64,000 nt of DNA from Rhodospirillales bacterium (GCA_020356105.1 CP070634.1:3611353-3675352); one strand, 5' to 3'. Shown: positions 1-64,000, counted from the stretch's first letter. Numbers and translations: made by a program. Notes: generated from the letters alone by a model not told the origin.

Positions 1-55
1 CCCCCGCTGCGGCAGGGACGACCAGAAGCACGAAGAGGAGGACAAGCGCGCGCAT
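1..55 (-). CDS. dsrJ: DsrJ-like periplasmic cytochrome c, N-terminal fragment (runs off window)
   Basis: ATG at 55 lies 8 nt after the dsrL stop, with AGAGG about 6 nt upstream. It opens MRALVLLFVLLVVPAAAG, which looks like a signal peptide. The position matches dsrJ in the dsrABEFHCMKLJ order. Only 18 codons are visible. Confidence 0.35.
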   Translation of the reverse strand, partial: MRALVLLFVLLVVPAAAG

Positions 56-63
56 CGCAGCCT

Positions 64-2034
64 CTATTCGCCAAGTCCCATCTGGATATAGCCGCTGGGG
101 CAGACATCCTCGCAGATATGGCAACCGATGCACTTGTTGTAGTCGGTGTCGACATAGCGACCCATCGTGGTCTTGGCTTTGTTGACGCGGAAGATCGCGT
201 CCTGCGGACAATAGATGACACAGTTGTCGCATTCGAAGCACATGCCGCAGCTCATGCAGCGGTCGGCCTCGGCTTTCGCCTCTTCCTCGGTGAATCCGTG
301 AATGCGCTCCTCGAAATGGCCCAGCACGTCTTCCGGACCGATATGTTTCTCCTTGCGCTTGTGTCGGGCCTCGTACTTCCAGTGGCCGAGGAACAATTCG
401 TCGGCCGGGACGATCTCGACGAAGGATCGGTCCTCGTAATTGTGGATCGCGAAATTCTCGTGGTCGGTGCCGCGAACCTGCTCGTGGCTGTACGGCTCCG
501 GCTCGAGATGGGCCTCCTGCAGCTTCGCCAGCAGATCGAAGTGGTGCTTGTCGACCTTGGGACGCCGCGCCGGCTCCTTGCCGGACAGGAAATGATCGAT
601 GCCCTCGGCGGCGATCGAGGCATGGCCGATGGCGGTCGTCAGCAGATGCGGCTTGACGATGTCGCCGCCGACGAAGAAGTCCTTCTTGTCCGCCGCGCGG
701 TAGAAGGAGTCCGGGTTGATCAGGCCGCGGCCGTTGTCGAGATCCTCCATGCCGGTCAGATCGCCGGACTGGCCGATGGCGGCGACGATCAGGTCGCACT
801 CGATGTCGAATTCTGGTGTGTCCTTGACCGTCATGTTGTTGCCTTCCCACTCGACCTCCTGCACGCGGAGCGCCGTGGCGCGGCCGTCCTCGCCGACGAC
901 GACCGAGACCGGCGCCAGCGAACTGCGGATCTTTACGCCCTCCTGGCGCACATGCTCGATCTCCATCTTCGCCGCCGGCATCTTCTCGACCGGCCGCCGG
1001 TAGACGATCGTCACATCCGCACCCTCACGGTTGGCGACCGTGGCGACATCGTGCGCCGTGTGGCCCAGCACGACCATTTCCGGGCGGTCGCGCTCGCGCT
1101 CCTGCGTGATATGGCCGAGCCGCCGGGCGACCGCCGCGACATCCATCGCGGTGTCGCCACCGCCGATCACCAGCACGTTCTTGGCGCTGTGCTTCAGACG
1201 GCCGTCGTTGAACGCCTCGAGGAAGGCGATGCCGCTGATGACGTTGGGCGCGTCACCGCCGGGGACGGGGAGGGCCTGGCCGCTCTGCGCGCCCACGCCG
1301 ACGAAGAACGCATCGAATTCCTTTTTGAGGTCTTCGACCGATACGTCGACGCCGATCTTGGTGTTCATGCGCGTCTCGACGCCCATGTCGAGGATGCGCT
1401 GGATCTCGCCGTCCAGCACCTCGCGGGGCGTGCGGTAGCCCGGGATGCCATAGCGCATCATGCCGCCCAACTCTTCATGCGTATCGAAGATCGTCACGCC
1501 GTGTCCCATGCGGCGGAGCTGATACGCCGCCGCCAGGCTGGCCGGGCCGCCACCGATGCAGGCCACCTTCTTGCCGGTATCCGGGCCGGGCTCGCGCAGC
1601 TTCAGGCCGTGCTGCAGGGCGTAGTCACCGATATACTGCTCGACCGCGTTGATGCCGACATGGTCCTCCACCTCGTTGCGGTTGCAGCCGTCCTCGCAGG
1701 GCGCCGGGCAAACCCGACCCATGATCGCCGGCATCGGGTTGGAATCGGTCAGCCGGTAGAACGCGTATTCCTGCCAGTTCATGCCCTCCGGCGGCTTCTC
1801 GATGCCGCGCGCGATATTGAGCCAGCCGCGGATATCCTCGCCCGACGGACAGCTTCCCTGGCAGGGCGGCGTCCGATGCACATAGGTCGGACATTTGTGC
1901 GACTCGTCCGCAACGAAGATTTCCTCCTGCCAGGGCCGGTGCTCGTGGTCGCCGTCCTTGAACCGGCGAAACGTCAGTTTGGTTTCGTCCATGTCGTGCT
2001 TTTCCTGATCCTGATTGCCCTGCGAGCCGTCCAT
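64..2034 (-). CDS. dsrL: DsrL, NAD(P)H:acceptor oxidoreductase (glutamate-synthase small-subunit-like with ferredoxin domain)
   Basis: 656-aa ORF with dinucleotide-binding motifs VACIGGGPASLAAAY and VLVIGGGDTAMD. The C-terminus carries Fe-S motifs CMSCGMCFECDNC and CIGCHICEDVCP. It follows dsrK as in the Allochromatium dsr operon. Confidence 0.85.
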   Translation of the reverse strand: MDGSQGNQDQEKHDMDETKLTFRRFKDGDHEHRPWQEEIFVADESHKCPTYVHRTPPCQGSCPSGEDIRGWLNIARGIEKPPEGMNWQEYAFYRLTDSNPMPAIMGRVCPAPCEDGCNRNEVEDHVGINAVEQYIGDYALQHGLKLREPGPDTGKKVACIGGGPASLAAAYQLRRMGHGVTIFDTHEELGGMMRYGIPGYRTPREVLDGEIQRILDMGVETRMNTKIGVDVSVEDLKKEFDAFFVGVGAQSGQALPVPGGDAPNVISGIAFLEAFNDGRLKHSAKNVLVIGGGDTAMDVAAVARRLGHITQERERDRPEMVVLGHTAHDVATVANREGADVTIVYRRPVEKMPAAKMEIEHVRQEGVKIRSSLAPVSVVVGEDGRATALRVQEVEWEGNNMTVKDTPEFDIECDLIVAAIGQSGDLTGMEDLDNGRGLINPDSFYRAADKKDFFVGGDIVKPHLLTTAIGHASIAAEGIDHFLSGKEPARRPKVDKHHFDLLAKLQEAHLEPEPYSHEQVRGTDHENFAIHNYEDRSFVEIVPADELFLGHWKYEARHKRKEKHIGPEDVLGHFEERIHGFTEEEAKAEADRCMSCGMCFECDNCVIYCPQDAIFRVNKAKTTMGRYVDTDYNKCIGCHICEDVCPSGYIQMGLGE

Positions 2035-2040
2035 GGCGTG

Positions 2041-3588
2041 CTATTCCTCCGTCTCGGTCGGCGCGGCGCCGGCCTTTGTTTCGTCGTCGTCCTCGTCAGT
2101 GGTCTGGCCGTCGAGGATGATTGCGTTGCTCACCAGCTGGTGCAGGCTGACCACCCGGTCCATGCCCATGCCGTACTCCGGAAACACCTTGGAAAACTGG
2201 CTCTTGCAGATCGCGCAGATCGCGATCATGTGGGTGACCCCGTCGGTCTGGACGACCTGGTTCAGCGCGTCCATGCGGGGCTTCGCCCCCTTGACGCGCA
2301 ATTCCATAAGATCGTCGGTCAGCAGCCCGCCGCCGCCGCCGCAGCAATAGGTGCCCTCGCGGATCGAATCCGGGGCCATGTCCACGAAGTTGTTGCACAC
2401 CGCCCGGGCGATCGCTCGGGGAATCTCGAACTGTCCGCCCGGCACGCCGCCCATCCGCGTTGCGCGGGCAACGTTGCACGAATCGTGGAAGGTCAGCGTC
2501 ATGTCGTCGTTTGCCGACTTGTCGAACTTCAGGGCGCCCTTCTGGATGAGGTCGTATGTGAACTCGCAGATATGCTGCGGGATCGGATACTTCTGATCGA
2601 GGAAATCCCATGGACCGGCGAGGGTGTTCAGGAAGCTGTAGGCGACGCGCCAGGCGTGGCCGCACTCGCCGAACACCAGCCGTTTGACGCCGAGATCGAG
2701 CGCCGCCTTGCGGATCCGCAGGGCAATCTCCCGCATCTGTTCGTAGGAGCCGATGAACATGGCAAAGTTGGCGGCTTCCGAGGCATACGAGCTGATCGTC
2801 CAGCTGACCCCCGCCTGATGGAAGACCTTGGCATAGCCCATCAGCCCGTCGACATGCGGCTCGGCGAAGAAATCCGCGCTCGGCGTAACCAGCAGGATCT
2901 CGGCGCCCTTCTCGTCGAGCGGCAGTCGGACCTTGACGCCGGTCTCGTCCTCGATGTCCTCTTCAAGGCCCTCCAGCGTATCGGCGAGGGCCGGCCCGGG
3001 TAGGCCCAAATTGTTGCCGATCGTATGAACCTTGCCGATGATCTCGTTGCAATATTTCTGGCCCTTGCCGATATGATCCATGATATCGCGCGCCGCCATC
3101 GACAGCTCGGCCGTGTCGATACCGTAGGGGCAGTAGACCGAGCAGCGTCGGCACTGCGAGCACTGGTGGAAATAGCTGTACCAGTCGTCGAGCACTTCTT
3201 CGGTCAGGTCCTCGGCGCCGACCAGCCAAGGCAGCCATTTGCCGGCGAAGGTGAAGTGCCGGCGATAGACCTTGCGCATCAGATCCTGGCGCGCCACCGG
3301 CATGTTCTTTGGATCGCCGGTGCCGAGGAAATAATGGCACTTGTCGGTGCAGGCGCCGCAGCGCACGCAGGAATCGAGGTAAACCCTGAGCGCGCGGGAC
3401 TTGTCCAGGAGTTCGCCGAAGCGGGCGATCGCTCTGTCGTGCCAGTCCTCGACCAGTTCGCCCGGGAAGCCGAGCGGCTCCTGGTGCTCCGGTGCCGCCA
3501 GATAAGGATGCGAATGCGACATCGCCCCTTCCTGCAGCGCCGGAATCTCGGTGAACTCGGTCAGCTCGGGAACCTTGTAATCGCCCAT
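2041..3588 (-). CDS. dsrK: DsrK, HdrD-like Fe-S catalytic subunit of the DsrMK(JOP) complex
   Basis: Fe-S motifs CVRCGACTDKC and CSQCRRCSVYCP, plus a CCG-type C-terminal region (YCCGGGGG). I trimmed the start to ATG 3588 (MGDYKVPELTEF), 1 nt after the dsrM stop. The upstream 36 codons of the track ORF overlap dsrM. Confidence 0.85.
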   Translation of the reverse strand: MGDYKVPELTEFTEIPALQEGAMSHSHPYLAAPEHQEPLGFPGELVEDWHDRAIARFGELLDKSRALRVYLDSCVRCGACTDKCHYFLGTGDPKNMPVARQDLMRKVYRRHFTFAGKWLPWLVGAEDLTEEVLDDWYSYFHQCSQCRRCSVYCPYGIDTAELSMAARDIMDHIGKGQKYCNEIIGKVHTIGNNLGLPGPALADTLEGLEEDIEDETGVKVRLPLDEKGAEILLVTPSADFFAEPHVDGLMGYAKVFHQAGVSWTISSYASEAANFAMFIGSYEQMREIALRIRKAALDLGVKRLVFGECGHAWRVAYSFLNTLAGPWDFLDQKYPIPQHICEFTYDLIQKGALKFDKSANDDMTLTFHDSCNVARATRMGGVPGGQFEIPRAIARAVCNNFVDMAPDSIREGTYCCGGGGGLLTDDLMELRVKGAKPRMDALNQVVQTDGVTHMIAICAICKSQFSKVFPEYGMGMDRVVSLHQLVSNAIILDGQTTDEDDDETKAGAAPTETEE

Positions 3589-3589
3589 G

Positions 3590-4327
3590 CTATTCGCCCC
3601 TAGCCTCGAGCTTCGCGGCCCACGACGCGAGGTGGCGCTTCTCGCGGGCGCTGTCGACCTGGTTGCGGGTCGGGCTGAAGAACAGCCCCGGCGCATGCAG
3701 CAGCTTCGAGAAGGGGAACACCGTCATCAGCACGATGACCAGGCCGAGATGCACCGCCAGGACCGGATCGGTCGGCATCGGCTGCCAGTCGAACCGCATC
3801 AGCCCGATAATGAATTGCTTGAGCGCAACGATATCGGTTCGCGCAACGTAGCGCATGACGAGGCCGCTCGCCGTGATGCCGAGCAGCAAGGCCAGCATCA
3901 GATGGTCCGACGGTCCGCTGATATACCGGATTCTCTCGACGAGGACTCGCCGCAACCACAGCGCGCCGAGCCCCGCCAGCATGGCGAAGCCGGCATAGGT
4001 GCCGAAGGGCTGCACCAGGACGACCCAGCTCCAGACCGGCTCGGTAAAGTAACGCAGATGGCGCAGCATCGCGAGCAGCAGCGCGGCATGGAACATCCAG
4101 CCGAACAGCCAGATCCATTTGTTCGATTTGAACAGACTCTCGAACAGCACGACCTCGCGGACAAGCCGCATGGCGACGCCGCCTCTGGTCAGCGGCGCCG
4201 GCATGGTGGGGATCTTCAGGGGCGCCGGCGTGCGCCAGTACTGGACGATTTTGCGCAGCAACCCATAGATCAGCCACGCGGTTGCCGCATAGAAACCGAC
4301 AGTGAAGATCGCGGTCAGCACGGCCAT
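3590..4327 (-). CDS. dsrM: DsrM, NarI/HdrE-like membrane heme-b subunit
   Basis: 245-aa polytopic hydrophobic protein (several predicted helices with conserved His). It sits between dsrC and dsrK. Confidence 0.8.
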   Translation of the reverse strand: MAVLTAIFTVGFYAATAWLIYGLLRKIVQYWRTPAPLKIPTMPAPLTRGGVAMRLVREVVLFESLFKSNKWIWLFGWMFHAALLLAMLRHLRYFTEPVWSWVVLVQPFGTYAGFAMLAGLGALWLRRVLVERIRYISGPSDHLMLALLLGITASGLVMRYVARTDIVALKQFIIGLMRFDWQPMPTDPVLAVHLGLVIVLMTVFPFSKLLHAPGLFFSPTRNQVDSAREKRHLASWAAKLEARGE

Positions 4328-4390
4328 GATCCCCCATTGCCCCGGCCAGTTACGGCCGACCGGGGCGCTTCAGTTCATCAGTCCAGCGCG

Positions 4391-4723
4391 TCAGATGCAG
4401 CCGGTCGGCTTCGGCAGTCCGGCAATCTTGCAGGCCTGCTTGGCCGGGCCGTATGGGAACAGCTCATAGAGATACTTGCTGTTGCCCTTCTCCGGGCCCA
4501 TCGTCTTCTTGACGGCCTTCGTCAGGACGCGAATGGCGGGCGCGATCTGATACTCCTCGTAGTACTCGCGCAGGAAGTTGACGACCTCCCAGTGGTCGTC
4601 GGTCATATCGATATTCTCGTCCTCGGCGATCAGTTCCGCGAGCTCGCGGGACCACTGGCTGATATCCTTGATATAGCCTTCCTCGTCCGCCTCGAATGTC
4701 TGGCCGTTCAACTGGTAAGCCAT
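4391..4723 (-). CDS. dsrC: DsrC, sulfur-carrier/substrate protein of DsrAB
   Basis: 110 aa of the DsrC/TusE family. The diagnostic flexible C-terminus ...AKQACKIAGLPKPTGCI carries both conserved cysteines. Confidence 0.9.
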   Translation of the reverse strand: MAYQLNGQTFEADEEGYIKDISQWSRELAELIAEDENIDMTDDHWEVVNFLREYYEEYQIAPAIRVLTKAVKKTMGPEKGNSKYLYELFPYGPAKQACKIAGLPKPTGCI

Positions 4724-4783
4724 TTCTTGATTTTCCTCCTTGGTGATCTGTGTCGTGTCGTCTTTGGGTATCGTGTGCTTAGC

Positions 4784-5086
4784 TTAGAGCCACGCCTGTT
4801 GCGCCTCGTGTTCGGCCACGAGGTCGACGAATCCGCCGTAGTCGACGACCTCTATGCCATCGATCAGCGGAGCTTCGCTCAAGCCCCGGGCCGCCACGTC
4901 GGGCCCCAGGACGTAAAACTTGAAATCGTTCATGCGGGCGGCCACCGCGTCGGCGGCGCGGGTGCCGCGCAGCGCGCCGTAGACGCCGTCCTCGATCAGC
5001 AGAATCGCACTGCCGGCCTTGGCCAGGCGCATGCAGCTCTCCAGCGTATTTCTCTCGAGCGGAGATTTGTTCACCGTGTGCAGCAT
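4784..5086 (-). CDS. dsrH: DsrH (TusB-like) sulfur relay subunit
   Basis: 100-aa small protein of DsrH/TusB size and style (MLHTVNKSP...LLIEDGVY). It lies after dsrF and before dsrC. Confidence 0.8.
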   Translation of the reverse strand: MLHTVNKSPLERNTLESCMRLAKAGSAILLIEDGVYGALRGTRAADAVAARMNDFKFYVLGPDVAARGLSEAPLIDGIEVVDYGGFVDLVAEHEAQQAWL

Positions 5087-5097
5087 GCCGGTCTTCC

Positions 5098-5487
5098 TTA
5101 TGCGCTGATCACAACGTCCTGCGCGGCCATGATCTCGCGCAGCTCGTCGGTGCTCAGAATCTCCACCTCGACCACCAAATCGTCCGCCGTCAGCCCGCGG
5201 GCTTCAAGCGATTCCTTCTCAAAATAGAGTTTCTCGACATCGTAACCCTCCAGCGCGCGGAAGGTCGGCGAGAAATTCTTCATGTTGATGCCGGTCGTAT
5301 CCTGCCCCTTGGTCAACTGGAACACGCCGTCATCGAGGAACACGACGCTGACATCCTGGTCGAACGCCGCCGAGATCAGCACCGTTTCCAAGGACTCAAG
5401 TGCATAGATCGTCCCGTAGGGTGCCTTGCGGTTCACATACATGAACCGTTTGATGGCCTCCGGTTCGAAATCGTCGTCTTCCATCAT
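5098..5487 (-). CDS. dsrF: DsrF (TusC-like) sulfur relay subunit
   Basis: I trimmed the start to ATGATG at 5487 (MMEDDDFEPEAIKRFMYVNRKAPYG...). The remaining N-terminal 69 aa of the 198-aa track ORF are Arg-rich read-through overlapping dsrE. Confidence 0.8.
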   Translation of the reverse strand: MMEDDDFEPEAIKRFMYVNRKAPYGTIYALESLETVLISAAFDQDVSVVFLDDGVFQLTKGQDTTGINMKNFSPTFRALEGYDVEKLYFEKESLEARGLTADDLVVEVEILSTDELREIMAAQDVVISA

Positions 5488-5522
5488 CGCCGCTGTCCGT
5501 TCCCTGTCCGCATGTCCACCCG

Positions 5523-5882
5523 TCAGTCGCCGAACACGACCAGACGGTCGCTGACGATCCCGGCCTCGATCAGCTGGCCGAGACCGGAAATCCGGAAGCC
5601 GGGGGCGAGGATATCGTCCTTGATGCCCCGCCGCAGCGCGGCGGCGACGCAGACCACGAGGTCGACGCCGTGCTCTTCTCCCAGCTTGCCCCACAGCTCC
5701 ACCAGATTGCGGTCGTCCGCCTGCGGCTCGGAGAGCTTGTTCGCGTTGTTGACGCCGTCATGGTAGAAGAACACGCGCATGATCTCGTGTCCCTTCTCCA
5801 GCGCCGCCTTGGCGAACTGGTAGGCCGAATCCGACGCCTGATGCGTGAACGGGCCCTCATTCACCAAAATTCCGAACTTCAT
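5523..5882 (-). CDS. dsrE: DsrE (TusD-like) sulfur relay subunit
   Basis: 119 aa. MKFGILVNEGPFTHQASDSAYQFA... is typical DsrE/TusD, with the conserved Cys region DLVVCVAAA. Confidence 0.85.
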   Translation of the reverse strand: MKFGILVNEGPFTHQASDSAYQFAKAALEKGHEIMRVFFYHDGVNNANKLSEPQADDRNLVELWGKLGEEHGVDLVVCVAAALRRGIKDDILAPGFRISGLGQLIEAGIVSDRLVVFGD

Positions 5883-5914
5883 CTCCCTTATGCCTCCTGG
5901 CGCGCGTGCACGCC

Positions 5915-6994
5915 CTAGAAGTGGACGTGCGCCGACGCGTTCAGGCTGCGCCGCGCGCCGCGCCAGTCATCGATATGATGCCGGGTGAACGCAAGGTCGG
6001 TCATCTCGAAGAAACGCGGCCAGCCGATCCGTTCAATCCACTCGCCCATGCGCTCCCACGGGCGGCCATCCTCCTTGTAGGCGTAGAGGATCTTCTTGAC
6101 GATCTCGGCGGCCTCCGGCCAGCGCGGCGGGTTGTTCGGGATGCCGGCCGCGACCAGCTTGTGGAAGGTCGGCTTCGAGCGGGCATTCGAATGCTTGCCG
6201 CCCACCCAGATCGCCAGCTTGGTCGACTCCTCGCTGTTGATCTGCATCGGTGGGCAGGGCGGATAACAGGCGCCGCAGCAGATGCATTTCTTCTCATCCA
6301 CCTCCAGCGACGGCTTGCCGTCGACCAGCGCCGGGCGGATCGCCGCCACCGGACAGCGCGCCACGACGGCCGGTCGCTCGCAGACATTGGCGACGAGATC
6401 GTGGTTGATCTTCGGCGGCTTGGTGTACTGCACGTTGATCGCGATATCCCCCTGGCCGCCGCAGTTGATCTGGCAGCAGGAGGTGGTGAGGCGAACGCGG
6501 TTCGGCATCTCCTCATGCTTGAAGTCGTGATAGATCTCGTCCATCAACGCCTTCACGACGCCCGACGCATCGGTGCCGGGAATGTCGCAATGTAGCCAGC
6601 CCTGGGTGTGTGAGATCATCGACACCGAGTTGCCGGTGCCGCCGACCGGGAAGCCCTCCGATTCGAGCTTTTCGATCAGCGGCGCGACCTTGGACTCCTC
6701 GCTGACCATGAACTCGCAGTTGGAGCGCACGGTGAACCTGACATGGCTCTCGGCGTATTCGTCGGCGATGTCGCAGAGCTTGCGAATGGTGTGGATGTCC
6801 ATCTGCCGCTGCGTGCCGGCGCGGACCGTCCATACCGTATCGCCACTGTGCGAGACATGGCGCAGGACGCCCGGGCGGGGCCGGTCGTGCCATTTCCAGT
6901 TGCCGTAATTCTTCTTCAGCACCGGATGCATATGGGGGAAGGGATCCGGGACGCCGCTCTCGACGGGACGCCGCGGTTGTGTTGCCTGATTCAT
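5915..6994 (-). CDS. dsrB: Dissimilatory sulfite reductase beta subunit
   Basis: 359 aa with the siroheme/Fe-S region TSCCQINCGG and a ferredoxin insert (CICCGACYPPCP). It lies directly after dsrA. Confidence 0.9.
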   Translation of the reverse strand: MNQATQPRRPVESGVPDPFPHMHPVLKKNYGNWKWHDRPRPGVLRHVSHSGDTVWTVRAGTQRQMDIHTIRKLCDIADEYAESHVRFTVRSNCEFMVSEESKVAPLIEKLESEGFPVGGTGNSVSMISHTQGWLHCDIPGTDASGVVKALMDEIYHDFKHEEMPNRVRLTTSCCQINCGGQGDIAINVQYTKPPKINHDLVANVCERPAVVARCPVAAIRPALVDGKPSLEVDEKKCICCGACYPPCPPMQINSEESTKLAIWVGGKHSNARSKPTFHKLVAAGIPNNPPRWPEAAEIVKKILYAYKEDGRPWERMGEWIERIGWPRFFEMTDLAFTRHHIDDWRGARRSLNASAHVHF

Positions 6995-7041
6995 AATTCG
7001 AATTCCCGTTCTCTATCTCGAAGCGCGTGCGGTAGGGCGGC

Positions 7042-8316
7042 CTATTCGGCCGCCTCCGCCGAGCCCTTCTTCTCCGCCTTGTGGCGATACCACTTGTCGG
7101 CCTCTTCGTCCCAGTCGTCGGTGCGGACATAGGACGAGGTGCGCGGATGGCTGATCATGTTCGGGTTGACCTCGACGCCGATCGCCTCGAGGAAGTTGGC
7201 GAGCCCGATGCGGTCGATCGTCTCGCCGACCCGCTCATGCTCGAGCGCGTTCTCGGCGAAGAAGTCGATGACCGTCTCGGCGAGCTCGGTCAGCGCCTCG
7301 TAGTCCTCGTCGGTCTCCAGCTTGAAGAACGGAACGACCACGGTGCCCATCAAATCGCCGATCTTCAGCGAGCGCTTGCCGCCGATCAGGATCGTTGCGC
7401 CGCGCTCGTCGCCCGGCGACAGCGCCTTGGTCATCACGTTCAGGCAGTGCATGCAGCGCACGCAGCTCTTGTTGTCGACCTCGAGCGTATCGTCGTCGTT
7501 GAGGCTGAGCGCCCGGGTCGGGCACATCGAGATGACCTGGTCGATCATATGCTTGCGGCCGTTCTTCTTGACGAAGGCCTTCACCTCGTCCTGGTCGACC
7601 TTCATGTCGTCCTTCCAGGTGCCGATCACAGCGAAATCGGAGCGGTGGATCGCGTTCGAGCAGTCATTCGGGCAGCCGGAAAACTTGAACTTGAACTTGT
7701 AGGGCAGCGCGGGCCGATGCATCTCGTCGAGGAACTCGTTGATGATGCGGCGGTGCGCCTTTACCTCGTCGTAGCAGGACTGCTCGCAACGGGCATGACC
7801 GACGCAGGCGACCGAGGTCCTGAGCGCCGGGCCGGCGCCGCCCAGATCGAGGCCGATGTCCTCACTGTTCAGCTCGTCGAACGCCTTCTGCACGTTTTCG
7901 GTGGTGGCGCCCTGGAACATTATGTCGCCGCTCTGCCCGTGCAGCGCGATCAGGCCCGAGCCGTGCTTCTCCCACACGTCGCACATCTTGCGCAGCAGGT
8001 TCGTCGAGTAATGCATGCCCGAGGGCGGCTGCACGCGCAGCGTATGGAACTCCTTCGACTCCGGATAATCTTCCGCGACTTCCGAGAAGCGCGGAATGAT
8101 GCCGCCGCCGTAACCGAAGACGCTGACCGTGCCGCCTTTCCAGTAGCCCAGCTTGGTCTTGTAGGAATGCTCGAGCTGGCCGAGAAGGTCCTTCATCATG
8201 TTGGCATAAGGCTTGTCATCATCCTTTGCCAGCCGCTTCAGACCGGTCACGAAGCTCGGCCACGGTCCGGACTCCAGCTCGTCCAGCAACGGCGTGTCAT
8301 GCATCTTCTTGGTCAT
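7042..8316 (-). CDS. dsrA: Dissimilatory sulfite reductase alpha subunit
   Basis: 424 aa with motifs ACVGHARCEQSC and FSGCPNDCSNA, plus a ferredoxin domain (CVRCMHCLNV). GGAGGA lies 6 nt upstream of the ATG. Confidence 0.9.
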   Translation of the reverse strand: MTKKMHDTPLLDELESGPWPSFVTGLKRLAKDDDKPYANMMKDLLGQLEHSYKTKLGYWKGGTVSVFGYGGGIIPRFSEVAEDYPESKEFHTLRVQPPSGMHYSTNLLRKMCDVWEKHGSGLIALHGQSGDIMFQGATTENVQKAFDELNSEDIGLDLGGAGPALRTSVACVGHARCEQSCYDEVKAHRRIINEFLDEMHRPALPYKFKFKFSGCPNDCSNAIHRSDFAVIGTWKDDMKVDQDEVKAFVKKNGRKHMIDQVISMCPTRALSLNDDDTLEVDNKSCVRCMHCLNVMTKALSPGDERGATILIGGKRSLKIGDLMGTVVVPFFKLETDEDYEALTELAETVIDFFAENALEHERVGETIDRIGLANFLEAIGVEVNPNMISHPRTSSYVRTDDWDEEADKWYRHKAEKKGSAEAAE

Positions 8317-8609
8317 GGACTTTCCTCCAAAATTCCCTCTTCATTTACCCGTTTGCCGCCACGGGCCCGAAACTCTCTACTACTTTCGAGCAAAGCATTC
8401 CAGCATCCGAACGACCAATCTGGAATTCCCCACTCTTATATGCGAAACTTATCATATTCGAGAACGCGTACCTGAATCCAGCAGAATTGTTGTCTGGAGA
8501 TTTGCACGGCCCAATTTTCTGAATCGACGGCCAAAAAAGGTGTTGTGGTCCGGACCATACCCGGCCTGGATGCGTCACTGCAACCGTCCTCAGAATTCGG
8601 TTTGGAAAC
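8317..8609. promoter_or_regulatory. Divergent promoter region between dsrA and the TauD-like/cysG unit
   Basis: 293-nt non-coding spacer between divergent starts, visibly less GC-rich than the flanks (e.g. ctcttatatgcgaaacttatcatattcgag). No specific operator recognised. Confidence 0.4.
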
Positions 8610-9575
8610 ATGGCACAGAATACACCAGCACAGGATAAAAGATACGTGCGAGATGAAGGTCGAACGGTTGTGCAGAGCGGTGGTCCGTTCGACCTTGCCG
8701 ACGCCGACGCCTACCGGCGCTGGCGTGACCGCAAGTTGGCGTCGCGGGTCGCCGATCCGGCTGAGCTGCTGGTCGAACTCTCGTTGCTCGCGGCGCCGAC
8801 GGAGGCGGAGCGCGCAGCGATCCTCGCGCTCTGCCGGCGCGCCAACATGGCGATTTATGCCGGCCCGGTGCTTGAGCCCACCGCGGCAAAGAAGGCCGTT
8901 GCCGCGCTCGGTGCAGCGCTTGGACTGCATCGTCTCGACCGCAATCTGTGCGCCGAGGAGGACGGCATCTCCGCGCTTGAGGTGCGGGCCGGGAGCGGAG
9001 CGGGCGAGTACGTTCCATACACCGACCGGTCGCTCAGCTGGCATACCGACGGCTATTACAACAGTGATGCCGAGCAGGTCCGCGGCGTCATCCTGCATTG
9101 CGTGCGCGCGGCCTCGGACGGTGGCGGCAACGCGCTGATGGATCCGGAGATCGCCTATATCCGTCTGCGCGACGAGGATCCCGCCTTCATCGCCGCGCTG
9201 ATGCATCCCGAGGCGATGACGATCCCGGCCAACACGCTGAGCGGCACCGAGATCCGTCCGGCCCGAATCGGGCCGGTGTTCTCGGTCGACCCGGCGAGCG
9301 GTGCCCTGCACATGCGCTATTCGGCGCGCAAGGTGAATGTGGTATGGCGGGACGATGCGGTGACGCGTGCGGCGGTCGACTTCCTCAATGCGCTGCTGGT
9401 CGCTGACGGCCCGGACATACATCATTGGCGTCTGCGGCCGGGTGAGGGCTATATCTCCAACAACGTGCTGCACAACCGCACCGCGTTCGAAGACGCGCCG
9501 CGACCGGATGCGGGACGGCTGGTCTATCGGGCGCGCTATTTCGACAGGATCGAGGGAACCGAACCGTGCCGATGA
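8610..9575 (+). CDS. TauD/TfdA-family Fe(II)/2-oxoglutarate dioxygenase-like protein
   Basis: 321 aa. It has an HxD motif in SLSWHTDGYY, a distal His/Arg region (VLHNRTAFEDA...YRARY), and overall TauD-like length. Confidence 0.7.
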   Translation: MAQNTPAQDKRYVRDEGRTVVQSGGPFDLADADAYRRWRDRKLASRVADPAELLVELSLLAAPTEAERAAILALCRRANMAIYAGPVLEPTAAKKAVAALGAALGLHRLDRNLCAEEDGISALEVRAGSGAGEYVPYTDRSLSWHTDGYYNSDAEQVRGVILHCVRAASDGGGNALMDPEIAYIRLRDEDPAFIAALMHPEAMTIPANTLSGTEIRPARIGPVFSVDPASGALHMRYSARKVNVVWRDDAVTRAAVDFLNALLVADGPDIHHWRLRPGEGYISNNVLHNRTAFEDAPRPDAGRLVYRARYFDRIEGTEPCR

Positions 9576-9763
9576 TAAATCTGAGCCAGATCATCATTAC
9601 CAATCCGCAGGTCAAGTCATTCAAGCAACTGCTCGAGGTGGTCGAGCAGGAGGCGAAACACGGCACCTTGCACCTGCAGTTCGACGTCAAGCCGGACTAC
9701 CGCGATACGCCGCGCAATTGGGAATTCCTGATCGAGGCGGCATTCTATCGGGGGCAGCCGTGA
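9572..9763 (+). CDS. Small hypothetical protein (63 aa)
   Basis: ATG 9572 overlaps the upstream TGA (ATGA); an alternative GTG lies at 9566. The ORF MINLSQIIITNPQVKSFKQLLEVVEQEAKHGTLHLQFDVKPDYRDTPRNWEFLIEAAFYRGQP has lower GC than its neighbours. No family recognised. Confidence 0.4.
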   Translation: MINLSQIIITNPQVKSFKQLLEVVEQEAKHGTLHLQFDVKPDYRDTPRNWEFLIEAAFYRGQP

Positions 9764-9975
9764 GTGGCGAGACGGTCACCCCGCTGGAGCGCTTTCCGGC
9801 GCCTTGGAACAAGGAGGTGACGCTGCAGGCGGTGCTGCACGACAGCGGGCTGCGCATGCTGCGGATCCGCATCAAGGAAGGCACGCGCTTTACCGTGATG
9901 GACGTCGACGAGGACACTGCGCGGCGCTGGGGCCGGGCGATGGTCGACTGGGCCGGCGACGGCGCCGCGGGCTAG
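9760..9975 (+). CDS. Small hypothetical protein (71 aa)
   Basis: GTG 9760 overlaps the upstream TGA (GTGA). The ORF begins VSGETVTPLERFPAPWNKEVTLQAVLHDSGLRMLRIRIKEGTRFTVMDVDEDTARRWGRAM... and ends 16 nt before cysG. No family recognised. Confidence 0.4.
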   Translation: MSGETVTPLERFPAPWNKEVTLQAVLHDSGLRMLRIRIKEGTRFTVMDVDEDTARRWGRAMVDWAGDGAAG

Positions 9976-9991
9976 GAGGCGAGAGGGAGCG

Positions 9992-11422
9992 ATGGATCTT
10001 CTGCCGCTATTCCAGGACGTCAAGGGCCGGGCGGTGCTGGTGGTCGGCGGAGGCACGGCGGCCGCCCGCAAGGCCGAGCTGGTGTCGCGGGCCGGCGCCA
10101 GGGTCATGGTGATCGCGCCCGCGCTGAGCGACGACATGGCGAGGCTAGCCGGCGAGCGCGGCTTCGTGCATCGCACGGATTCGGTCGGGGCGGGGGATCT
10201 TGCCGGCTGCGCGCTGGTATTCGCGGCGTCGGAAGACATGGCGCTGAACGAACGGGTCCACGAGCTCGCTGTCACGGCGGGTGTGCCGGTCAACGTTGTC
10301 GACCGGCCCGAGCTGTGCCAGTTCATCATGCCGGCGATCCTCGACCGCGACGGCGTCGTGGTGGCGGTGTCCTCCGGCGGCGACGCGCCGCTGCTGACCC
10401 GCATGATGAAGGCCCGGTTCGAAACCCTGGTTCCGGCGGCCTACGGACGTCTGGCGCGTTTCGGCGGCGCCTGGCGGGACCGGGTCAAGGCGGCGATCTC
10501 CGACAGCGACCTGCGCCGCCGCGTCGGGGACATGGTAGTCGAGGGGCCGGTCGCCGAGCGGGTTTTCTCCGGCCGCGACTCCGAGGCCGCCCACGCCATG
10601 GAAGCGCAGCTGGAGGAGGCGGCCGGCCGGGCCGCGCGCGGGCCGGTGGGCGAGGTCTGGCTGGTCGGGGCGGGGCCGGGCGATCCGGACCTGCTGACTT
10701 TCCGGGCGCTGCGGCTGATGCAGCAGGCCGAGATCGTGCTCTACGACCGGCTGATCGGCAACGGAATCCTCAACCTCGTGCGGCGCGACGCCGAGCGCAT
10801 CTATGTCGGCAAGGCGGCGAAGAACCACACCGTGCCGCAGGACGAGATCGGCCGCATGCTGGTACGCCTCGCACGGGAGGGCAAGCGGGTGCTGCGCCTC
10901 AAGGGCGGCGATCCGTTCATCTTCGGGCGCGGCGGCGAGGAGATCGAGATGCTGGCGGCCGAGGGCATTCCGTTCCAGGTCGTGCCCGGCATTACCGCGG
11001 CGAGCGGCTGCGCCTCTTATGCCGGCATTCCGCTGACCCATCGCGACCACGCCCAGGCCTGCGTCTTCGTGACCGGCCATGGCAAGGACGAGAAGCTCGG
11101 CATCGACTGGCCGGCCCTGATCCGCCCGAACCAGACGATCGTCATTTATATGGGGCTGACGATGCTGCCGCGTCTCATCAGTGAGTATCTCGAACATGGC
11201 GGCCGGCCGGACATGCCGGCAGCGATCGTCGAGAAGGGCACCCAGCCGGATCAGCGCGTCGTCACCGGCGCGATCGGGGATCTGCCGGCGCTGGCCGAGG
11301 CGGCCGGGCTCGGCCCGCCGTCGCTGATCATCATCGGCAGCGTCGTCACCCTGCGCCGCGATCTTGCCTGGTACGAGAGCGCCGCGGAAGCCGCGGCGGA
11401 CGCGGAACCGGAGACCACCTGA
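9992..11422 (+). CDS. cysG: Siroheme synthase (precorrin-2 dehydrogenase/ferrochelatase + uroporphyrinogen-III C-methyltransferase)
   Basis: 476 aa. The N-terminus has an NAD fold (VLVVGGGTAAARKA). The C-terminus has SUMT motifs (VWLVGAGPGDPDLLT, LKGGDPFIFGRGGEE). Confidence 0.9.
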   Translation: MDLLPLFQDVKGRAVLVVGGGTAAARKAELVSRAGARVMVIAPALSDDMARLAGERGFVHRTDSVGAGDLAGCALVFAASEDMALNERVHELAVTAGVPVNVVDRPELCQFIMPAILDRDGVVVAVSSGGDAPLLTRMMKARFETLVPAAYGRLARFGGAWRDRVKAAISDSDLRRRVGDMVVEGPVAERVFSGRDSEAAHAMEAQLEEAAGRAARGPVGEVWLVGAGPGDPDLLTFRALRLMQQAEIVLYDRLIGNGILNLVRRDAERIYVGKAAKNHTVPQDEIGRMLVRLAREGKRVLRLKGGDPFIFGRGGEEIEMLAAEGIPFQVVPGITAASGCASYAGIPLTHRDHAQACVFVTGHGKDEKLGIDWPALIRPNQTIVIYMGLTMLPRLISEYLEHGGRPDMPAAIVEKGTQPDQRVVTGAIGDLPALAEAAGLGPPSLIIIGSVVTLRRDLAWYESAAEAAADAEPETT

Positions 11423-11547
11423 CCGGCGGATGCCGCGGCAGCGATTCGCGTAACCTCATGCCAAGCGCCAACCGCAACGGCCCGCTTGCCCGCCGGTGGC
11501 TGCCATGCTCCTATGGTCAGCGACCTACATCGGCGGAGGGTGGCCCC

Positions 11548-12453
11548 ATGTTTGAAGACTTCGAGCGCACCGAGATCGCGGTGCCCGACCGCGGCTTCGG
11601 CCCGGCGACGATTCATCTAAGGCACGGCGGCAGCGGGCCGCCGCTGCTGCTGCTGCACGGCAACCCGATGACTCATGTCGCCTGGCACAAGATCGCCGGC
11701 GATCTGGCCAAAAACTTCCACGTGGTGGCGGCGGATCTGCGCGGCTACGGCGACAGTGTCGGGCCGGAGGAGGGCGGTGCCGATCACGTCAACTATTCCT
11801 TCCGCGCCATGGCGCAGGACCAGGTCGACGTGATGGAGGCGCTCGGCTTCGAGACGTTCCAGGCGGCCGGCCACGACCGTGGCGCGCGCACGGTGCACCG
11901 CATGTGCCTCGACCATGAAGGGCGCATCGAGCGGGCGGCGGTGGTCGACATCCTCCCGAACCGCCATATCTGGAACAACGTCTCGAAGGACTGGGCGGTC
12001 AAGTCGTGGCACTGGCTGTTTATGGCCCAACCCTACGACATGCCGGAGCGGATGATGGCCGGCGTACCGCCGCGCTATTATATGGAAAAGAAGCTCTCGA
12101 AGAAGGGTATCGGCCTGGCCCCCTTCACGCCGGAGGCGTTCGACGAGTACGTCCGCTGCTTCAACTGGAAGACGATCCGCGGCTCCTGCGAGGATTACCG
12201 CGCCTGCGTGACCTCGGATTTGGCGATGGACGAGGCCGACTACGCCGAGGGCAAGCGGGTGACCTGCCCGCTCCTGGCCGTCTGGGGCGCGCGCAGCCAC
12301 ACCGGCACGGTCTATGGCGACGTGCGGGCGATCTGGCAGGACTATGCCGCGGCACCGGTCCAGGGTGGGCCGATCGATTGCGGCCATTACGTCCCCGAGG
12401 AGGAGCCGGAGGAGACCCGAAACTGGTTCCTCGAGTTCTTCCAGGCCGGCTGA
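11548..12453 (+). CDS. Alpha/beta hydrolase, haloacetate (fluoroacetate) dehalogenase-like
   Basis: Start at ATG 11548 (GGAGGG upstream). Motifs HGNPMTHVAWHKI, the nucleophile region AGHDRGARTV and the cap region WHWLFMAQPYD are typical of the haloacetate dehalogenase H-1 / epoxide-hydrolase-like subfamily. Confidence 0.75.
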   Translation: MFEDFERTEIAVPDRGFGPATIHLRHGGSGPPLLLLHGNPMTHVAWHKIAGDLAKNFHVVAADLRGYGDSVGPEEGGADHVNYSFRAMAQDQVDVMEALGFETFQAAGHDRGARTVHRMCLDHEGRIERAAVVDILPNRHIWNNVSKDWAVKSWHWLFMAQPYDMPERMMAGVPPRYYMEKKLSKKGIGLAPFTPEAFDEYVRCFNWKTIRGSCEDYRACVTSDLAMDEADYAEGKRVTCPLLAVWGARSHTGTVYGDVRAIWQDYAAAPVQGGPIDCGHYVPEEEPEETRNWFLEFFQAG

Positions 12454-12643
12454 GCGCCGCCGCCATGCCGCCGACAAGCTCTTGCGCCTGCCGGGGCATG
12501 AGGAGGTCGCTCATCGCCGCAAGGCGCCGTCCTTGACTTGAATCAAGGTGGCGTCGCTGGAGCCGTGATATCGCAGGCCCACAACGTTGCGAAAAACGCA
12601 TCACGCCTCGGCGCGCGGCGGGGGTCGAGGCAGGAGATATGCC

Positions 12644-13219
12644 ATGCCCAGAATCGTTGCCATGCTCCCGGGCCGCACGCTGATCGGCGCCGGCCCCGCC
12701 CTCATCCTCGTGCTCGCCCTTGCGACGGGCGTCCCGGCCCAGACGGCGCAGACCTTCATCGCCGAGCTCGCCCCGGCCGGACCGACGGCCGCCGGCGCGG
12801 CGCCGAGCGGCCGCATCACCCTGCGGCTGAACGCGGCGGACGAGACTCTGAGCTACGAGCTGCGACTCGCCGGGATCGAGCGCGTCGTCGGCTCGCATTT
12901 CCATTCGGTGCGCTGGCGGACCACCGCGGACGGTGCGCGGATCGCCGTCGATCCGGCCGAGGGCGAGGGCCCGATCGTCGCCTTCTTCCTGCGCTTCAAA
13001 TCGGGCGGCGTGCCCGGCGACGGCGTCGTCTCGACCGGCACGATCGCGAAGGCGGAGCTGATCGGCGATTTCTCGCGACGGCCCTTCGCCGACCTGATCG
13101 AGCATCTCGAGAAGGGCTACCTCTACGCCACCGTCCATTCGCTGGAGACGCGCAATGGCGGCGTCTATTGTTGCCCGGTTGCGCTGCGCGGGTTCTTCCG
13201 GTCGGCCGGCGGCTCGTAG
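12644..13219 (+). CDS. Secreted CHRD-domain protein
   Basis: Start at ATG 12644 (AGGAGA upstream). It has a signal peptide (MPRIVAMLPGRTLIGAGPALILVLALATGVPAQT). The CHRD-like pattern includes TLSYELRLAGI..GSHFH...GPIVAFF...YLYATVHS. Confidence 0.55.
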   Translation: MPRIVAMLPGRTLIGAGPALILVLALATGVPAQTAQTFIAELAPAGPTAAGAAPSGRITLRLNAADETLSYELRLAGIERVVGSHFHSVRWRTTADGARIAVDPAEGEGPIVAFFLRFKSGGVPGDGVVSTGTIAKAELIGDFSRRPFADLIEHLEKGYLYATVHSLETRNGGVYCCPVALRGFFRSAGGS

Positions 13220-13318
13220 CGCGGATCGGCCCGCCCTTGACCGCATGATGGCGGCGGCGCGGCGCCGAAGTGGCCGTGCCCGCCCCGACCGGATTCATAC
13301 GGGGCGCCGGCGTTCGTT

Positions 13319-13366
13319 TCCTCATGATGAGGAGCAGCTGAAGGCCGTGTCTCGAAGCATGTGAGC
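13319..13366. repeat. REP-like imperfect palindromic element, copy 1
   Basis: The sequence tcctcatgatgaggagcagctgaaggccgtgtctcgaagcatgtgagcg lies in a convergent intergenic gap. It is related to the copies at 17288-17333 (inverted) and 17358-17400. Confidence 0.6.
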
Positions 13367-13376
13367 GTCGGCCGGC

Positions 13377-14036
13377 TCAGCCGCGGCCGGCCAGCGCCCG
13401 CAGGACCCGGCGTGAGCGGGGCAACCACCACAGGATGATCCCGGTGCAGCCGAAGACCACCATCGCAAGGCTCGTCAGGTCGGCGAGCCAGGTGCCGAGG
13501 CTGCGGCCGAGCCACAAGGCCCGGTGCAGGCCCTTGAACACCGCGCCCCAGTAGATCTTCGAATGCAGCAGCGCGCCGTCCGGCGCATAGGTGCGGCGCG
13601 TATAGCGCGTCTTGACGAAGTAGTGCCCGGTCGGCCGGGTTACGATGATCCGGCCGGACGCCTTCTTGAACTGATAGCTCGGACGGTCGTGATAGACCTT
13701 CTCGCTGACCTCGTCGATCGCCTCGTCCGGCCACACGGACAGGGCCACCGCGCGCGCCGCCTCGAGCGAGACCGGGTCCGGTGCCGGCCACGCCTCGAAC
13801 CGGCTCTCGTCGTATGTCGGCCCCTCGAGCGCCGGCAGGATTGTCTTGGGATGGTTGAGGTAGAACCCGGTCGCGCCGATCACGATCACCCAGGGAAAGA
13901 TGAAGATGCCCAGCCATCCGTGAACGGTGCGGAACAGCCGGAACACCCGACCCTTCGACTTGCCGCTTCCTGCCATCTTGCGTCTCTCCTCGAGAACTTG
14001 CGCCCGGCGCCGACGGAGGTTCATAGCAATTGTCAT
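13377..14036 (-). CDS. PepSY-associated TM-helix family membrane protein
   Basis: 219 aa with terminal TM segments in typical PepSY_TM context (FRTVHGWLGIFIFPWVIVIGATGFYLNHP; HRALWLGRSLGTWLADLTSLAMVVFGCTGIILWW). The start is uncertain; an alternative ATG lies at 13976. Confidence 0.6.
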   Translation of the reverse strand: MTIAMNLRRRRAQVLEERRKMAGSGKSKGRVFRLFRTVHGWLGIFIFPWVIVIGATGFYLNHPKTILPALEGPTYDESRFEAWPAPDPVSLEAARAVALSVWPDEAIDEVSEKVYHDRPSYQFKKASGRIIVTRPTGHYFVKTRYTRRTYAPDGALLHSKIYWGAVFKGLHRALWLGRSLGTWLADLTSLAMVVFGCTGIILWWLPRSRRVLRALAGRG

Positions 14037-14152
14037 CGCCCGTGCAAAGCGGCTCCGCCTCCTGTCGTATGGGGCTCGCCGCGCCGGGCCCCGTCATCGC
14101 GCGACTTGACGCGATCCGGCCCTTCTGCCGCGGTGATGCGGCCTCCGGGCCG

Positions 14153-14944
14153 TCAATTTCCCCACAGCTCGGCGATGCGCGGGAACGCGGCCTTGCCGTG
14201 CTCGCGGCGTTGTTCGGCCGTGACGTCGCCCCAGCTCTCGACCGCGCGCCGATAGGCGGGTCGCTCGGCGATCCGCGTGTACCAGTCGTTGAGGTGGCCG
14301 AGATGCCGCCACAGCGGCGCCATCATGAAGGATTCCATGCGGCGGACATAGACGACGAGGGCGATATCGGCGAGCGAGTAGGTCTCGCCGGCCAACCAGG
14401 CGCCCTGCGCCAGGGTCTTGTCGATCTCCTCGAACAGGCGCCGGAAGGTCGCCACCGCGTCGGGCAGCAGCGGCGAGTCGAGCCCGCCGGCGATGTTGAT
14501 CTGGTCGTTGGTCCGCCGCACTTCATCACGCATCTCAGCGTAGTATTTCTCGATCTTGCCGGCGCTCTTCGCCTCGTAGATATGGCGGTTGACGAGGCAG
14601 ACGCCGATCGTCCGGCTGGCGACGTGCACCCCGTCGTCGATCTTGCGCATCCACAGCCGCATCCTCGCGCGCGCCTCGGGCGATAGCGGGCGGAACGACG
14701 GCTCCGGGAGGGCGTCCTCGAGATATTCGAGGATCACCAGCGACTCGGCGATGCCGGCGCCGTCGTTGACGATCACGGGCACCAGCCCCTTGGGATTGAG
14801 GCGATGGTAGTCCTCGGGAAGCTCCTCGACATCGCCGCGCGCGGTATCGACGATCACGCTCTCCCAGGGCAGCTGCTTTTCCTCCAGCAGGAGACGGACC
14901 CTCTGCGCCGCCGTCGAGCGGTCGTAGTGATAGAGTGTCAGCAT
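14153..14944 (-). CDS. Glutathione S-transferase family protein
   Basis: It has a thioredoxin-like N-domain (LNPKGLVPVIVNDG..IAESLVILEYLED) and a GST C-domain. ATG 14944 shares one base with the upstream gene's TGA (TGATG). Confidence 0.8.
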   Translation of the reverse strand: MLTLYHYDRSTAAQRVRLLLEEKQLPWESVIVDTARGDVEELPEDYHRLNPKGLVPVIVNDGAGIAESLVILEYLEDALPEPSFRPLSPEARARMRLWMRKIDDGVHVASRTIGVCLVNRHIYEAKSAGKIEKYYAEMRDEVRRTNDQINIAGGLDSPLLPDAVATFRRLFEEIDKTLAQGAWLAGETYSLADIALVVYVRRMESFMMAPLWRHLGHLNDWYTRIAERPAYRRAVESWGDVTAEQRREHGKAAFPRIAELWGN

Positions 14945-15936
14945 CAATGCACCCCGCTGGGTCCCGGCGCGGACCAGGGTGGCCCGTCCAGCGCCGCGCG
15001 GGCGCCGACGGGGATGATTCCCATCGGGTTGATCCGCCGGTGCGCGAGGTAATAGTGGTCGATGATGTGGTCCATATGGACGGTCTCACGGATTCCAGGT
15101 TGGTCCAACAGGTCCCGCGTATAGCGCATGATGGCGGGGTAGCTGCTGAGCGGCCGCCGGTTGCATTTGAAGTGGAAGTAGTAGACCGGATCGAAGCGGA
15201 TCAGCGTCGGGAACAGGCGCCAGTCGGTCTCGACGATTCGCTCGCCAAACAGGTAGCGGCTACCCTCGAGCCGCGCCTCCAGCGTATCGAGGGCGGAGAA
15301 CAGAGCCGCCACGGACTGCTCGTAGGCGTCTTGCGTCCGCGCAAAGCCGCAGCGGTAGACGGCGTTGTTGACGTTGCGGTAGGTGAATTCGTTCAGCTCG
15401 TCGATCCCGACCCTCAGCTCTTCCGGGTAGAACTCGACACGTCTCGACGCGATCGCGCGGAATGCCTCGCCGAGCATGCGGATGATCTCGGCCGATTCGT
15501 TGTTGACGATTGCCCCGGTCTTGACGTCCCAGAGCACCGGCACCGTCACCTTGCCGGAATAGTCCGGGTCCGATAGCGCGTAGATCTCATAGAGGTGGCG
15601 CGCCCCGTTGATCGCATCGCCGGTGGCGCCCGGATAGTCCGCGAACCCCCAGCCCTTCTCGCGGTTCACCGGATGCACGACGGAGACACCGATCGCCGCC
15701 TCGAGGCCGAGGACGCTGCGGTAGATCAGGGCCCGGTGCGCCCACGGGCAGGCATACGACACATAGAGATGGTAGCGGCCGCTCTCGGCCTTGAACCCGC
15801 CCGTCCCGGTCGGCCCGGCGCTGCCGTCCGCGGTGATCCAGTTCCGGAAGGCCGATTCCGTGCGCACGAACCGCCCGTCCGCCTGGACTTCGCGGCTGTC
15901 GGTGTCGCTCCAGACACCGGAGATCATGAGTCCCAT
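14944..15936 (-). CDS. Xi-class GST / glutathionyl-hydroquinone reductase (YqjG/ECM4-like)
   Basis: 330 aa. The N-terminus has FRNWITADGS...GRYHLYVSYACPWAHRALI with the CPWA active-site motif, followed by VPVLWD. Confidence 0.8.
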   Translation of the reverse strand: MGLMISGVWSDTDSREVQADGRFVRTESAFRNWITADGSAGPTGTGGFKAESGRYHLYVSYACPWAHRALIYRSVLGLEAAIGVSVVHPVNREKGWGFADYPGATGDAINGARHLYEIYALSDPDYSGKVTVPVLWDVKTGAIVNNESAEIIRMLGEAFRAIASRRVEFYPEELRVGIDELNEFTYRNVNNAVYRCGFARTQDAYEQSVAALFSALDTLEARLEGSRYLFGERIVETDWRLFPTLIRFDPVYYFHFKCNRRPLSSYPAIMRYTRDLLDQPGIRETVHMDHIIDHYYLAHRRINPMGIIPVGARAALDGPPWSAPGPSGVH

Positions 15937-16095
15937 GGGCTTGCCGTCCCTGTGCCTGCACCGCCCGCGCGGCCGCCTTGCCGTAACGCCCGCCGATCAC
16001 CCGGCCGGCGCCGCTTACCTTCATATCAACCGCGGCGGCCCATGCAAAGCGGCTCCGGCCCCTTGCCGCGGCGGACGGCTGCGGTAGAATTCGCC

Positions 16096-17247
16096 ATGCC
16101 GTCGATCCGACCGTTCCGCATCGAAATTCCCGACGAGACCCTTGCCGCGATCCGCGCCCGGGTCGCCGCCTTTCCCTGGCACGAGATGCCCGAGGATGGC
16201 GGCTGGGGCTATGGCACCAATCTCGATTACATGAAGGAGCTGTGCGCCTACTGGGTCGATGGGTTCGACTGGCGCCGCCAGGAGGCCGCGCTCAACCGCT
16301 TCTCCCATTTCATCGCCCCGGCCGGCGGCCTCGACCTCCATTTCATCCACGAGAAGGGCAGCGGGCCGGCGCCCATGCCGCTGCTGATCGCCCATGGCTG
16401 GCCGGGCAGCATCGTCGAGTTCCTCGACGTCATCGAGCCCTTGGCCCATCCCGAGCGTTTCGGCGGAAGGGAGGAGGACGCTTTCGACGTGATCGCGCCG
16501 TCGCTGCCCGGTTTCGGCTTCTCGGGTGCCCCACCGCGCCCCTGGGGCCCGCGCCGGATGGCCGGTGCGTTCGCATCGCTGATGAACGACGTGCTGGGTT
16601 ATGACGGCTATCTCGCCCAGGGCGGCGACTGGGGCGCCGCGATCGCAAGCTGGCTCGGCCTCGAGCACGCGCCGGCCTGCCGGGCGATCCATATCAACCT
16701 GTTGACCATGCGCCACCGCGACGGACCGCAGACGCCGGAGGAAGAGGCCTGGGCCGAGCGTTTCGTGCGCGAGCAGGAAATGGAGGAGGGATACCGCACG
16801 CAGCAGGCGACCCGGCCGCAGACCCTGAGCTATGCGATGATGGACAGCCCCGTCGGCCTCGCCGCCTGGATCGTCGAGAAGTTCAACGCCTGGTCCGACA
16901 CCATCGGCGACGACATCGAGAGCGCGCATGGCAAGGACACGCTGCTGACCAACATCATGGTCTACATCGTAACCCGGACCTTCAACACCGCCTCCTGGAT
17001 CTATTACGGCCGGCGCGAGGAAGGCGGCCGCATCCTCGCGGCCGAGGGCCGGCACCGCGTCGAGGTGCCGACGGCCTGCGCCCTGTTCCCGGCCGAGATG
17101 CTGTCCTGGCCGCCGCGCTCCTATGTCGAGCGCCTTTACAACGTGCAGCGCTGGACCGAGATGCCCCGCGGCGGCCATTTTGCGGCGCTGGAGGCGCCCG
17201 ACCTGTTCATCGACGATCTGCGCGCTTTCGCCCGGCAGCTGCGCTAG
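16096..17247 (+). CDS. Epoxide hydrolase (microsomal-EH-like, with EHN N-terminal domain)
   Basis: Start at ATG 16096 (MPSIRPFRIEIPDETLAAIRARV...). Motifs are HGWPGS, the nucleophile region GGDWGA and a C-terminal His region (GGHFAALE). The upstream part of the 550-aa track ORF overlaps the divergent gene. Confidence 0.8.
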   Translation: MPSIRPFRIEIPDETLAAIRARVAAFPWHEMPEDGGWGYGTNLDYMKELCAYWVDGFDWRRQEAALNRFSHFIAPAGGLDLHFIHEKGSGPAPMPLLIAHGWPGSIVEFLDVIEPLAHPERFGGREEDAFDVIAPSLPGFGFSGAPPRPWGPRRMAGAFASLMNDVLGYDGYLAQGGDWGAAIASWLGLEHAPACRAIHINLLTMRHRDGPQTPEEEAWAERFVREQEMEEGYRTQQATRPQTLSYAMMDSPVGLAAWIVEKFNAWSDTIGDDIESAHGKDTLLTNIMVYIVTRTFNTASWIYYGRREEGGRILAAEGRHRVEVPTACALFPAEMLSWPPRSYVERLYNVQRWTEMPRGGHFAALEAPDLFIDDLRAFARQLR

Positions 17248-17287
17248 CGCGTTGTCCGTCAAGTTGGGCACCGCCGTGACGGCGCGA

Positions 17288-17333
17288 CCTCATGCTTCGA
17301 GACGACTGCTCGGTAGCCTCCTCCGCACGAGGC
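17288..17333. repeat. REP-like element, copy 2 (inverted orientation)
   Basis: cctcatgcttcgagacgactgctcggtagcctcctccgcacgagg aligns with the reverse complement of copy 1 (shared tcatgcttcgagac ... ctcctc ... gagg). Confidence 0.5.
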
Positions 17334-17357
17334 TTCTAGAGTCTCGATGACCCGGCC

Positions 17358-17400
17358 GTCATCCTGAGGAGGACCGAAGGTCCGTCTCGAAGGGTGAGGC
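17358..17400. repeat. REP-like element, copy 3
   Basis: gtcatcctgaggaggaccgaaggtccgtctcgaagggtgaggc has an internal GGACC-gaa-GGTCC hairpin. It shares tcatNNtgaggag...gtctcgaagNNtg with copy 1. Confidence 0.6.
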
Positions 17401-17424
17401 CGCGCGGCGGGCCCGGGAGCGGCG

Positions 17425-18735
17425 TCAGCGGTCGCGGCCGACGCCCCGGAACCGGGCCCGGACGGTCAGTGCCGCGCCGATGTCGAGGAAGGGGCGAGGC
17501 GGAATCCAGGCGGCCGGCGCCGAATTGAGGCAGTCTTCGATCAGCCGCGACTGGCCGCCGCCGGCATACTCGGCGAGCGCCGTGCCGAAGGCGGTGCCCC
17601 GGCTCAAGCCGGAGCCGTTGTAGCCGCCGGCAAGGTAAATGGTGTCGGCCTGCCGGCCGAAGAAATTGGTGGCGTTGCGGCTGATGCCCTCGACGCCGGA
17701 CCAGGCGAATTCGAACGGGACATGCTTGAGCTGCGGAAAGCGCGTCTCGAACGCGGCCCTATGGATCGCCTGCCGGCGCGCGAGCCGCGCCTCGGGCAAG
17801 AGGGCGCCGCCATTGTATTCCGCCGTGTTGCGCAGGCACAGCCGCCGGTCGGCGGTCAGCCGCAGCGTCGCGCCGCCGCCGTGCAGCGAGAGGACGCCCC
17901 AGTCCCGCGCGCTGCCGAGGCTCGCCAGCTCATCATCGGACAGCGCCCGGGTGAAGCTTCCGGACAGGGTGCTGGCGGCAAGGCGGCGGCGCAGCAGGCC
18001 GAGCTTCGGCGCCTCGTAATTGACCGCAAGGATCAGGTTGTCGGTCCGCACCTCGCCCTCACGGAGCCGGAGCGTCAGCGGCGCGCCGCGCTCGATCGCC
18101 AGCACCGGGCTTTCCTCGTGCAGCCGGACATTGCCGGGCAGGCCGTCCGCCAACCCGCGCGCGAGCGCCGCCGGCTGCACCAGCGCGCCGCCATGGACAT
18201 GCACGCCGGCCCGGTAGTGGGCGGTGCCGAGGCGCGCGCGCAGCGCCGCGGCGTCGAGCGGCGTATGGGCGATCTCCAGCGCCTCGAGATAGCGCAAGAA
18301 ACGATCGTATTCCCGCATCGCTCCCCTGTCGGCGGCGGCATGGACGAAACCGTCCTCGCGCCACAGGCAGTCGGACGCGAATCCGGCGGTGCGCGTCCGC
18401 AAGAGCTCGAGCCCGGCCCGGTTGATGCGGTTGACGCGGCGGTACGACTCGATCTTGTCGGCCGTAAAGCCGCCACCGAAACGACTGGTGGCGACGACGA
18501 AGCCGGAGCTCCGCCCGGTCGCGCCCTGGCCCAGAAGGCGCGCCTCGAGCAGCAGGATCTCGGCGCCGGGATGCAGCTCGGCCAGGCGGTGCGCCGCGGC
18601 AAGGCCGGTCACCCCGGCCCCGACCACCGTCCACGGAACCCGGTGCGCGCCGGTCAGCGGGGGGCGCGCCGGCCGCCCCTGCAGGAGCTCAGCCCAGCCG
18701 TGCCGGTCGCTTGGGAAATCGACGTCTCGGATCAT
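17425..18735 (-). CDS. FAD-dependent oxidoreductase (DAO family)
   Basis: Start chosen at ATG 18735 (MIRDVDFPSD...). FAD fold WTVVGAGVTGLAAAHRLAE; overall D-amino-acid-oxidase/gamma-glutamylputrescine-oxidase-like. Alternative start at 18792. Confidence 0.75.
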   Translation of the reverse strand: MIRDVDFPSDRHGWAELLQGRPARPPLTGAHRVPWTVVGAGVTGLAAAHRLAELHPGAEILLLEARLLGQGATGRSSGFVVATSRFGGGFTADKIESYRRVNRINRAGLELLRTRTAGFASDCLWREDGFVHAAADRGAMREYDRFLRYLEALEIAHTPLDAAALRARLGTAHYRAGVHVHGGALVQPAALARGLADGLPGNVRLHEESPVLAIERGAPLTLRLREGEVRTDNLILAVNYEAPKLGLLRRRLAASTLSGSFTRALSDDELASLGSARDWGVLSLHGGGATLRLTADRRLCLRNTAEYNGGALLPEARLARRQAIHRAAFETRFPQLKHVPFEFAWSGVEGISRNATNFFGRQADTIYLAGGYNGSGLSRGTAFGTALAEYAGGGQSRLIEDCLNSAPAAWIPPRPFLDIGAALTVRARFRGVGRDR

Positions 18736-18982
18736 GGTTCGCCCGGACCTCCCGTATCGGATATTTGAAGCCCAGGCGATGTTACGGAACATCGCCGCCC
18801 GCCCGAAGCCCTTTGTTGCGCCGGGCCCAAGGAAACGGAAGGGCGCGCGTAGTAGTCGCGCAGAGGCGAAGTCTAGCGGGCCGGGAGAGAAACTCGTTTG
18901 GAAGGATGAGGGCGCCGACAGGCGTCGCATGGTCTATGCTCACCTGGCGAAGCGTGGATGCGCAGCATGAAAGGGAGCCGCC

Positions 18983-19297
18983 ATGGCCAAGGGATACTGG
19001 ATCGCCGGTGTCGATGTCTCGGACGCCGAGGCCTACAAGAGATATGTCGCGGCGAACGCCGCTGCGTTCGCGAAATACGGCGGCCGGTTCCTGGTGCGCG
19101 GCGGCGCCTTCGAGACGCCCGAGGGCACGGCGCGGTCGCGCCAGGTCGTGATCGAGTTTCCCTCCTATCGCGCGGCGCTGGACTGCTACGACTCGCCGGA
19201 ATACCGGCGCGCCATGGCGCACCGCGCTTCGGCGTCCCAGGCCGATCTCGTCATCATCGAAGGCTATGACGGACCGCAGCCCGGCGCCGGCGACTGA
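18983..19297 (+). CDS. DUF1330 domain protein
   Basis: 104 aa. MAKGYWIAGVDVSDAEAYKRYVAANAAAFAKYGGRFLVRGG...VVIEFPSYRAALDCYDSPEYRRA is the classic DUF1330 pattern. AGGGAG RBS. Confidence 0.7.
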   Translation: MAKGYWIAGVDVSDAEAYKRYVAANAAAFAKYGGRFLVRGGAFETPEGTARSRQVVIEFPSYRAALDCYDSPEYRRAMAHRASASQADLVIIEGYDGPQPGAGD

Positions 19298-19306
19298 GCG
19301 CGGCGC

Positions 19307-19678
19307 TCAGAGCAGCAGGACGAGAATGATGACGAGAAGCAGCACGATGACGAGGGTGCCGCTGCTCGCCTGACCCGCCGGCAGATTGTCGATCTTCTGG
19401 GCGATCTCGAGGACTTCCGCGTCCGACATCGCGCCGATCCGCCCCTCGGCCTCATCGGGGCTCACTCCCATAACGATAAGCTGGTCGCGCACGTCGTCGC
19501 GCGCGAGAAACGCCGCCACCCGGGCCCGCTCGGCCGCGATGTCGGCCCGGCCGATCACCTCGTCGGTGGTTACCAACTCGGCCCGCGCCGCGCCCAGCGG
19601 CAAGGATGCGACCAGCATCGCCGCGGCCAGCGGCGCCGCGATGGACGTGCGCAACGCGCGTAGATTGGTCATCGCCAT
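19307..19678 (-). CDS. PA2779-family small protein (signal peptide + C-terminal TM anchor)
   Basis: 123 aa. After the signal peptide come TTDEVI...RARVAAFLARDDVRDQLIVMGVSPDEAEGRIGAMSDAEVLEIAQKIDNLPAG and a hydrophobic tail. This matches my memory of the PA2779 family. Confidence 0.55.
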   Translation of the reverse strand: MAMTNLRALRTSIAAPLAAAMLVASLPLGAARAELVTTDEVIGRADIAAERARVAAFLARDDVRDQLIVMGVSPDEAEGRIGAMSDAEVLEIAQKIDNLPAGQASSGTLVIVLLLVIILVLLL

Positions 19679-20077
19679 GTGAACCTCTCCTCGGTTTGCC
19701 GCGGTCGCGCGCGTTCGGGCGAACGGCCGGACCGGATCAACGGGGAATGTCCCACGTCGGTCTTAAGGCCGTCTTAAGGTGCTGCGGAATTACAGGTCGC
19801 CCGCGCGATTTTCCCTTGGACGCACAGGTGGTGGAGCGGTGCGGATCCGCCCGGTTACCTGCCCGCCCCCGGGGCATGTCCACGAACCCCTCGGTCTTGC
19901 GAAACTCCGCGCCGGGTTTGCCGGATTTATCTCCCCCTCACATTCTCGTGATCGCGGGTGCGGCGCGCATTGGTGTGTTGGCAAAGCCCTGCCGCACCCA
20001 TACGATGCCGCGCCGGGGGAACATGTGGCCAGGGGATAACGGCAACGACGGGCAGGACCCGGGAGAGGAAAACACGA

Positions 20078-20734
20078 ATGAAGACGACAAGAGCATTGAG
20101 CATCATGGGGGCGGTCGCCGGCGTGCTGGCGCTGGCATCCGCGCCGGCGCACGCCGCCGGCGAGCATCCGATGGGATTTTTCGTGACCAGCGTCGGGATG
20201 GGCGACGGCGCCAATCTCGGCGGGCTCGAGGGCGCCGACGCGCACTGCGCCAAGCTGGCCGCGGCGGCCGGTTCGACGGGCCGCACCTGGCGGGCCTACC
20301 TATCGACCCAGGTCGAGGGCAAGCGCGGCATCTCGGCGCGCGACCGGATCGGCCTCGGCCCCTGGTACAACGCCAATGGCGAGCTGATCGCGAGCGACCT
20401 CGACGACCTCCACATCAGCCCGAATCTCACCAAGCGGACGGCGGTGGACGAGAACGGCAACCGCGTCAAGGGGCGCGGCGACAGCCCCAACGAGCACGAC
20501 ATCCTGACCGGGACCAAGGCAGACGGCACCGCTTACTTCCCGTGGGAGGAGGGCGACTACACCTGCAGCAACTGGACCAGCAACGACGAGGGCAAGGCCA
20601 CCGTCGGTCATCACGACCGGCATGGCGGAGGCAACGTGTCGTGGAACGCGGCGCACAACTCGCGCGGCTGCAGCCAGGACGCGCTGAAGTCGAGCGGGGG
20701 CGCCGGGCTGTTGTACTGCTTCGCCGCAGACTGA
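20078..20734 (+). CDS. Secreted protein with endostatin-like (C-type-lectin-fold) domain
   Basis: Start at ATG 20078 (GGGAGAGGA upstream), with signal peptide MKTTRALSIMGAVAGVLALASAPAHA. The mature part parallels collagen XVIII endostatin: GGLEGADAHCAKLAAAAGSTGRTWRAYLST vs [32 protein letters not shown]. Four Cys lie in equivalent positions. Confidence 0.5.
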   Translation: MKTTRALSIMGAVAGVLALASAPAHAAGEHPMGFFVTSVGMGDGANLGGLEGADAHCAKLAAAAGSTGRTWRAYLSTQVEGKRGISARDRIGLGPWYNANGELIASDLDDLHISPNLTKRTAVDENGNRVKGRGDSPNEHDILTGTKADGTAYFPWEEGDYTCSNWTSNDEGKATVGHHDRHGGGNVSWNAAHNSRGCSQDALKSSGGAGLLYCFAAD

Positions 20735-20872
20735 ACTTCGCCCCTCGAGGGCGCGAGGTCCGAGCGGAGCCGGTCGCGCGGAGGCGCGGCCGGTTTCGCG
20801 TGCGGCGCGGCAGGAAATACGCACGGAGGAAGACAACCTCCCGCCGCGCGCTTGCGCTTGGCTCCGCAATCC

Positions 20873-22759
<1,887 letters not shown>

Positions 22760-22905
22760 GGCGGCGCCTCTATAGCACGTTGCCGGTTCGGGCCGCACCG
22801 GCGCCATTGCGGGCTTGTCGGCGCGGCCGGCCCCGTCTATAACCCGGCCGACCGATTCACCCAAGGCGCACCCGTCGCCACGAGATGCCAGGGGATTTCA
22901 ATAGG

Positions 22906-23328
22906 ATGGCCACCGAACGCACGCTTTCGATCATCAAGCCCGACGCGACCCGCCGGAATCTGACCGGCCAGATCAACGCCCGCTTCGAGGCGGCGGGCCT
23001 GAGGATCGTCGCACAGAAGCGACTGTGGCTGACCCGCGGCCAGGCCGAGGCGTTCTACGCGGTGCACCGGGAGCGGCCGTTCTACGGCGATCTGTGCGAT
23101 TTCATGACCTCGGGCCCAGTCGTCGTCCAGGTGCTGGAAGGTGAGGGGGCCGTTGCGAAGAATCGCGAGGTGATGGGCGCGACCAACCCGGCGGAGGCCG
23201 AAGCCGGGACGATCCGCAAGGATTTCGCCGAGTCGATCGAGGCAAACTCGGTGCACGGCTCCGATTCGCCGGAGAACGCGGCGATCGAGATCGCCTTCTT
23301 CTTCAGCGACATCGAGATCGTCGGCTGA
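22906..23328 (+). CDS. ndk: Nucleoside diphosphate kinase
   Basis: [23 protein letters not shown]... with the active-site motif NSVHGSDS. 140 aa. Confidence 0.95.
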
Positions 23329-23365
23329 ACCGGTCCCGCGGCCGGGGCTCTTGCCCGAAAAGGTG

Positions 23366-23389
23366 AAGGGCGCGCCCCGGCGCGCCCTT
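23366..23389. terminator. GC-rich hairpin between convergent ndk and small membrane ORF (possible bidirectional terminator)
   Basis: AAGGGCGCGC-cccg-GCGCGCCCTT forms a perfect 10-bp stem. The minus-strand side is followed by caccttttcgg. The T-run is weak on the plus side. Confidence 0.5.
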
Positions 23390-23413
23390 GTCGAATCGCC
23401 TTGCCGGTGCGAC

Positions 23414-23551
23414 CTAGACGAAGATCAGACCCAGCAGCGCCAGGACCACCAGCGTGGCCGCGCCCGAGATGATCATCATCTTCCAGACCTTGTCCCAAGT
23501 CTGCAGCTTCTCTTCCGGCGAATTGAGGAATTCCATCTTGTCGCCCGTCAT
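23414..23551 (-). CDS. Small single-pass membrane protein (45 aa), reminiscent of aa3 oxidase subunit-IV-like peptides
   Basis: This ORF is below the track cutoff: MTGDKMEFLNSPEEKLQTWDKVWKMMIISGAATLVVLALLGLIFV. It has one clear TM helix and a hairpin immediately downstream. The family assignment is tentative. Confidence 0.35.
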   Translation of the reverse strand: MTGDKMEFLNSPEEKLQTWDKVWKMMIISGAATLVVLALLGLIFV

Positions 23552-23615
23552 CTCTGCCCCTCGCTCGATTCTCTAGCTCGCGCCCTTGGTATACCGGCGC
23601 GGCTGATTTGGCAAG

Positions 23616-24269
23616 TCAACCGGCCTCCGGATTGCGCAGAACGGCCGCGCCGGCGGCGGTATCGATCATCGTGCGGCTGCCCGCCACCGTTACGCGGCCC
23701 TCGCAGACGAGGCGCAGCGCCATCGGATAGATGACGTGCTCCTGCTCGAGGACGCGGGCGGCCAGGATTTCCTCGGTATCGTCCGGTAACACCGGCACCG
23801 CGGCCTGGGCGATGATCGGGCCGGTGTCCATCTCGCTGCGCACGAAATGAACCGTGCAGCCGGCGATCTTGACGCCGGCCTCGAGCGCGCGCCGATGGGT
23901 GTCGAGACCCTTGAAGGACGGCAGCAGGGCCGGATGAATATTGAGCATGCGGTCGCGCCAGGCGTCGACGAAGGCCGGGTCGAGCAGCCGCATGAACCCG
24001 GCAAGGCAGATGAGCTCCGCCTCGGTCTTGCGGATCTCGCGGTCCATCGCGGCATCGAACGAGGCCCGGTCGGGAAACTCCCTGTGCGGGACGACAGCGG
24101 TGGGCAGCCCGGCGTCGCGGGCGAAGTCGAGTCCCGCCGCGTCGGCCCGGTTGGACAGCACGAGGACGATTTCGGCGGGATAGTCGGACGCCCCACAGGC
24201 GCCGACCAGCGCCTGCATGTTGCTGCCGCGGCCCGAGATCAGCACCGCGACCTTGCGGCGGCGGGTCAC
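23616..24269 (-). CDS. purN: Phosphoribosylglycinamide formyltransferase
   Basis: GTG 24269 overlaps the purM TGA (GTGA). Motifs [15 protein letters not shown] and [12 protein letters not shown]. Confidence 0.9.
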
Positions 24270-25330
24270 GCGGCCGCCTCGATGGTGACCGCCGGGCCAC
24301 CGTCGCGCGGAACGATCCGGCCGATCTCGTAGACCGTCTCGCCGGCCTGCGTCAGCATGTCGGTCGCCGTCGTCACCGCGTCCTGCGCGACGATCAGCGT
24401 CATGCCGATGCCGCAATTGAATGTTCTGTACATCTCATGACGCGCGATTCCGCCAGCATCGGCGAGCCAGCCGAACACCTGCGGTTCCGGCCAGGTCGCG
24501 GCATCGAGTCGGGCCGCGAGGTCGTCCGCGAGGACCCGCGGGAGGTTCTCGACCAGGCCGCCGCCAGTGATATGCGCCAGTGCCCGCACGCCGCCGCCGC
24601 GAATCGCGGCAAGGCAACTTTTCACGTAGATGCGGGTCGGCTCGAGCAGCGCCGCGCCGAGCCCCTGATCCGGCGCGAACGGCGCCGGCGCGGCGTAATC
24701 GAGATCCGCCGCTTGGACCACCTTGCGGGCCAGCGAGAAACCGTTCGAGTGGAGCCCGCTGGCGGCGAGCCCGAGGACGACGTCGCCGGCGGCAACGGTG
24801 GCGCCGGTCAGCAGCGCGTCGCGCTCCACCGCGCCGACCGCGAAGCCGGCAAGGTCGTAGTCGCCCGGCGCGTACATGCCGGGCATCTCCGCCGTCTCGC
24901 CGCCGATCAGCGCGCAACCGGCCTGGCGGCAACCCTCGGCGATGCCGGCGACCACCGCCTCCGCGGTATCGAGCTCCAGCTTGCCAGTGGCAAAATAGTC
25001 GAGAAAGAACAGCGGCTCGGCGCCCTGGACCACAAGGTCGTTGACGCACATGGCGACGAGATCGATGCCGACCGTGTCGTGCCGTCCTGCGAGCTGCGCC
25101 ACCTTAAGCTTGGTGCCGACACCGTCGGTCGCGGCGACCAGCAACGGATCGCGATAGCCCGCGGCGGTCGGATCGAACAGGCCGCCGAACCCGCCGAGCG
25201 CGACATCGGCGCCCGGGCGCACGGTGCTGCGGGCCAGCGGCTTGATCGCCTCGACCAGCGCCGCACCGGCATCGATGTCGACGCCGGCGGCGCGATAATC
25301 CAGTCCCTTCCGCGGCGTATCGGTTGTTAT
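24266..25330 (-). CDS. purM: Phosphoribosylformylglycinamidine cyclo-ligase (AIR synthetase)
   Basis: Clear PurM ([17 protein letters not shown]). The conserved N-terminus [23 protein letters not shown] lies upstream of the track start (GTG 25222). No ATG/GTG/TTG exists between it and the in-frame TAG at 25349-25351. The 5' end is set provisionally at ATA 25330, which has GAGGA 4 nt upstream. Confidence 0.85.
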
Positions 25331-25394
25331 GGTATCCTCGCTGCCGAGCTAGTATAAACGGGCGCCAAAGATACTTGATCCGGTATGGTTTGCA

Positions 25395-26504
25395 ATGATC
25401 GATGAAACGAGTGTGGGACGTCTCGTGCGCGCCGGCCTCGCGGTGCTGATCTTCGCCTGCGGGGTTGTGGGTCCGGCCTGGGCCCAGGACCTGTTCGAGG
25501 TGACCGGTTTGCCGGTCGACGCGCGCGCCGCCGACGAGCTGCAGGCCAAGCAGGAGGGTATCGCCGAGGCGCAGCAGCAGGCGCTGCAGACCGTGTTCCG
25601 GCGGCTGGTCGCCGCCGACGAGGTCGTCCGTCTGCCCGAGGTGACGTCGGACATGCTCATCGCCATGGTGCGGGACTTTGATATCTCGGACGAGAAGTTC
25701 GGCGGCGGCCGCTATCTTGCGACGCTGTCCGTCCGCTTCGATCCGCAGAAGGTCGCGGAGGTGCTGCGCTCGCAGCGCATCCGCTTCGCCATGACCCGCA
25801 GCCAGCCGGTCGTCGTTCTGCCGGTCATCGATGTCGGAACCGCCCAGCGACTGTGGGATGATCCCAATCCTTGGCGCGATGCCTGGGCCGGGCAACTGCC
25901 GCATCCGGGCCTGTTCTCGCTGGTCATGCCGATCGGCGACCTCACGGATGTCGCGGTCGTCAACGTCAACTACGCGCTGGCCGGCGATCCGGTCGGGCTC
26001 GAACAGATCGCCAGCCGGTACGATGCGGCGGGCACCGTGGTCGCCGTGGCGGCGGTTGGTCGCGGCGGGGGCGCGGGACGACTTGTCAACATCACGCTGA
26101 CATTCTCGGGTGGCGGCTACGACGGCCGGGTGATCGAGCGTCGCTACTCCGGCAGCGGCAGCCTGCAGAGCTTTCTCAACCAGGTCGTCACCGAGGTCAT
26201 GCGCGATCTCGAAACCACCTGGAAAGATGAAAACATGCTCGATTTTACCCTCGAGGAGCGCATTTCGGTGCTGGTCCCGATCGAGGGGCTGGGCGACTGG
26301 ATCACGATCCGCGACCAGTTGTCGAGCATGGCCCGAATCCAGAGCCTGGCAGTTGCCCGCATGACCCGGACCGAGGCCGAGGTTGATCTGGTGTATGTCG
26401 GGACCACGGAACAGCTGCGCTCGGCGCTGGCGCTGCAGGGGCTGGAGCTGGTGTTCACTCCCGAACGACCGCTCTGGCTGCTGCGACCGATGGGCCGGCG
26501 CTGA
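25395..26504 (+). CDS. DUF2066 domain periplasmic protein
   Basis: 369 aa with a signal peptide (…LAVLIFACGVVGPAWAQ). LFEVTGLPVDARA...EGIAEAQQQALQTVFRRL is typical of DUF2066. Its position between purM and the pgsA-like gene is conserved in alphaproteobacteria. Confidence 0.65.
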   Translation: MIDETSVGRLVRAGLAVLIFACGVVGPAWAQDLFEVTGLPVDARAADELQAKQEGIAEAQQQALQTVFRRLVAADEVVRLPEVTSDMLIAMVRDFDISDEKFGGGRYLATLSVRFDPQKVAEVLRSQRIRFAMTRSQPVVVLPVIDVGTAQRLWDDPNPWRDAWAGQLPHPGLFSLVMPIGDLTDVAVVNVNYALAGDPVGLEQIASRYDAAGTVVAVAAVGRGGGAGRLVNITLTFSGGGYDGRVIERRYSGSGSLQSFLNQVVTEVMRDLETTWKDENMLDFTLEERISVLVPIEGLGDWITIRDQLSSMARIQSLAVARMTRTEAEVDLVYVGTTEQLRSALALQGLELVFTPERPLWLLRPMGRR

Positions 26505-26536
26505 ACGGTCGTGCCGAACGGCCGAGGGTACCGACC

Positions 26537-27106
26537 GTGAACTTCCCGCTGAAGGCGTTGCCGAATCTGATCAGCATGGCGCGGGTGCTGGCCGTTCCCG
26601 TGGTGGTCTGGTTGATTCTCGCCGACCGCATGACGGCCGCGTTCTGGGTCTTCGTTGCTGCCGGCGTGTCGGACGCGATCGACGGCTATCTGGCCAACCG
26701 GTTGAAGGCGCGCAGCGTGCTCGGCAGCTATCTCGACCCGCTCGCGGACAAGTTGCTGCTGGTTGCGATCTATCTGCTGCTCGGACGCGCCGGGCACGTT
26801 CCTGTCTGGCTGGTCGTGCTGGTCATCGCGCGCGACGCGGCGCTGTTGGGCGGTTCGCTGCTGGTGGTCAGGAGCGACCGGATCACCGCCATGCGGCCGC
26901 TGCTCGTCAGCAAGCTGAACACGAGCTTCCAGATCGTGCTGGCGGCGCTGGTGATGGCCCAGCTCGGCCTCGGCTGGCCGGACATCGGTATCGGAAAAGA
27001 CATCCTGGTGTATGCCGTCGCCGTGACAACCGTCGTCTCCGGCAGCGCCTATCTCTGGCGCATGCGCAGAGGCTCGGCAACCGGCGAGCCGGGAGACGCC
27101 GGATGA
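26537..27106 (+). CDS. CDP-alcohol phosphatidyltransferase family protein (PgsA-like)
   Basis: GTG start. It carries the signature DAIDGYLANRLKARSVLGSYLDPLADK (DGx2ARx8Gx3Dx3D) and several TM helices. Confidence 0.8.
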   Translation: MNFPLKALPNLISMARVLAVPVVVWLILADRMTAAFWVFVAAGVSDAIDGYLANRLKARSVLGSYLDPLADKLLLVAIYLLLGRAGHVPVWLVVLVIARDAALLGGSLLVVRSDRITAMRPLLVSKLNTSFQIVLAALVMAQLGLGWPDIGIGKDILVYAVAVTTVVSGSAYLWRMRRGSATGEPGDAG

Positions 27107-28206
27107 CGGCCCAGCAACGCGCATGGTCGTGGGGTCTCGGACTGGTCGTATTCGTCGGCCTGTTCTACCTGCTGCGCGGGGTCATGCTGCCCTTCATCGC
27201 CGGCATGGCGGTGGCCTATTTCCTCGACCCGGCGTGCGACTGGCTGGAGCGCAAGGGCGCCTCGCGGACACTGGCAACGATCTTCATCAGCGTCGGCTTC
27301 TTCCTGCTGGTCGCGCTGATCATCGTCCTGCTGGTGCCTCTGGTCTACAGCCAGCTGGTCGATCTCGTGCAGAAATTCCCCGGCTATCTGTCGGCGATCC
27401 GGGCGAAGCTGCTGCCGCTCATCGCCGGTCTCGAGCCGCTGATCGGCGAGGAGGGAATCGCCCAGCTGCGCGGCGCGCTCTCCGAGCATGGCGGCGACGC
27501 GATCCGCTGGCTCGGGCGGGTGCTGGGCGGCGTGCTCACCAGCATCGAGGCGGTCTTCAATCTCGTATCGCTCCTGGTCATCACACCGATCGTCTCGTTC
27601 TATCTGCTACGCGACTGGGACCGGCTGGTGGCGACCGTCGACGGCTGGCTGCCGCGCGCCCACGCCGATACGATTCGCGAGCAGCTGGCGAAGATCGACG
27701 AGACGCTGGCCGGTTTCGTGCGTGGCCAGGTCACGGTCTGCATCTTGCTGGGCCTGTTCTATGGCATCGGGCTGACCCTGGTCGGGCTCGAATCCGGCTT
27801 CGTTGTCGGGTTTGGCACGGGTCTCGTATCGTTCGTACCGTATTTCGGCATGCTGATCGGCTTTGCGGTCGGGATCGTGATCGCGATCGTCCAGTTCGGT
27901 GATCCGGTCTCGATCGGCCTTGTCGCCGCGGTCTTCCTCGTCGGCCAGTTCATCGAGGGCAACTTCGTAACCCCGAACCTGGTCGGCGAGAGGATCGGCC
28001 TGCACCCCGTCTGGGTGATCTTTGCGTTGCTCGCGGGCGGCGCCCTGTTCGGTTTCGTCGGCATCCTGATCGCTGTGCCGACCGCAGCCGTGATCGGCGT
28101 ATTGCTGCGGTTCTCGCTCGATCGGTATCTCGAAAGCCCGCTCTACCTGCACGCCGCGCCGGACGGCTCGAAGGCCGCCGGCGAGGACGGGGACGCGCCG
28201 TCTTGA
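27103..28206 (+). CDS. AI-2E family transporter (PerM/YdiK-like permease)
   Basis: ATG 27103 overlaps the upstream TGA (ATGA). It is a 367-aa polytopic protein with LPFIAGMAVAYFLDP and a GNFVTPNLVGERIGLHP region typical of AI-2E. Confidence 0.8.
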   Translation: MTAQQRAWSWGLGLVVFVGLFYLLRGVMLPFIAGMAVAYFLDPACDWLERKGASRTLATIFISVGFFLLVALIIVLLVPLVYSQLVDLVQKFPGYLSAIRAKLLPLIAGLEPLIGEEGIAQLRGALSEHGGDAIRWLGRVLGGVLTSIEAVFNLVSLLVITPIVSFYLLRDWDRLVATVDGWLPRAHADTIREQLAKIDETLAGFVRGQVTVCILLGLFYGIGLTLVGLESGFVVGFGTGLVSFVPYFGMLIGFAVGIVIAIVQFGDPVSIGLVAAVFLVGQFIEGNFVTPNLVGERIGLHPVWVIFALLAGGALFGFVGILIAVPTAAVIGVLLRFSLDRYLESPLYLHAAPDGSKAAGEDGDAPS

Positions 28207-28886
28207 GCGCGCCGGTCCAGCTCGCCCTCGACCTGCCGCACCGGACCGCGACGGGCGCCGCCGACTTCCTCGTGGCGTCCAGCAATCGCGATGCCGTGGC
28301 GTGGCTCGACCGGTGGCCCGCCTGGCCCGGCCCGGCGCTGGTGCTGCACGGACCGGAAGGTTGCGGCAAGACGCACCTCACCCATGTGTGGCGGGCGCAG
28401 AGCGGCGCGGTGATGATTGACCGGGCGGTGCTGACGGCCTGCCGCGTGCCGGACTTGCTGGGGCCCGCCCGCGGCGCCGTCGTCGAGGATGTCGATCGCG
28501 GCGTCGACGAGCGGGGGCTGCTGCACCTCCATAACCTCCTGGCCGAGGACGGCGGCCATCTTCTGCTGACGGCGCGGTTGGGACCGGCGGCCTGGGGCAC
28601 GCGGCTTCCCGATCTCGCGTCGCGCCTCGGCGCCGCGATGAGCGTCGCGGTCGGCGCCCCGGACGATGCGCTAATCGGCGCCGTCCTGGTCAAGCATTTC
28701 GCCGACCGACAGCTGGCCGTGGATCCCGCGGTCATCACCTTCCTGCTGGCCCGCATGGAGCGCTCCTTCGCCGCGGCGCGCGACCTCGCGACGGCGCTCG
28801 ATTCGGCTGCGCTGGCGGCGAAGCGGAAGATCACCGTACCGCTGGCGCGCGAGGTGCTGCGGCAATTCAAAGACGAACCGGACTAG
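28203..28886 (+). CDS. hdaA: DnaA-related regulatory inactivator HdaA
   Basis: TTG 28203 overlaps the upstream TGA. It has an N-terminal QLALDL clamp-binding-like motif, Walker A GPEGCGKTHL, and a DnaA domain-III-like remainder. Synteny with the AI-2E permease and purM matches other alphaproteobacteria. Confidence 0.75.
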   Translation: MSAPVQLALDLPHRTATGAADFLVASSNRDAVAWLDRWPAWPGPALVLHGPEGCGKTHLTHVWRAQSGAVMIDRAVLTACRVPDLLGPARGAVVEDVDRGVDERGLLHLHNLLAEDGGHLLLTARLGPAAWGTRLPDLASRLGAAMSVAVGAPDDALIGAVLVKHFADRQLAVDPAVITFLLARMERSFAAARDLATALDSAALAAKRKITVPLAREVLRQFKDEPD

Positions 28887-28899
28887 GGAGAGCGATGAG

Positions 28900-29679
28900 A
28901 TGGATCTGGGACTGAAGGGCAAGAAGGCGATCGTCTGTGCCTCGTCGAAGGGGCTGGGGCGGGCCTGCGCGATGGCGCTGGCGCGCGAGGGCGTCGAGCT
29001 GGTGATCAATTCGCGCAGCTCGCAAGCGCTGGAAGCGACGGCGGCGGAGATCCGCAGCGAGACTGGCGTTGCCGTCACGCCGGTGGCCTGCGACGTCACC
29101 ACCGAAGCGGGGCGAGCCGAGCTGCTCGCCGCCTGCCCGGACCCGGACATCCTGGTCAACAACGCCGGCGGGCCGCCGCCCGGCGACTTCCGCGACTGGG
29201 ACCGCGACGACTGGATCAAGGCGCTGGATGCCAACATGCTGACCCCGATCTTCCTGATCAAGGCGACGGTCGATGGCATGATCGACCGCAAGTTCGGACG
29301 CATCGTCAACATAACCTCGGGCGCGGTGAAGGCGCCGATCGAGATTCTCGGGCTTTCCAACGGCGCCCGCGCCGGGCTGACCGGCTTCATCGCCGGTCTC
29401 GCGCGCAAGACGGTGCGCCATAACGTGACCATCAACAACCTGCTGCCGGGGCCGTTCGATACCGAACGCCTGCACGCTAACATGAAGGTTTCGGCCGAGA
29501 AGGCCGGAGTCAGCGTCGAGGAGTTCGCGGCCCAACGCGCCGCCGGCAACCCCGCCGGCCGGTTCGGCGACCCGGCGGAGTTCGGCCACGCTTGCGCCTT
29601 CCTGTGCTCGGCGCGGAGCGGATTCATCACCGGCCAGAACCTGCTGCTCGATGGCGGCGCTTTCCCAGGGACGCTCTAG
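28900..29679 (+). CDS. SDR-family oxidoreductase
   Basis: 259 aa with the TGxxxGxG-type motif (CASSKGLGRACA), NNAG, and a classical SDR layout. Confidence 0.85.
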   Translation: MDLGLKGKKAIVCASSKGLGRACAMALAREGVELVINSRSSQALEATAAEIRSETGVAVTPVACDVTTEAGRAELLAACPDPDILVNNAGGPPPGDFRDWDRDDWIKALDANMLTPIFLIKATVDGMIDRKFGRIVNITSGAVKAPIEILGLSNGARAGLTGFIAGLARKTVRHNVTINNLLPGPFDTERLHANMKVSAEKAGVSVEEFAAQRAAGNPAGRFGDPAEFGHACAFLCSARSGFITGQNLLLDGGAFPGTL

Positions 29680-29843
29680 AGACTGTGCAAGAACCGTTTA
29701 GGCGCCGCCGCGAAAGACCGGGTCCCACACGCAATCGATAGACAGTTCAAGGCCGACGGATGCCGCTCTTGAGGTAACGATGGCAGCGTCATAGACTTTG
29801 CTGACGATTGGGCCAAGTGGACCAGCCGGGGCGGGCCAGACGC

Positions 29844-31322
29844 GTGCGGGAATCACTGTTCTATCTGAAGCGCAAGCCCGGGATGAGCATCCAGGCGAGC
29901 ATCCGCGAGATGCTGGTCTCGGCGATCCTGGCCCGGCAACTCGCGCCGACGCAGCCGCTTCCCTCCTCCCGGGAGCTGGCGCGGCGGCTGGGCGTGTCGC
30001 GCAACACGGTGGTGCTCGCCTATCAGGGGCTGGTCGACGACGGTTTCATCGAAGCGCGCCAGCGCAGTGGCTATTTCGTCAATCCGGAGATCCTCGAGAG
30101 CCCGCCGGCGCGCCGGGCGCCGGCGGAGCCAGACGCCGCCGACGGGCCCGACTGGGAGAGCATGCTGCGGATGCACCCGGGACGCCAGCCGAACATCGAA
30201 AAGCCGGACGACTGGCAGTCCTATCCCTATCCCTTCGTCTATGGGCAGATCGACCCCGGTCTGTTTCCGATCGCCGCCTGGCGCGACTGCACGCGCCAGG
30301 CGCTGGGGCTCAAGGGCATCGGCCAATGGACGGCGGACCGACTGCATCTGGACGATCCGGAACTGGTGCAGCAGATCCGCACGCGCGTGCTGCCGCGCCG
30401 CGGCATCTGGGTCTCCGCGGACGAGATCCTGATCACGCTGGGCGCGCAGAACGCCCTCTACCTGTTGGCCAGCCTGTTCATCACGCCGGACACCACCGTC
30501 GCGATGGAGGAGCCCGGCTATCCCGACGTGCGCAACATCTTCGCCCTCAAGACCGGCCGCATCCGCCCGATCCCGGTCGATTCCGGCGGGCTTCCCGTGG
30601 ATGATCGGCTTGACGGCTGCGATTTCGTCTATGTCACCCCGAGCCATCAGTTCCCGACCACGGTGACGATGCCCGCGGCGCGCCGTGAAGCCCTGTTGGC
30701 CCGCGCCAGCGAGTCGCGCTTCGTCGTCATCGAGGACGACTACGAGTTCGAGACCAACTACATCGGCAATCCGACGCCGGCCCTCAAATCGATGGATCGC
30801 GACGGTCGTGTCGTCTATGTCGGCAGCCTTTCGAAGACGCTGTTTCCCGGCTTGCGGCTCGGCTATCTGGTGGGTGCGAAACCGCTGATCGAAGAGGCAA
30901 GGGCGTTGCGCCGCCTGATGATGCGCCACGCGCCGAACAACAACCAGCGAACCACCGCTCTGTTCCTTTCACTCGGCCATCACGACGCGCTGGTGCGCCG
31001 ACTGCACCGGATCTACCGGGCACGCTGGCGCGCGATGGACGACGCGCTTTCGCGGCATCTCCCGGAGTCCGCCCGCGCTCCCGGATTCGGCGGCACCAGC
31101 GTCTGGGTGCGCGGCCCGGCCAGGCTCGACAGCGCGGCGCTGGCGCGCGCGGCGCTGGAGGAGGGCATCGTCATCGAGCCCGGCCATGTGCATTTCATGA
31201 CCGCGCCGCAACCGCGCCGGTTCTTCCGGCTCGGCTTTTCGGCGATCCCGGAGGAACGCATCGAACCCGGCGTGCGGCTGCTGTCCGATCTGATCCACAG
31301 CACCAAAGCGGCGCGGGTTTGA
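29844..31322 (+). CDS. MocR-subfamily GntR regulator (wHTH + aminotransferase-like domain), TauR-like by context
   Basis: wHTH LPSSRELARRLGVSRNTVVLAYQGLVDDGFIEARQRSGYFV plus a fold-type-I aminotransferase domain (SLSKTLFPGLRLGY). The start is ambiguous (TTG 29808, GTG 29844, ATG 29883). It lies directly upstream of xsc. Confidence 0.8.
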   Translation: MRESLFYLKRKPGMSIQASIREMLVSAILARQLAPTQPLPSSRELARRLGVSRNTVVLAYQGLVDDGFIEARQRSGYFVNPEILESPPARRAPAEPDAADGPDWESMLRMHPGRQPNIEKPDDWQSYPYPFVYGQIDPGLFPIAAWRDCTRQALGLKGIGQWTADRLHLDDPELVQQIRTRVLPRRGIWVSADEILITLGAQNALYLLASLFITPDTTVAMEEPGYPDVRNIFALKTGRIRPIPVDSGGLPVDDRLDGCDFVYVTPSHQFPTTVTMPAARREALLARASESRFVVIEDDYEFETNYIGNPTPALKSMDRDGRVVYVGSLSKTLFPGLRLGYLVGAKPLIEEARALRRLMMRHAPNNNQRTTALFLSLGHHDALVRRLHRIYRARWRAMDDALSRHLPESARAPGFGGTSVWVRGPARLDSAALARAALEEGIVIEPGHVHFMTAPQPRRFFRLGFSAIPEERIEPGVRLLSDLIHSTKAARV

Positions 31323-31585
31323 GGGGGCAGCGGCAGCCGCCGCGACTGGCACCGTCGATTGCCACCAACTGGCCCTTTGACCGGCGGCATGGGGGGCCCT
31401 AAAACAAGGCGGTACGCAGCGGCCTGCCCGCGCGACAGGGAGGAAACGGCGATGCCCGCGATTTTGCGCGATCCGCCGTTTTCATCGAGGATTTTTCCGT
31501 CCGACGCCGCCCGCCGCGGCGGCTGCCGGCCGGCTCATCGCACGTGCGGCGGCCCCGAGCTGGGCCGCATCAGGAGGAGTTCGAG

Positions 31586-33367
31586 ATGACCAAGATGACC
31601 ACCGAGGAAGCGTTCGTCAAAGTGCTGCAGCGGCACGGGATCGAGCATGCGTTCGGGATCATCGGCTCGGCAATGATGCCGGTGTCCGATCTGTTCCCGA
31701 AGGCCGGAATCACGTTCTGGGATTGCGCCCATGAATGCAACGCCGGCATGATGGCGGACGGCTTTACCCGGGCCAGCGGCAAGATGAGCATGCTGATCGC
31801 GCAGAACGGGCCCGGAATCACCAACTTCGTCACCCCGGTCAAGACGGCCTACTGGAACCACACGCCCTTGCTCCTGGTGACGCCGCAGGCCGCCAACAAG
31901 ACGATCGGCCAGGGCGGTTTCCAGGAAATCCCGCAGATGTCGCTGTTCGAGGACATGGTCTGTTACCAGGAAGAGGTGCGCGACCCGTCCCGGATCGCCG
32001 AGGTACTGAACCGGGTGATCGAGCAGGCCTGGCGCGGCAGCGCGCCGGCGCAGATCAACGTGCCGCGCGACTTCTGGACCCAGATCGTCGATATCGAGAT
32101 CCCCGAAACCGTCAGGCTCGAACGCCCGGCCGGCGGCGAGCAGGCGATCGCCGAGGCGGCGAAGCTGCTGTCGGATGCGAAATTTCCGGTGATCCTGAAC
32201 GGCGCCGGCGTCGTGCTCTCGGGCGGTATCCCGGCATCCGCGAAGCTTGCAGAGAAGCTCGGCGCGCCGGTCTGCTGTGGCTATCAGCACAACGACGCGT
32301 TCCCGGGTTCGCACCCGCTCTCGGTCGGCCCGCTCGGCTATAACGGCTCAAAGGCGGCGATGGAACTGATCGCTAAGGCCGATGTGGTGCTGTGCCTGGG
32401 GACCCGGCTCAACCCGTTCTCGACCCTGCCCGGCTACGGCATCGATTACTGGCCCAAGGACGCCAAGGTGATCCAGGTCGATGTCAACGCGGATCGCATC
32501 GGGCTGACCAAGAAGGTCACCGTCGCCGTCCAGGGCGACGCCAGGCTGGTCGCCGAGCGCCTGCTCGCGAAACTCGCCGCCAATGCGGGCAATGCCGGCC
32601 GCGACGAGCGCGAGGCGCTGATCCATCAGACGCGTTCCGCCTGGCAGCAGCAGCTCGCCTCGATGGACCATGAGGACGACGATCCGGGCACGACGTGGAA
32701 CGAGCGCGCACGCGACCGCGAGCCGGAGAAGATGTCGCCGCGCATGGCTTGGCGGGCGATCCAGTCGGCGCTGCCGAAGGACTTCATCATGTCGTCGGAC
32801 ATCGGCAACAACTGCGCGATCGGCAACGCCTACCCGACTTTCGAGCATGGGCGCCGCTATCTCGCACCGGGCCTTTTCGGGCCCTGCGGCTATGGCTTCC
32901 CGTCGATCCTGGGCGCCAAGATCGCGTGCCCGGACCTGCCGGTCATCGGTTTTGCTGGGGACGGCGCCTTCGGCATCTCGATGAACGAGATGACCGCCTG
33001 CGGCCGCGACGAGTGGCCGGCGATCACCATGGTGATCTTCCGCAACTACCAATGGGGCGCCGAAAAGCGGAACACGACGCTGTGGTATGCCGACAACTTC
33101 GTCGGCACCGAGCTCGACCTCGACGTCGAATACGCGAAGATCGCCGAGGCCTGCGGCGTCAGGGGCGTTCAGGTCGCAACGATGGAGCAGCTGACCGAAG
33201 AGTTGAAGAAGGCCATCGATGCGCAGATGAAGAACAAGGAGACGGTCTTCATCGAGGCGTTGATCAACCAGGAGTTGGGCGAGCCGTTCCGCCGCGACGC
33301 CATGAAGGCGCCGACCGTCGTTGCGGGAATCGATCCGGCCGACATGCGGCCGCAGCAGGCCGGGTAA
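31586..33367 (+). CDS. xsc: Sulfoacetaldehyde acetyltransferase (ThDP-dependent)
   Basis: ATG 31586 (CAGGAGGAG upstream). The N-terminus MTKMTTEEAFVKVLQRHGIEHAFGIIGSAMMPVSDLFPKAGITFWDCAHECNAGMMADGFTRA matches my memory of characterised Xsc proteins. ThDP motif GDGAFGISMNE. About 593 aa. Confidence 0.85.
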   Translation: MTKMTTEEAFVKVLQRHGIEHAFGIIGSAMMPVSDLFPKAGITFWDCAHECNAGMMADGFTRASGKMSMLIAQNGPGITNFVTPVKTAYWNHTPLLLVTPQAANKTIGQGGFQEIPQMSLFEDMVCYQEEVRDPSRIAEVLNRVIEQAWRGSAPAQINVPRDFWTQIVDIEIPETVRLERPAGGEQAIAEAAKLLSDAKFPVILNGAGVVLSGGIPASAKLAEKLGAPVCCGYQHNDAFPGSHPLSVGPLGYNGSKAAMELIAKADVVLCLGTRLNPFSTLPGYGIDYWPKDAKVIQVDVNADRIGLTKKVTVAVQGDARLVAERLLAKLAANAGNAGRDEREALIHQTRSAWQQQLASMDHEDDDPGTTWNERARDREPEKMSPRMAWRAIQSALPKDFIMSSDIGNNCAIGNAYPTFEHGRRYLAPGLFGPCGYGFPSILGAKIACPDLPVIGFAGDGAFGISMNEMTACGRDEWPAITMVIFRNYQWGAEKRNTTLWYADNFVGTELDLDVEYAKIAEACGVRGVQVATMEQLTEELKKAIDAQMKNKETVFIEALINQELGEPFRRDAMKAPTVVAGIDPADMRPQQAG

Positions 33368-33527
33368 GGCGATTTATTGCGATCGTTTCGGCTGCGATGC
33401 GGTTGACGCGCCTGTCCGCACGCTCGACAAACTCAGGTGCGTCACGGTAGCCTGAACCGCATCGGAACCGGCGGGCCGGCGCGGTCTTGGCTTGGCGGTG
33501 CGTGCGGCGGCAGGGCAGGGCAGAACG

Positions 33528-34775
33528 ATGCGATTGACCGATCATGAAGAGGCGATGCTCGCCGGCGGATTCGGCGAGCCGCGCCGCCGCGCGCTGGAGC
33601 AGCAAATTCAGGTCGGGCAGTTCTTCGATGCCGAGGATTTCGTCGAGATCAGCCAGGTCCACCTGATGGCGGATACCGAATCTCTGGGCGAGGCGGGCGT
33701 CGCCTGGCTCGAGGAGATCGCCACCTTTCCGGAGGCGGAGCGCCGCGTTCGCGTGCCGACGGTCACCGATCCGCGGGGCATCGATTTCGACGCCTACCGG
33801 CGGCTCAACCAGCTCGAGTCCTGGGCGGTTCTCGAGCAGCGCGCCATCGATGCGTTCGTGGCGATGGGCGTGCTGATGACCGATACCTGCATCAACTACC
33901 AGACGATCATTCCGCCGGCCTATCGCGAGCACATCGCCTTCGGCGACACCGGATCGACCATCTACGCCAACAGCGTGCTCGGTGCGCGCAGCAATTTCGA
34001 GGGCGGCCCGGCGGCGCTGGCGGCGGCGCTGACCGGCCGGACGCCGCGTTACGGCTGCCATCTGGAGGAGGGGCGTCGCGGCACGCACCGGTTCGTCGTC
34101 AAGGACCGGCCGCGCAGTTTGAGCGACTGGGGGGCGCTGGGCGGCGTCGTCGGCCGCGCGACGGGATCCTACTGGACGGTGCCGGTGCTCGAGGGTATCG
34201 ACGGCACGCCGACCTCGGACGAGCTCAAGCATTTCGGCGCCGCGCTGGCCAGCTACGGCTCGGTGCCGCTGTTCCACATGATCGGCGTGACGCCCGAGGC
34301 GCAGGATCTGGGTGACGTCTTCGCCGGCAAGGTGCCGGACCCGATCACGCTGACGCGTGCCGATATGGACGCCTTCTATGACGGCTTCGGGCTGCATGAG
34401 GACGGCGTCGATGTCGTCGTCTTCGCGGCACCGCAACAATCGCTGGTCGAGATGCAACGGATCGCCCGGCTGCTGGAAGGGCGCACCGTCCAAGCCGGCA
34501 CGACCCTGATCGCCGCCACCTCGCCCGAGATCAAGTCGGCCTGCGACCGCATGGGCCTCACCGCGACCATCGAGGCGGCGGGCGGCATCGTCCTCCAGGG
34601 GGTCTGCTTCTATCAGATGTATGCGCGCGAGACCGGGGAGGCGAATGGATGGAAGCGGCTGCTGACGAACTCGGCGAAGCTGGTCAACATCATCGCGGGT
34701 TACGGCTACGAGCCCGTGCTGGCGCCGATGGAAAGTTGCATCGAGGCGGCCTGTGCCGGCCGGATGGCGAAATGA
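33528..34775 (+). CDS. Aconitase X large (catalytic) subunit, DUF521 family
   Basis: ATG 33528 (MRLTDHEEAMLAGGFGE...). The layout is typical of DUF521 (VHLMADTESLGEAG..., TDTCINYQ, GDTGSTIYANSVLGARSNFEGGP). 415 aa. Confidence 0.75.
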   Translation: MRLTDHEEAMLAGGFGEPRRRALEQQIQVGQFFDAEDFVEISQVHLMADTESLGEAGVAWLEEIATFPEAERRVRVPTVTDPRGIDFDAYRRLNQLESWAVLEQRAIDAFVAMGVLMTDTCINYQTIIPPAYREHIAFGDTGSTIYANSVLGARSNFEGGPAALAAALTGRTPRYGCHLEEGRRGTHRFVVKDRPRSLSDWGALGGVVGRATGSYWTVPVLEGIDGTPTSDELKHFGAALASYGSVPLFHMIGVTPEAQDLGDVFAGKVPDPITLTRADMDAFYDGFGLHEDGVDVVVFAAPQQSLVEMQRIARLLEGRTVQAGTTLIAATSPEIKSACDRMGLTATIEAAGGIVLQGVCFYQMYARETGEANGWKRLLTNSAKLVNIIAGYGYEPVLAPMESCIEAACAGRMAK

Positions 34776-35182
34776 GCGATCGCATCATTAGAGGCCATGT
34801 CGGCATTGGCGCCGCGGTCACCGGCACCGCGCTGGTGGCCCGGGACGATTTCAGCGCCCGCTACGATCTCGACCGCATCGCCGGCGTCTTCTCGCGCCCG
34901 GCGCACAAGCTGTGCGGCGAGTCTTACGTCGGCAAGATCCTGGTCCTGAATACCGCCAAGGGCGGCGTCGCCACGGCGTGGATGCTGCATGAAATGCGGG
35001 CGCGCGGGATGGCTCCGGCGGCGCTGCTGCTGAACGCGGCAAACCCGATCATGGCGCAGGGCGCGGCGCTGGCCGGGTTGCCCTTTGTGGACCGCTTCGA
35101 GACCGACATCACTGCGGCGATCCGGACCGGCGACGAGGTCGCAGTCGATCCGGCGGCAGGCACCGTCACCATCCTGGCCTGA
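34772..35182 (+). CDS. Aconitase X small (swivel) subunit, DUF126 family
   Basis: ATG 34772 overlaps the upstream TGA (ATGA). 136 aa. ...GESYVGKILVLNTAKGGVATAWMLHEMRARGMAPAALLLNAANPIMAQGAALAGLP is typical of DUF126. Confidence 0.7.
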   Translation: MSDRIIRGHVGIGAAVTGTALVARDDFSARYDLDRIAGVFSRPAHKLCGESYVGKILVLNTAKGGVATAWMLHEMRARGMAPAALLLNAANPIMAQGAALAGLPFVDRFETDITAAIRTGDEVAVDPAAGTVTILA

Positions 35183-35209
35183 CCGCGCGGTGCCGTTGGA
35201 GGAGAGGCG

Positions 35210-36127
35210 ATGCTGAGCAGATTGCCCTTCGAGTTTCCCGCCTATCTCGGCGATCTTGCCGCGACGCTGGCGCCGGTGCCGATGGCGGTGGCCGGGGCCG
35301 GTCATCCGCTGGTTATGGACAGCGCCCGGCGTGCCGCAGAAGCCGGATTCATCGACCCGATCCTGGTCGGCGACGCCGATGCCATCGCGGCCCTGGCCAC
35401 CGATGTCGGATGGCACCTCGCCGCGATCCGGGTGGTTCCGGCAAGCGACGAGCGGCGCGCCTGCGAGACGGCGGCCGCGTTGGCCCGTGGCGGTGAGGTG
35501 GCGGCGATCATGAAGGGGCATGTCCATACGGACGCGCTGATGCGGGCCCTCTTGGCGCGCGACGCCGGGCTGCGCACCGACCGCCGGGTCAGCCACATCT
35601 TCCACATGACCGTGCCGGGGCGCGACCGCGTGCTGCACATCACCGACGCCGCGGTCAACATCCGGCCGGAGGTCGACGCCAAGCTCGACATCGTGCGCAA
35701 CGCAGTCGATCTCGCTCATCGCCTGGGCCTCGCCGCGCCCAGGGTGGCGCTGCTGTCCGGGGCCGAGACCGTCAATCCGTCGATGCCATCCAGCGTCGAG
35801 GCGGCCGAGGTGGTGCGCGCCGCCGCCAATGGCGGCGTCTCCGGCGCCGTCGTCGACGGTCCGTTCGGCTTCGACAACGCGGTCTCGCCGGAGGCGGCGC
35901 GGCTCAAGGGGATCGACAGCCCGGTCGCCGGGGCCGCCGATATCCTGGTGGTGCCGAATCTCGAGGCCGGCAACTTCCTGTTCAAGCAGATGGTCTATTT
36001 CATGAGCGCGACGGCGGCCGGCATCGTCATGGGCGCGAAGGTGCCCGTCGTGCTGACCTCGCGCGCCGATCCGCCGGAAGCGCGGCTGGCCGCCGCCGCG
36101 ATCGCGGCAATCGTGGCCCGGCATTGA
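35210..36127 (+). CDS. pta: Phosphate acetyltransferase (PTA_PTB-only short form)
   Basis: 305 aa, starting 27 nt after the DUF126 stop with a GGAGGAGAGG RBS. Motifs AIMKGHVHTD, LHITDAAVNI and ADILVVPNLEAGNFLFK. It is the usual partner of xsc. Confidence 0.8.
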   Translation: MLSRLPFEFPAYLGDLAATLAPVPMAVAGAGHPLVMDSARRAAEAGFIDPILVGDADAIAALATDVGWHLAAIRVVPASDERRACETAAALARGGEVAAIMKGHVHTDALMRALLARDAGLRTDRRVSHIFHMTVPGRDRVLHITDAAVNIRPEVDAKLDIVRNAVDLAHRLGLAAPRVALLSGAETVNPSMPSSVEAAEVVRAAANGGVSGAVVDGPFGFDNAVSPEAARLKGIDSPVAGAADILVVPNLEAGNFLFKQMVYFMSATAAGIVMGAKVPVVLTSRADPPEARLAAAAIAAIVARH

Positions 36128-36240
36128 GTCGGCGGCGGACCGCCCCATGAGCCGTCTTTAGCGATTCTTAACCGGTTCCTGCGCATCCTTGGCGCTTGGC
36201 TTGATCCGCCCGATGGGGCGCAGCTGGGAATGCCAAAGAG

Positions 36241-36921
36241 ATGCGCAAGATACTGATCATCAATCTTTTTCTGCCCGCCATCTTACTTACCGGGGGTCCG
36301 GCGCGCGCCGACGGATTCGCCATTGGCGCAGGTATCAGCACGATGGGTTACGGTATCCATGCCGCAACCGAGGTGAACAGCTTTCTGGCCCTGCGCGTGA
36401 ACGGGAATTTCGGCGATTTCACGATTCCGGATTATGGGCTGCTGAGCAGCAGCCTCGGCGGCCTCGACTACGACATTGATGCCAGGATGAAGTCGATCGG
36501 CTTGCTCGCGGACCTGCACCCGCTGGGGCTGTCGCCGATCGGCGGCGGCTTCGTTTTGACCGGCGGTGTCTTCTATAATCAGAACGAGTTCGATTTTAGC
36601 GCTGTTTCGGGGGCGGGCGATACGATCGGCGGCGTTCCGATCCCCGCGGGAACGTCGGTGATCGCGAACATGACGTTCGACAGGGAATTCGCCCCTTATG
36701 CCGGGCTCGGTTACGACGGCACGTTCCAGGGTGCGCTGCCGATCAGCTTCTTTCTTACGGCAGGCGTGCTGTTCCAGGGCGGTCCCAGTGTCGCGCTGAC
36801 CGAGTCGAGCGGGACCGTTCCCCAGGCGAACTTGGATGCCGAGGCCCGCCAGATCGAAGAAGACGCTCAGGATTTCGAGTATTACCCGGTCGTCGCGATC
36901 GGCCTGACGATCAGTTTCTGA
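36241..36921 (+). CDS. Outer-membrane beta-barrel protein (OmpW/porin-like)
   Basis: Signal peptide MRKILIINLFLPAILLTGGPARA, alternating beta-strand pattern, and C-terminal ...VVAIGLTISF ending in Phe. Confidence 0.6.
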   Translation: MRKILIINLFLPAILLTGGPARADGFAIGAGISTMGYGIHAATEVNSFLALRVNGNFGDFTIPDYGLLSSSLGGLDYDIDARMKSIGLLADLHPLGLSPIGGGFVLTGGVFYNQNEFDFSAVSGAGDTIGGVPIPAGTSVIANMTFDREFAPYAGLGYDGTFQGALPISFFLTAGVLFQGGPSVALTESSGTVPQANLDAEARQIEEDAQDFEYYPVVAIGLTISF

Positions 36922-36943
36922 ACGGGAGCGCTCGACGTTTGCA

Positions 36944-36968
36944 GGGCGGCCGCCGCGCCGCCCTTTTT
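36944..36968 (+). terminator. Rho-independent terminator after the OMP gene
   Basis: GGGCGGC-cgccgc-GCCGCCC followed by TTTTTG. Confidence 0.6.
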
Positions 36969-37104
36969 GTTGCGTTGCGCCAAACTCGCTGCGGCAACGC
37001 GCTTGAGCCGGCCGGCGCTCTTCCTGTGCATGGTTGCGTGGAATGTTCTGGGCGGAAATGAGAGGAAAATGGCACTCCCCGCGGCATTTCGACATTCATT
37101 GTGC

Positions 37105-37173
37105 GCTGCAGCAAATAGCCCTTGACAGTACCAGTCATGAAGCGTACATCAATCGAAATGCTGCAATGCAGCA
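37105..37173 (+). promoter_or_regulatory. Candidate phasin promoter with PhaR-type operators
   Basis: TTGACA (37122-37127), a 17-nt spacer, then TACATC (37145-37150). A perfect 15-bp palindrome TGCTGCAaTGCAGCA (37159-37173) contains CTGC-N3-GCAG. The half-site TGCAGCA recurs within GCTGCAGC at 37105-37113. Confidence 0.45.
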
Positions 37174-37259
37174 AAGAACGGCGCAGGCCGCGTTGCGGCG
37201 CGATAGAGACAGTCATTTGGCGACAGGTTCGCCAACACGAAACAAGAGGACATCGGTTC

Positions 37260-37760
37260 ATGAGCACCCAGACCAAGACCCCGAAGGCTGCGGCGAAGAC
37301 CGTCGAGAAAGCGACGGCTGCGCCGACCAGCGCTCCCGTCGAGGCGACCGTCGAGGCCGTGACGGAGCAGGTTGAAAAGCAGGTTGAAAAGGCCGCTGCT
37401 GTGGCGGCACAGGGCTACGGCGACTTTGCCGTACTGCAAAAGGAAGCATTCGACGCGCTGGTGCGGTCGGGTGAAATCCTGACCAAGGGCGCGGAGGCGC
37501 TCGGCAAGGAGTATCTCGCCTTCGCGCAGGAAGCCGCCGAGGCAAACAACCAGGCCGCCAAGGCCCTGATGGGGGCGAAATCCGTGACGGAATTCGTCCA
37601 ACTGCAGAGCGACTACTTCCGGATCAGCCTCGACAAGTCGGTCGACGAGGGCACCAAGCTTTCGGAAATGTCGATGAAGATCGCCACCGAGGCGTTCGAG
37701 CCGCTGCAGAAGCAGATGACGGCTGCCGTCGAGGCAGGCATAAAGCCTCTGTCGGTCTGA
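37260..37760 (+). CDS. Phasin family protein (PHA granule-associated)
   Basis: ATG 37260 (AAGAGGA upstream). It is Ala/Glu/Lys-rich and helical, with ...GYGDFAVLQKEAFDALVRSGEILTKGAEALGKEYLAFAQEAAEANNQAAKALMGAKSVTEFVQLQSDYFR typical of Phasin_2. Confidence 0.8.
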   Translation: MSTQTKTPKAAAKTVEKATAAPTSAPVEATVEAVTEQVEKQVEKAAAVAAQGYGDFAVLQKEAFDALVRSGEILTKGAEALGKEYLAFAQEAAEANNQAAKALMGAKSVTEFVQLQSDYFRISLDKSVDEGTKLSEMSMKIATEAFEPLQKQMTAAVEAGIKPLSV

Positions 37761-37837
37761 CGATTTAGCGCGGTCTTCAGGATCGCGGAACGCGGCCCGG
37801 CCTCGTGCCGGGCCGTTTCTATTTGGTGCTTGCGCAT

Positions 37838-38608
37838 CTATTTGCGGCAGTCGAATACCAGCGTCCTGTTGATGCGCCAGATCCGGCGATAATGAGCCGA
37901 CAGCATGTTGCTCCGGACCTGCCGTACGGCGAAACCCGCACTTCGGAGACGGTCGCCGTAATCTGCGCCGCAGATTCGGACGTGATAGGGATGACCGAAC
38001 GCCGCGTTCCGGCCGGCAGCGGTATCGATCGTCGGGTCCTCGAAAGTCGCGGCGCGCGTGAGGTCGAGCGGCACCATGATCGCTGCCCGGCCGCCGCGGG
38101 CCAGAACCCGGTGCAGCTCGGCCATGGCGGCCCGATCGTCGGCAACGTGTTCGAGGACGTGACTGCAGATCACCGTGTCGAATGCGCCGGACGGGAACGG
38201 CAGGGCCGCCAGGTCGGCGGCCCGGTCGGCGGTCGGATCAAACAGGTCGACCGAGACGTAGCGGATCGCGCGATTGGCCGCAAGCGCATCGCGGATGGCG
38301 GGCTCGGGGGCCACATGGAGTACCCTGGCCCGTCGGCGCAACAGCTTGTAGTCGTCACGCAACAGCAGCCAGAGAAAGCGGTGCCGTTCCAGCGATCCGC
38401 AGCCGGGGCAGCGCGCATTGCGCCGCCCGTTCAACCCGAAGGGCAGGAATTTGCGGAATCGGCCGTCGCAGACGGGGCAGTGCAGGGTGCCGCCGCGCGC
38501 CGGCGAGAGAACCGTTCCTCCCTCCGATCGGGCCCGGCCGTAGACGGCCTCGGCCGGTACATTCAGACGCTGCACCGCGGCAAGGCGCCGGTTCAGGTCG
38601 TCCAGCAT
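37838..38608 (-). CDS. Class I SAM-dependent methyltransferase with N-terminal CxxC...CxxC zinc-ribbon-like segment
   Basis: CPVCDGRF...CPGCGSLERHR, then VLHVAPE...FDTVICSHVLEHVADD...LARGGRAAIMVP (Methyltransf_11-like). Confidence 0.7.
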   Translation of the reverse strand: MLDDLNRRLAAVQRLNVPAEAVYGRARSEGGTVLSPARGGTLHCPVCDGRFRKFLPFGLNGRRNARCPGCGSLERHRFLWLLLRDDYKLLRRRARVLHVAPEPAIRDALAANRAIRYVSVDLFDPTADRAADLAALPFPSGAFDTVICSHVLEHVADDRAAMAELHRVLARGGRAAIMVPLDLTRAATFEDPTIDTAAGRNAAFGHPYHVRICGADYGDRLRSAGFAVRQVRSNMLSAHYRRIWRINRTLVFDCRK

Positions 38609-38710
38609 CCGCGTTTCCTTTCAGCCGCCCCTTTTCTGATCGCCATAGAATCCAATATAATTGCCGTTACCTCGCAGTGTAACGTGGACAGGCACCAGTC
38701 AGCATAAGCC

Positions 38711-39037
38711 ATGGCCAACAAGGATCGGGACAACGGCAACGGAACCGGAACGGGTATCGTCGTCAAGGCCAAGCCAAAGACGAAGAAACCGTCGATGTAC
38801 AAGGTTCTTCTGCTCAATGACGACTACACCCCGATGGAGTTCGTCGTTCATATCCTTGAAAGGTTTTTCGGTAAGAGTAGCGAAGAGGCGACCCGCATCA
38901 TGCTGCACGTGCATCGCCGGGGTGTCGGGGTCTGCGGCGTCTACACATACGAGATCGCTGAAACCAAGGTGAAGCAGGTAATGGATTTTTCCCAACGTCA
39001 CCAGCACCCGCTTCAGTGCACGCTTGAGAAGGAATGA
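38711..39037 (+). CDS. clpS: ATP-dependent Clp protease adaptor ClpS
   Basis: [25 protein letters not shown]...[27 protein letters not shown]. Confidence 0.95.
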
Positions 39038-41337
39038 CCGCCGTGCCATCGCGTAATCTTGAGGACACCATCCACCGCGCCATGGATTTCGCCACCGAGC
39101 GGCGGCACGAGTTCGTCACGCTCGAGCATCTGCTGCTCTCCCTGGCCGAGGATCAGGACGCGGTCGCGGTCTTGCGGGCCTGCGATGTCGATCTCGACAA
39201 GCTGCGTGAAGATCTCTGCAATTACCTGGACAACGATCTGGATTATCTGATCAGCGACAGCATGTCGGATCCGCGTCCGACCGAGGGCTTCAACCGGGCC
39301 CTGCAGCGCGCCATGATCCACGTCCAGTCGTCCGGCCGCGAAGAGGTCACCGGGGCCAACGTGCTGGTGGCGATCTTCTCCGAGCGTGAAAGCCACGCCG
39401 TCTATTTCCTGCAGGAGCAGGACATGACCCGGTTCGACGCGGTAAATTATATAAGCCACGGGATCGCGAAGGTGGCAGGTCTCAGCGAGACGCGCGGTGT
39501 TGAGGGCGCGGACGAGGAGGCCAGCAACGAGCGAGTGAATCGCAAGGGCACCGAGGCGCTAGACGCGTATTGCGTCGATCTGAACCGGAAGGCCGCGAAG
39601 GGTCGGATCGACCCGCTGATCGGCCGCCAGGACGAAGTGGAGCGGACCATCCAGGTGCTGTGCCGCCGCCAGAAGAACAATCCCCTCTATGTCGGCGATC
39701 CGGGAGTCGGCAAGACAGCGATCGCCGAGGGCCTGGCCCGCCGCATTGTCAATGGCGAGGTTCCGGACGTCCTCAAGAAGGCAACGATCTTCGCCCTGGA
39801 CATGGGCGCCCTGCTTGCCGGCACCCGCTATCGGGGCGATTTCGAAGAGCGCCTCAAGGAGGTCCTGCGCGAGCTGGACGAGATGGAGGGCGCGATCCTG
39901 TTCATCGACGAGATCCACACGGTCATCGGGGCCGGCGCGACGAGCGGCGGGGCGATGGATGCCTCCAACCTGCTGAAACCTGCGCTGGCCAGCGGCACGC
40001 TGCGGTGCGTCGGCTCAACCACTTACAAGGAATTCCGCAACCATTTCGAGAAGGACCGGGCGCTGGTGCGGCGGTTCCAGAAGATCGATGTGGCGGAGCC
40101 GACGGTCGAGGATTCGGTCAAGATCCTTAAGGGCCTGAAGCCATATTATGAGAAGCACCACAAAGTGCGATACACGGCCGAGGCGATCCGCGCCTCGGTC
40201 GAGCTGTCCGCCCGCTACATCCACGACCGGAAGCTTCCGGACAAGGCCATCGACGTGATCGACGAGGTCGGCGCGGCGCAGATGCTGCTGCCCGAATCGC
40301 GGCGCAAGAAGACGATTTCGGTCAAGGATGTCGAGGCGGTGGTCGCGAAGATCGCGCGCATTCCGCCGAAATCGGTGTCCAAGGACGACACCAAGGCGCT
40401 GCAGAAGCTGGAGCGCGACCTGAAGACCGTCGTGTTCGGCCAGGACAAGGCGATCTCCGCGCTGTCGAGCGCGATCAAGCTGGCCCGCGCCGGTCTGCGC
40501 GAGCCCGAGAAGCCGATCGGCTGCTATCTGTTCTCGGGCCCGACCGGCGTCGGCAAGACCGAGGTCTCGCGGCAGCTCGCCCACATCATGGGCATCGAGC
40601 TGCATCGATTCGACATGTCGGAATACATGGAGCGCCACAGCGTCAGCCGGCTGATCGGCGCGCCGCCGGGCTATGTCGGTTTCGACCAGGGCGGGCTGCT
40701 CACCGATGCGATCGATCAGCACCCGCATGCGGTACTGCTGCTCGACGAGATCGAGAAGGCGCATCCGGATCTGTTCAACATCCTCCTGCAGGTGATGGAC
40801 CACGGCAAGCTGACCGACAACAACGGCAAGACCGTCGATTTCCGCAACGTGATCCTAATCATGACGACAAATGCCGGGGCAGCTGACCTCGCCAAGCCGG
40901 CCATCGGGTTCGGGCGCGAAAAGCGGGTCGGGGACGATGAGGACGCGATCAACCGGATGTTCACGCCCGAGTTCCGCAATCGCCTTGATGCAATCATCGG
41001 CTTCGTTGCACTTGAGCCCGAGATCGTAACCCGGGTCGTGGACAAGTTCGTGATGGAGCTCGAAGGACAGCTCGCCGACCGCAACGTGACCATCGAGCTC
41101 AGCGACGATGCCCGCAACTGGCTGGCCGAACGGGGCTATGATCCGGCCTTCGGGGCACGTCCGCTCGGCCGCGTCATCCAGGAGAACATCAAGAAGCCGC
41201 TGGCCGAGGAGCTGCTGTTCGGCAAGCTTGCCAAGGGCGGGCTCGTGCGGGTCGAACTCAAGGACGGCAAGCTCGTGTTCAGCTATCCGCCGGCCGAAAC
41301 CGGCAAGTCCAAGGTGCCGGTCCCGGTCGAGAGCTGA
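39034..41337 (+). CDS. clpA: ATP-dependent Clp protease ATP-binding subunit ClpA
   Basis: 767 aa. ATG overlaps the clpS TGA. It has two AAA+ modules ([15 protein letters not shown]; [15 protein letters not shown]). Confidence 0.95.
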
Positions 41338-41392
41338 GCGCCGCAGGGTGCGGCCGACCGGCCGCGCCTCGGGCCCCGATCCCCAACGATCG

Positions 41393-41425
41393 AAAAAAAG
41401 GCCGTCGCGAGCATTCGCGACGGCC
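41393..41425 (-). terminator. Rho-independent terminator (minus strand; hairpin may also stop clpA read-through)
   Basis: GGCCGTCGCGA-gcat-TCGCGACGGCC forms an 11-bp perfect stem. On the minus strand it is followed by TTTTTTT (A-run 41393-41399 on plus). Confidence 0.65.
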
Positions 41426-41490
41426 TCTGTCTATGCGCCCCGGGGGCTTGGCGGGGAGAGCGCCGCCGCCCGTCGATCCGCAGGGCCGGA

Positions 41491-41652
41491 TCAGGGCAGG
41501 AGAGACAGCAGGGTAAGCGTGCCGAAACACAGCATGGAAGCGGCCATGAAGGCAAAATATGCGGTGATCGTCCGTTGAACGACACTCATTCGTCTCACCG
41601 ACCGGTTTTGGGGCCAATACCGGGCCGAGGCAATTTCGCTCATGTACTTCAT
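41491..41652 (-). CDS. Small tail-anchored hydrophobic protein (53 aa; or 32 aa from ATG 41589)
   Basis: This ORF is below the track cutoff: MKYMSEIASARYWPQNRSVRRMSVVQRTITAYFAFMAASMLCFGTLTLLSLLP. It lies between the GNAT-like gene and the strong minus-strand terminator. The RBS is weak. Confidence 0.3.
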   Translation of the reverse strand: MKYMSEIASARYWPQNRSVRRMSVVQRTITAYFAFMAASMLCFGTLTLLSLLP

Positions 41653-41810
41653 CGTTACCGCTCTCATGCAGTCGATTGCGACGATCTCATGATCACCGGG
41701 AAAAAAGGCCGATCCGTGGCGGCAAGCGGGCTATTACGGGGAGAATGACGGTTTGGTCCGGTCGCGGGAGCCGCGCCGGTACCGCCGAGCTCGGGTCAGC
41801 CGACCACGGG

Positions 41811-42989
41811 CTAGCCCGGATCGGCGCGACGATAGGGCGCCGCTTCGGTCATCATCGCCTTGTCGTGGACGATCTGGCGGGCCTCGCGCCGAACGAAATC
41901 CCGGATCGGCTCGCGCAGGCCCGGATCGGCAATCCAGTGGGCGCTGAAGGTGTCGACCGGCAGGTAGCCGCGCTGGACCTTGTGCGGTCCCTGTGTGCCG
42001 GCCTCGACCCGACCGAGGCCGTTCTCGATGGCGAAGTCGATGGCGCGATAGTAGCAGGCCTCGAAATGCAGGAACCGATAGTCGCCGATGGCGCCCCAGT
42101 TGCGCCCATACAGCGCATCGGACCCGCGCAGGTTGAGGGCGCCCGCGATCGGCGCTCCGTCCTGTTCGGCCATGACCAGGATAACGCGGTCGCCGAGCCG
42201 CTCCGTTAGAAGTTCGAAGAATTCCCGATTGAGATACGGATAGCCCCATTTGCGGTCGTAGGTGTTGACGTAGAAACGGTGGAAGTCGTCCCAATGCCGC
42301 GCCTTGATATCGGCTCCGACCAGGATCGGCGTCCGGATGCCGGCCTCTGCGACCTGGCGCCGCTCCTTGACGATCATCTTGCGCTTGCGGCTCATCAGTG
42401 CGGCAAGAAACTCGTCGAAGCTTGCGTAGCCGGGATTGTGCCAGTGGTACTGCATGCCGCGACGGACTAGCCATCCCTGCTGCTCAAGCGTGCGGACCTG
42501 CGATTCCTCGGCGAAGGTCATGTGCACCGAACTCAGCCGATGGCGCTGTGCAAGTTCCACCATGGCGGTGGCCAGCGCCGCTTCGGCGTGGAGCGCCGCA
42601 ACCCCCGGGCGGCCGAGCAGTCGTCGGCCGGGTACCGGCGTGAACGGCACGGCGCATTGCAGCTTCGGATAGTAACGGCCGCCGGCCCGTTCGTATGCGT
42701 CGGCCCAGCCCCAGTCGAAGACATACTCGCCCTGGCTGTGCCCCTTCACATAAAGGGGTGCGACGCCGAGAAGGCTGGCCTCCGGCCCTTCCACCGCCAG
42801 GTGCTGGGGCAGCCAGCCCGTCTCTGCCGAAACGCATCCCGTGTCCTCCAGCGCGCTGAGGAAATCATAAGATACGAACGGATCGCCATGGCCGGCGCAC
42901 GCGTCCCATGCCGCTGCCTGGATCTCGGCGATACGCTGTGCCACCCTAACGGTGAAATGTTCGCTTCCGTCAGCCATCTTTGCGTCCAT
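41811..42989 (-). CDS. GNAT-fold/FemAB-like protein (DUF482, 'peptidogalycan biosynthesis' family)
   Basis: 392 aa. ...WDACAGHGDPFVSYDFLSALEDTGCV...GWLPQHL...YYPKLQCAVPFTPV...FHFEACYYRAIDFAIENGL..VEAGTQGPHKVQRGYLP is the pattern I associate with this family. Confidence 0.7.
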   Translation of the reverse strand: MDAKMADGSEHFTVRVAQRIAEIQAAAWDACAGHGDPFVSYDFLSALEDTGCVSAETGWLPQHLAVEGPEASLLGVAPLYVKGHSQGEYVFDWGWADAYERAGGRYYPKLQCAVPFTPVPGRRLLGRPGVAALHAEAALATAMVELAQRHRLSSVHMTFAEESQVRTLEQQGWLVRRGMQYHWHNPGYASFDEFLAALMSRKRKMIVKERRQVAEAGIRTPILVGADIKARHWDDFHRFYVNTYDRKWGYPYLNREFFELLTERLGDRVILVMAEQDGAPIAGALNLRGSDALYGRNWGAIGDYRFLHFEACYYRAIDFAIENGLGRVEAGTQGPHKVQRGYLPVDTFSAHWIADPGLREPIRDFVRREARQIVHDKAMMTEAAPYRRADPG

Positions 42990-43159
42990 TCGCTACACAG
43001 GATAGGCCGTCGCGCGGTGCCGGCAAGGGTCCAGCGGCGCTTGGCGGCGAGCCGACTTGACATCGGGGACGGTGGCTGCCGATCATCCCGCGCGGGAGCG
43101 CGGCATGATCCGGAGGGGATGGCTTATGAAATCGGAACTGGTGCGGTTCGGAGAGGCCG

Positions 43160-43837
43160 GTGAGTGATCCCGATTCGCAAGGCAGCTCGCCCTATCGCGC
43201 CATCGTCAGCGACGATACCGCGATGGCGCGCAAGCAGTTCGCGGCGGCGGCGGATCGCAATGCCGGGCCGATTCTCGATGTCCTGCGCGATATCATCCCG
43301 ACGGGTGGCCGGGCTCTGGAGATTGCAAGCGGCACGGGGCAGCATGTCGTCGCCTTCGCCGCGGCCTTTCCCGAAATTGACTGGCAGCCAAGTGATCCGG
43401 GCGCCGAGGCGCGGGACAGTATCAGCGCCTGGATTGCCGATGCCGGCCGGCGCAACGTCCTGCCGCCGCTCGATATCGACGTGACACGTGCCGGTTGGGC
43501 GACATCGGCGCATGGGCCCTACGACCTGATCGTGTGCATCAACATGATCCATATCGCTCCCTGGGAGGCCTGTGTCGGCCTGATGCGGGGTGCGGGAACG
43601 CTCCTCGTTCCCGACGGTCTGCTCTACATGTACGGACCCTACCGGCGCGACGGCGTTCACACAGCGCCAAGCAACGCGGCCTTCGATCGGTCGTTGCGCC
43701 TTCGAGACCCCGATTGGGGCGTGCGCGATTTGGCGAAGGTTTCAAAGGCGGCCGCCCGCAATGGCCTGTCGCAAGAGGCCGTCGTGCCGATGCCGGCCAA
43801 TAATCTCTCTCTGGTATTCCGCAGGATCGTCGCCTAG
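43160..43837 (+). CDS. DUF938 family (class I methyltransferase-like) protein
   Basis: AADRNAGPILDVLRDIIP..GRALEIASGTGQHVVAFAAAFPEIDWQPSD...INMIHIAPWE...LYMYGPY is the classic DUF938 pattern. GTG start at 43160, or ATG at 43223. Confidence 0.7.
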   Translation: MSDPDSQGSSPYRAIVSDDTAMARKQFAAAADRNAGPILDVLRDIIPTGGRALEIASGTGQHVVAFAAAFPEIDWQPSDPGAEARDSISAWIADAGRRNVLPPLDIDVTRAGWATSAHGPYDLIVCINMIHIAPWEACVGLMRGAGTLLVPDGLLYMYGPYRRDGVHTAPSNAAFDRSLRLRDPDWGVRDLAKVSKAAARNGLSQEAVVPMPANNLSLVFRRIVA

Positions 43838-43852
43838 GCGGCCGCCCTCGGA

Positions 43853-44482
43853 TTACGGCCCCGGCGGCGCACCGGTGCTTCGCGCGGCGTCCCGCAGTAA
43901 TGTGCGAACGGCGCGACGGTTTCGGTCGTCGAGCCATTTCTCGAAGGTGATGTGCAGCCAGCCAACAGCCAGGTAGGCGAGCGAGACCGCCAGCATCTTC
44001 GAGCCGGACAGCAGGATCGTCGGCGGAATTCCGGCGATCGCGGCCCATGCGACGGTGCCTGCCAGCGCCGCGATGATCGCAAGACCGAGGAAGGCGAATC
44101 CCGACGTCAGATACGCATAGTACATGACCGCAAGGGTGGGCCGCAGCCTGTAGCGTCCGCTGATCGCAACGCCGCCGTCCTCACGCGCCGCGATGTGACC
44201 GGAGAAATAATAGGAACCGGGCCCGATCGGCCAGATCGGAGCACGCGTGCGGTGCTTCAGGGTCACCCGGCCATCGCGCACCCGCCCCACGAACGGCCGG
44301 TTGAACCACAGCCTGGGCAGGGTCAGCAGAAGCGGCAGGCCGTTATCTGCGATCGCCTCGACGGCGGCGACAAATTCCGCACGGGTCGCAGGTCCGACAA
44401 ATCGCCAGGCCTCTTCGCGGAAGAAGCGCCGACGCTGCCATTCGAGGATCCCGCGCAGCGGCCAGGGAAGGTGTTCAATCAT
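43853..44482 (-). CDS. Hypothetical membrane protein
   Basis: Start chosen at ATG 44482 (MIEHLPWPLRG...). The C-terminal half has 2-3 TM helices (LAVMYYAYLTSGFAFLGLAIIAALAGTVAWAAIAGI; MLAVSLAYLAVGWLHI). It lies 100 nt downstream of the alpha-E gene on the same strand. Confidence 0.45.
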   Translation of the reverse strand: MIEHLPWPLRGILEWQRRRFFREEAWRFVGPATRAEFVAAVEAIADNGLPLLLTLPRLWFNRPFVGRVRDGRVTLKHRTRAPIWPIGPGSYYFSGHIAAREDGGVAISGRYRLRPTLAVMYYAYLTSGFAFLGLAIIAALAGTVAWAAIAGIPPTILLSGSKMLAVSLAYLAVGWLHITFEKWLDDRNRRAVRTLLRDAARSTGAPPGP

Positions 44483-44584
44483 CCCCCGTTTGTGCGCCGC
44501 CACCGGTTGCGGATCGGTAAACGAACGCAAAGGCGTCCAGCCGTCCGGCACGCAACCGGCCCTCAATCGACGATATGGCGCGGC

Positions 44585-45523
44585 TCAGGCCGGCGCCGTC
44601 ACCCGGAAATAGGTGTCGGCGATGCAGTCGTGGAGTTCGCCCATCATGATCTGCAAATCGTCGATGAACCGGTTGAGATTGCGCTGCTCCAGCGTCTCGA
44701 GATCCGCGTCGGATACGGCCCGGCGCAAGCGCCGGATGATGCCGATTGCCTTCTGCTTACGCGGCAGCCGCGCGAGGCAGCGTTCAATTTCGCCGAGGCA
44801 GTGGAAGATGGCGCGCGGGAAATCTTCATCCTTCAAAAGATACTCGAGCACATAGATGCGCCGGACCGACTGGTCCACATGCTGCCGGTACATCTGGTAC
44901 CCGGACAGCGATTTCAGGACACTCACCCACTGGATCGTCTCGAACGGCCGCAGCCCGCCGCCCTGGTCCGACAGGAGGTCGGCCGAGCGGACGTCGATGA
45001 TCCGGCTGGTCATGTCCGCGCGTTCCAGATTGCGACCCATGCGAAGGAAATCGAAGCCGATATCCTGGCTCATCGTGCCGGCGAGCAGCCCGGTGATGGT
45101 CTGCGCCCCGTTTATGATCGACCGGAGATACTGGTCGCGATCGGGGAGCAGCTCGCCCTTCTTGAGCTGGCGCGCGGCGAGCGCATGCAGGCCGCTGATC
45201 TGTTCCCATGCTTCGCGCGGCATGATGTCCCGCATTGTCCGCGCATTTTCCCGCGCGCTGCGCAGGCTGCCGATGATCGATGCCGAATTGCGCTCGTCGC
45301 TCACCAGGAAGGCGACGACATTCTTTTCGCTGGGCGCGCGATAGAGCTTGCGAAACATGCGCGCGCTGCCCGTAATCGCGATCAGCGGCTCCCACCCGGT
45401 GCGGGCCCGGGCCGGCAGGTCGAGCTGCAAATGGCCGTTGACGCTGACCATGCGGGCGGTGTTCTCGGCCCGTTCGATGTAGCGAGCCAGCCAGTACAGG
45501 TTTTCCGCAACACGTGAAAGCAT
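44585..45523 (-). CDS. Alpha-E domain protein (DUF403)
   Basis: True start at ATG 45523 (MLSRVAENLYWLARYIERAENTARM...), sharing one base with the upstream TAA (TAATG). FLRMGRNLERADMTSRIID is typical. The upstream part of the 662-aa track ORF overlaps the ATP-grasp gene in another frame. Confidence 0.8.
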   Translation of the reverse strand: MLSRVAENLYWLARYIERAENTARMVSVNGHLQLDLPARARTGWEPLIAITGSARMFRKLYRAPSEKNVVAFLVSDERNSASIIGSLRSARENARTMRDIMPREAWEQISGLHALAARQLKKGELLPDRDQYLRSIINGAQTITGLLAGTMSQDIGFDFLRMGRNLERADMTSRIIDVRSADLLSDQGGGLRPFETIQWVSVLKSLSGYQMYRQHVDQSVRRIYVLEYLLKDEDFPRAIFHCLGEIERCLARLPRKQKAIGIIRRLRRAVSDADLETLEQRNLNRFIDDLQIMMGELHDCIADTYFRVTAPA

Positions 45524-46983
45524 TACGCGTCCCCCGTCTCGTCCACGATCCAGGTGTCTTTGCTGCCGCCGCCCTGCGAGGAGTTGACCACGGTCGATCC
45601 CTTGACCAGCGCGACGCGGGTCAGGCCGCCGGTCGTAACCGATATCTCCCTGCCGGACAGGATGAACGGCCGCAGGTCGACATGGCGCGGCTCGGCGTGG
45701 CTGTCGACCAGGGTCGGCACTGTCGAGAGCGTCAGCATCGGTTGGGCGATATACTCGCGCGGCTTGGCCATGATCTTGCGGGCGAACGATTCGCGTTCCT
45801 TGCGGCCGGCTTGCGGGCCGATCAACATGCCATAGCCGCCAGATTCGTTGGCCGGCTTGACCACCAGCTTCTCGAGGTTGGCGAGCGCGAATTTCCTGTC
45901 GTCCGGCTCCATGCAGCGGTAGGTGGGGACATTGGGAATGATCGCGTCCTGGTCGAGATAGTAGCGGATCATTTGCGGCACATATGCATAGACCACCTTG
46001 TCGTCGGCGACCCCGGCTCCCGGGGCGTTGACGAGCGTCACGGTGCCCTTCTTCCAGGCCCGCATCAGGCCGGGCACGCCGAGCATGGACTTGGGATTGA
46101 AGGCCTCCGGGTCCAGGAACAAATCGTCGATCCGGCGGTAGATGACGTGGACACGCTCGGCACCGTGCACCGTGCGCATGAACACCCGGTCCCTGTCGTC
46201 GACGAAGAGGTCCGAGCCCTGCACCAGCTCCGCCCCCATCTGCTGGGCGAGATAGGCGTGCTCGAAATAGGCGGAATTGTATATGCCGGGCGTCAGCACG
46301 ACGACCTCGGGGCGCTTGACGGTCCGCGGCGCCACCGATATCAGCATCTCGAGCAGCTGTGAGGGGTAATCGTCGACCGGCAGGATGTTGTAGTTCTCGA
46401 ACAGCCCCGGAAACACGCGCTTCATGACCTGCCGGTTCTCGAGCATGTAGGATACGCCCGACGGCACGCGCAGATTGTCTTCCAGCACGTAGAACGTGCC
46501 GTCCTTGTCGCGCACGAGATCTGAGCCACAGATATGGGCCCAGATACCGAGCGGCGGGTTGATCCCGACACATTGCGGCCGAAAATTCCTTGATTTCGCA
46601 ATCACTTCCGCCGGAAACACCTTGTCCTTTACGATCTTCTGCTTGTGGTAGATGTCATCGATGAACAGGTTCAGCGCCCGCACGCGCTGGCGAAGGCCTT
46701 CCTCGATGCGGCTCCAATCGCTGGCGGCGATCACCCGCGGAATGATATCGAACGGCCAGGCCCGATCGATGCTGCCCCCTTCCTTCTGCGAGTAGACGGT
46801 GAAGGTGATGCCCATCGTCTGGATCGCGAGGTCGGCAGCCGCCTTGCGCTGGCGGATCGCCTCGTCGCTGAGCTTCGAGAGCCGGTTGCCCAGGGTCCTT
46901 GCCGCAGGGCGAAGACGTCCCCCCGGCGTGACCAACTCGTCGAAGACACCGGACGCCGGGTAATCCCGCCAGCGGATTGTCAT
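45523..46983 (-). CDS. Circularly permuted ATP-grasp type 2 protein (DUF404/DUF407)
   Basis: Start at ATG 46983 (MTIRWRDYPASGVFDELV...). Conserved stretches are WPFDIIPRVI, FYVLEDNLRVPSGVSYMLENR, VNAPGAGVADDKVVYAYVP, KPANESGGYGM and GGGSKDTW. Confidence 0.85.
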   Translation of the reverse strand: MTIRWRDYPASGVFDELVTPGGRLRPAARTLGNRLSKLSDEAIRQRKAAADLAIQTMGITFTVYSQKEGGSIDRAWPFDIIPRVIAASDWSRIEEGLRQRVRALNLFIDDIYHKQKIVKDKVFPAEVIAKSRNFRPQCVGINPPLGIWAHICGSDLVRDKDGTFYVLEDNLRVPSGVSYMLENRQVMKRVFPGLFENYNILPVDDYPSQLLEMLISVAPRTVKRPEVVVLTPGIYNSAYFEHAYLAQQMGAELVQGSDLFVDDRDRVFMRTVHGAERVHVIYRRIDDLFLDPEAFNPKSMLGVPGLMRAWKKGTVTLVNAPGAGVADDKVVYAYVPQMIRYYLDQDAIIPNVPTYRCMEPDDRKFALANLEKLVVKPANESGGYGMLIGPQAGRKERESFARKIMAKPREYIAQPMLTLSTVPTLVDSHAEPRHVDLRPFILSGREISVTTGGLTRVALVKGSTVVNSSQGGGSKDTWIVDETGDA

Positions 46984-47105
46984 GCCGTATTGCCTTCCCG
47001 AAAGATTGATTGCGATCGAGTCTATAGATATAGGTTTGTATTGCAATTTTCCGCAGTGCCCGCAATGACGAGATCGGGCGCGGCGGCGCGCCGGAGGGCT
47101 GGACA

Positions 47106-47870
47106 GTGACCTATTGCCTCGCCATTCAACTGGACAAGCACCTGGTTTTCGCAGCCGATTCGCGAACCAGCGCCGGCGTGGACAATGTTACCGTCTACAG
47201 CAAGATGCACAGGTTGCCGCTCGGCGAGGATCGGTTGTTCGTGATGCTGACCGCGGGCAACCTCGCGACCACGCAGGCGGTTCTGAGCCGTATCCAGCGT
47301 GACCTCGACAACCCCCACGCCGAGGAGAGCCTGCGCACGGCGGACTACCTGTTCGATGCGGCCCACTATATCGGCCGGATCAGTCGACACGTCCAGGCGG
47401 AGCATTCGGAAGCGTTTGTCGAGCACCAGGGCAATCTTGAGGCCAGCTTCATTCTGGGCGGGCAGATCCGCGGCCGGCCCCACAATATCTACCTGATCTA
47501 TCCGCAGGGCAATTGCATCACGGCCTCGCCTAAGGCGCCATTCCTGCAAATCGGCGAGACCAAATACGGCAAGCCGATTCTCGATCGCGTCATCACGCCC
47601 GAGACATCGCTCGGCGACGCGATCCGCTGCGCGTTGATGTCGATCTCCTCGACCATGCGCAGCAATATTTCCGTCGGCCCGCCCGTCGAGGTCGCCGTGT
47701 ACGAGCGCGATACCTTCGCCGTCGCGCGCCACATGATCCTCGACTACGATTCACGTCTGCTGCTGGACATGGAGGACAGCTGGAGCCAGGGGCTCAGGCG
47801 GGCCCTGTCGGAACTGCCCCGTTTCGAGTGGGAGGAAGAGTCGGGTCCGCGCGAGGTGCAGTCGCGATAA
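47106..47870 (+). CDS. Anbu (ancestral beta subunit) proteasome-type peptidase
   Basis: GTG start followed directly by Thr (M)TYCLAIQLDKHLVFAADSRTSAG. Motifs TAGNLATTQ, YLIYPQGN and QIGETKYGKPILDR match my memory of Anbu sequences. Confidence 0.8.
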   Translation: MTYCLAIQLDKHLVFAADSRTSAGVDNVTVYSKMHRLPLGEDRLFVMLTAGNLATTQAVLSRIQRDLDNPHAEESLRTADYLFDAAHYIGRISRHVQAEHSEAFVEHQGNLEASFILGGQIRGRPHNIYLIYPQGNCITASPKAPFLQIGETKYGKPILDRVITPETSLGDAIRCALMSISSTMRSNISVGPPVEVAVYERDTFAVARHMILDYDSRLLLDMEDSWSQGLRRALSELPRFEWEEESGPREVQSR

Positions 47871-48921
47871 TTTCCCTGACCAGCGCGAGCTTCTCGGCGA
47901 CCGTCGCCGAGATTGCGAACGGGTAGGCGTCGGGCAGCCCCATGCTGCGATTGAGATCGTTGAGCGCGACCGTCAATTCGTGCCAGTCGGTCAGGGATTC
48001 CTGAAGCCAGGTCGTCGGATCGGCGGGCATCCCCCCGATCGCCCGGCCGCGGACGGAAAGATTCAGATCCTCGGCGGTTTCCAGCGTATCGACCATATGC
48101 AGGTAGTGGGCCCAGGTCTCGGCCCAGTCTTCCCATGGATGGGCGGCGGCGTAGGCGCTGATATGGCGCGCCGGCCATTTCTCGGGCGGCCCGTCCCGGT
48201 AATAGCCCGCGAGCGCTTCGTCGTAATCCGTTCGTTCGTCCCCGAACAGGGTGCGGAACGGCGCCAACCACGCGGTATCACGGACCAAAAGGTCCCAGTA
48301 GTAATGCGCGATCTCGTGACGAAAATGGCCAAGCAGCGTGCGGTATCCCTCATTCAGGTTCTCGCGCATCCGCTCGCGCGCACCGGGGTCCGCCTCCTCG
48401 ATATTGATGGTGATGATCCCGTGCCGGTGCCCCGTCAGGATCCGGTGCTGGTCCCCCGCGGGATTCGAGAATTCGTCCGCCAGGGGCGCCGCATCGCGAA
48501 GAAATTCAAACGCCAGGCCCGCGTCGCCATCGACCGACTTGCCGAACACCGGGAGCCCGAGCGCGTCGAGGGTATAGACCAGCCGCCGCTTGGCGCGCTC
48601 GACGCGCAGCCAGAACCTACGGTTCTCCGGCACGCCGAGATCGGGAATCGTCCGGTTGAGGCGGCACGCATGGCAGAACGCATCATGGTCGTCGGCCGGG
48701 ATCATCCAGTTGCAGACCTGTTCCGGCTCATAATTCCGGCATTTGCGGTAGCGTCCGCCCGAACCGCCGGTCGTCGCCGGGGACCACAGATCGTCAGCCT
48801 CATGCTGCAGGGTGACGATTCGGCGATGCTCGGGCAGATATCCGACTTCGCGCCCGCAGTGAACGCAGACCGTGTTCTCGAAATAGAGGCGGTTGCCGCA
48901 ATGGCAATGAAACGTCTTCAT
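47794..48921 (-). CDS. Putative zinc metallopeptidase with N-terminal zinc-ribbon (HExxH family)
   Basis: 375 aa. The N-terminus is FHCHCGNRLYFENTVCVHCG...CHAC. The HExxH motif lies in GHFRHEIAHYYW. The downstream HPWEDWAETWAHY is typical of the 'zinc-binding metallo-peptidase' family. Its 3' end overlaps the Anbu 3' end by 77 nt. Confidence 0.75.
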   Translation of the reverse strand: MKTFHCHCGNRLYFENTVCVHCGREVGYLPEHRRIVTLQHEADDLWSPATTGGSGGRYRKCRNYEPEQVCNWMIPADDHDAFCHACRLNRTIPDLGVPENRRFWLRVERAKRRLVYTLDALGLPVFGKSVDGDAGLAFEFLRDAAPLADEFSNPAGDQHRILTGHRHGIITINIEEADPGARERMRENLNEGYRTLLGHFRHEIAHYYWDLLVRDTAWLAPFRTLFGDERTDYDEALAGYYRDGPPEKWPARHISAYAAAHPWEDWAETWAHYLHMVDTLETAEDLNLSVRGRAIGGMPADPTTWLQESLTDWHELTVALNDLNRSMGLPDAYPFAISATVAEKLALVREIIATAPRADPTLPPTRNGAVPTGPA

Positions 48922-49099
48922 CCGGCGTATTTCAATTCCAGGGCGTGATGTGCCGTTCAGGCAATACGGCAGAGCGGCACGGGCGTCAAACCTTCTTGAT
49001 CCGTCATGCGCATCTGCCGGACCAGGCTCCGCGGCGGGATGTCGCCGACGACCGCGCTTGTCCTGCGATCCTCGGAGCGAGTCAGCTGTCCGACCCGAT

Positions 49100-49256
49100 C
49101 AAATAATATAGATTTATATCAAAATATCGAGATATTATTTTCAAAATAAAAGAAAATGCTAATAAAATTATCAAATATATTTATTTTATTCTCCTTACAT
49201 AAATTCTTTCAGTGCCATACACTTCACGTTGAGAAATTTTTAATAAATGAATTATT
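49100..49256. promoter_or_regulatory. AT-rich island upstream of FecR paralog 1
   Basis: About 155 nt of mostly A/T in a GC-rich context. It contains the inverted repeat AATATC-ga-GATATT (49123-49136) and repeated TATCAAA(A)TAT motifs (49116-49127, 49169-49180). Confidence 0.5.
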
Positions 49257-49286
49257 GGGCCCTTGGTCCGGACATCGGGGGATATC

Positions 49287-50132
49287 ATGAGTCGCATTGG
49301 AAATCGCGGTGACCTCGGCCACGCTAGCTGGAAGAACGTGGCGGGCGTGCTGCTCATCAGTTGTCTTGCCGGGCTGGCGCCGGCGGTTGCCGCTGGCGGC
49401 CACTGGACGTTGGCGGCCGTCGATGGCACCGTCATGGTCTTCGCTCCCGGAGAAGACGACGCCGAGGCGAAACGGGGCTATCCGGTCGTCGTCGGCGCAA
49501 CCGTGGTTACGGGAGACGATGGTACCGCCACTCTGGTGCGACGCGGTGACAGCATCACCATCTCGCCTAACAGCGAGGTGACAATCCCGGACACGTCGGG
49601 CCTCGGCCATCTCGGTGTCGTGCAGAGCCTGGGCAAGCTGCTGTTCCGCATGGAAACGCGCGACTCCTACAATTTTGAAGTCAGAACGCCGTTTCTCGCG
49701 GCAACCGTGAAGGGCACGGTGTTCACCGTGGAAGTGGCGCAGAACCAGGCGACCGTGTCTGTCGACGAGGGGATGGTCCGCGTCGTGCCCGCGCGCGGCG
49801 GGCGCAGTGACATGGTGCGTGCCGGATACCGGGCTTCGGTGACGGCGGCCCGCTCCAACGAGGTTGCGGTCGAGAACGTATCAGGCCGTGGCGGTTCGCC
49901 CGCGACCAGCGCCGGCGGGCGCGGCAAAGGCAACGCGGGCGGCGATCGCGGTTCTTCCGGCAACCGTGGCGGCAATTCGAAGGGCGTCGGCGCGAAGGGT
50001 GGCGGTCCGAACGGCGGCGGTCCGAACGGCGGTGGTTCCAATGCTGGCGGCGCCGGTGTTGGCGGCTCGCCGGGCGACGACTCGCAGGGCGACGACTCGC
50101 AGGACGACGACGCCCAGGACGATCAGCAATAG
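49287..50132 (+). CDS. FecR-domain secreted protein, paralog 1, with Gly/Asn/Asp-rich repetitive tail
   Basis: ATG 49287 (GGGGGA upstream) with a signal/anchor (VAGVLLISCLAGLAPAVAAG). The FecR-like core is ...GDDGTATLVRRGDSITISPNSEVTI...FEVRTPFLAATVKGTVFTVEV.... Confidence 0.7.
   Translation: MSRIGNRGDLGHASWKNVAGVLLISCLAGLAPAVAAGGHWTLAAVDGTVMVFAPGEDDAEAKRGYPVVVGATVVTGDDGTATLVRRGDSITISPNSEVTIPDTSGLGHLGVVQSLGKLLFRMETRDSYNFEVRTPFLAATVKGTVFTVEVAQNQATVSVDEGMVRVVPARGGRSDMVRAGYRASVTAARSNEVAVENVSGRGGSPATSAGGRGKGNAGGDRGSSGNRGGNSKGVGAKGGGPNGGGPNGGGSNAGGAGVGGSPGDDSQGDDSQDDDAQDDQQ
50001..50117 (+). repeat. In-frame 15-nt tandem repeats in FecR paralog 1 tail
   Basis: ggcggtccgaacggc x2 exact (50001-50030) plus a degenerate third unit. 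ggcgacgactcgcag x2 exact (50073-50102) plus a degenerate unit. They encode GGPNG and GDDSQ repeats. Confidence 0.8.
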
Positions 50133-50273
50133 ACAAGGGCAAGAATGCCACATCCCGAGGGAGTGGGTTGCGGCGCGAATCTGCCGGATTCCAGCATGTG
50201 CTGCGGGCGCGATGGTGCGCCCCGGGATCCGGCGGACGCGCCGCCCGGGCATGTGAAGAAAGGCCGCCCTACG

Positions 50274-50396
50274 GATTAAAGAGTGTTAATGCATGAAGAA
50301 TCTCTAAAAAGAATTTAAAAATCGAAATAAAATCGAAATGTTTATTGTTACGAGAACATTAATATTCGCATAGACTTAAGTCGTATGAATTCTTTG
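50274..50396. promoter_or_regulatory. AT-rich island upstream of FecR paralog 2
   Basis: About 120 nt of A/T-rich sequence. It contains the direct repeat ATCGAAAT at 50321-50328 and 50332-50339 (11-nt period). Confidence 0.5.
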
Positions 50397-50438
50397 ACGG
50401 TTTGAATCCGCGCCAGGGTTCAGAGATCGGGGGACAAG

Positions 50439-51314
50439 ATGCTGTATTCTGGACATCGCAGCTACCCGCTTCATACCCGCTGCATGACATGGGCGGTTGC
50501 AGTTTTGGTTTCGGGCCTGGTGGGATGCAAATCGGTGGCCGCGGCCAGCGCCGACTGGACGATGGCGGTCGTGAACGGCGCCGCCATAGTGCTTGGCCCC
50601 GGCGGCGCGGGGCAGGTGGCAAGGCCGGGGTCTCCGATCTTGGCCGGCACGACATTGGTGACCGGCGATGATGGGATGGTGACGCTGGCGCGCCGCGGCG
50701 ACACGATCACGGTCTTTCCGAACAGCGAGATAACGATCGCGGATGAGTCGGCCGGTGAAGGGTCGGCGGTGACGCAAGGCTATGGTCGGCTGCAGTTCGA
50801 GCTGAACACCTTGGGGTCGCAGGATTTCCGGATCGAGACGCCTTATCTTGCCGCGAGCATGCAGGGGACGCTCTTCACCGTCGTGGTCTCGCGCGACGAT
50901 GCATCGTTGTCCGTCTCGGACGGCGTTGCCCGCGTCGCCACACGCAGTGGCGCGCGCGCGTTGACGGTACAGCAGGGCTGGGCCGCGGTGGCGCGGATCG
51001 AAAGCGGCGTGGTCGAACTGGCCGTGGGCCGTACGGGCGACGGTGGCGAGCTTGTCGAAGCGAGCCAGCTGGCGCCCGCCAGCGCCGCCGCCACGCAGCC
51101 CTCGGCGGCCGGGCCGAGCCGGGGCAAGGCGGCCTCCGGCCAGTCGTCAGGCGGTGGATCTTCGGGCGACAGCTCATCGCGGGACGAGGGATCGGCCGGC
51201 AAGGACAATGGCAAGGACAATGGGCGCGACAATGGTAAGGACAACGGCCGCGACAATGGGCGCGACAATGGCCGGGATAACGGCCGGGACAATGGCAAGG
51301 GACGCGATAAATAG
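50439..51314 (+). CDS. FecR-domain protein, paralog 2 (possible lipoprotein), with (DNGK/R)n tail
   Basis: ATG 50439 (GGGGGA upstream, as for paralog 1). It has a lipobox-like LVSGLVGC. The core is collinear with paralog 1 (GDDGMVTLARRGDTITVFPNSEITI...FRIETPYLAASMQGTLFTVVV). Confidence 0.7.
   Translation: MLYSGHRSYPLHTRCMTWAVAVLVSGLVGCKSVAAASADWTMAVVNGAAIVLGPGGAGQVARPGSPILAGTTLVTGDDGMVTLARRGDTITVFPNSEITIADESAGEGSAVTQGYGRLQFELNTLGSQDFRIETPYLAASMQGTLFTVVVSRDDASLSVSDGVARVATRSGARALTVQQGWAAVARIESGVVELAVGRTGDGGELVEASQLAPASAAATQPSAAGPSRGKAASGQSSGGGSSGDSSSRDEGSAGKDNGKDNGRDNGKDNGRDNGRDNGRDNGRDNGKGRDK
51204..51299 (+). repeat. In-frame 12-nt tandem repeat x8
   Basis: gacaatggcaag / gacaatgggcgc / gacaatggtaag / gacaacggccgc ... 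encode DNGK DNGR DNGK DNGR DNGR DNGR DNGR DNGK. Confidence 0.85.
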
Positions 51315-51506
51315 CGCCGTCGCCGCGACGGACCGCAGGGGTCGTGTGATGAAGACGGCGCGAGGTGAACCAGGATGTCAGGTGGCTGACCAAGAGGCGG
51401 TCGTGCAAACCGCGGATTGGAGCGCCTGAAAAAAACAACAAGGCGCGGGGCGAAAACCCGTTGCCAATCGCAGCAGGGGGGCGGCGGCGCCGTCGGTCGA
51501 TACGGT

Positions 51507-54362
51507 ATGGAGCACGGGACGAACAGACGCATGAGCGCAGATCCGACCACCACGAGAGGGTTGGGCCGCCTGCAGAGGCGTTGGGCTGTGCAGTTGGCGG
51601 CCCTCTTGCTGTCGGCGACGGTGTTCCTGATGGGCGGTTTTGATCCGCTGGAGCGTGCGCTCGTCGATCTGCGCTTCGAGCTGACCGGGCGCGATGCATC
51701 GGGCGAGCTCGTGATCGTGGCGATCGACCCCGAGAGCCTGCGGCAACTCAGCGTCTGGCCGTGGCCGAGGACGCATCATGCGGCCGTGGTCGACCGGCTG
51801 GTTGAGGCCGGTGCGGCCCGCATAGCTCTCGACATCGATTTCAGCTCGGCCTCGGACCCGGCGGCGGACGCCGCCCTTGCCGACGCCCTGGCCGGCGCAC
51901 CGGGACGCGTTATTCTGCCCGTGTTTCGCCAGAACGTGGCGCCCGCGGACGGACGGAGCGAAGTCGTCCACACGGCGCCGCTGCCATCGCTGCGGCGTCA
52001 TGCCCGTCTCGCATCGGTTAGCGCGGTCCCCGACGCCGACGGCCTCATCCGTCGCCATTCGATGAACGATTTCTGGCGTGAGCGGCTGGTGCCGACCATG
52101 CCGGGAGCGCTGACCGGCTGGACGTCCGCCTCGGCCGAGATATTCCACATCGATTACGGCATCCGTCCGGAATCGATCCCGATGGTCTCTTATGTCGACG
52201 TGATGCGGGGGCGTATCGATCCGAACCAGATCAGGGGCAAGGCGGTCATCGTCGGGGCGACCGCGGTGGAGCTGGGCGACGTGTATGCCGTGCCCCTGTA
52301 CAAGGCGCTGCCAGGGCCTGTCGTGCAGGCCCTTGCCTACGAATCGCTGGTGCAGGAGCGGACCTTGTACCGCGTTGCCGAATGGGTCGTCCTGTTCGGC
52401 GCCGCGCTTGTCGCCATCGGATTCGGGCGCCGTTTTCAGGCGTGGTCGTGGCGCCGTGGCGCGATTGTCCTTCTGGCCTTCACTGTGTCGCTGTTTGCCC
52501 TGGCCCTCGGCGCCCAGGCGGTGTTTCCCGTGCTCCTTGAACTGACGCCGTGTGCGGCTGTCGCGATCATGCTTTACGGAACCGCCCTCGTTCGTCGAAT
52601 CGACCGTCAGGAGCTCGTCCTGACCCTGCGCGGCAACCGGATGCGCCGTAACAACGCCTTGATGCGCAGCGTCGTGGAGAACAGTTCCGAAGCCATCCTG
52701 ACGATATCGGACGGCCTGATCATCGAACTCGTGAATCCGGCGGCCGCGCGCATGTTCGGCGAGGAGGCAAGCGAACTGACGGGCAGGGAGCTGGACGTGA
52801 TCCTTCCCGCCGTGAAGAATCGTGAAACTCTCGATGCCTGGCATGATAACGCCGAGCCGGGCATCGAGCTGCAGGCGATCGCGCGGGACGGCACCGGCTT
52901 CGAGATCGAGGCGATGGTCGACAAGATGTCGCTCGACGGCACCTGCCATTACATCCTCGTTGCGCGCGACATCACCGAACGCAAGGCGCAGCAGAACCTT
53001 CTCGAGTATCTGGCGCTGCATGATCCGCTGACCAGCCTGCCCAACCGCACCTTGTTGATGGACCGGCTCGACCATGCCATTGCCGCCTCGAAACGGAGCG
53101 GCAGCCAGCTCGCATTGCTGATCCTCGATCTCGACAGGTTCAAGGAGATCAATGATACGCTGGGTCATGGTGTCGGCGACTCCCTCCTGATCGCCGTCGG
53201 CCAGACACTCGGGGCCCCGCTGCGGGCATCGGATACGGTCGCGCGCCTGGGGGGGGATGAATTCGCGATCCTGCTGCCCGCGGTTTCCGGCCTCGAAGTC
53301 GCCCGCGACGTTGCGGAGCGGATTGCGGTGGCGACGAGCCAGCCGTTCCAGGTCGAGGATCTGACACTCGAAGTGGGCGTTTCGATCGGCGCCGCCCTCT
53401 ATCCCGATCACGGCGACAGCGCCGCGGAGCTGATGCGCGCGGCGGACGTTGCCATGTACGTGGCGAAGCGGGACGCCACGACCATCGCCATCTACGACGA
53501 GGACAGGGACCACAACAGCGTCCGCAACCTGTCCCTGGGCGGTGAACTGCGGCGCGCCATGGACGAGGACGAGCTCGTTCTCTTCTATCAGCCGCAGATC
53601 GAGCTAGCCGGCGGTCGACTGTCCAGCGCCGAGGTGCTGATCCGCTGGGACCATCCGCGGTACGGTCTGGTCCCACCGGTCGAGTTTATCACCCTGGCTG
53701 AGCAATCCGGGCTCATCGGTCCGTTGACCCGATGGATCCTGCGCTCCGCGCTCGCGCATCTCGGTGCCTGGCAGAGCGAGGGCTACGAGATCGGGCTGGC
53801 GGTGAATCTTTCCCCGCGCAACCTGCTCGAAGAGGATCTCGCGAGTTCGGTTGAGGAGCTTCTGGAAGTCCACTCGATCAAAGCCGACACCCTGACGCTC
53901 GAAATCACCGAAGACGCGATCATGACCGATCCCGAGCGCGCCCTAGGCGTGATCGGCAAACTCAGGGCGCGCGGCGTGCGCATCGCGATCGACGATTTCG
54001 GCACCGGCCATTCCTCGCTCGCCTATCTGACGACCCTGCCGGTGGACGAACTCAAGATCGACAAATCCTTCGTTCTGAACATGGGCGACCGCGGCACCGA
54101 TGCGCTGATCGTGCGCTCGATGATCGAACTGGCCCATGATCTGGATCTCAGCGTGGTGGCGGAGGGCATAGAGGACGAATCGGTTCTCGACTCGTTGCGC
54201 GAGCTCGATTGTGATGTCGGCCAGGGCTACCACATCGGCCGCCCGATGCGGCGCGAGGCGTTCGACCGCTGGATGCGCGCGCAGTTCGCTGCCGACACCG
54301 AGGAGGCAACGCGAGCTGCCGCTCCCGCGACGGCGCAACGCCGCACGGCGGCGCGGGGATAG
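51507..54362 (+). CDS. CHASE2-TM-PAS-GGDEF-EAL signalling protein (c-di-GMP turnover)
   Basis: Periplasmic CHASE2-like N-terminus (LVIVAIDPESLRQLSVWPWPRTHHAAVVDRL..ARIALDIDF), then TM helices and a PAS domain. The GGDEF domain is intact and has an RxxD I-site 5 aa upstream (RASDTVARLGGDEF). The EAL domain has EVLIRW, DDFGTGHSSL and KIDKSFV. Start is ATG 51507 or 51531 (the track starts at TTG 51417). Confidence 0.85.
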   Translation: MEHGTNRRMSADPTTTRGLGRLQRRWAVQLAALLLSATVFLMGGFDPLERALVDLRFELTGRDASGELVIVAIDPESLRQLSVWPWPRTHHAAVVDRLVEAGAARIALDIDFSSASDPAADAALADALAGAPGRVILPVFRQNVAPADGRSEVVHTAPLPSLRRHARLASVSAVPDADGLIRRHSMNDFWRERLVPTMPGALTGWTSASAEIFHIDYGIRPESIPMVSYVDVMRGRIDPNQIRGKAVIVGATAVELGDVYAVPLYKALPGPVVQALAYESLVQERTLYRVAEWVVLFGAALVAIGFGRRFQAWSWRRGAIVLLAFTVSLFALALGAQAVFPVLLELTPCAAVAIMLYGTALVRRIDRQELVLTLRGNRMRRNNALMRSVVENSSEAILTISDGLIIELVNPAAARMFGEEASELTGRELDVILPAVKNRETLDAWHDNAEPGIELQAIARDGTGFEIEAMVDKMSLDGTCHYILVARDITERKAQQNLLEYLALHDPLTSLPNRTLLMDRLDHAIAASKRSGSQLALLILDLDRFKEINDTLGHGVGDSLLIAVGQTLGAPLRASDTVARLGGDEFAILLPAVSGLEVARDVAERIAVATSQPFQVEDLTLEVGVSIGAALYPDHGDSAAELMRAADVAMYVAKRDATTIAIYDEDRDHNSVRNLSLGGELRRAMDEDELVLFYQPQIELAGGRLSSAEVLIRWDHPRYGLVPPVEFITLAEQSGLIGPLTRWILRSALAHLGAWQSEGYEIGLAVNLSPRNLLEEDLASSVEELLEVHSIKADTLTLEITEDAIMTDPERALGVIGKLRARGVRIAIDDFGTGHSSLAYLTTLPVDELKIDKSFVLNMGDRGTDALIVRSMIELAHDLDLSVVAEGIEDESVLDSLRELDCDVGQGYHIGRPMRREAFDRWMRAQFAADTEEATRAAAPATAQRRTAARG

Positions 54363-54406
54363 CCGCGCGCCGACCGCGTCGGCGTGGCCGGCGGGGTCGT
54401 CTGTTG

Positions 54407-54874
54407 TCAGAGAATCTCTATGATCGCGTCGACCTCGACCGATGCGTTCATCGGCAGCGACGCGACGCCCACGGCAAAACGCGCATGCTCCCCTTTCTTC
54501 TCGAATATCTCGACCATCAGGTCGGACGCGCCGTTGATGACCTGCGGGTGCTCGGTGAAGTCGGGGGTGCTGTTGACGAACCCGCCGAGCTTTACGATGC
54601 CGACGATCCGATCGAGATTTCCGCCCAGAGCCGCTTTTGCCTGGGAAAGAACGTTGAGGGCGCATTGGCGCGCCGCCATCTGCGCCTCGGGCACGAACAG
54701 ATCGGCCCCGACCTTGCCGGCGAACATCAGCTTGCCATTGTTCATCGGCACCTGTCCGGACACGTAAAGCAGACTGCCTGCGATGATGCACGGGACGTAG
54801 TTTGCGACCGGCGTCGCCGGCTCGGGCAGCGTGATACCCAGGTCCTTGATTGCTCTTGCGACGTCACCAGCCAT
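54407..54874 (-). CDS. RidA/YjgF/TdcF family protein
   Basis: Start at ATG 54874 (GGAGGA upstream): MAGDVARAIKDLGITLPEP...YVSGQVP...ARFAVGVASLPMNASVEVDAIIEI. The upstream 62 codons of the track ORF are non-coding. Confidence 0.85.
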   Translation of the reverse strand: MAGDVARAIKDLGITLPEPATPVANYVPCIIAGSLLYVSGQVPMNNGKLMFAGKVGADLFVPEAQMAARQCALNVLSQAKAALGGNLDRIVGIVKLGGFVNSTPDFTEHPQVINGASDLMVEIFEKKGEHARFAVGVASLPMNASVEVDAIIEIL

Positions 54875-55033
54875 GACCGTTCCTCCTTCAAGCCGCCCGC
54901 CGATCGCGCCGCGCCCTTGCGGGGACGTCTCGGCAGGTAACGCAACGATGCTCAGGCGAATATAACTTGTTGCGCGGTCCGCGCCACCTTGTAATCTTAC
55001 GGTCCGCGGTAATCGCGGCGTGCCGGGTCGACA

Positions 55034-55066
55034 CAAAAAAAGTCGGAGGGTGGACCCCACCCTCCT
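55034..55066 (-). terminator. Rho-independent terminator of nrdJ
   Basis: On the minus strand, GGAGGGTGG-ggt-CCACCCTCC is followed by GACTTTTTTTG, 66 nt after the nrdJ stop. Confidence 0.7.
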
Positions 55067-55131
55067 AGTTTACAGGGAGCACCAATCCAAACGCTTGCGC
55101 GGCCGACCCGGCTTGCCGCGCCGCGACCGTC

Positions 55132-58100
55132 CTAGGAACAGCCGCTTGTCGACCCGCAGGTCACGCACTTCATGCAGGTGCCGTTGCGCACCAGCGTGAA
55201 ATTCCCGCATTCGCCGCACGCATCGCCCTCATAGCCCTTGGCCCTGGCCTCGCGCATGCGATCGATCCGATCGCCCGCCGGACCGCCGCCATCCGACGCC
55301 TCGTACTGCACCGACCCGATCTCGGATGTCGCGATCGTCGCGGTTACGCCGCCGGCCGACGCCATCGCCGCCCGGGCACTGCTGCCGCCCCGATAAACCA
55401 GGAACCGCTGCGAGCGCATGAAGCCGGTGCTTGCGACCTTTTGTATCGCGGCGATCGTCGGATCGTCCGTTTCCGGTAGATCACCCTCATCGGCGCCGTT
55501 GCCGAGCGCGTCCGGAAGCACGTCGGCTGGCTCCGCGTGGGCGAGGTCGTGCCGCGCCAAGTAGGAGATCGCCAGTTCGCGGAAGATATAGTCGAGCACC
55601 GAGGTCGACATCTTGATCGTATCGTTGCCCTCGACCATGCCGGATGGCTCGAACCGCGTGAAGGTAAAGGCCTCGACGAATTCGTCCAGCGGCACCCCGT
55701 ATTGCAGGCCGATCGATATGGCGATCGCGAAATTGTTCATCAGCGAGCGGAAGGCCGCGCCCTCCTTGTGCATGTCGATGAAGATTTCACCGAGCGTGCC
55801 GTTTTCGTATTCGCCGGTGCGCAGATAGACCTTGTGTCCGCCGACGATCGCCTTCTGCGTATACCCCTTGCGCCGGCCCGGCAGGCGGCGCCGTTCGGCG
55901 CGCCGCTCGATGATCCGCTCGACGATCTTCTCGGCCATCATCGGCGCGGCCGCCGCCGGCGCTTCGGCAGCGTCCGCCGCCAGTTCCGCCGCCTCGATAT
56001 CGTCATCGGCGAGCAGGGCCGCGGACAATGGCTGGCTTAGCTTGGAGCCGTCGCGATAGAGCGCGTTCGCCTTGAGGCCGAGGCGCCACGACAATGCATA
56101 GGCGTCCTTGCAGTCATCGATCTTGGCTGCGTGCGGCATGTTGACGGTCTTCGAGATGGCCCCCGAGATGAAAGGCTGTGCCGCCGCCATCATGCGGATA
56201 TGACTTTCGACCGACAGGAACCGCTTGCCGGACTTGCCGCACGGGTTGGCGCAGTCGAACACCGCCAGATGATCCTCGCGCAGATGCGGGGCGCCCTCCA
56301 GGGTCATCGCCCCGCAGCAATAGACGTTGGCGGCCTCGATGTCGTCGCGGCTGAAACCCAGCGCTTCGAGCATGTTGAAGCCCACGGCGTCGAGCTCGGA
56401 TTCCTTGAAGCCGAGAACCTCGGTGCAGAAGGTCTCGCCGAGGGTCCACTTGTTGAAGGCGAACGAAATATCGAAGGCGTTCGCCAGCGACGATTCCAGC
56501 GCCGAGAACTGCGCCGCCGAGAAGCCCTTTTCGCCAAGACTCTGATAGTTGACGCCCGGCGCGTCACGCAGGGTTCCGTGTCCGACCGCATAGGCCACGA
56601 TATCGGCGATCTCGGTCTCGGCATAGCCGAGCGTCCGCAGGGCCAGCGGCACGGTCCGATTGATGATGCGGAAATACCCGCCGCCGGCGAGCTTCTTGAA
56701 CTTGACCAGCGCGAAATCGGGCTCGATGCCCGTCGTGTCGCAATCCATCACCAGGCCGATCGTGCCGGTCGGCGCGATCACGGTCGCCTGCGCGTTCCGG
56801 TAGCCGTGCCGCGCGCCGCGTGCGAGGGCCCGGTCCCAGGCCGCCGTGGCCGCCGCCGCCAGATCGGGCTGCGGGCATCTTGCGCTGTCGAGGGCCACCG
56901 GCGCGATCGACAGGCCCTCATAGCCCCCCGTCATGCCGTCGGCGGCGGTCTTGTGGTTGCGTATGACCCGGAGCATGGCGTCCGCGTTGTCCGCATAGCC
57001 GGGGAACGGCCCGAGCTGCTCGGCCATCTCGGCCGAGGTCTCGTACGCGGCGGCCGTCATCAGCGCGGTGATGGCGGCGCACAGGGCGCGCGCCTCTTCG
57101 CTGTCGTAGCCCAGCCCGCTCGCCATCAGAAGGGCGCCGATATTGGCGTATCCCAGACCCAGCGTGCGATAGCGGTAGCTGCGCTCGGCGATCTCGCGGG
57201 ACGGGAATTGCGCCATCAGCACGGCGATCTCGAGCGTGATCGTCCACAGCCGCACGGCGTGCTCAAAGCCGGCGATATCGAACGCACCATCCTTGCCCCG
57301 GAAGGTCATCAGGTTGAGCGACGCCAGGTTGCACGCGGTGTCGTCGAGGAACATGTATTCGGAGCACGGGTTCGACGCGTTGATCCGGCCGGACTCCGGG
57401 CAGGTGTGCCATTCGTTGATGGTGGTGTCGAACTGGAGTCCGGGATCGGCGCAGGCCCAGGCGGCGCTCGCGATATCGTCCCACAGCTGGCGCGCCTTGA
57501 CGGTCCTGGCCACGGCGCCGTCGGTGCGCCGGATCAGGTCCCAGTCCCCATCGGCTTCGACCGCTTCGATGAAATCGTTGGTCAGCCGCACCGAGTTGTT
57601 GGAGTTCTGCCCCGAGACGGTCAGGTAGGCTTCCGAATCCCAGTCGGTATCGAAGCGCGGAAACTCGATCTCGGTAAATCCCTGTCGGGCGAACTCGATG
57701 ACCCGTTGGATGTAGGCTTCCGGCACCGTGGCGCGGCGGGCCGCGATCACCGCCTGCTTGAGGTCCGGGTTGCGGCGTGCCTCGTAGCGGTCGGCATCGT
57801 CGAGCTGCAGCGAGTCCGCGGTGTGGCAGGCGGCGATCACCTGGTTGAGATGCCAACCGCACTGCTTCGAGCCGGAGACCAGGGCGGCGACCTTCTGCTC
57901 TTCGACCGCCTTCCAGTTGATGTACTCGACGATGTCCGGATGATCGATGTCGACGGTCACCATCTTGGCCGCGCGCCGCGTGGTGCCACCGGATTTGATG
58001 GCCCCGGCGGCGCGGTCGCCGATCTTGAGGAAACTCATCAGGCCCGAGGATTTTCCGCCGCCCGACAGCGGCTCGTTCTCGCCGCGCAGGCGTGAGAAAT

Positions 58101-58800
58101 TGCTGCCGGTGCCGGAGCCGTATTTGAACAGGCGCGCCTCGCGGACCCACAGATCCATGATTCCGCCGTCGTTGACCAGGTCGTCGCTGACCGACTGGAT
58201 GAAGCAGGCATGTGGCTGCGGCCGCTCGTAGGCCGAGCTCGACGGTGTCACCGCGCCGGTCCGGTGGTCGACGAAGTAATGACCCTGGCCGGGGCCGTCG
58301 ATGCCGTAGGCCCAGTGCAGGCCGGTGTTGAACCATTGCGGCGAGTTCGGGGCGCCCATCTGGGTCGCCAGCATGTAGCGCATCTCGTCGAAATACGCGC
58401 GCGCGTCGGCGTCGCTGTCGAAATAGCCGCCCTTCCAGCCCCAGTAGGTCCAGGTCCCGGCGAGACGGTCGAAGACGGCGCGCGAATCGGTCTCGCGCGT
58501 GGTGCGCTGGTCCTCGGGCAGGTCCGCCAGCGCCGCCTCATCCGCCGTGCTGCGCCACAGCCATTGCGGGACGTCGTCTTCGGGCACCGGCCGCAATCGT
58601 GCCGGGATTCCCGCCTTGCGGAGATATTTCTGCGCCAGCACGTCGGCGGCAACCTGGCTCCAGGACGCGGGAACCTGCAGATTGTCCAGCCGGAAGACGA
58701 GCGATCCGTCGGGATTGCGGATTTCGCTCTCGGTTTCGCGGAACTCGATATCGTCGTAGGGCGATGTTCCGTCTTCGGTGAACCGGCGCCTGATACGCAT
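55132..58800 (-). CDS. nrdJ: Class II (adenosylcobalamin-dependent) ribonucleotide reductase
   Basis: 1222-aa ORF. The N-terminus is [16 protein letters not shown]...[13 protein letters not shown]. The core has NPCSEY. The C-terminal zinc-ribbon-like tail is [22 protein letters not shown]. This is the typical long alphaproteobacterial NrdJ. Confidence 0.9.
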
Positions 58801-58928
58801 GCCGTCAATTCTCCTCTGCGGGACGCGGAAGCCACGGATCCCTGTTCAAGCTGGTTTGGATAGGGACGTTCGGGGCCGGAGCAACCCTTTAACGTCCAAG
58901 TTTTCCCAATATTTGGGCGTTTCAGGCG

Positions 58929-58967
58929 ACACTAATACAAAATGTAGTAGTCGACAATATATATTGT
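58929..58967 (-). promoter_or_regulatory. Candidate NrdR boxes upstream of nrdJ
   Basis: Perfect 14-bp palindrome ACAATATATATTGT (58954-58967) fits the NrdR-box consensus (acaCwAtATaTwGtgt). A weaker box-like ACACTAATACAAAATGT lies at 58929-58945. Both sit in a lower-GC tract 130-170 nt upstream of the ATG. Confidence 0.5.
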
Positions 58968-59058
58968 GGAAAAAAATCAGTAATGCGCGAAATCTGGGAG
59001 TTTTCTTGCGGAATTGCTGCCGGCGCCGCGGCGGAGCCGCGCGATCCCGGCGCGCGCG

Positions 59059-59967
59059 TCACTGCCGGTCGGTACGCTGGATCAGGACGATCGCGCAGAT
59101 AACTAGGACAATGCCGGCGAACTGGCCAATGCCGGGCTGTTCGCCGAGCACCGCGACGGCGCCGAGCGTCGCCACCACAGGTTCGAGGTTCGACAGAAGG
59201 GCGGTGCGGACCGGCCCGAGCAACGGCAGGGCGATGAAGAACAGCGTCACGCCGAGGCCGGCGGCCGCGCCCGCGAAGATCAGCCCGGTCCAGGCCGTCG
59301 CGGTCTGCGGCGCGGCGAACCCCGGTCCCGCCGAGACCGCGGCGGCGGTGAGGATCGCCGCGATCAGGGCGAAATTCGCGGTCGTCGCCCGACGATCCCG
59401 CATGCCGCTCAAGCGGGCCACCAGCACGGTGACCAGCGCCAGGCCGAAGGCGGCCAGCAATCCCAGCGCCACGCCCCGCGGATCGGGCTCGGCGGCGTTG
59501 ACGCCGACCGCCAGCGCGACCCCGGAAAACGCCACCGCCAGCGCCAGCACGCGTACCGGTGTCGCCCGCTCTGTCCCGGCGAGCGCGGTCATCAGCACGA
59601 CCTGGGCCGGAAAGGTGTAGAGCAGCAGCACCGCGAGGGACACCGGGATATACGCGATCGCCGAGATGTAGGCCCAGGAATAGACCGCGAGCAGGGCGCC
59701 GAGACCGATCGCGGCCGGCCACATGCGCCGCGGCAGGGCGAGCGCGAAGCGCCGCCCGCCATCCTCGGTGGGCATCAGCGCGATCACGAAGAACAGCGTG
59801 AACAGGTGCCGGGCGACGGCCACGGTTTCCGGGGTGCTGCCGCCGGCATAGGCGATGCGGGCCCCGGTCGGAAACAGGCCCAGCACCGTCATGGCGACCA
59901 CCATCAGACCCGCTCCGAGGCGCAGCTGGCGCGTGCGACTGTCGCTCTGCATCGTCTCGCGCGCCAT
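59059..59967 (-). CDS. EamA/DMT-family transporter
   Basis: Start at ATG 59967 or 59952. About 10 TM helices with a duplicated EamA architecture. The upstream 60 codons of the track ORF are Arg/Cys/Pro-rich and unlikely to be coding. Confidence 0.8.
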   Translation of the reverse strand: MARETMQSDSRTRQLRLGAGLMVVAMTVLGLFPTGARIAYAGGSTPETVAVARHLFTLFFVIALMPTEDGGRRFALALPRRMWPAAIGLGALLAVYSWAYISAIAYIPVSLAVLLLYTFPAQVVLMTALAGTERATPVRVLALAVAFSGVALAVGVNAAEPDPRGVALGLLAAFGLALVTVLVARLSGMRDRRATTANFALIAAILTAAAVSAGPGFAAPQTATAWTGLIFAGAAAGLGVTLFFIALPLLGPVRTALLSNLEPVVATLGAVAVLGEQPGIGQFAGIVLVICAIVLIQRTDRQ

Positions 59968-60118
59968 GGTGCGGGTCTCCGGCGGCCGGTGTCGGGGCGA
60001 TGATGAGCCTGCCCGACAACAGCGTCCGCGGCAAGCGTGCGGCGGCACTGGACGGATCGGGCGCGCGATGGCATAGTCGCGCCGCATTCTGACCGGCCGG
60101 CAGCAGGAGTCTCGTGCA

Positions 60119-60478
60119 ATGGCCAATCTGTGGACCCGCATCTTCACCGCCGCCTACGGAAAATTCGTGGCGACCGACAGTTTCGGAAACCGCTATTACC
60201 ACGAGCGGCGCGCGCCGCAAGGTCGCCGCCGTCGTCGCTGGGTGGTGTACAAGGGCGAGGTCGAGGCCAGCCGCATCCCGCCGGAGTGGCACGCCTGGCT
60301 GCATTACACGATCGACGAGCCGCCGATCGGCGGCGGCGTGCCGCACGCCGACTGGCAGCGCCCGCACGCGCCCAACCCGACCGGCAGCGACGCGGCGTAC
60401 CGCCCGCCCGGCCACCTGCTGGCCGGCGGTCGCCGCGACCGGGCGACCGGCGACTACGAGCCGTGGCAGCCGAACTGA
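60119..60478 (+). CDS. NDUFA12 (B17.2)-like family protein
   Basis: 119 aa. ...GKFVATDSFGNRYYHERR.....RRWVVYKGEVEASRIPPEWHAWLHYTIDEPP is the conserved alphaproteobacterial NDUFA12-like pattern. CAGGAG RBS. Confidence 0.8.
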   Translation: MANLWTRIFTAAYGKFVATDSFGNRYYHERRAPQGRRRRRWVVYKGEVEASRIPPEWHAWLHYTIDEPPIGGGVPHADWQRPHAPNPTGSDAAYRPPGHLLAGGRRDRATGDYEPWQPN

Positions 60479-60504
60479 CGACACCGGCACCGCGCCGCAG
60501 CAGA

Positions 60505-61014
60505 CTGTCGGACGAGACCCGCCACACCCTCGTCGGCGCGGCCGTGATGGCGGTCCTGGCGACGCTGTTCGTGCTCTCTGCCGGCCCGGGCGGCGGGACC
60601 AGCGGCAGCTACACGCTGATCGCGCGGTTTGCCAGCGCCGAGGGCATCTATCTCGATTCGCCGGTGCGGCTGGCCGGCGTCGATATCGGGCGGGTGACCG
60701 GCATGGCATATGAATCGGCGACCCAGCGCACCGTGCTGAGCCTGGAAATCGGCCCCGGGATCGAGCTTCCCGAGGACAGCATCGCCATCGTGACCAGCGA
60801 GGGCATGCTGGGCGGCCGCTTCGTCCGCATCGACCCCGGCGGTGCCCTCGACCCGCTGAGGGATGGCGACGCCATCGAATACACCCAGGGTTCGATCCTG
60901 TTCGAGGAGCTGCTGGCCAAGGTCATCGTCGCGGTCGAGCGCAAACGGCTGGCGCGCCGTGCCGCGGAGGGCAGCGACGCGACGCCCGGCGCACCCGGGA
61001 CGGCCGACCCATGA
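60505..61014 (+). CDS. MlaD/MCE-domain protein 1
   Basis: MCE domain (YTLIARFASAEGIYLDSPVRLAGVDIGRVTGM...IVTSEGMLGGRFVRIDPG). The 5' end is set at CTG 60505 because (L)SDETRHTLVGAAVMAVLATLF parallels MSRNIIETVLGGVVLIVAGLF of the next gene. The first canonical start (GTG 60544) would truncate the TM anchor. Confidence 0.6.
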   Translation: MSDETRHTLVGAAVMAVLATLFVLSAGPGGGTSGSYTLIARFASAEGIYLDSPVRLAGVDIGRVTGMAYESATQRTVLSLEIGPGIELPEDSIAIVTSEGMLGGRFVRIDPGGALDPLRDGDAIEYTQGSILFEELLAKVIVAVERKRLARRAAEGSDATPGAPGTADP

Positions 61015-61472
61015 GCCGCAACATCATCGAGACCGTGCTCGGGGGCGTGGTACTGATCGTCGCCGGGCTGTTCCTCGTCTTCGCCTACACCACGACCGAC
61101 ATCCGGCCGGTCACCGGGTATACCGTGACGGCCCGCTTCAACGCGATCGACGGGCTGACCGTGGGCAGCGACGTTCGGGTCGGTGGCGTCAAGGTCGGCA
61201 GCGTCGTCGGGCAACGGGTCGACATGGAAGAGTTCCGCGCCGTTGTCCGGATGACGATCCGCCCGGACGTCCGCCTTCCGGACGACAGCGTCGTCAGCGT
61301 GTCGTCGGAGGGGCTGCTCGGCGGCAAGTACATCCGCATCGATCCCGGCGGCAGCGCGACGATGCTGGCCGACCAGGGCGAATTCGCCAACACCCGGGAC
61401 ATCGTCTCGCTCGAGGAGATGCTCGGCAAGGTCATCTTCCTGGTGACCGACGAGCTGGAGAGCGGCCGATGA
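61011..61472 (+). CDS. MlaD/MCE-domain protein 2
   Basis: 153 aa. ATG overlaps the upstream TGA. It has an N-terminal TM anchor and an MCE domain (YTVTARFNAIDGLTVGSDVRVGGVKVGSV...VSSEGLLGGKYIRIDPG). Confidence 0.75.
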   Translation: MSRNIIETVLGGVVLIVAGLFLVFAYTTTDIRPVTGYTVTARFNAIDGLTVGSDVRVGGVKVGSVVGQRVDMEEFRAVVRMTIRPDVRLPDDSVVSVSSEGLLGGKYIRIDPGGSATMLADQGEFANTRDIVSLEEMLGKVIFLVTDELESGR

Positions 61473-62011
61473 CAGCGCGCCGGCGCCATATCCCGTCTGC
61501 CCCGGCGATGCCACATTCGCACGCTAAGGCTGGACACATGCGCCTCGCACCCATTCCCCGCAACGTCGGGCCCGGATCGCCGGTTCGCCGTCTCGGCGCC
61601 ATGCTCGGCGTCGTCCTGGCGCTTGCGTTTGCCGCGCCCGCCGCGGCGATCCCCGGCAAGGCGGTGCTGCTCCAAGGCCTCGACAAGGTGACCGCGCGCA
61701 CGGTGACGATCGAGGTCGCGGTCGGCCAGACCGTGACCTTCGGCACCCTCGAGATCGTGGTCCGGGCCTGCGACCGCACGCCGCCCACCGAGCCGCCCGA
61801 ATCGACCGCGTTTCTCGATATCTACGAGATCCGGCCCGGCGAGCCGCGGACCGATCTGTTCCACGGCTGGATGTTTGCCTCCTCGCCGGCGCTGAACGCG
61901 CTCGAGCATCCGGTCTACGACGTCTGGGTGCTGGAATGCCTGTCCGATCTGCCGGCCACCGACGGGCCCGGAATGCCGGTGCCGCGCCCCAAGCCGATCG
62001 CCCCGAACTGA
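61469..62011 (+). CDS. DUF2155 domain protein
   Basis: ATG 61469 overlaps the upstream TGA; alternative internal starts exist. It has a signal peptide (LGAMLGVVLALAFAAPAAA), then AVLLQGLDKVTARTVTIEVAVGQTVTFGTLEIVVRAC...TAFLDI...GWMFASSPALNALEHPVYDVWV, typical of DUF2155. Confidence 0.65.
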   Translation: MTARRRHIPSAPAMPHSHAKAGHMRLAPIPRNVGPGSPVRRLGAMLGVVLALAFAAPAAAIPGKAVLLQGLDKVTARTVTIEVAVGQTVTFGTLEIVVRACDRTPPTEPPESTAFLDIYEIRPGEPRTDLFHGWMFASSPALNALEHPVYDVWVLECLSDLPATDGPGMPVPRPKPIAPN

Positions 62012-62110
62012 GCCTCGTTAAGCCTCGGTTTACCCGCCGTTAAGGCCGGTTGTGTTCTGATAAGTCATTGATGCTTATCGGATAACTGGCCGGAGGAGGG
62101 CCTGTCGGCA

Positions 62111-62707
62111 ATGACTCGTGCAAACCGGCGCCGGCGTGCGCTGACAGCTTCGATTTTCGCATGCGGGCTGGTGCTGCTGGCCGGCACGGAGCCGGCGATC
62201 GCGGCGGAGGAGTTCCGCGTGACCGGGGGCGAGCTCGTGTGCGGCACCAATACGGCGCCGTCGGAATCCGGCGTTGCGCCCTATGGCGACTGCCTGCAGA
62301 TCGGCCCGGTGCGGATCGGCGAAACCCTGCGCGACGTCGCGATGCGGTTCGGACGTGCCGGCAAGACGGTGCGCCAGGGGTCGGTCACCTACCGGGTGTG
62401 GCCGGTCAATCTCAAAGTGCCGCCCGGCACCTCGCTGCCCTACTGGGTGATCGGATTCGACGACAACCGCCGCGTTGTCTCGATCCAGCTGACCGGCGAC
62501 CGGCCGGTCGACCGGTACGATTTCTCCTCGCTGCGGCTCGGCGATCCGGAGGACCGGGTGCGCGAGATCCTGGGCGATCCGAGCGACACCGAGCCGGTGC
62601 CCCAGGTCGGCGCCGAGATGTGGGTCTGGCGGCCCTATCCGGTGACCCTGGAAATCAAGAACGGCCGCGTCTATTCCATGCGGGTGACGCACGCGACGGG
62701 GCCCTAG
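62111..62707 (+). CDS. Secreted hypothetical protein
   Basis: 198 aa with a GGAGGAGGG RBS and a signal peptide (RRRRALTASIFACGLVLLAGTEPAIA). No family recognised. Confidence 0.5.
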   Translation: MTRANRRRRALTASIFACGLVLLAGTEPAIAAEEFRVTGGELVCGTNTAPSESGVAPYGDCLQIGPVRIGETLRDVAMRFGRAGKTVRQGSVTYRVWPVNLKVPPGTSLPYWVIGFDDNRRVVSIQLTGDRPVDRYDFSSLRLGDPEDRVREILGDPSDTEPVPQVGAEMWVWRPYPVTLEIKNGRVYSMRVTHATGP

Positions 62708-62742
62708 CGCCGCCGCCCTTCGCCCGGACCGGGCGCAAAAGA

Positions 62743-62780
62743 AAAGCCGCCCCCGCCGGCGCGGGGGCGGCTTTCCTGTT
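62743..62780. terminator. Bidirectional rho-independent terminator
   Basis: AAAGCCGCCCCCGC-cggc-GCGGGGGCGGCTTT forms a 14-bp perfect stem, T-rich on both sides (TTTCCTGTT plus strand; TTTTCTTTTG minus strand). It lies between convergent genes. Confidence 0.7.
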
Positions 62781-62838
62781 ATGGCGGGAACCGAAGGGGG
62801 CCGGACACGGACCCCCCATTCCCGGATCTACGCGTCGC

Positions 62839-63111
62839 TCAGAGCGATCCCTTGAAGGCCGCCGCCGGCTTGAAGCCGACCGACTTGCTGGCCTTGATGG
62901 TGATCGGCTGGCCGGTCCGCGGGTTGCGGCCCCTGCGGGCGGCGCGGTGGCGAACCTTGAACTTGCCAAAGCCCGGGATCTGAAGCTCACCGCTCTTCTT
63001 GCAGGTCTTCATCATCGAGTCGAACATCTTGTTGACCGCGTCACGGGCGCTCGTCTTCGTGCAACCGGTGGTCTTGGCGACCAATTCCACCATATCGTCC
63101 TTGCTGCTCAT
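62839..63111 (-). CDS. HU/IHF-family DNA-binding protein
   Basis: Start at ATG 63111. The 90-aa protein is MSSKDDMVELVAKTTGCTKTSARDAVNKMFDSMMKTCKKSGELQIPGFGKFKVRHRAARRGRNPRTGQPITIKASKSVGFKPAAAFK. Confidence 0.85.
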   Translation of the reverse strand: MSSKDDMVELVAKTTGCTKTSARDAVNKMFDSMMKTCKKSGELQIPGFGKFKVRHRAARRGRNPRTGQPITIKASKSVGFKPAAAFKGSL

Positions 63112-63342
63112 CGTTGTCCTCTCTCTGTTCAGACAATGATTGCCAGATGGGGGCCGCCCGCCGAACCGGTCCGCCCGCGAGCCTCGCGGGGCCGGGAGCC
63201 GTCTTGTCCGCGACTTCAGGCGATCAAGTGCGCCGGCAAGCAACCTTGAACGCCTATCAAAGCCATCCAAACATGAAGAATTGGTAAATTCGGACGTCAC
63301 CGAATTGGCGAAAAAGGGCGAAGCGATGCGGCCTCGTGGCTG

Positions 63343-64000
63343 CTAGCTGCCCGGCTCCAGCGCCTTCCACAGCTCGGTGTTGGTGCGGATCAGGAGCTCG
63401 TCGCGGCGGCCCGCAAGGCAGTTGCGCAGGCCGTAGACCAGGCCGCGCCGCAGCTCGTCGAGGCAGGTTGCGAACACCCGCTCCGCGGGTTCTGCGCCCG
63501 CGGCCGGCGCGGTTGCCGTAATCCGGTGCCACAGCGCGCGGCGCTCCGCATCGCCGAGCCGCGTGTCCGGGCCGAGCGCGTTGATCGCGCGGTCGAGGAT
63601 GTTGAGGCTCTCGCCCAGCGCCGCCGGCGAATCGAAGTAATCGGCCGCCAGCAGCCGCGCCGGGCCGGCCGCGAATCGGGCCTCTTCCGGGGTGATCGGC
63701 GCGGCGTCGCCGGGCACCGGGTCGGGCAGGATGGTAACCAGCGGGCCGACCTCGACGGCGATCGTCACCGCGCCCAGCTCCGCCGGGTCGGCGACCTTAA
63801 GGCGCACCTCGATACCGGTGTTGCCCCGGCTCGAGACCAGCCGGACGCGATCCCCGGCGGGCACCCGCCGGCGCGTGCCGTCGGCCGCGACCAGGTGCAG
63901 CCACAGCCCGGCGCCGCCGGCCACGTGATAGGGCGTGCCGTGGTTCGGCGATTTGCGTGCGCGCTGGAGGCAGAAGCTGCTCAGCTGGGCGGCGCAGCCC
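63343..64000 (-). CDS. Hypothetical protein, partial (frame stays open to the window edge)
   Basis: The track starts it at GTG 63924. The same frame continues without a stop to 63999 (...GCAAQLSSFCLQRARKSPNHGTPYHV-AGGAGLWLHL...). No family recognised. Confidence 0.4.
   Translation of the reverse strand, partial: GCAAQLSSFCLQRARKSPNHGTPYHVAGGAGLWLHLVAADGTRRRVPAGDRVRLVSSRGNTGIEVRLKVADPAELGAVTIAVEVGPLVTILPDPVPGDAAPITPEEARFAAGPARLLAADYFDSPAALGESLNILDRAINALGPDTRLGDAERRALWHRITATAPAAGAEPAERVFATCLDELRRGLVYGLRNCLAGRRDELLIRTNTELWKALEPGS

Follow-up and report, generated by a model that had tools for sequence, protein, structure and literature searches.

Two tandem genes for exported FecR-domain proteins precede a CHASE2-PAS-GGDEF-EAL receptor gene in a Rhodospirillales bacterium

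Three collinear genes on the + strand of a Rhodospirillales bacterium encode two FecR-like proteins, A and B, followed by a CHASE2 receptor enzyme, C. They are located within a 64-kb stretch of DNA that was analysed at its full length (from here: the window). Two FecR copies recur in related genomes, and the locus is therefore an ordinary member of a widespread FecR/CHASE2 gene module that is known from the literature but poorly characterised. On balance, we lean towards the view that the three genes constitute an envelope-sensing module for the control of c-di-GMP. The FecR-like genes are associated with the CHASE2 sensor and not with a particular output domain.

Gene organization of the locus

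Gene A (positions 49287-50132, 281 aa) and gene B (50439-51314, 291 aa) are the only FecR-like open reading frames within the window, and gene C (51507-54362, 951 aa) follows downstream; all features given here are on the + strand. The locus is flanked by a divergent Peptidase_Mx gene and a convergent RidA gene, and the neighbourhood, here and in the syntenic relatives, consists of genes for Peptidase_Mx, Anbu, RidA and class II RNR. The initial annotation had described two collinear FecR paralogues with GGGGGA ribosome binding sites, signal N-termini and repeat tails, and this description was confirmed by the open reading frames, Pfam and TRF.

The exported FecR-domain proteins

Both proteins match the Pfam FecR domain PF04773, A with E=3.6e-9 (37.4 bits) and B with E=1e-6 (29.5 bits), at a cutoff of 24 bits. 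A is 100% matched by P0001, a protein from a Rhodospirillales MAG, and belongs to a conserved 'A-type' lineage of the clade. Either protein has a single hydrophobic segment, at residues 16-38, and behind it an AxA cleavage-type site that relatives share (AVA↓A in A, ASA↓D in B). Sec-type signal peptides were accordingly assigned to approximately residues 1-35 in A (49287-49391) and 1-38 in B (within 50439-51314), and no membrane anchor beyond them was found in A or B. A lipobox-like LVGC occurs at residues 27-30 of B and the tetrapeptide LISC at residues 23-26 of A; the cysteine is not kept in relatives, whereas the downstream AxA↓(GG)HW or DW site is.

The beta-rich core of A (residues 39-200, 49401-49886), which has its counterpart in B (residues 39-200, 50553-51038), was modelled by AlphaFold2 with pLDDT >90. 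It is followed in A by a G/D/S/N-rich tail (residues 201-281, 49887-50129) for which disorder is predicted, most of residues 203-261 having pLDDT <50. The A tail contains two in-frame tandem repeats of 15 nt, with 3.9 copies at 49978-50036 and 3.8 copies at 50066-50122, and the low-complexity tail of B carries in-frame DNG[KR] repeats of 12/36 nt (51198-51296). Distinct repeat tails on duplicated partners had been put forward as a combination lacking a known described example; repeat tails as such occur across the FecR-like family.

Foldseek matched the A core model to the anti-sigma protein BDI_1681 (4m0n, E=1e-6) and to the C-terminal cell-surface signalling domain of PupR (6ovk_R, E=5e-6), over 127-156 aligned columns. 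A and B thus share the Pfam FecR domain and the predicted core fold with FecR/PupR anti-sigma factors. Unlike these, they lack a cytoplasmic anti-sigma domain according to Pfam and also an STN-like subdomain, the C-terminus of A being disordered in the model, and no gene for an ECF sigma factor or a TonB-dependent transducer adjoins them at the locus or in its syntenic relatives. Membership of A and B in that anti-sigma family was rejected on the missing anti-sigma domain, membrane anchor and STN-like subdomain.

The CHASE2 receptor enzyme

Gene C is predicted by Pfam, hydropathy and motif scan to encode an inner-membrane CHASE2-PAS-GGDEF-EAL protein; its open frame reaches back from the ATG to a TTG at 51417. 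Pfam identified the CHASE2 domain (PF05226, E=5.5e-40, ~51606-52415), a PAS domain (52659-52985), GGDEF (E=5.5e-46, 53013-53474) and EAL (E=7.2e-74, 53544-54245). Hydropathy placed transmembrane segments at residues 26-48 (TM1, 51582-51650) and at residues 286-308, ~318-338 and ~340-362 (TM2-4, 52362-52592), with CHASE2 in the periplasm between TM1 and TM2-4 and PAS-GGDEF-EAL in the cytoplasm. The AlphaFold2 model of the sensor region reached a pLDDT of 90, and its helices match the predicted transmembrane segments. No solved or structurally similar reference was found for CHASE2.

The sequence RASDTVARLGGDEF at residues 573-586 combines the GGDEF active-site motif (53250-53264) and, five residues upstream of it, an RxxD I-site (RASD-x5-GGDEF). 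The 'AK..GR' stretch reads AKRDATT in C, with a different basic residue. All EAL motifs were found, namely EVLIR at residue 709, with the EVL variant of the EAL motif at 53631-53639, NLSP (767), EITE (799), DDFGTG (829), KIDKS (850), EGIE (886) and GQGY (905). The predicted catalytic motifs for both synthesis and breakdown of c-di-GMP are therefore all present. Among solved structures, the best relatives are two GGDEF-EAL modules, 5m3c (1e-103) and MorA (4rnh, 7e-102); the GGDEF site aligns to both, and the alignment is continuous across the EAL domain. An annotation of C as a 951-aa CHASE2-PAS-GGDEF-EAL protein with an RxxD I-site and an EVL variant, located behind a 192-nt GC-rich gap, thus holds.

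FecR-like genes are linked to the CHASE2 sensor

At 40 (85%) of 47 CHASE2-seeded loci, a FecR-like open reading frame is the immediate upstream neighbour and shares the strand; counted in any orientation, 42 loci have an adjacent FecR gene and five have none. Conversely, a CHASE2-GGDEF-EAL gene is located downstream at all seven distinct FecR-seeded places showing that neighbour. The 255 kb of DNA that flank the related loci at >3 kb from the CHASE2 genes yielded a single FecR-like match, which, together with the presence of only A and B in the window, indicates that the adjacency is beyond chance.

An adjacent FecR gene was found at 18/21 loci with GGDEF-EAL output and at 29/34 loci with other outputs, of which 8/8 tested were PAS-histidine kinases. 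Since adjacency is kept across GGDEF-EAL and histidine kinase outputs and, in published cases, adenylate cyclases (PMC9239204), it is the CHASE2 sensor that the association follows, whatever the output domain. The distances among FecR cores and among periplasmic CHASE2 domains are correlated (Mantel r=0.58, n=58, with none of 2000 permutations reaching this value), a correlation that could arise from shared vertical descent alone. The proposal that the FecR-like and CHASE2 genes are co-inherited is borne out by both surveys and by this correlated divergence, and the linkage would fit a role of the FecR-like proteins together with the periplasmic sensor.

Upstream regions and transcriptional organization

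Gene A is preceded by an AT-rich region (49021-49286), and the islands upstream of A and B are two of the four stretches with <45% GC in 150-nt windows along the 64 kb; the lowest 100-nt GC contents in the two upstream regions are 14% and 25%. The region upstream of A contains a sigma-70-like module, CTTACA (49194-49199) and, after an 18-nt spacer, TACACT (49218-49223), which ends 63 nt before the ATG, as well as the ribosome binding site GGGGGA (49277-49282) four nt before the ATG. This promoter-like module occurs at the same distance to the ATG in five syntenic loci, with invariant TA.A.T positions.

The A-B intergenic region (50133-50438) resembles the A upstream region and contains the promoter/leader module once more, with GTTACG (50347-50352), an 18-nt spacer, TAGACT (50371-50376), whose end lies 62 nt before the ATG, and GGGGGA (50429-50434) again four nt before the ATG. 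A direct repeat, AAAATCGAAAT in two copies, is located at 50318-50339. The pairwise similarity of the two upstream regions exceeded local shuffles with z=3.3-3.9, and the duplication appears to have taken promoter, leader and gene together. A c-di-GMP switch with two exchangeable inputs and separate AT-rich promoters had been postulated. The islands are real and a module precedes each gene, but the two upstream regions are homologous to each other, both being copies of a single promoter/leader module. This favours like regulation of the two genes over alternative regulation and lends no support to two exchangeable inputs.

The B-C spacer (51315-51506, 192 nt, 66% GC) has no promoter-like module, no significant RNA structure (fold z-score -0.93) and no Rfam match. 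Because it lacks a promoter module, B and C are probably transcribed together. The stop codon of the FecR gene abuts or overlaps the CHASE2 start in two relatives (L002 and L007), implying an operon.

Comparison with known systems and a possible mechanism

The 'BiofilmReg' operon of Burkholderia, which has a counterpart in P. aeruginosa PAO1, encodes a response regulator, a LysM-FecR protein, a CHASE2 histidine kinase and a DUF4136 protein (PMC5192318). As in BiofilmReg, an exported FecR-domain protein is encoded here immediately upstream, and on the same strand, of a TM-CHASE2-3TM-PAS receptor, an order that is conserved in relatives. In contrast to BiofilmReg, the output is GGDEF-EAL instead of a histidine kinase, the locus lacks a LysM domain, a response regulator and a DUF4136 gene, and the FecR gene is present twice, with a disordered repeat tail at the end of each copy.

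The gene smc02177 of S. meliloti encodes a FecR domain, and its null mutant shares the hyperinfection phenotype of a triple CHASE2-cyclase mutant (PMC5498481), which places smc02177 in the same pathway as the CHASE2 cyclases. In the same study, the only genetic test that we found in the literature, the tested plant signal could be perceived without smc02177 (PMC5498481), and perception requires the outer-membrane protein NsrA (PMC13001267, PMC7529298). The locus described here resembles the CyaD1/CyaD2/CyaK system in being an alphaproteobacterial CHASE2 receptor pathway with a FecR-domain envelope protein. It differs in that the S. meliloti enzymes make cAMP whereas C is predicted to be of the c-di-GMP type, and in that no NsrA-like gene is present at the locus. 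In Campylobacterota, a cluster comprises genes for a CHASE2 adenylate cyclase, a cAMP phosphodiesterase, a FecR-domain protein of the outer membrane, and a TPR protein (PMC9239204). There, too, genes of the FecR-domain and CHASE2 types lie together, and a common pathway was inferred for them, but output and accessory genes are different, and A and B, unlike the FecR protein described there, are short, probably soluble exported proteins with disordered tails.

The FecR/PupR periplasmic domain acts as a protein-protein signalling module. In the YfiR-YfiN(TpbB) and NspS-MbaA systems, the activity of a transmembrane GGDEF or GGDEF-EAL enzyme is set by a small exported protein whose gene lies just upstream and which binds the enzyme's periplasmic domain. 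The likeness to these systems is one of a possible way of working and not of homology: the sensor here is CHASE2, and Pfam detected neither a YfiR-like nor a solute-binding domain in A or B. In the envelope-sensing module that we propose, the FecR-like core would bind to C at its periplasmic CHASE2 domain, be it directly or in a relay from the outer envelope, and binding would shift the balance between synthesis and hydrolysis of c-di-GMP. A would represent the conserved partner lineage and B a lineage-specific duplicate, probably co-transcribed with C, that may provide a second input specificity, pair with A as a partner or simply drift. Against such binding speak the 5/47 loci lacking FecR, the absence of any FecR-CHASE2 fusion protein among 21 CHASE2 homologues and the dispensability of smc02177 for the tested signal in S. 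meliloti, where perception needs NsrA.

Alternatively, the FecR-like proteins could be outputs or parallel envelope effectors whose promoters answer to the messenger or another regulator and which act on the cell surface instead of on CHASE2, a possibility that we regard as unlikely. It has a precedent in smc02177 itself, whose activation runs through the CHASE2 cyclases and Clr and which the phenotype, but not signal perception, requires (PMC5498481), and it would suit the conserved AT-rich promoter module and conserved upstream element that A and B each possess. Weak similarities point in the same direction: Foldseek matched the A model to the adhesin anchoring domain 5ix9, and NCBIfam gave matches to Lsa33, LipL45 and Lsa19, which are FecR-domain surface proteins of Leptospira, and to the LapA retention module, but these NCBIfam matches are all far below the cut-offs. 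Moreover, linkage regardless of the type of output is hard to square with a messenger-specific output, and the translational coupling or overlap of the two genes in L002 and L007 argues for stoichiometric co-production of FecR-like protein and CHASE2 receptor.

Fate of the second FecR copy

Duplicated partners had been considered unusual. In the locus survey, tandem FecR pairs occurred at 9-11 of 47 related loci (about 19-23%) and in at least four lineages, which contradicts that view. B shares 41% identity with A over 203 aa (E=9e-45), and even its closest relatives in a search of 5.8 billion proteins are only 40-46% identical. It keeps 19 of the 22 family-conserved positions; V132I, K142Q and V164A are changed, K142Q replacing a near-invariant lysine. 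The GC3 of B (0.79) matches that of the neighbouring genes and its codon composition is native. B is thus best described as a putative fast-diverging, lineage-specific duplicate that keeps the fold-defining residues.

We give little credence to the idea that the A-type copy alone works as a partner and that B, as a redundant product of birth-and-death on which selection is relaxed, is devoid of a distinct sensing role. The distance of B from its relatives and the loss of the lysine would be expected from it, and so would the history of the clade, in which the second copies (B in the window, L002.up1 and L005.up2) form long, separate branches that are not mutually orthologous, L001 carries an independent A-type duplication and L003 retains only a decayed remnant. 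However, B is an intact reading frame with signal peptide, ribosome binding site and promoter module, in addition to its conserved positions and normal GC3. Furthermore, two other lineages (L018/20/34 and L049/59/69) have kept both copies, each forming its own orthologous group across species, which shows that the two-copy state can be stably maintained.

Implications for CHASE2 signalling

It appears improbable that the FecR-like proteins sense nothing themselves and merely relay the signal of an outer-membrane partner to CHASE2, as in FecA-FecR/PupB-PupR or NsrA-CyaK: the core structurally resembles the PupR domain whose crystal structure (6ovk) includes the signalling domain of PupB, and the S. 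meliloti cyclases need NsrA, but no outer-membrane, TonB-dependent or TPR gene exists at the locus or in its syntenic relatives, and A and B combine the lack of an STN-like subdomain with disordered C-termini.

Extending the envelope-sensing module beyond this locus, we tentatively raise the idea, doubtful as it is at present, that short exported FecR-like proteins are general and obligate co-receptor subunits of CHASE2 receptors with any output, and that the divergence of second copies creates new or alternative input specificities. If true, such a co-receptor role would help to explain why CHASE2 has no assigned ligand, and repeated lineage-specific duplication followed by fast divergence, as in B, would be a route by which these receptors acquire new or alternative inputs.

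Results

The locus consists of two FecR-like genes, A (49287-50132) and B (50439-51314), and of a CHASE2-PAS-GGDEF-EAL gene, C, located 3' of both (51507-54362 from its ATG, with an open frame back to 51417). A check of the open reading frames confirmed these positions as they had been proposed in the initial annotation. Pfam assigned the FecR domain (PF04773) to A with E=3.6e-9 and to B with E=1e-6, and the four domains CHASE2, PAS, GGDEF and EAL to C. The proposed paralogy of A and B is clear (41% identity over 203 aa, E=9e-45), and the ribosome-binding site ascribed to both is indeed common to them, in the arrangement TCGGGGGA-N4-ATG. Both proteins carry an export signal, in which a single hydrophobic stretch near the N-terminus precedes an AxA site; regarding the question of a lipoprotein, the lipobox-type Cys of B is not conserved. 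The low-complexity C-terminal tails that had been noticed are encoded by tandem repeats that stay in frame, with units of 15, 15 and 12/36 nt. The cores of A and B can be delimited as aa 39-200 in each; in the AlphaFold model of A, core residues ~40-200 reach pLDDT >90 while the tail is predicted to be disordered.

Protein A is 100% identical to a public protein from a Rhodospirillales MAG (P0001). The latter is annotated with 264 aa, 17 residues fewer than the reading frame from the ATG at 49287, implying a GTG start at 49338. The ATG, which had been the initial choice, is favoured because the RBS/ATG alignment and a basic-x-W n-region are conserved in relatives. Recent horizontal acquisition of the locus was rejected, as the three genes have GC3 values (0.77-0.81) in line with those of their neighbours and the chromosomal position is conserved in relatives.

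The topology of C is canonical for CHASE2 receptors, with TM1, the periplasmic CHASE2 domain (residues ~49-285), three further TM helices and the cytoplasmic output. The GGDEF and EAL domains had been considered intact, and the motif RxxD-x5-GGDEF as well as all EAL catalytic motifs were found, with EVL replacing EAL. The solved structures closest to C are the GGDEF-EAL tandems 5m3c and MorA 4rnh. At residues ~652-658 (53460-53480) C reads AKRDATT, compared to AK..GR in 5m3c and AKEMGK in MorA; this stretch lacks the usual basic residue after glycine, the GGDEF motif and I-site otherwise being intact. The CHASE2 domain of C was modelled confidently (pLDDT 90), but PDB searches by sequence and by fold returned no match to it, so that no interface can be proposed.

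A search with the core of A yielded 1303 representatives of 50%-identity clusters at E<=1e-10. Nearly all of them consist of a leader of 25-60 residues, the core directly after it and a C-terminal extension whose length varies; the family is a large and ordinary one. Tails rich in G/S/N/D repeats occur family-wide, each protein having its own repeat unit. The modelled FecR/PupR-like core matches the periplasmic domains of anti-sigma factors (4m0n, E=1e-6; 6ovk_R, E=5e-6), the latter being PupR crystallised with the signalling domain of its transducer. Only this core is shared by A and B with anti-sigma factors, and every other part of the latter is absent. An identity as anti-sigma factors was rejected, as A and B come without an anti-sigma domain, an STN subdomain or a sigma factor or transducer neighbour.

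We also noticed a weak NCBIfam match of both proteins to the "retention module" of LapA-type RTX adhesins (A residues 50-111, 49434-49619; B residues 41-105, 50559-50753). It scores 22-25 bits against a cutoff of 50 and spans the N-terminal ~65 residues of the mature cores. Furthermore, the matches of the AF2 model of A include 5ix9, a "cell surface anchoring domain" of an adhesin (E=0.01, target TM 0.73, 28% identity). FecR domains and adhesin retention modules may share a common beta-sandwich ancestry.

For a survey of linkage, 185,579 species genomes were searched with the CHASE2 sensor region alone as seed, which yielded 457 CHASE2 relatives, and FecR-like reading frames near each match were scored by an HMM built from FecR homologues. 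Among the 47 CHASE2-seeded loci with enough flanking sequence, 40 (85%) carry a FecR-like reading frame on the same strand within 700 nt upstream; if any orientation is allowed, 42 (89%) have a FecR-like neighbour. Beyond a distance of 3 kb, by contrast, 255 kb of flanking sequence contains a single FecR-like match, and within the 64-kb window there are no FecR-like reading frames other than A and B. Adjacency was found for 18 of the 21 receptors with a GGDEF-EAL output and for 29 of the 34 remaining ones; all eight tested receptors of the second group are PAS-histidine kinases. Hence, the association between FecR and CHASE2 does not depend on the output domain. The more two FecR cores have diverged, the more their periplasmic CHASE2 counterparts tend to have diverged as well (Mantel r=0.58, n=58, with 0/2000 permutations as high), and in two related loci, L002 and L007, the CHASE2 start abuts or overlaps the FecR stop. 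These linkage counts, the correlation and the abutting genes together speak against separate inheritance, the situation in which the initial proposal of two FecR-like co-sensors for a CHASE2-dependent c-di-GMP switch was to be abandoned. Natural FecR-CHASE2 fusions, which would constitute "Rosetta stone" evidence, were absent among 21 CHASE2 homologues.

Related MAGs keep the locus in the same setting, with an Anbu-type cluster and a Peptidase_Mx gene upstream and RidA and class II ribonucleotide reductase genes downstream. Between these flanks, L001, L002 and L005/L006 encode FecR-FecR-CHASE2-PAS-GGDEF-EAL. In L003 there is a single FecR gene followed by an 830-nt gap, which looks like a decayed second copy because it contains a promoter-like module, a short reading frame and a FecR remnant. 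In detail, L003 positions 3966-4793, between the FecR and CHASE2 genes, hold GTTACC-N18-TATGTT at 4355, a 76-aa reading frame and the weak remnant (E=4e-4). In the more distant relatives L007 (Pleomorphomonas) and L008, one FecR gene directly adjoins the gene for CHASE2-GGDEF-EAL, and the genomic surroundings are unrelated. Cultivable relatives with the module include Pleomorphomonas (L007), Dongia (L039) and Bradyrhizobium denitrificans (L088). In the window itself, the upstream stretch 44585-48921 contains the Anbu-type cluster, made up of genes for an alpha-E protein, a circularly permuted ATP-grasp protein and the Anbu proteasome-like peptidase (47106-47870), whose 3' end is overlapped convergently over 77 nt by the minus-strand Zn-ribbon/Peptidase_Mx gene (47794-48921); these names were taken from the Pfam annotation of the syntenic loci.

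The AT-rich islands pointed out initially are real. Only four stretches with less than 45% GC (150-nt windows) exist in the 64 kb, and two of them are located directly upstream of A and B, where the lowest 100-nt GC is 14% and 25%, respectively. The other two lie at 58841-59030, upstream of the minus-strand class II ribonucleotide reductase gene (55132-58800), and at 8371-8520 in a divergent intergenic region. Both A and B are preceded by a module [C/G]TTAC.-N18-TA.A.T, as is the first FecR gene in L001, L002, L003 and L005; from the end of the module to the ATG the distance is 59-63 nt (63 nt for A, 62 nt for B). The hexamer pairs of A and B were, however, both not called in a stricter sigma-70 scan. 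The predicted transcription starts lie near 49230 and 50383. A leader of ~140 nt can be aligned across A, B, these four loci and the L003 remnant; conserved in it are a TAAAA.T.GAAATAA-like element on the upstream side, CATTAA.ATT in the spacer, T-A---T as the invariant part of the -10 hexamer, and the RBS. The upstream regions of A and B resemble each other above shuffles of local composition (z=3.3-3.9). This similarity and the shared leader suggest, at the level of the consensus, that promoter, leader and gene were copied as one unit. As the two promoters appear to be copies of each other, similar rather than alternative regulation of A and B is suggested.

Just upstream of the promoter-like module of B, at 50318-50339, there is a perfect direct repeat of two copies of AAAATCGAAAT, and the related AATATCGAGAT is found upstream of A at 49123-49133. 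The direct repeat or the TAAAA.T.GAAATAA-like element may be a candidate regulator binding site or UP element.

The 192-nt spacer between B and C is GC-rich and lacks the promoter module. Its fold is not significant (z=-0.93), a three-locus alignment is without clear conserved structure, and Rfam gave no match at E<=1 in the spacer or the AT-rich regions. From these properties C is most likely transcribed together with B. Canonical terminators are absent from the plus strand between A, B and C; the nearest candidates are on the minus strand or without a T-run. The Rfam gathering score was reached nowhere in the 64 kb, cobalamin riboswitches included, and a riboswitch or other RNA element in the AT-rich regions or the spacer was rejected on the Rfam, fold and alignment results.

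Tandem FecR pairs upstream of CHASE2 were found in 9-11 of the 47 loci (19-23%), the higher count including the doubtful L027 and L083, in which the two matches barely overlap in the alignment. At least four lineages contain them, namely the window clade, L052, L018/20/34 and L049/59/69, and copies of one pair share 20-57% identity. As repeat tails are moreover family-wide, the duplication is not the unusual feature for which it had been taken. In L018/20/34 and L049/59/69 the distal and proximal copies form separate orthologous groups; two-copy states can thus be stable. The histidine-kinase-type loci L018, L020 and L034 possess, beyond the two upstream copies, two more same-strand FecR-like reading frames downstream of CHASE2, ending ~4.6-5.3 kb past the CHASE2-domain start, making four per receptor.

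Within the window clade, a conserved "A-type" lineage (77% bootstrap) unites A, both L001 copies, and the upstream copies L002.up2, L003.up1, L005.up1 and L012.up1. Their cores are 52-63% identical to that of A, not far from the values for the CHASE2 regions (61-68%). The "second copies" B, L002.up1 and L005.up2 instead sit on long, separate branches with 29-37% mutual identity, and their orthology is unsupported; in this NJ tree, long-branch effects make it impossible to tell duplications that arose independently from a single old paralogue evolving fast. The order of the FecR genes differs in L005, and the L001 pair is an independent A-type duplication. In a search of 5.8 billion proteins, the nearest relatives of B were A-type proteins (40-46% identity), and B retains 19 of the 22 positions that are conserved in the family, differing by V132I, K142Q and V164A. 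The picture for the second copy is one of birth, rapid divergence and occasional death.

Discussion

The pairing of FecR and CHASE2 genes has been described for Burkholderia and P. aeruginosa (PMC5192318), for Campylobacterota (PMC9239204) and around the CHASE2 cyclases of S. meliloti (PMC5498481). In the literature searched we found neither a description of duplicated FecR partners of CHASE2 nor a reported CHASE2 ligand. The duplication is therefore undescribed yet common in genomes, and the locus is a member of a known, little-studied FecR-CHASE2 module with a lineage-specific divergent duplicate, not a new type of system.

With regard to mechanism, the FecR-like core of A or B would be a protein-protein module that acts on, or relays to, the periplasmic CHASE2 domain of C and in this way would set the balance between synthesis and hydrolysis by the GGDEF-EAL output. 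YfiR-YfiN and NspS-MbaA are functional analogues of such control by a partner, not homologous to A, B or C. Data from S. meliloti point both ways. Mutation of the FecR-domain gene smc02177 gives the same phenotype as that of the CHASE2 cyclases, whereas perception of the plant signal that was tested does not require smc02177 (PMC5498481), as might be expected if FecR-like proteins were an output or a parallel effector; signal perception requires the outer-membrane protein NsrA (PMC13001267, PMC7529298). On this divided evidence we lean, with only modest confidence, towards A and B serving as inputs or co-sensors of C, and regard a role as output or parallel effector as rather unlikely.

CHASE2 domains are common as extracytoplasmic sensors. 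In the subfamily containing C, an exported FecR-like gene is a near-constant neighbour across output domains, so that the FecR-like protein is the most obvious starting point for learning what these receptors sense. With just three genes the locus is compact and free of further accessory genes, and comparing its two diverged partners is a natural approach; it could therefore be used as a simple, minimal test system for CHASE2 sensing.
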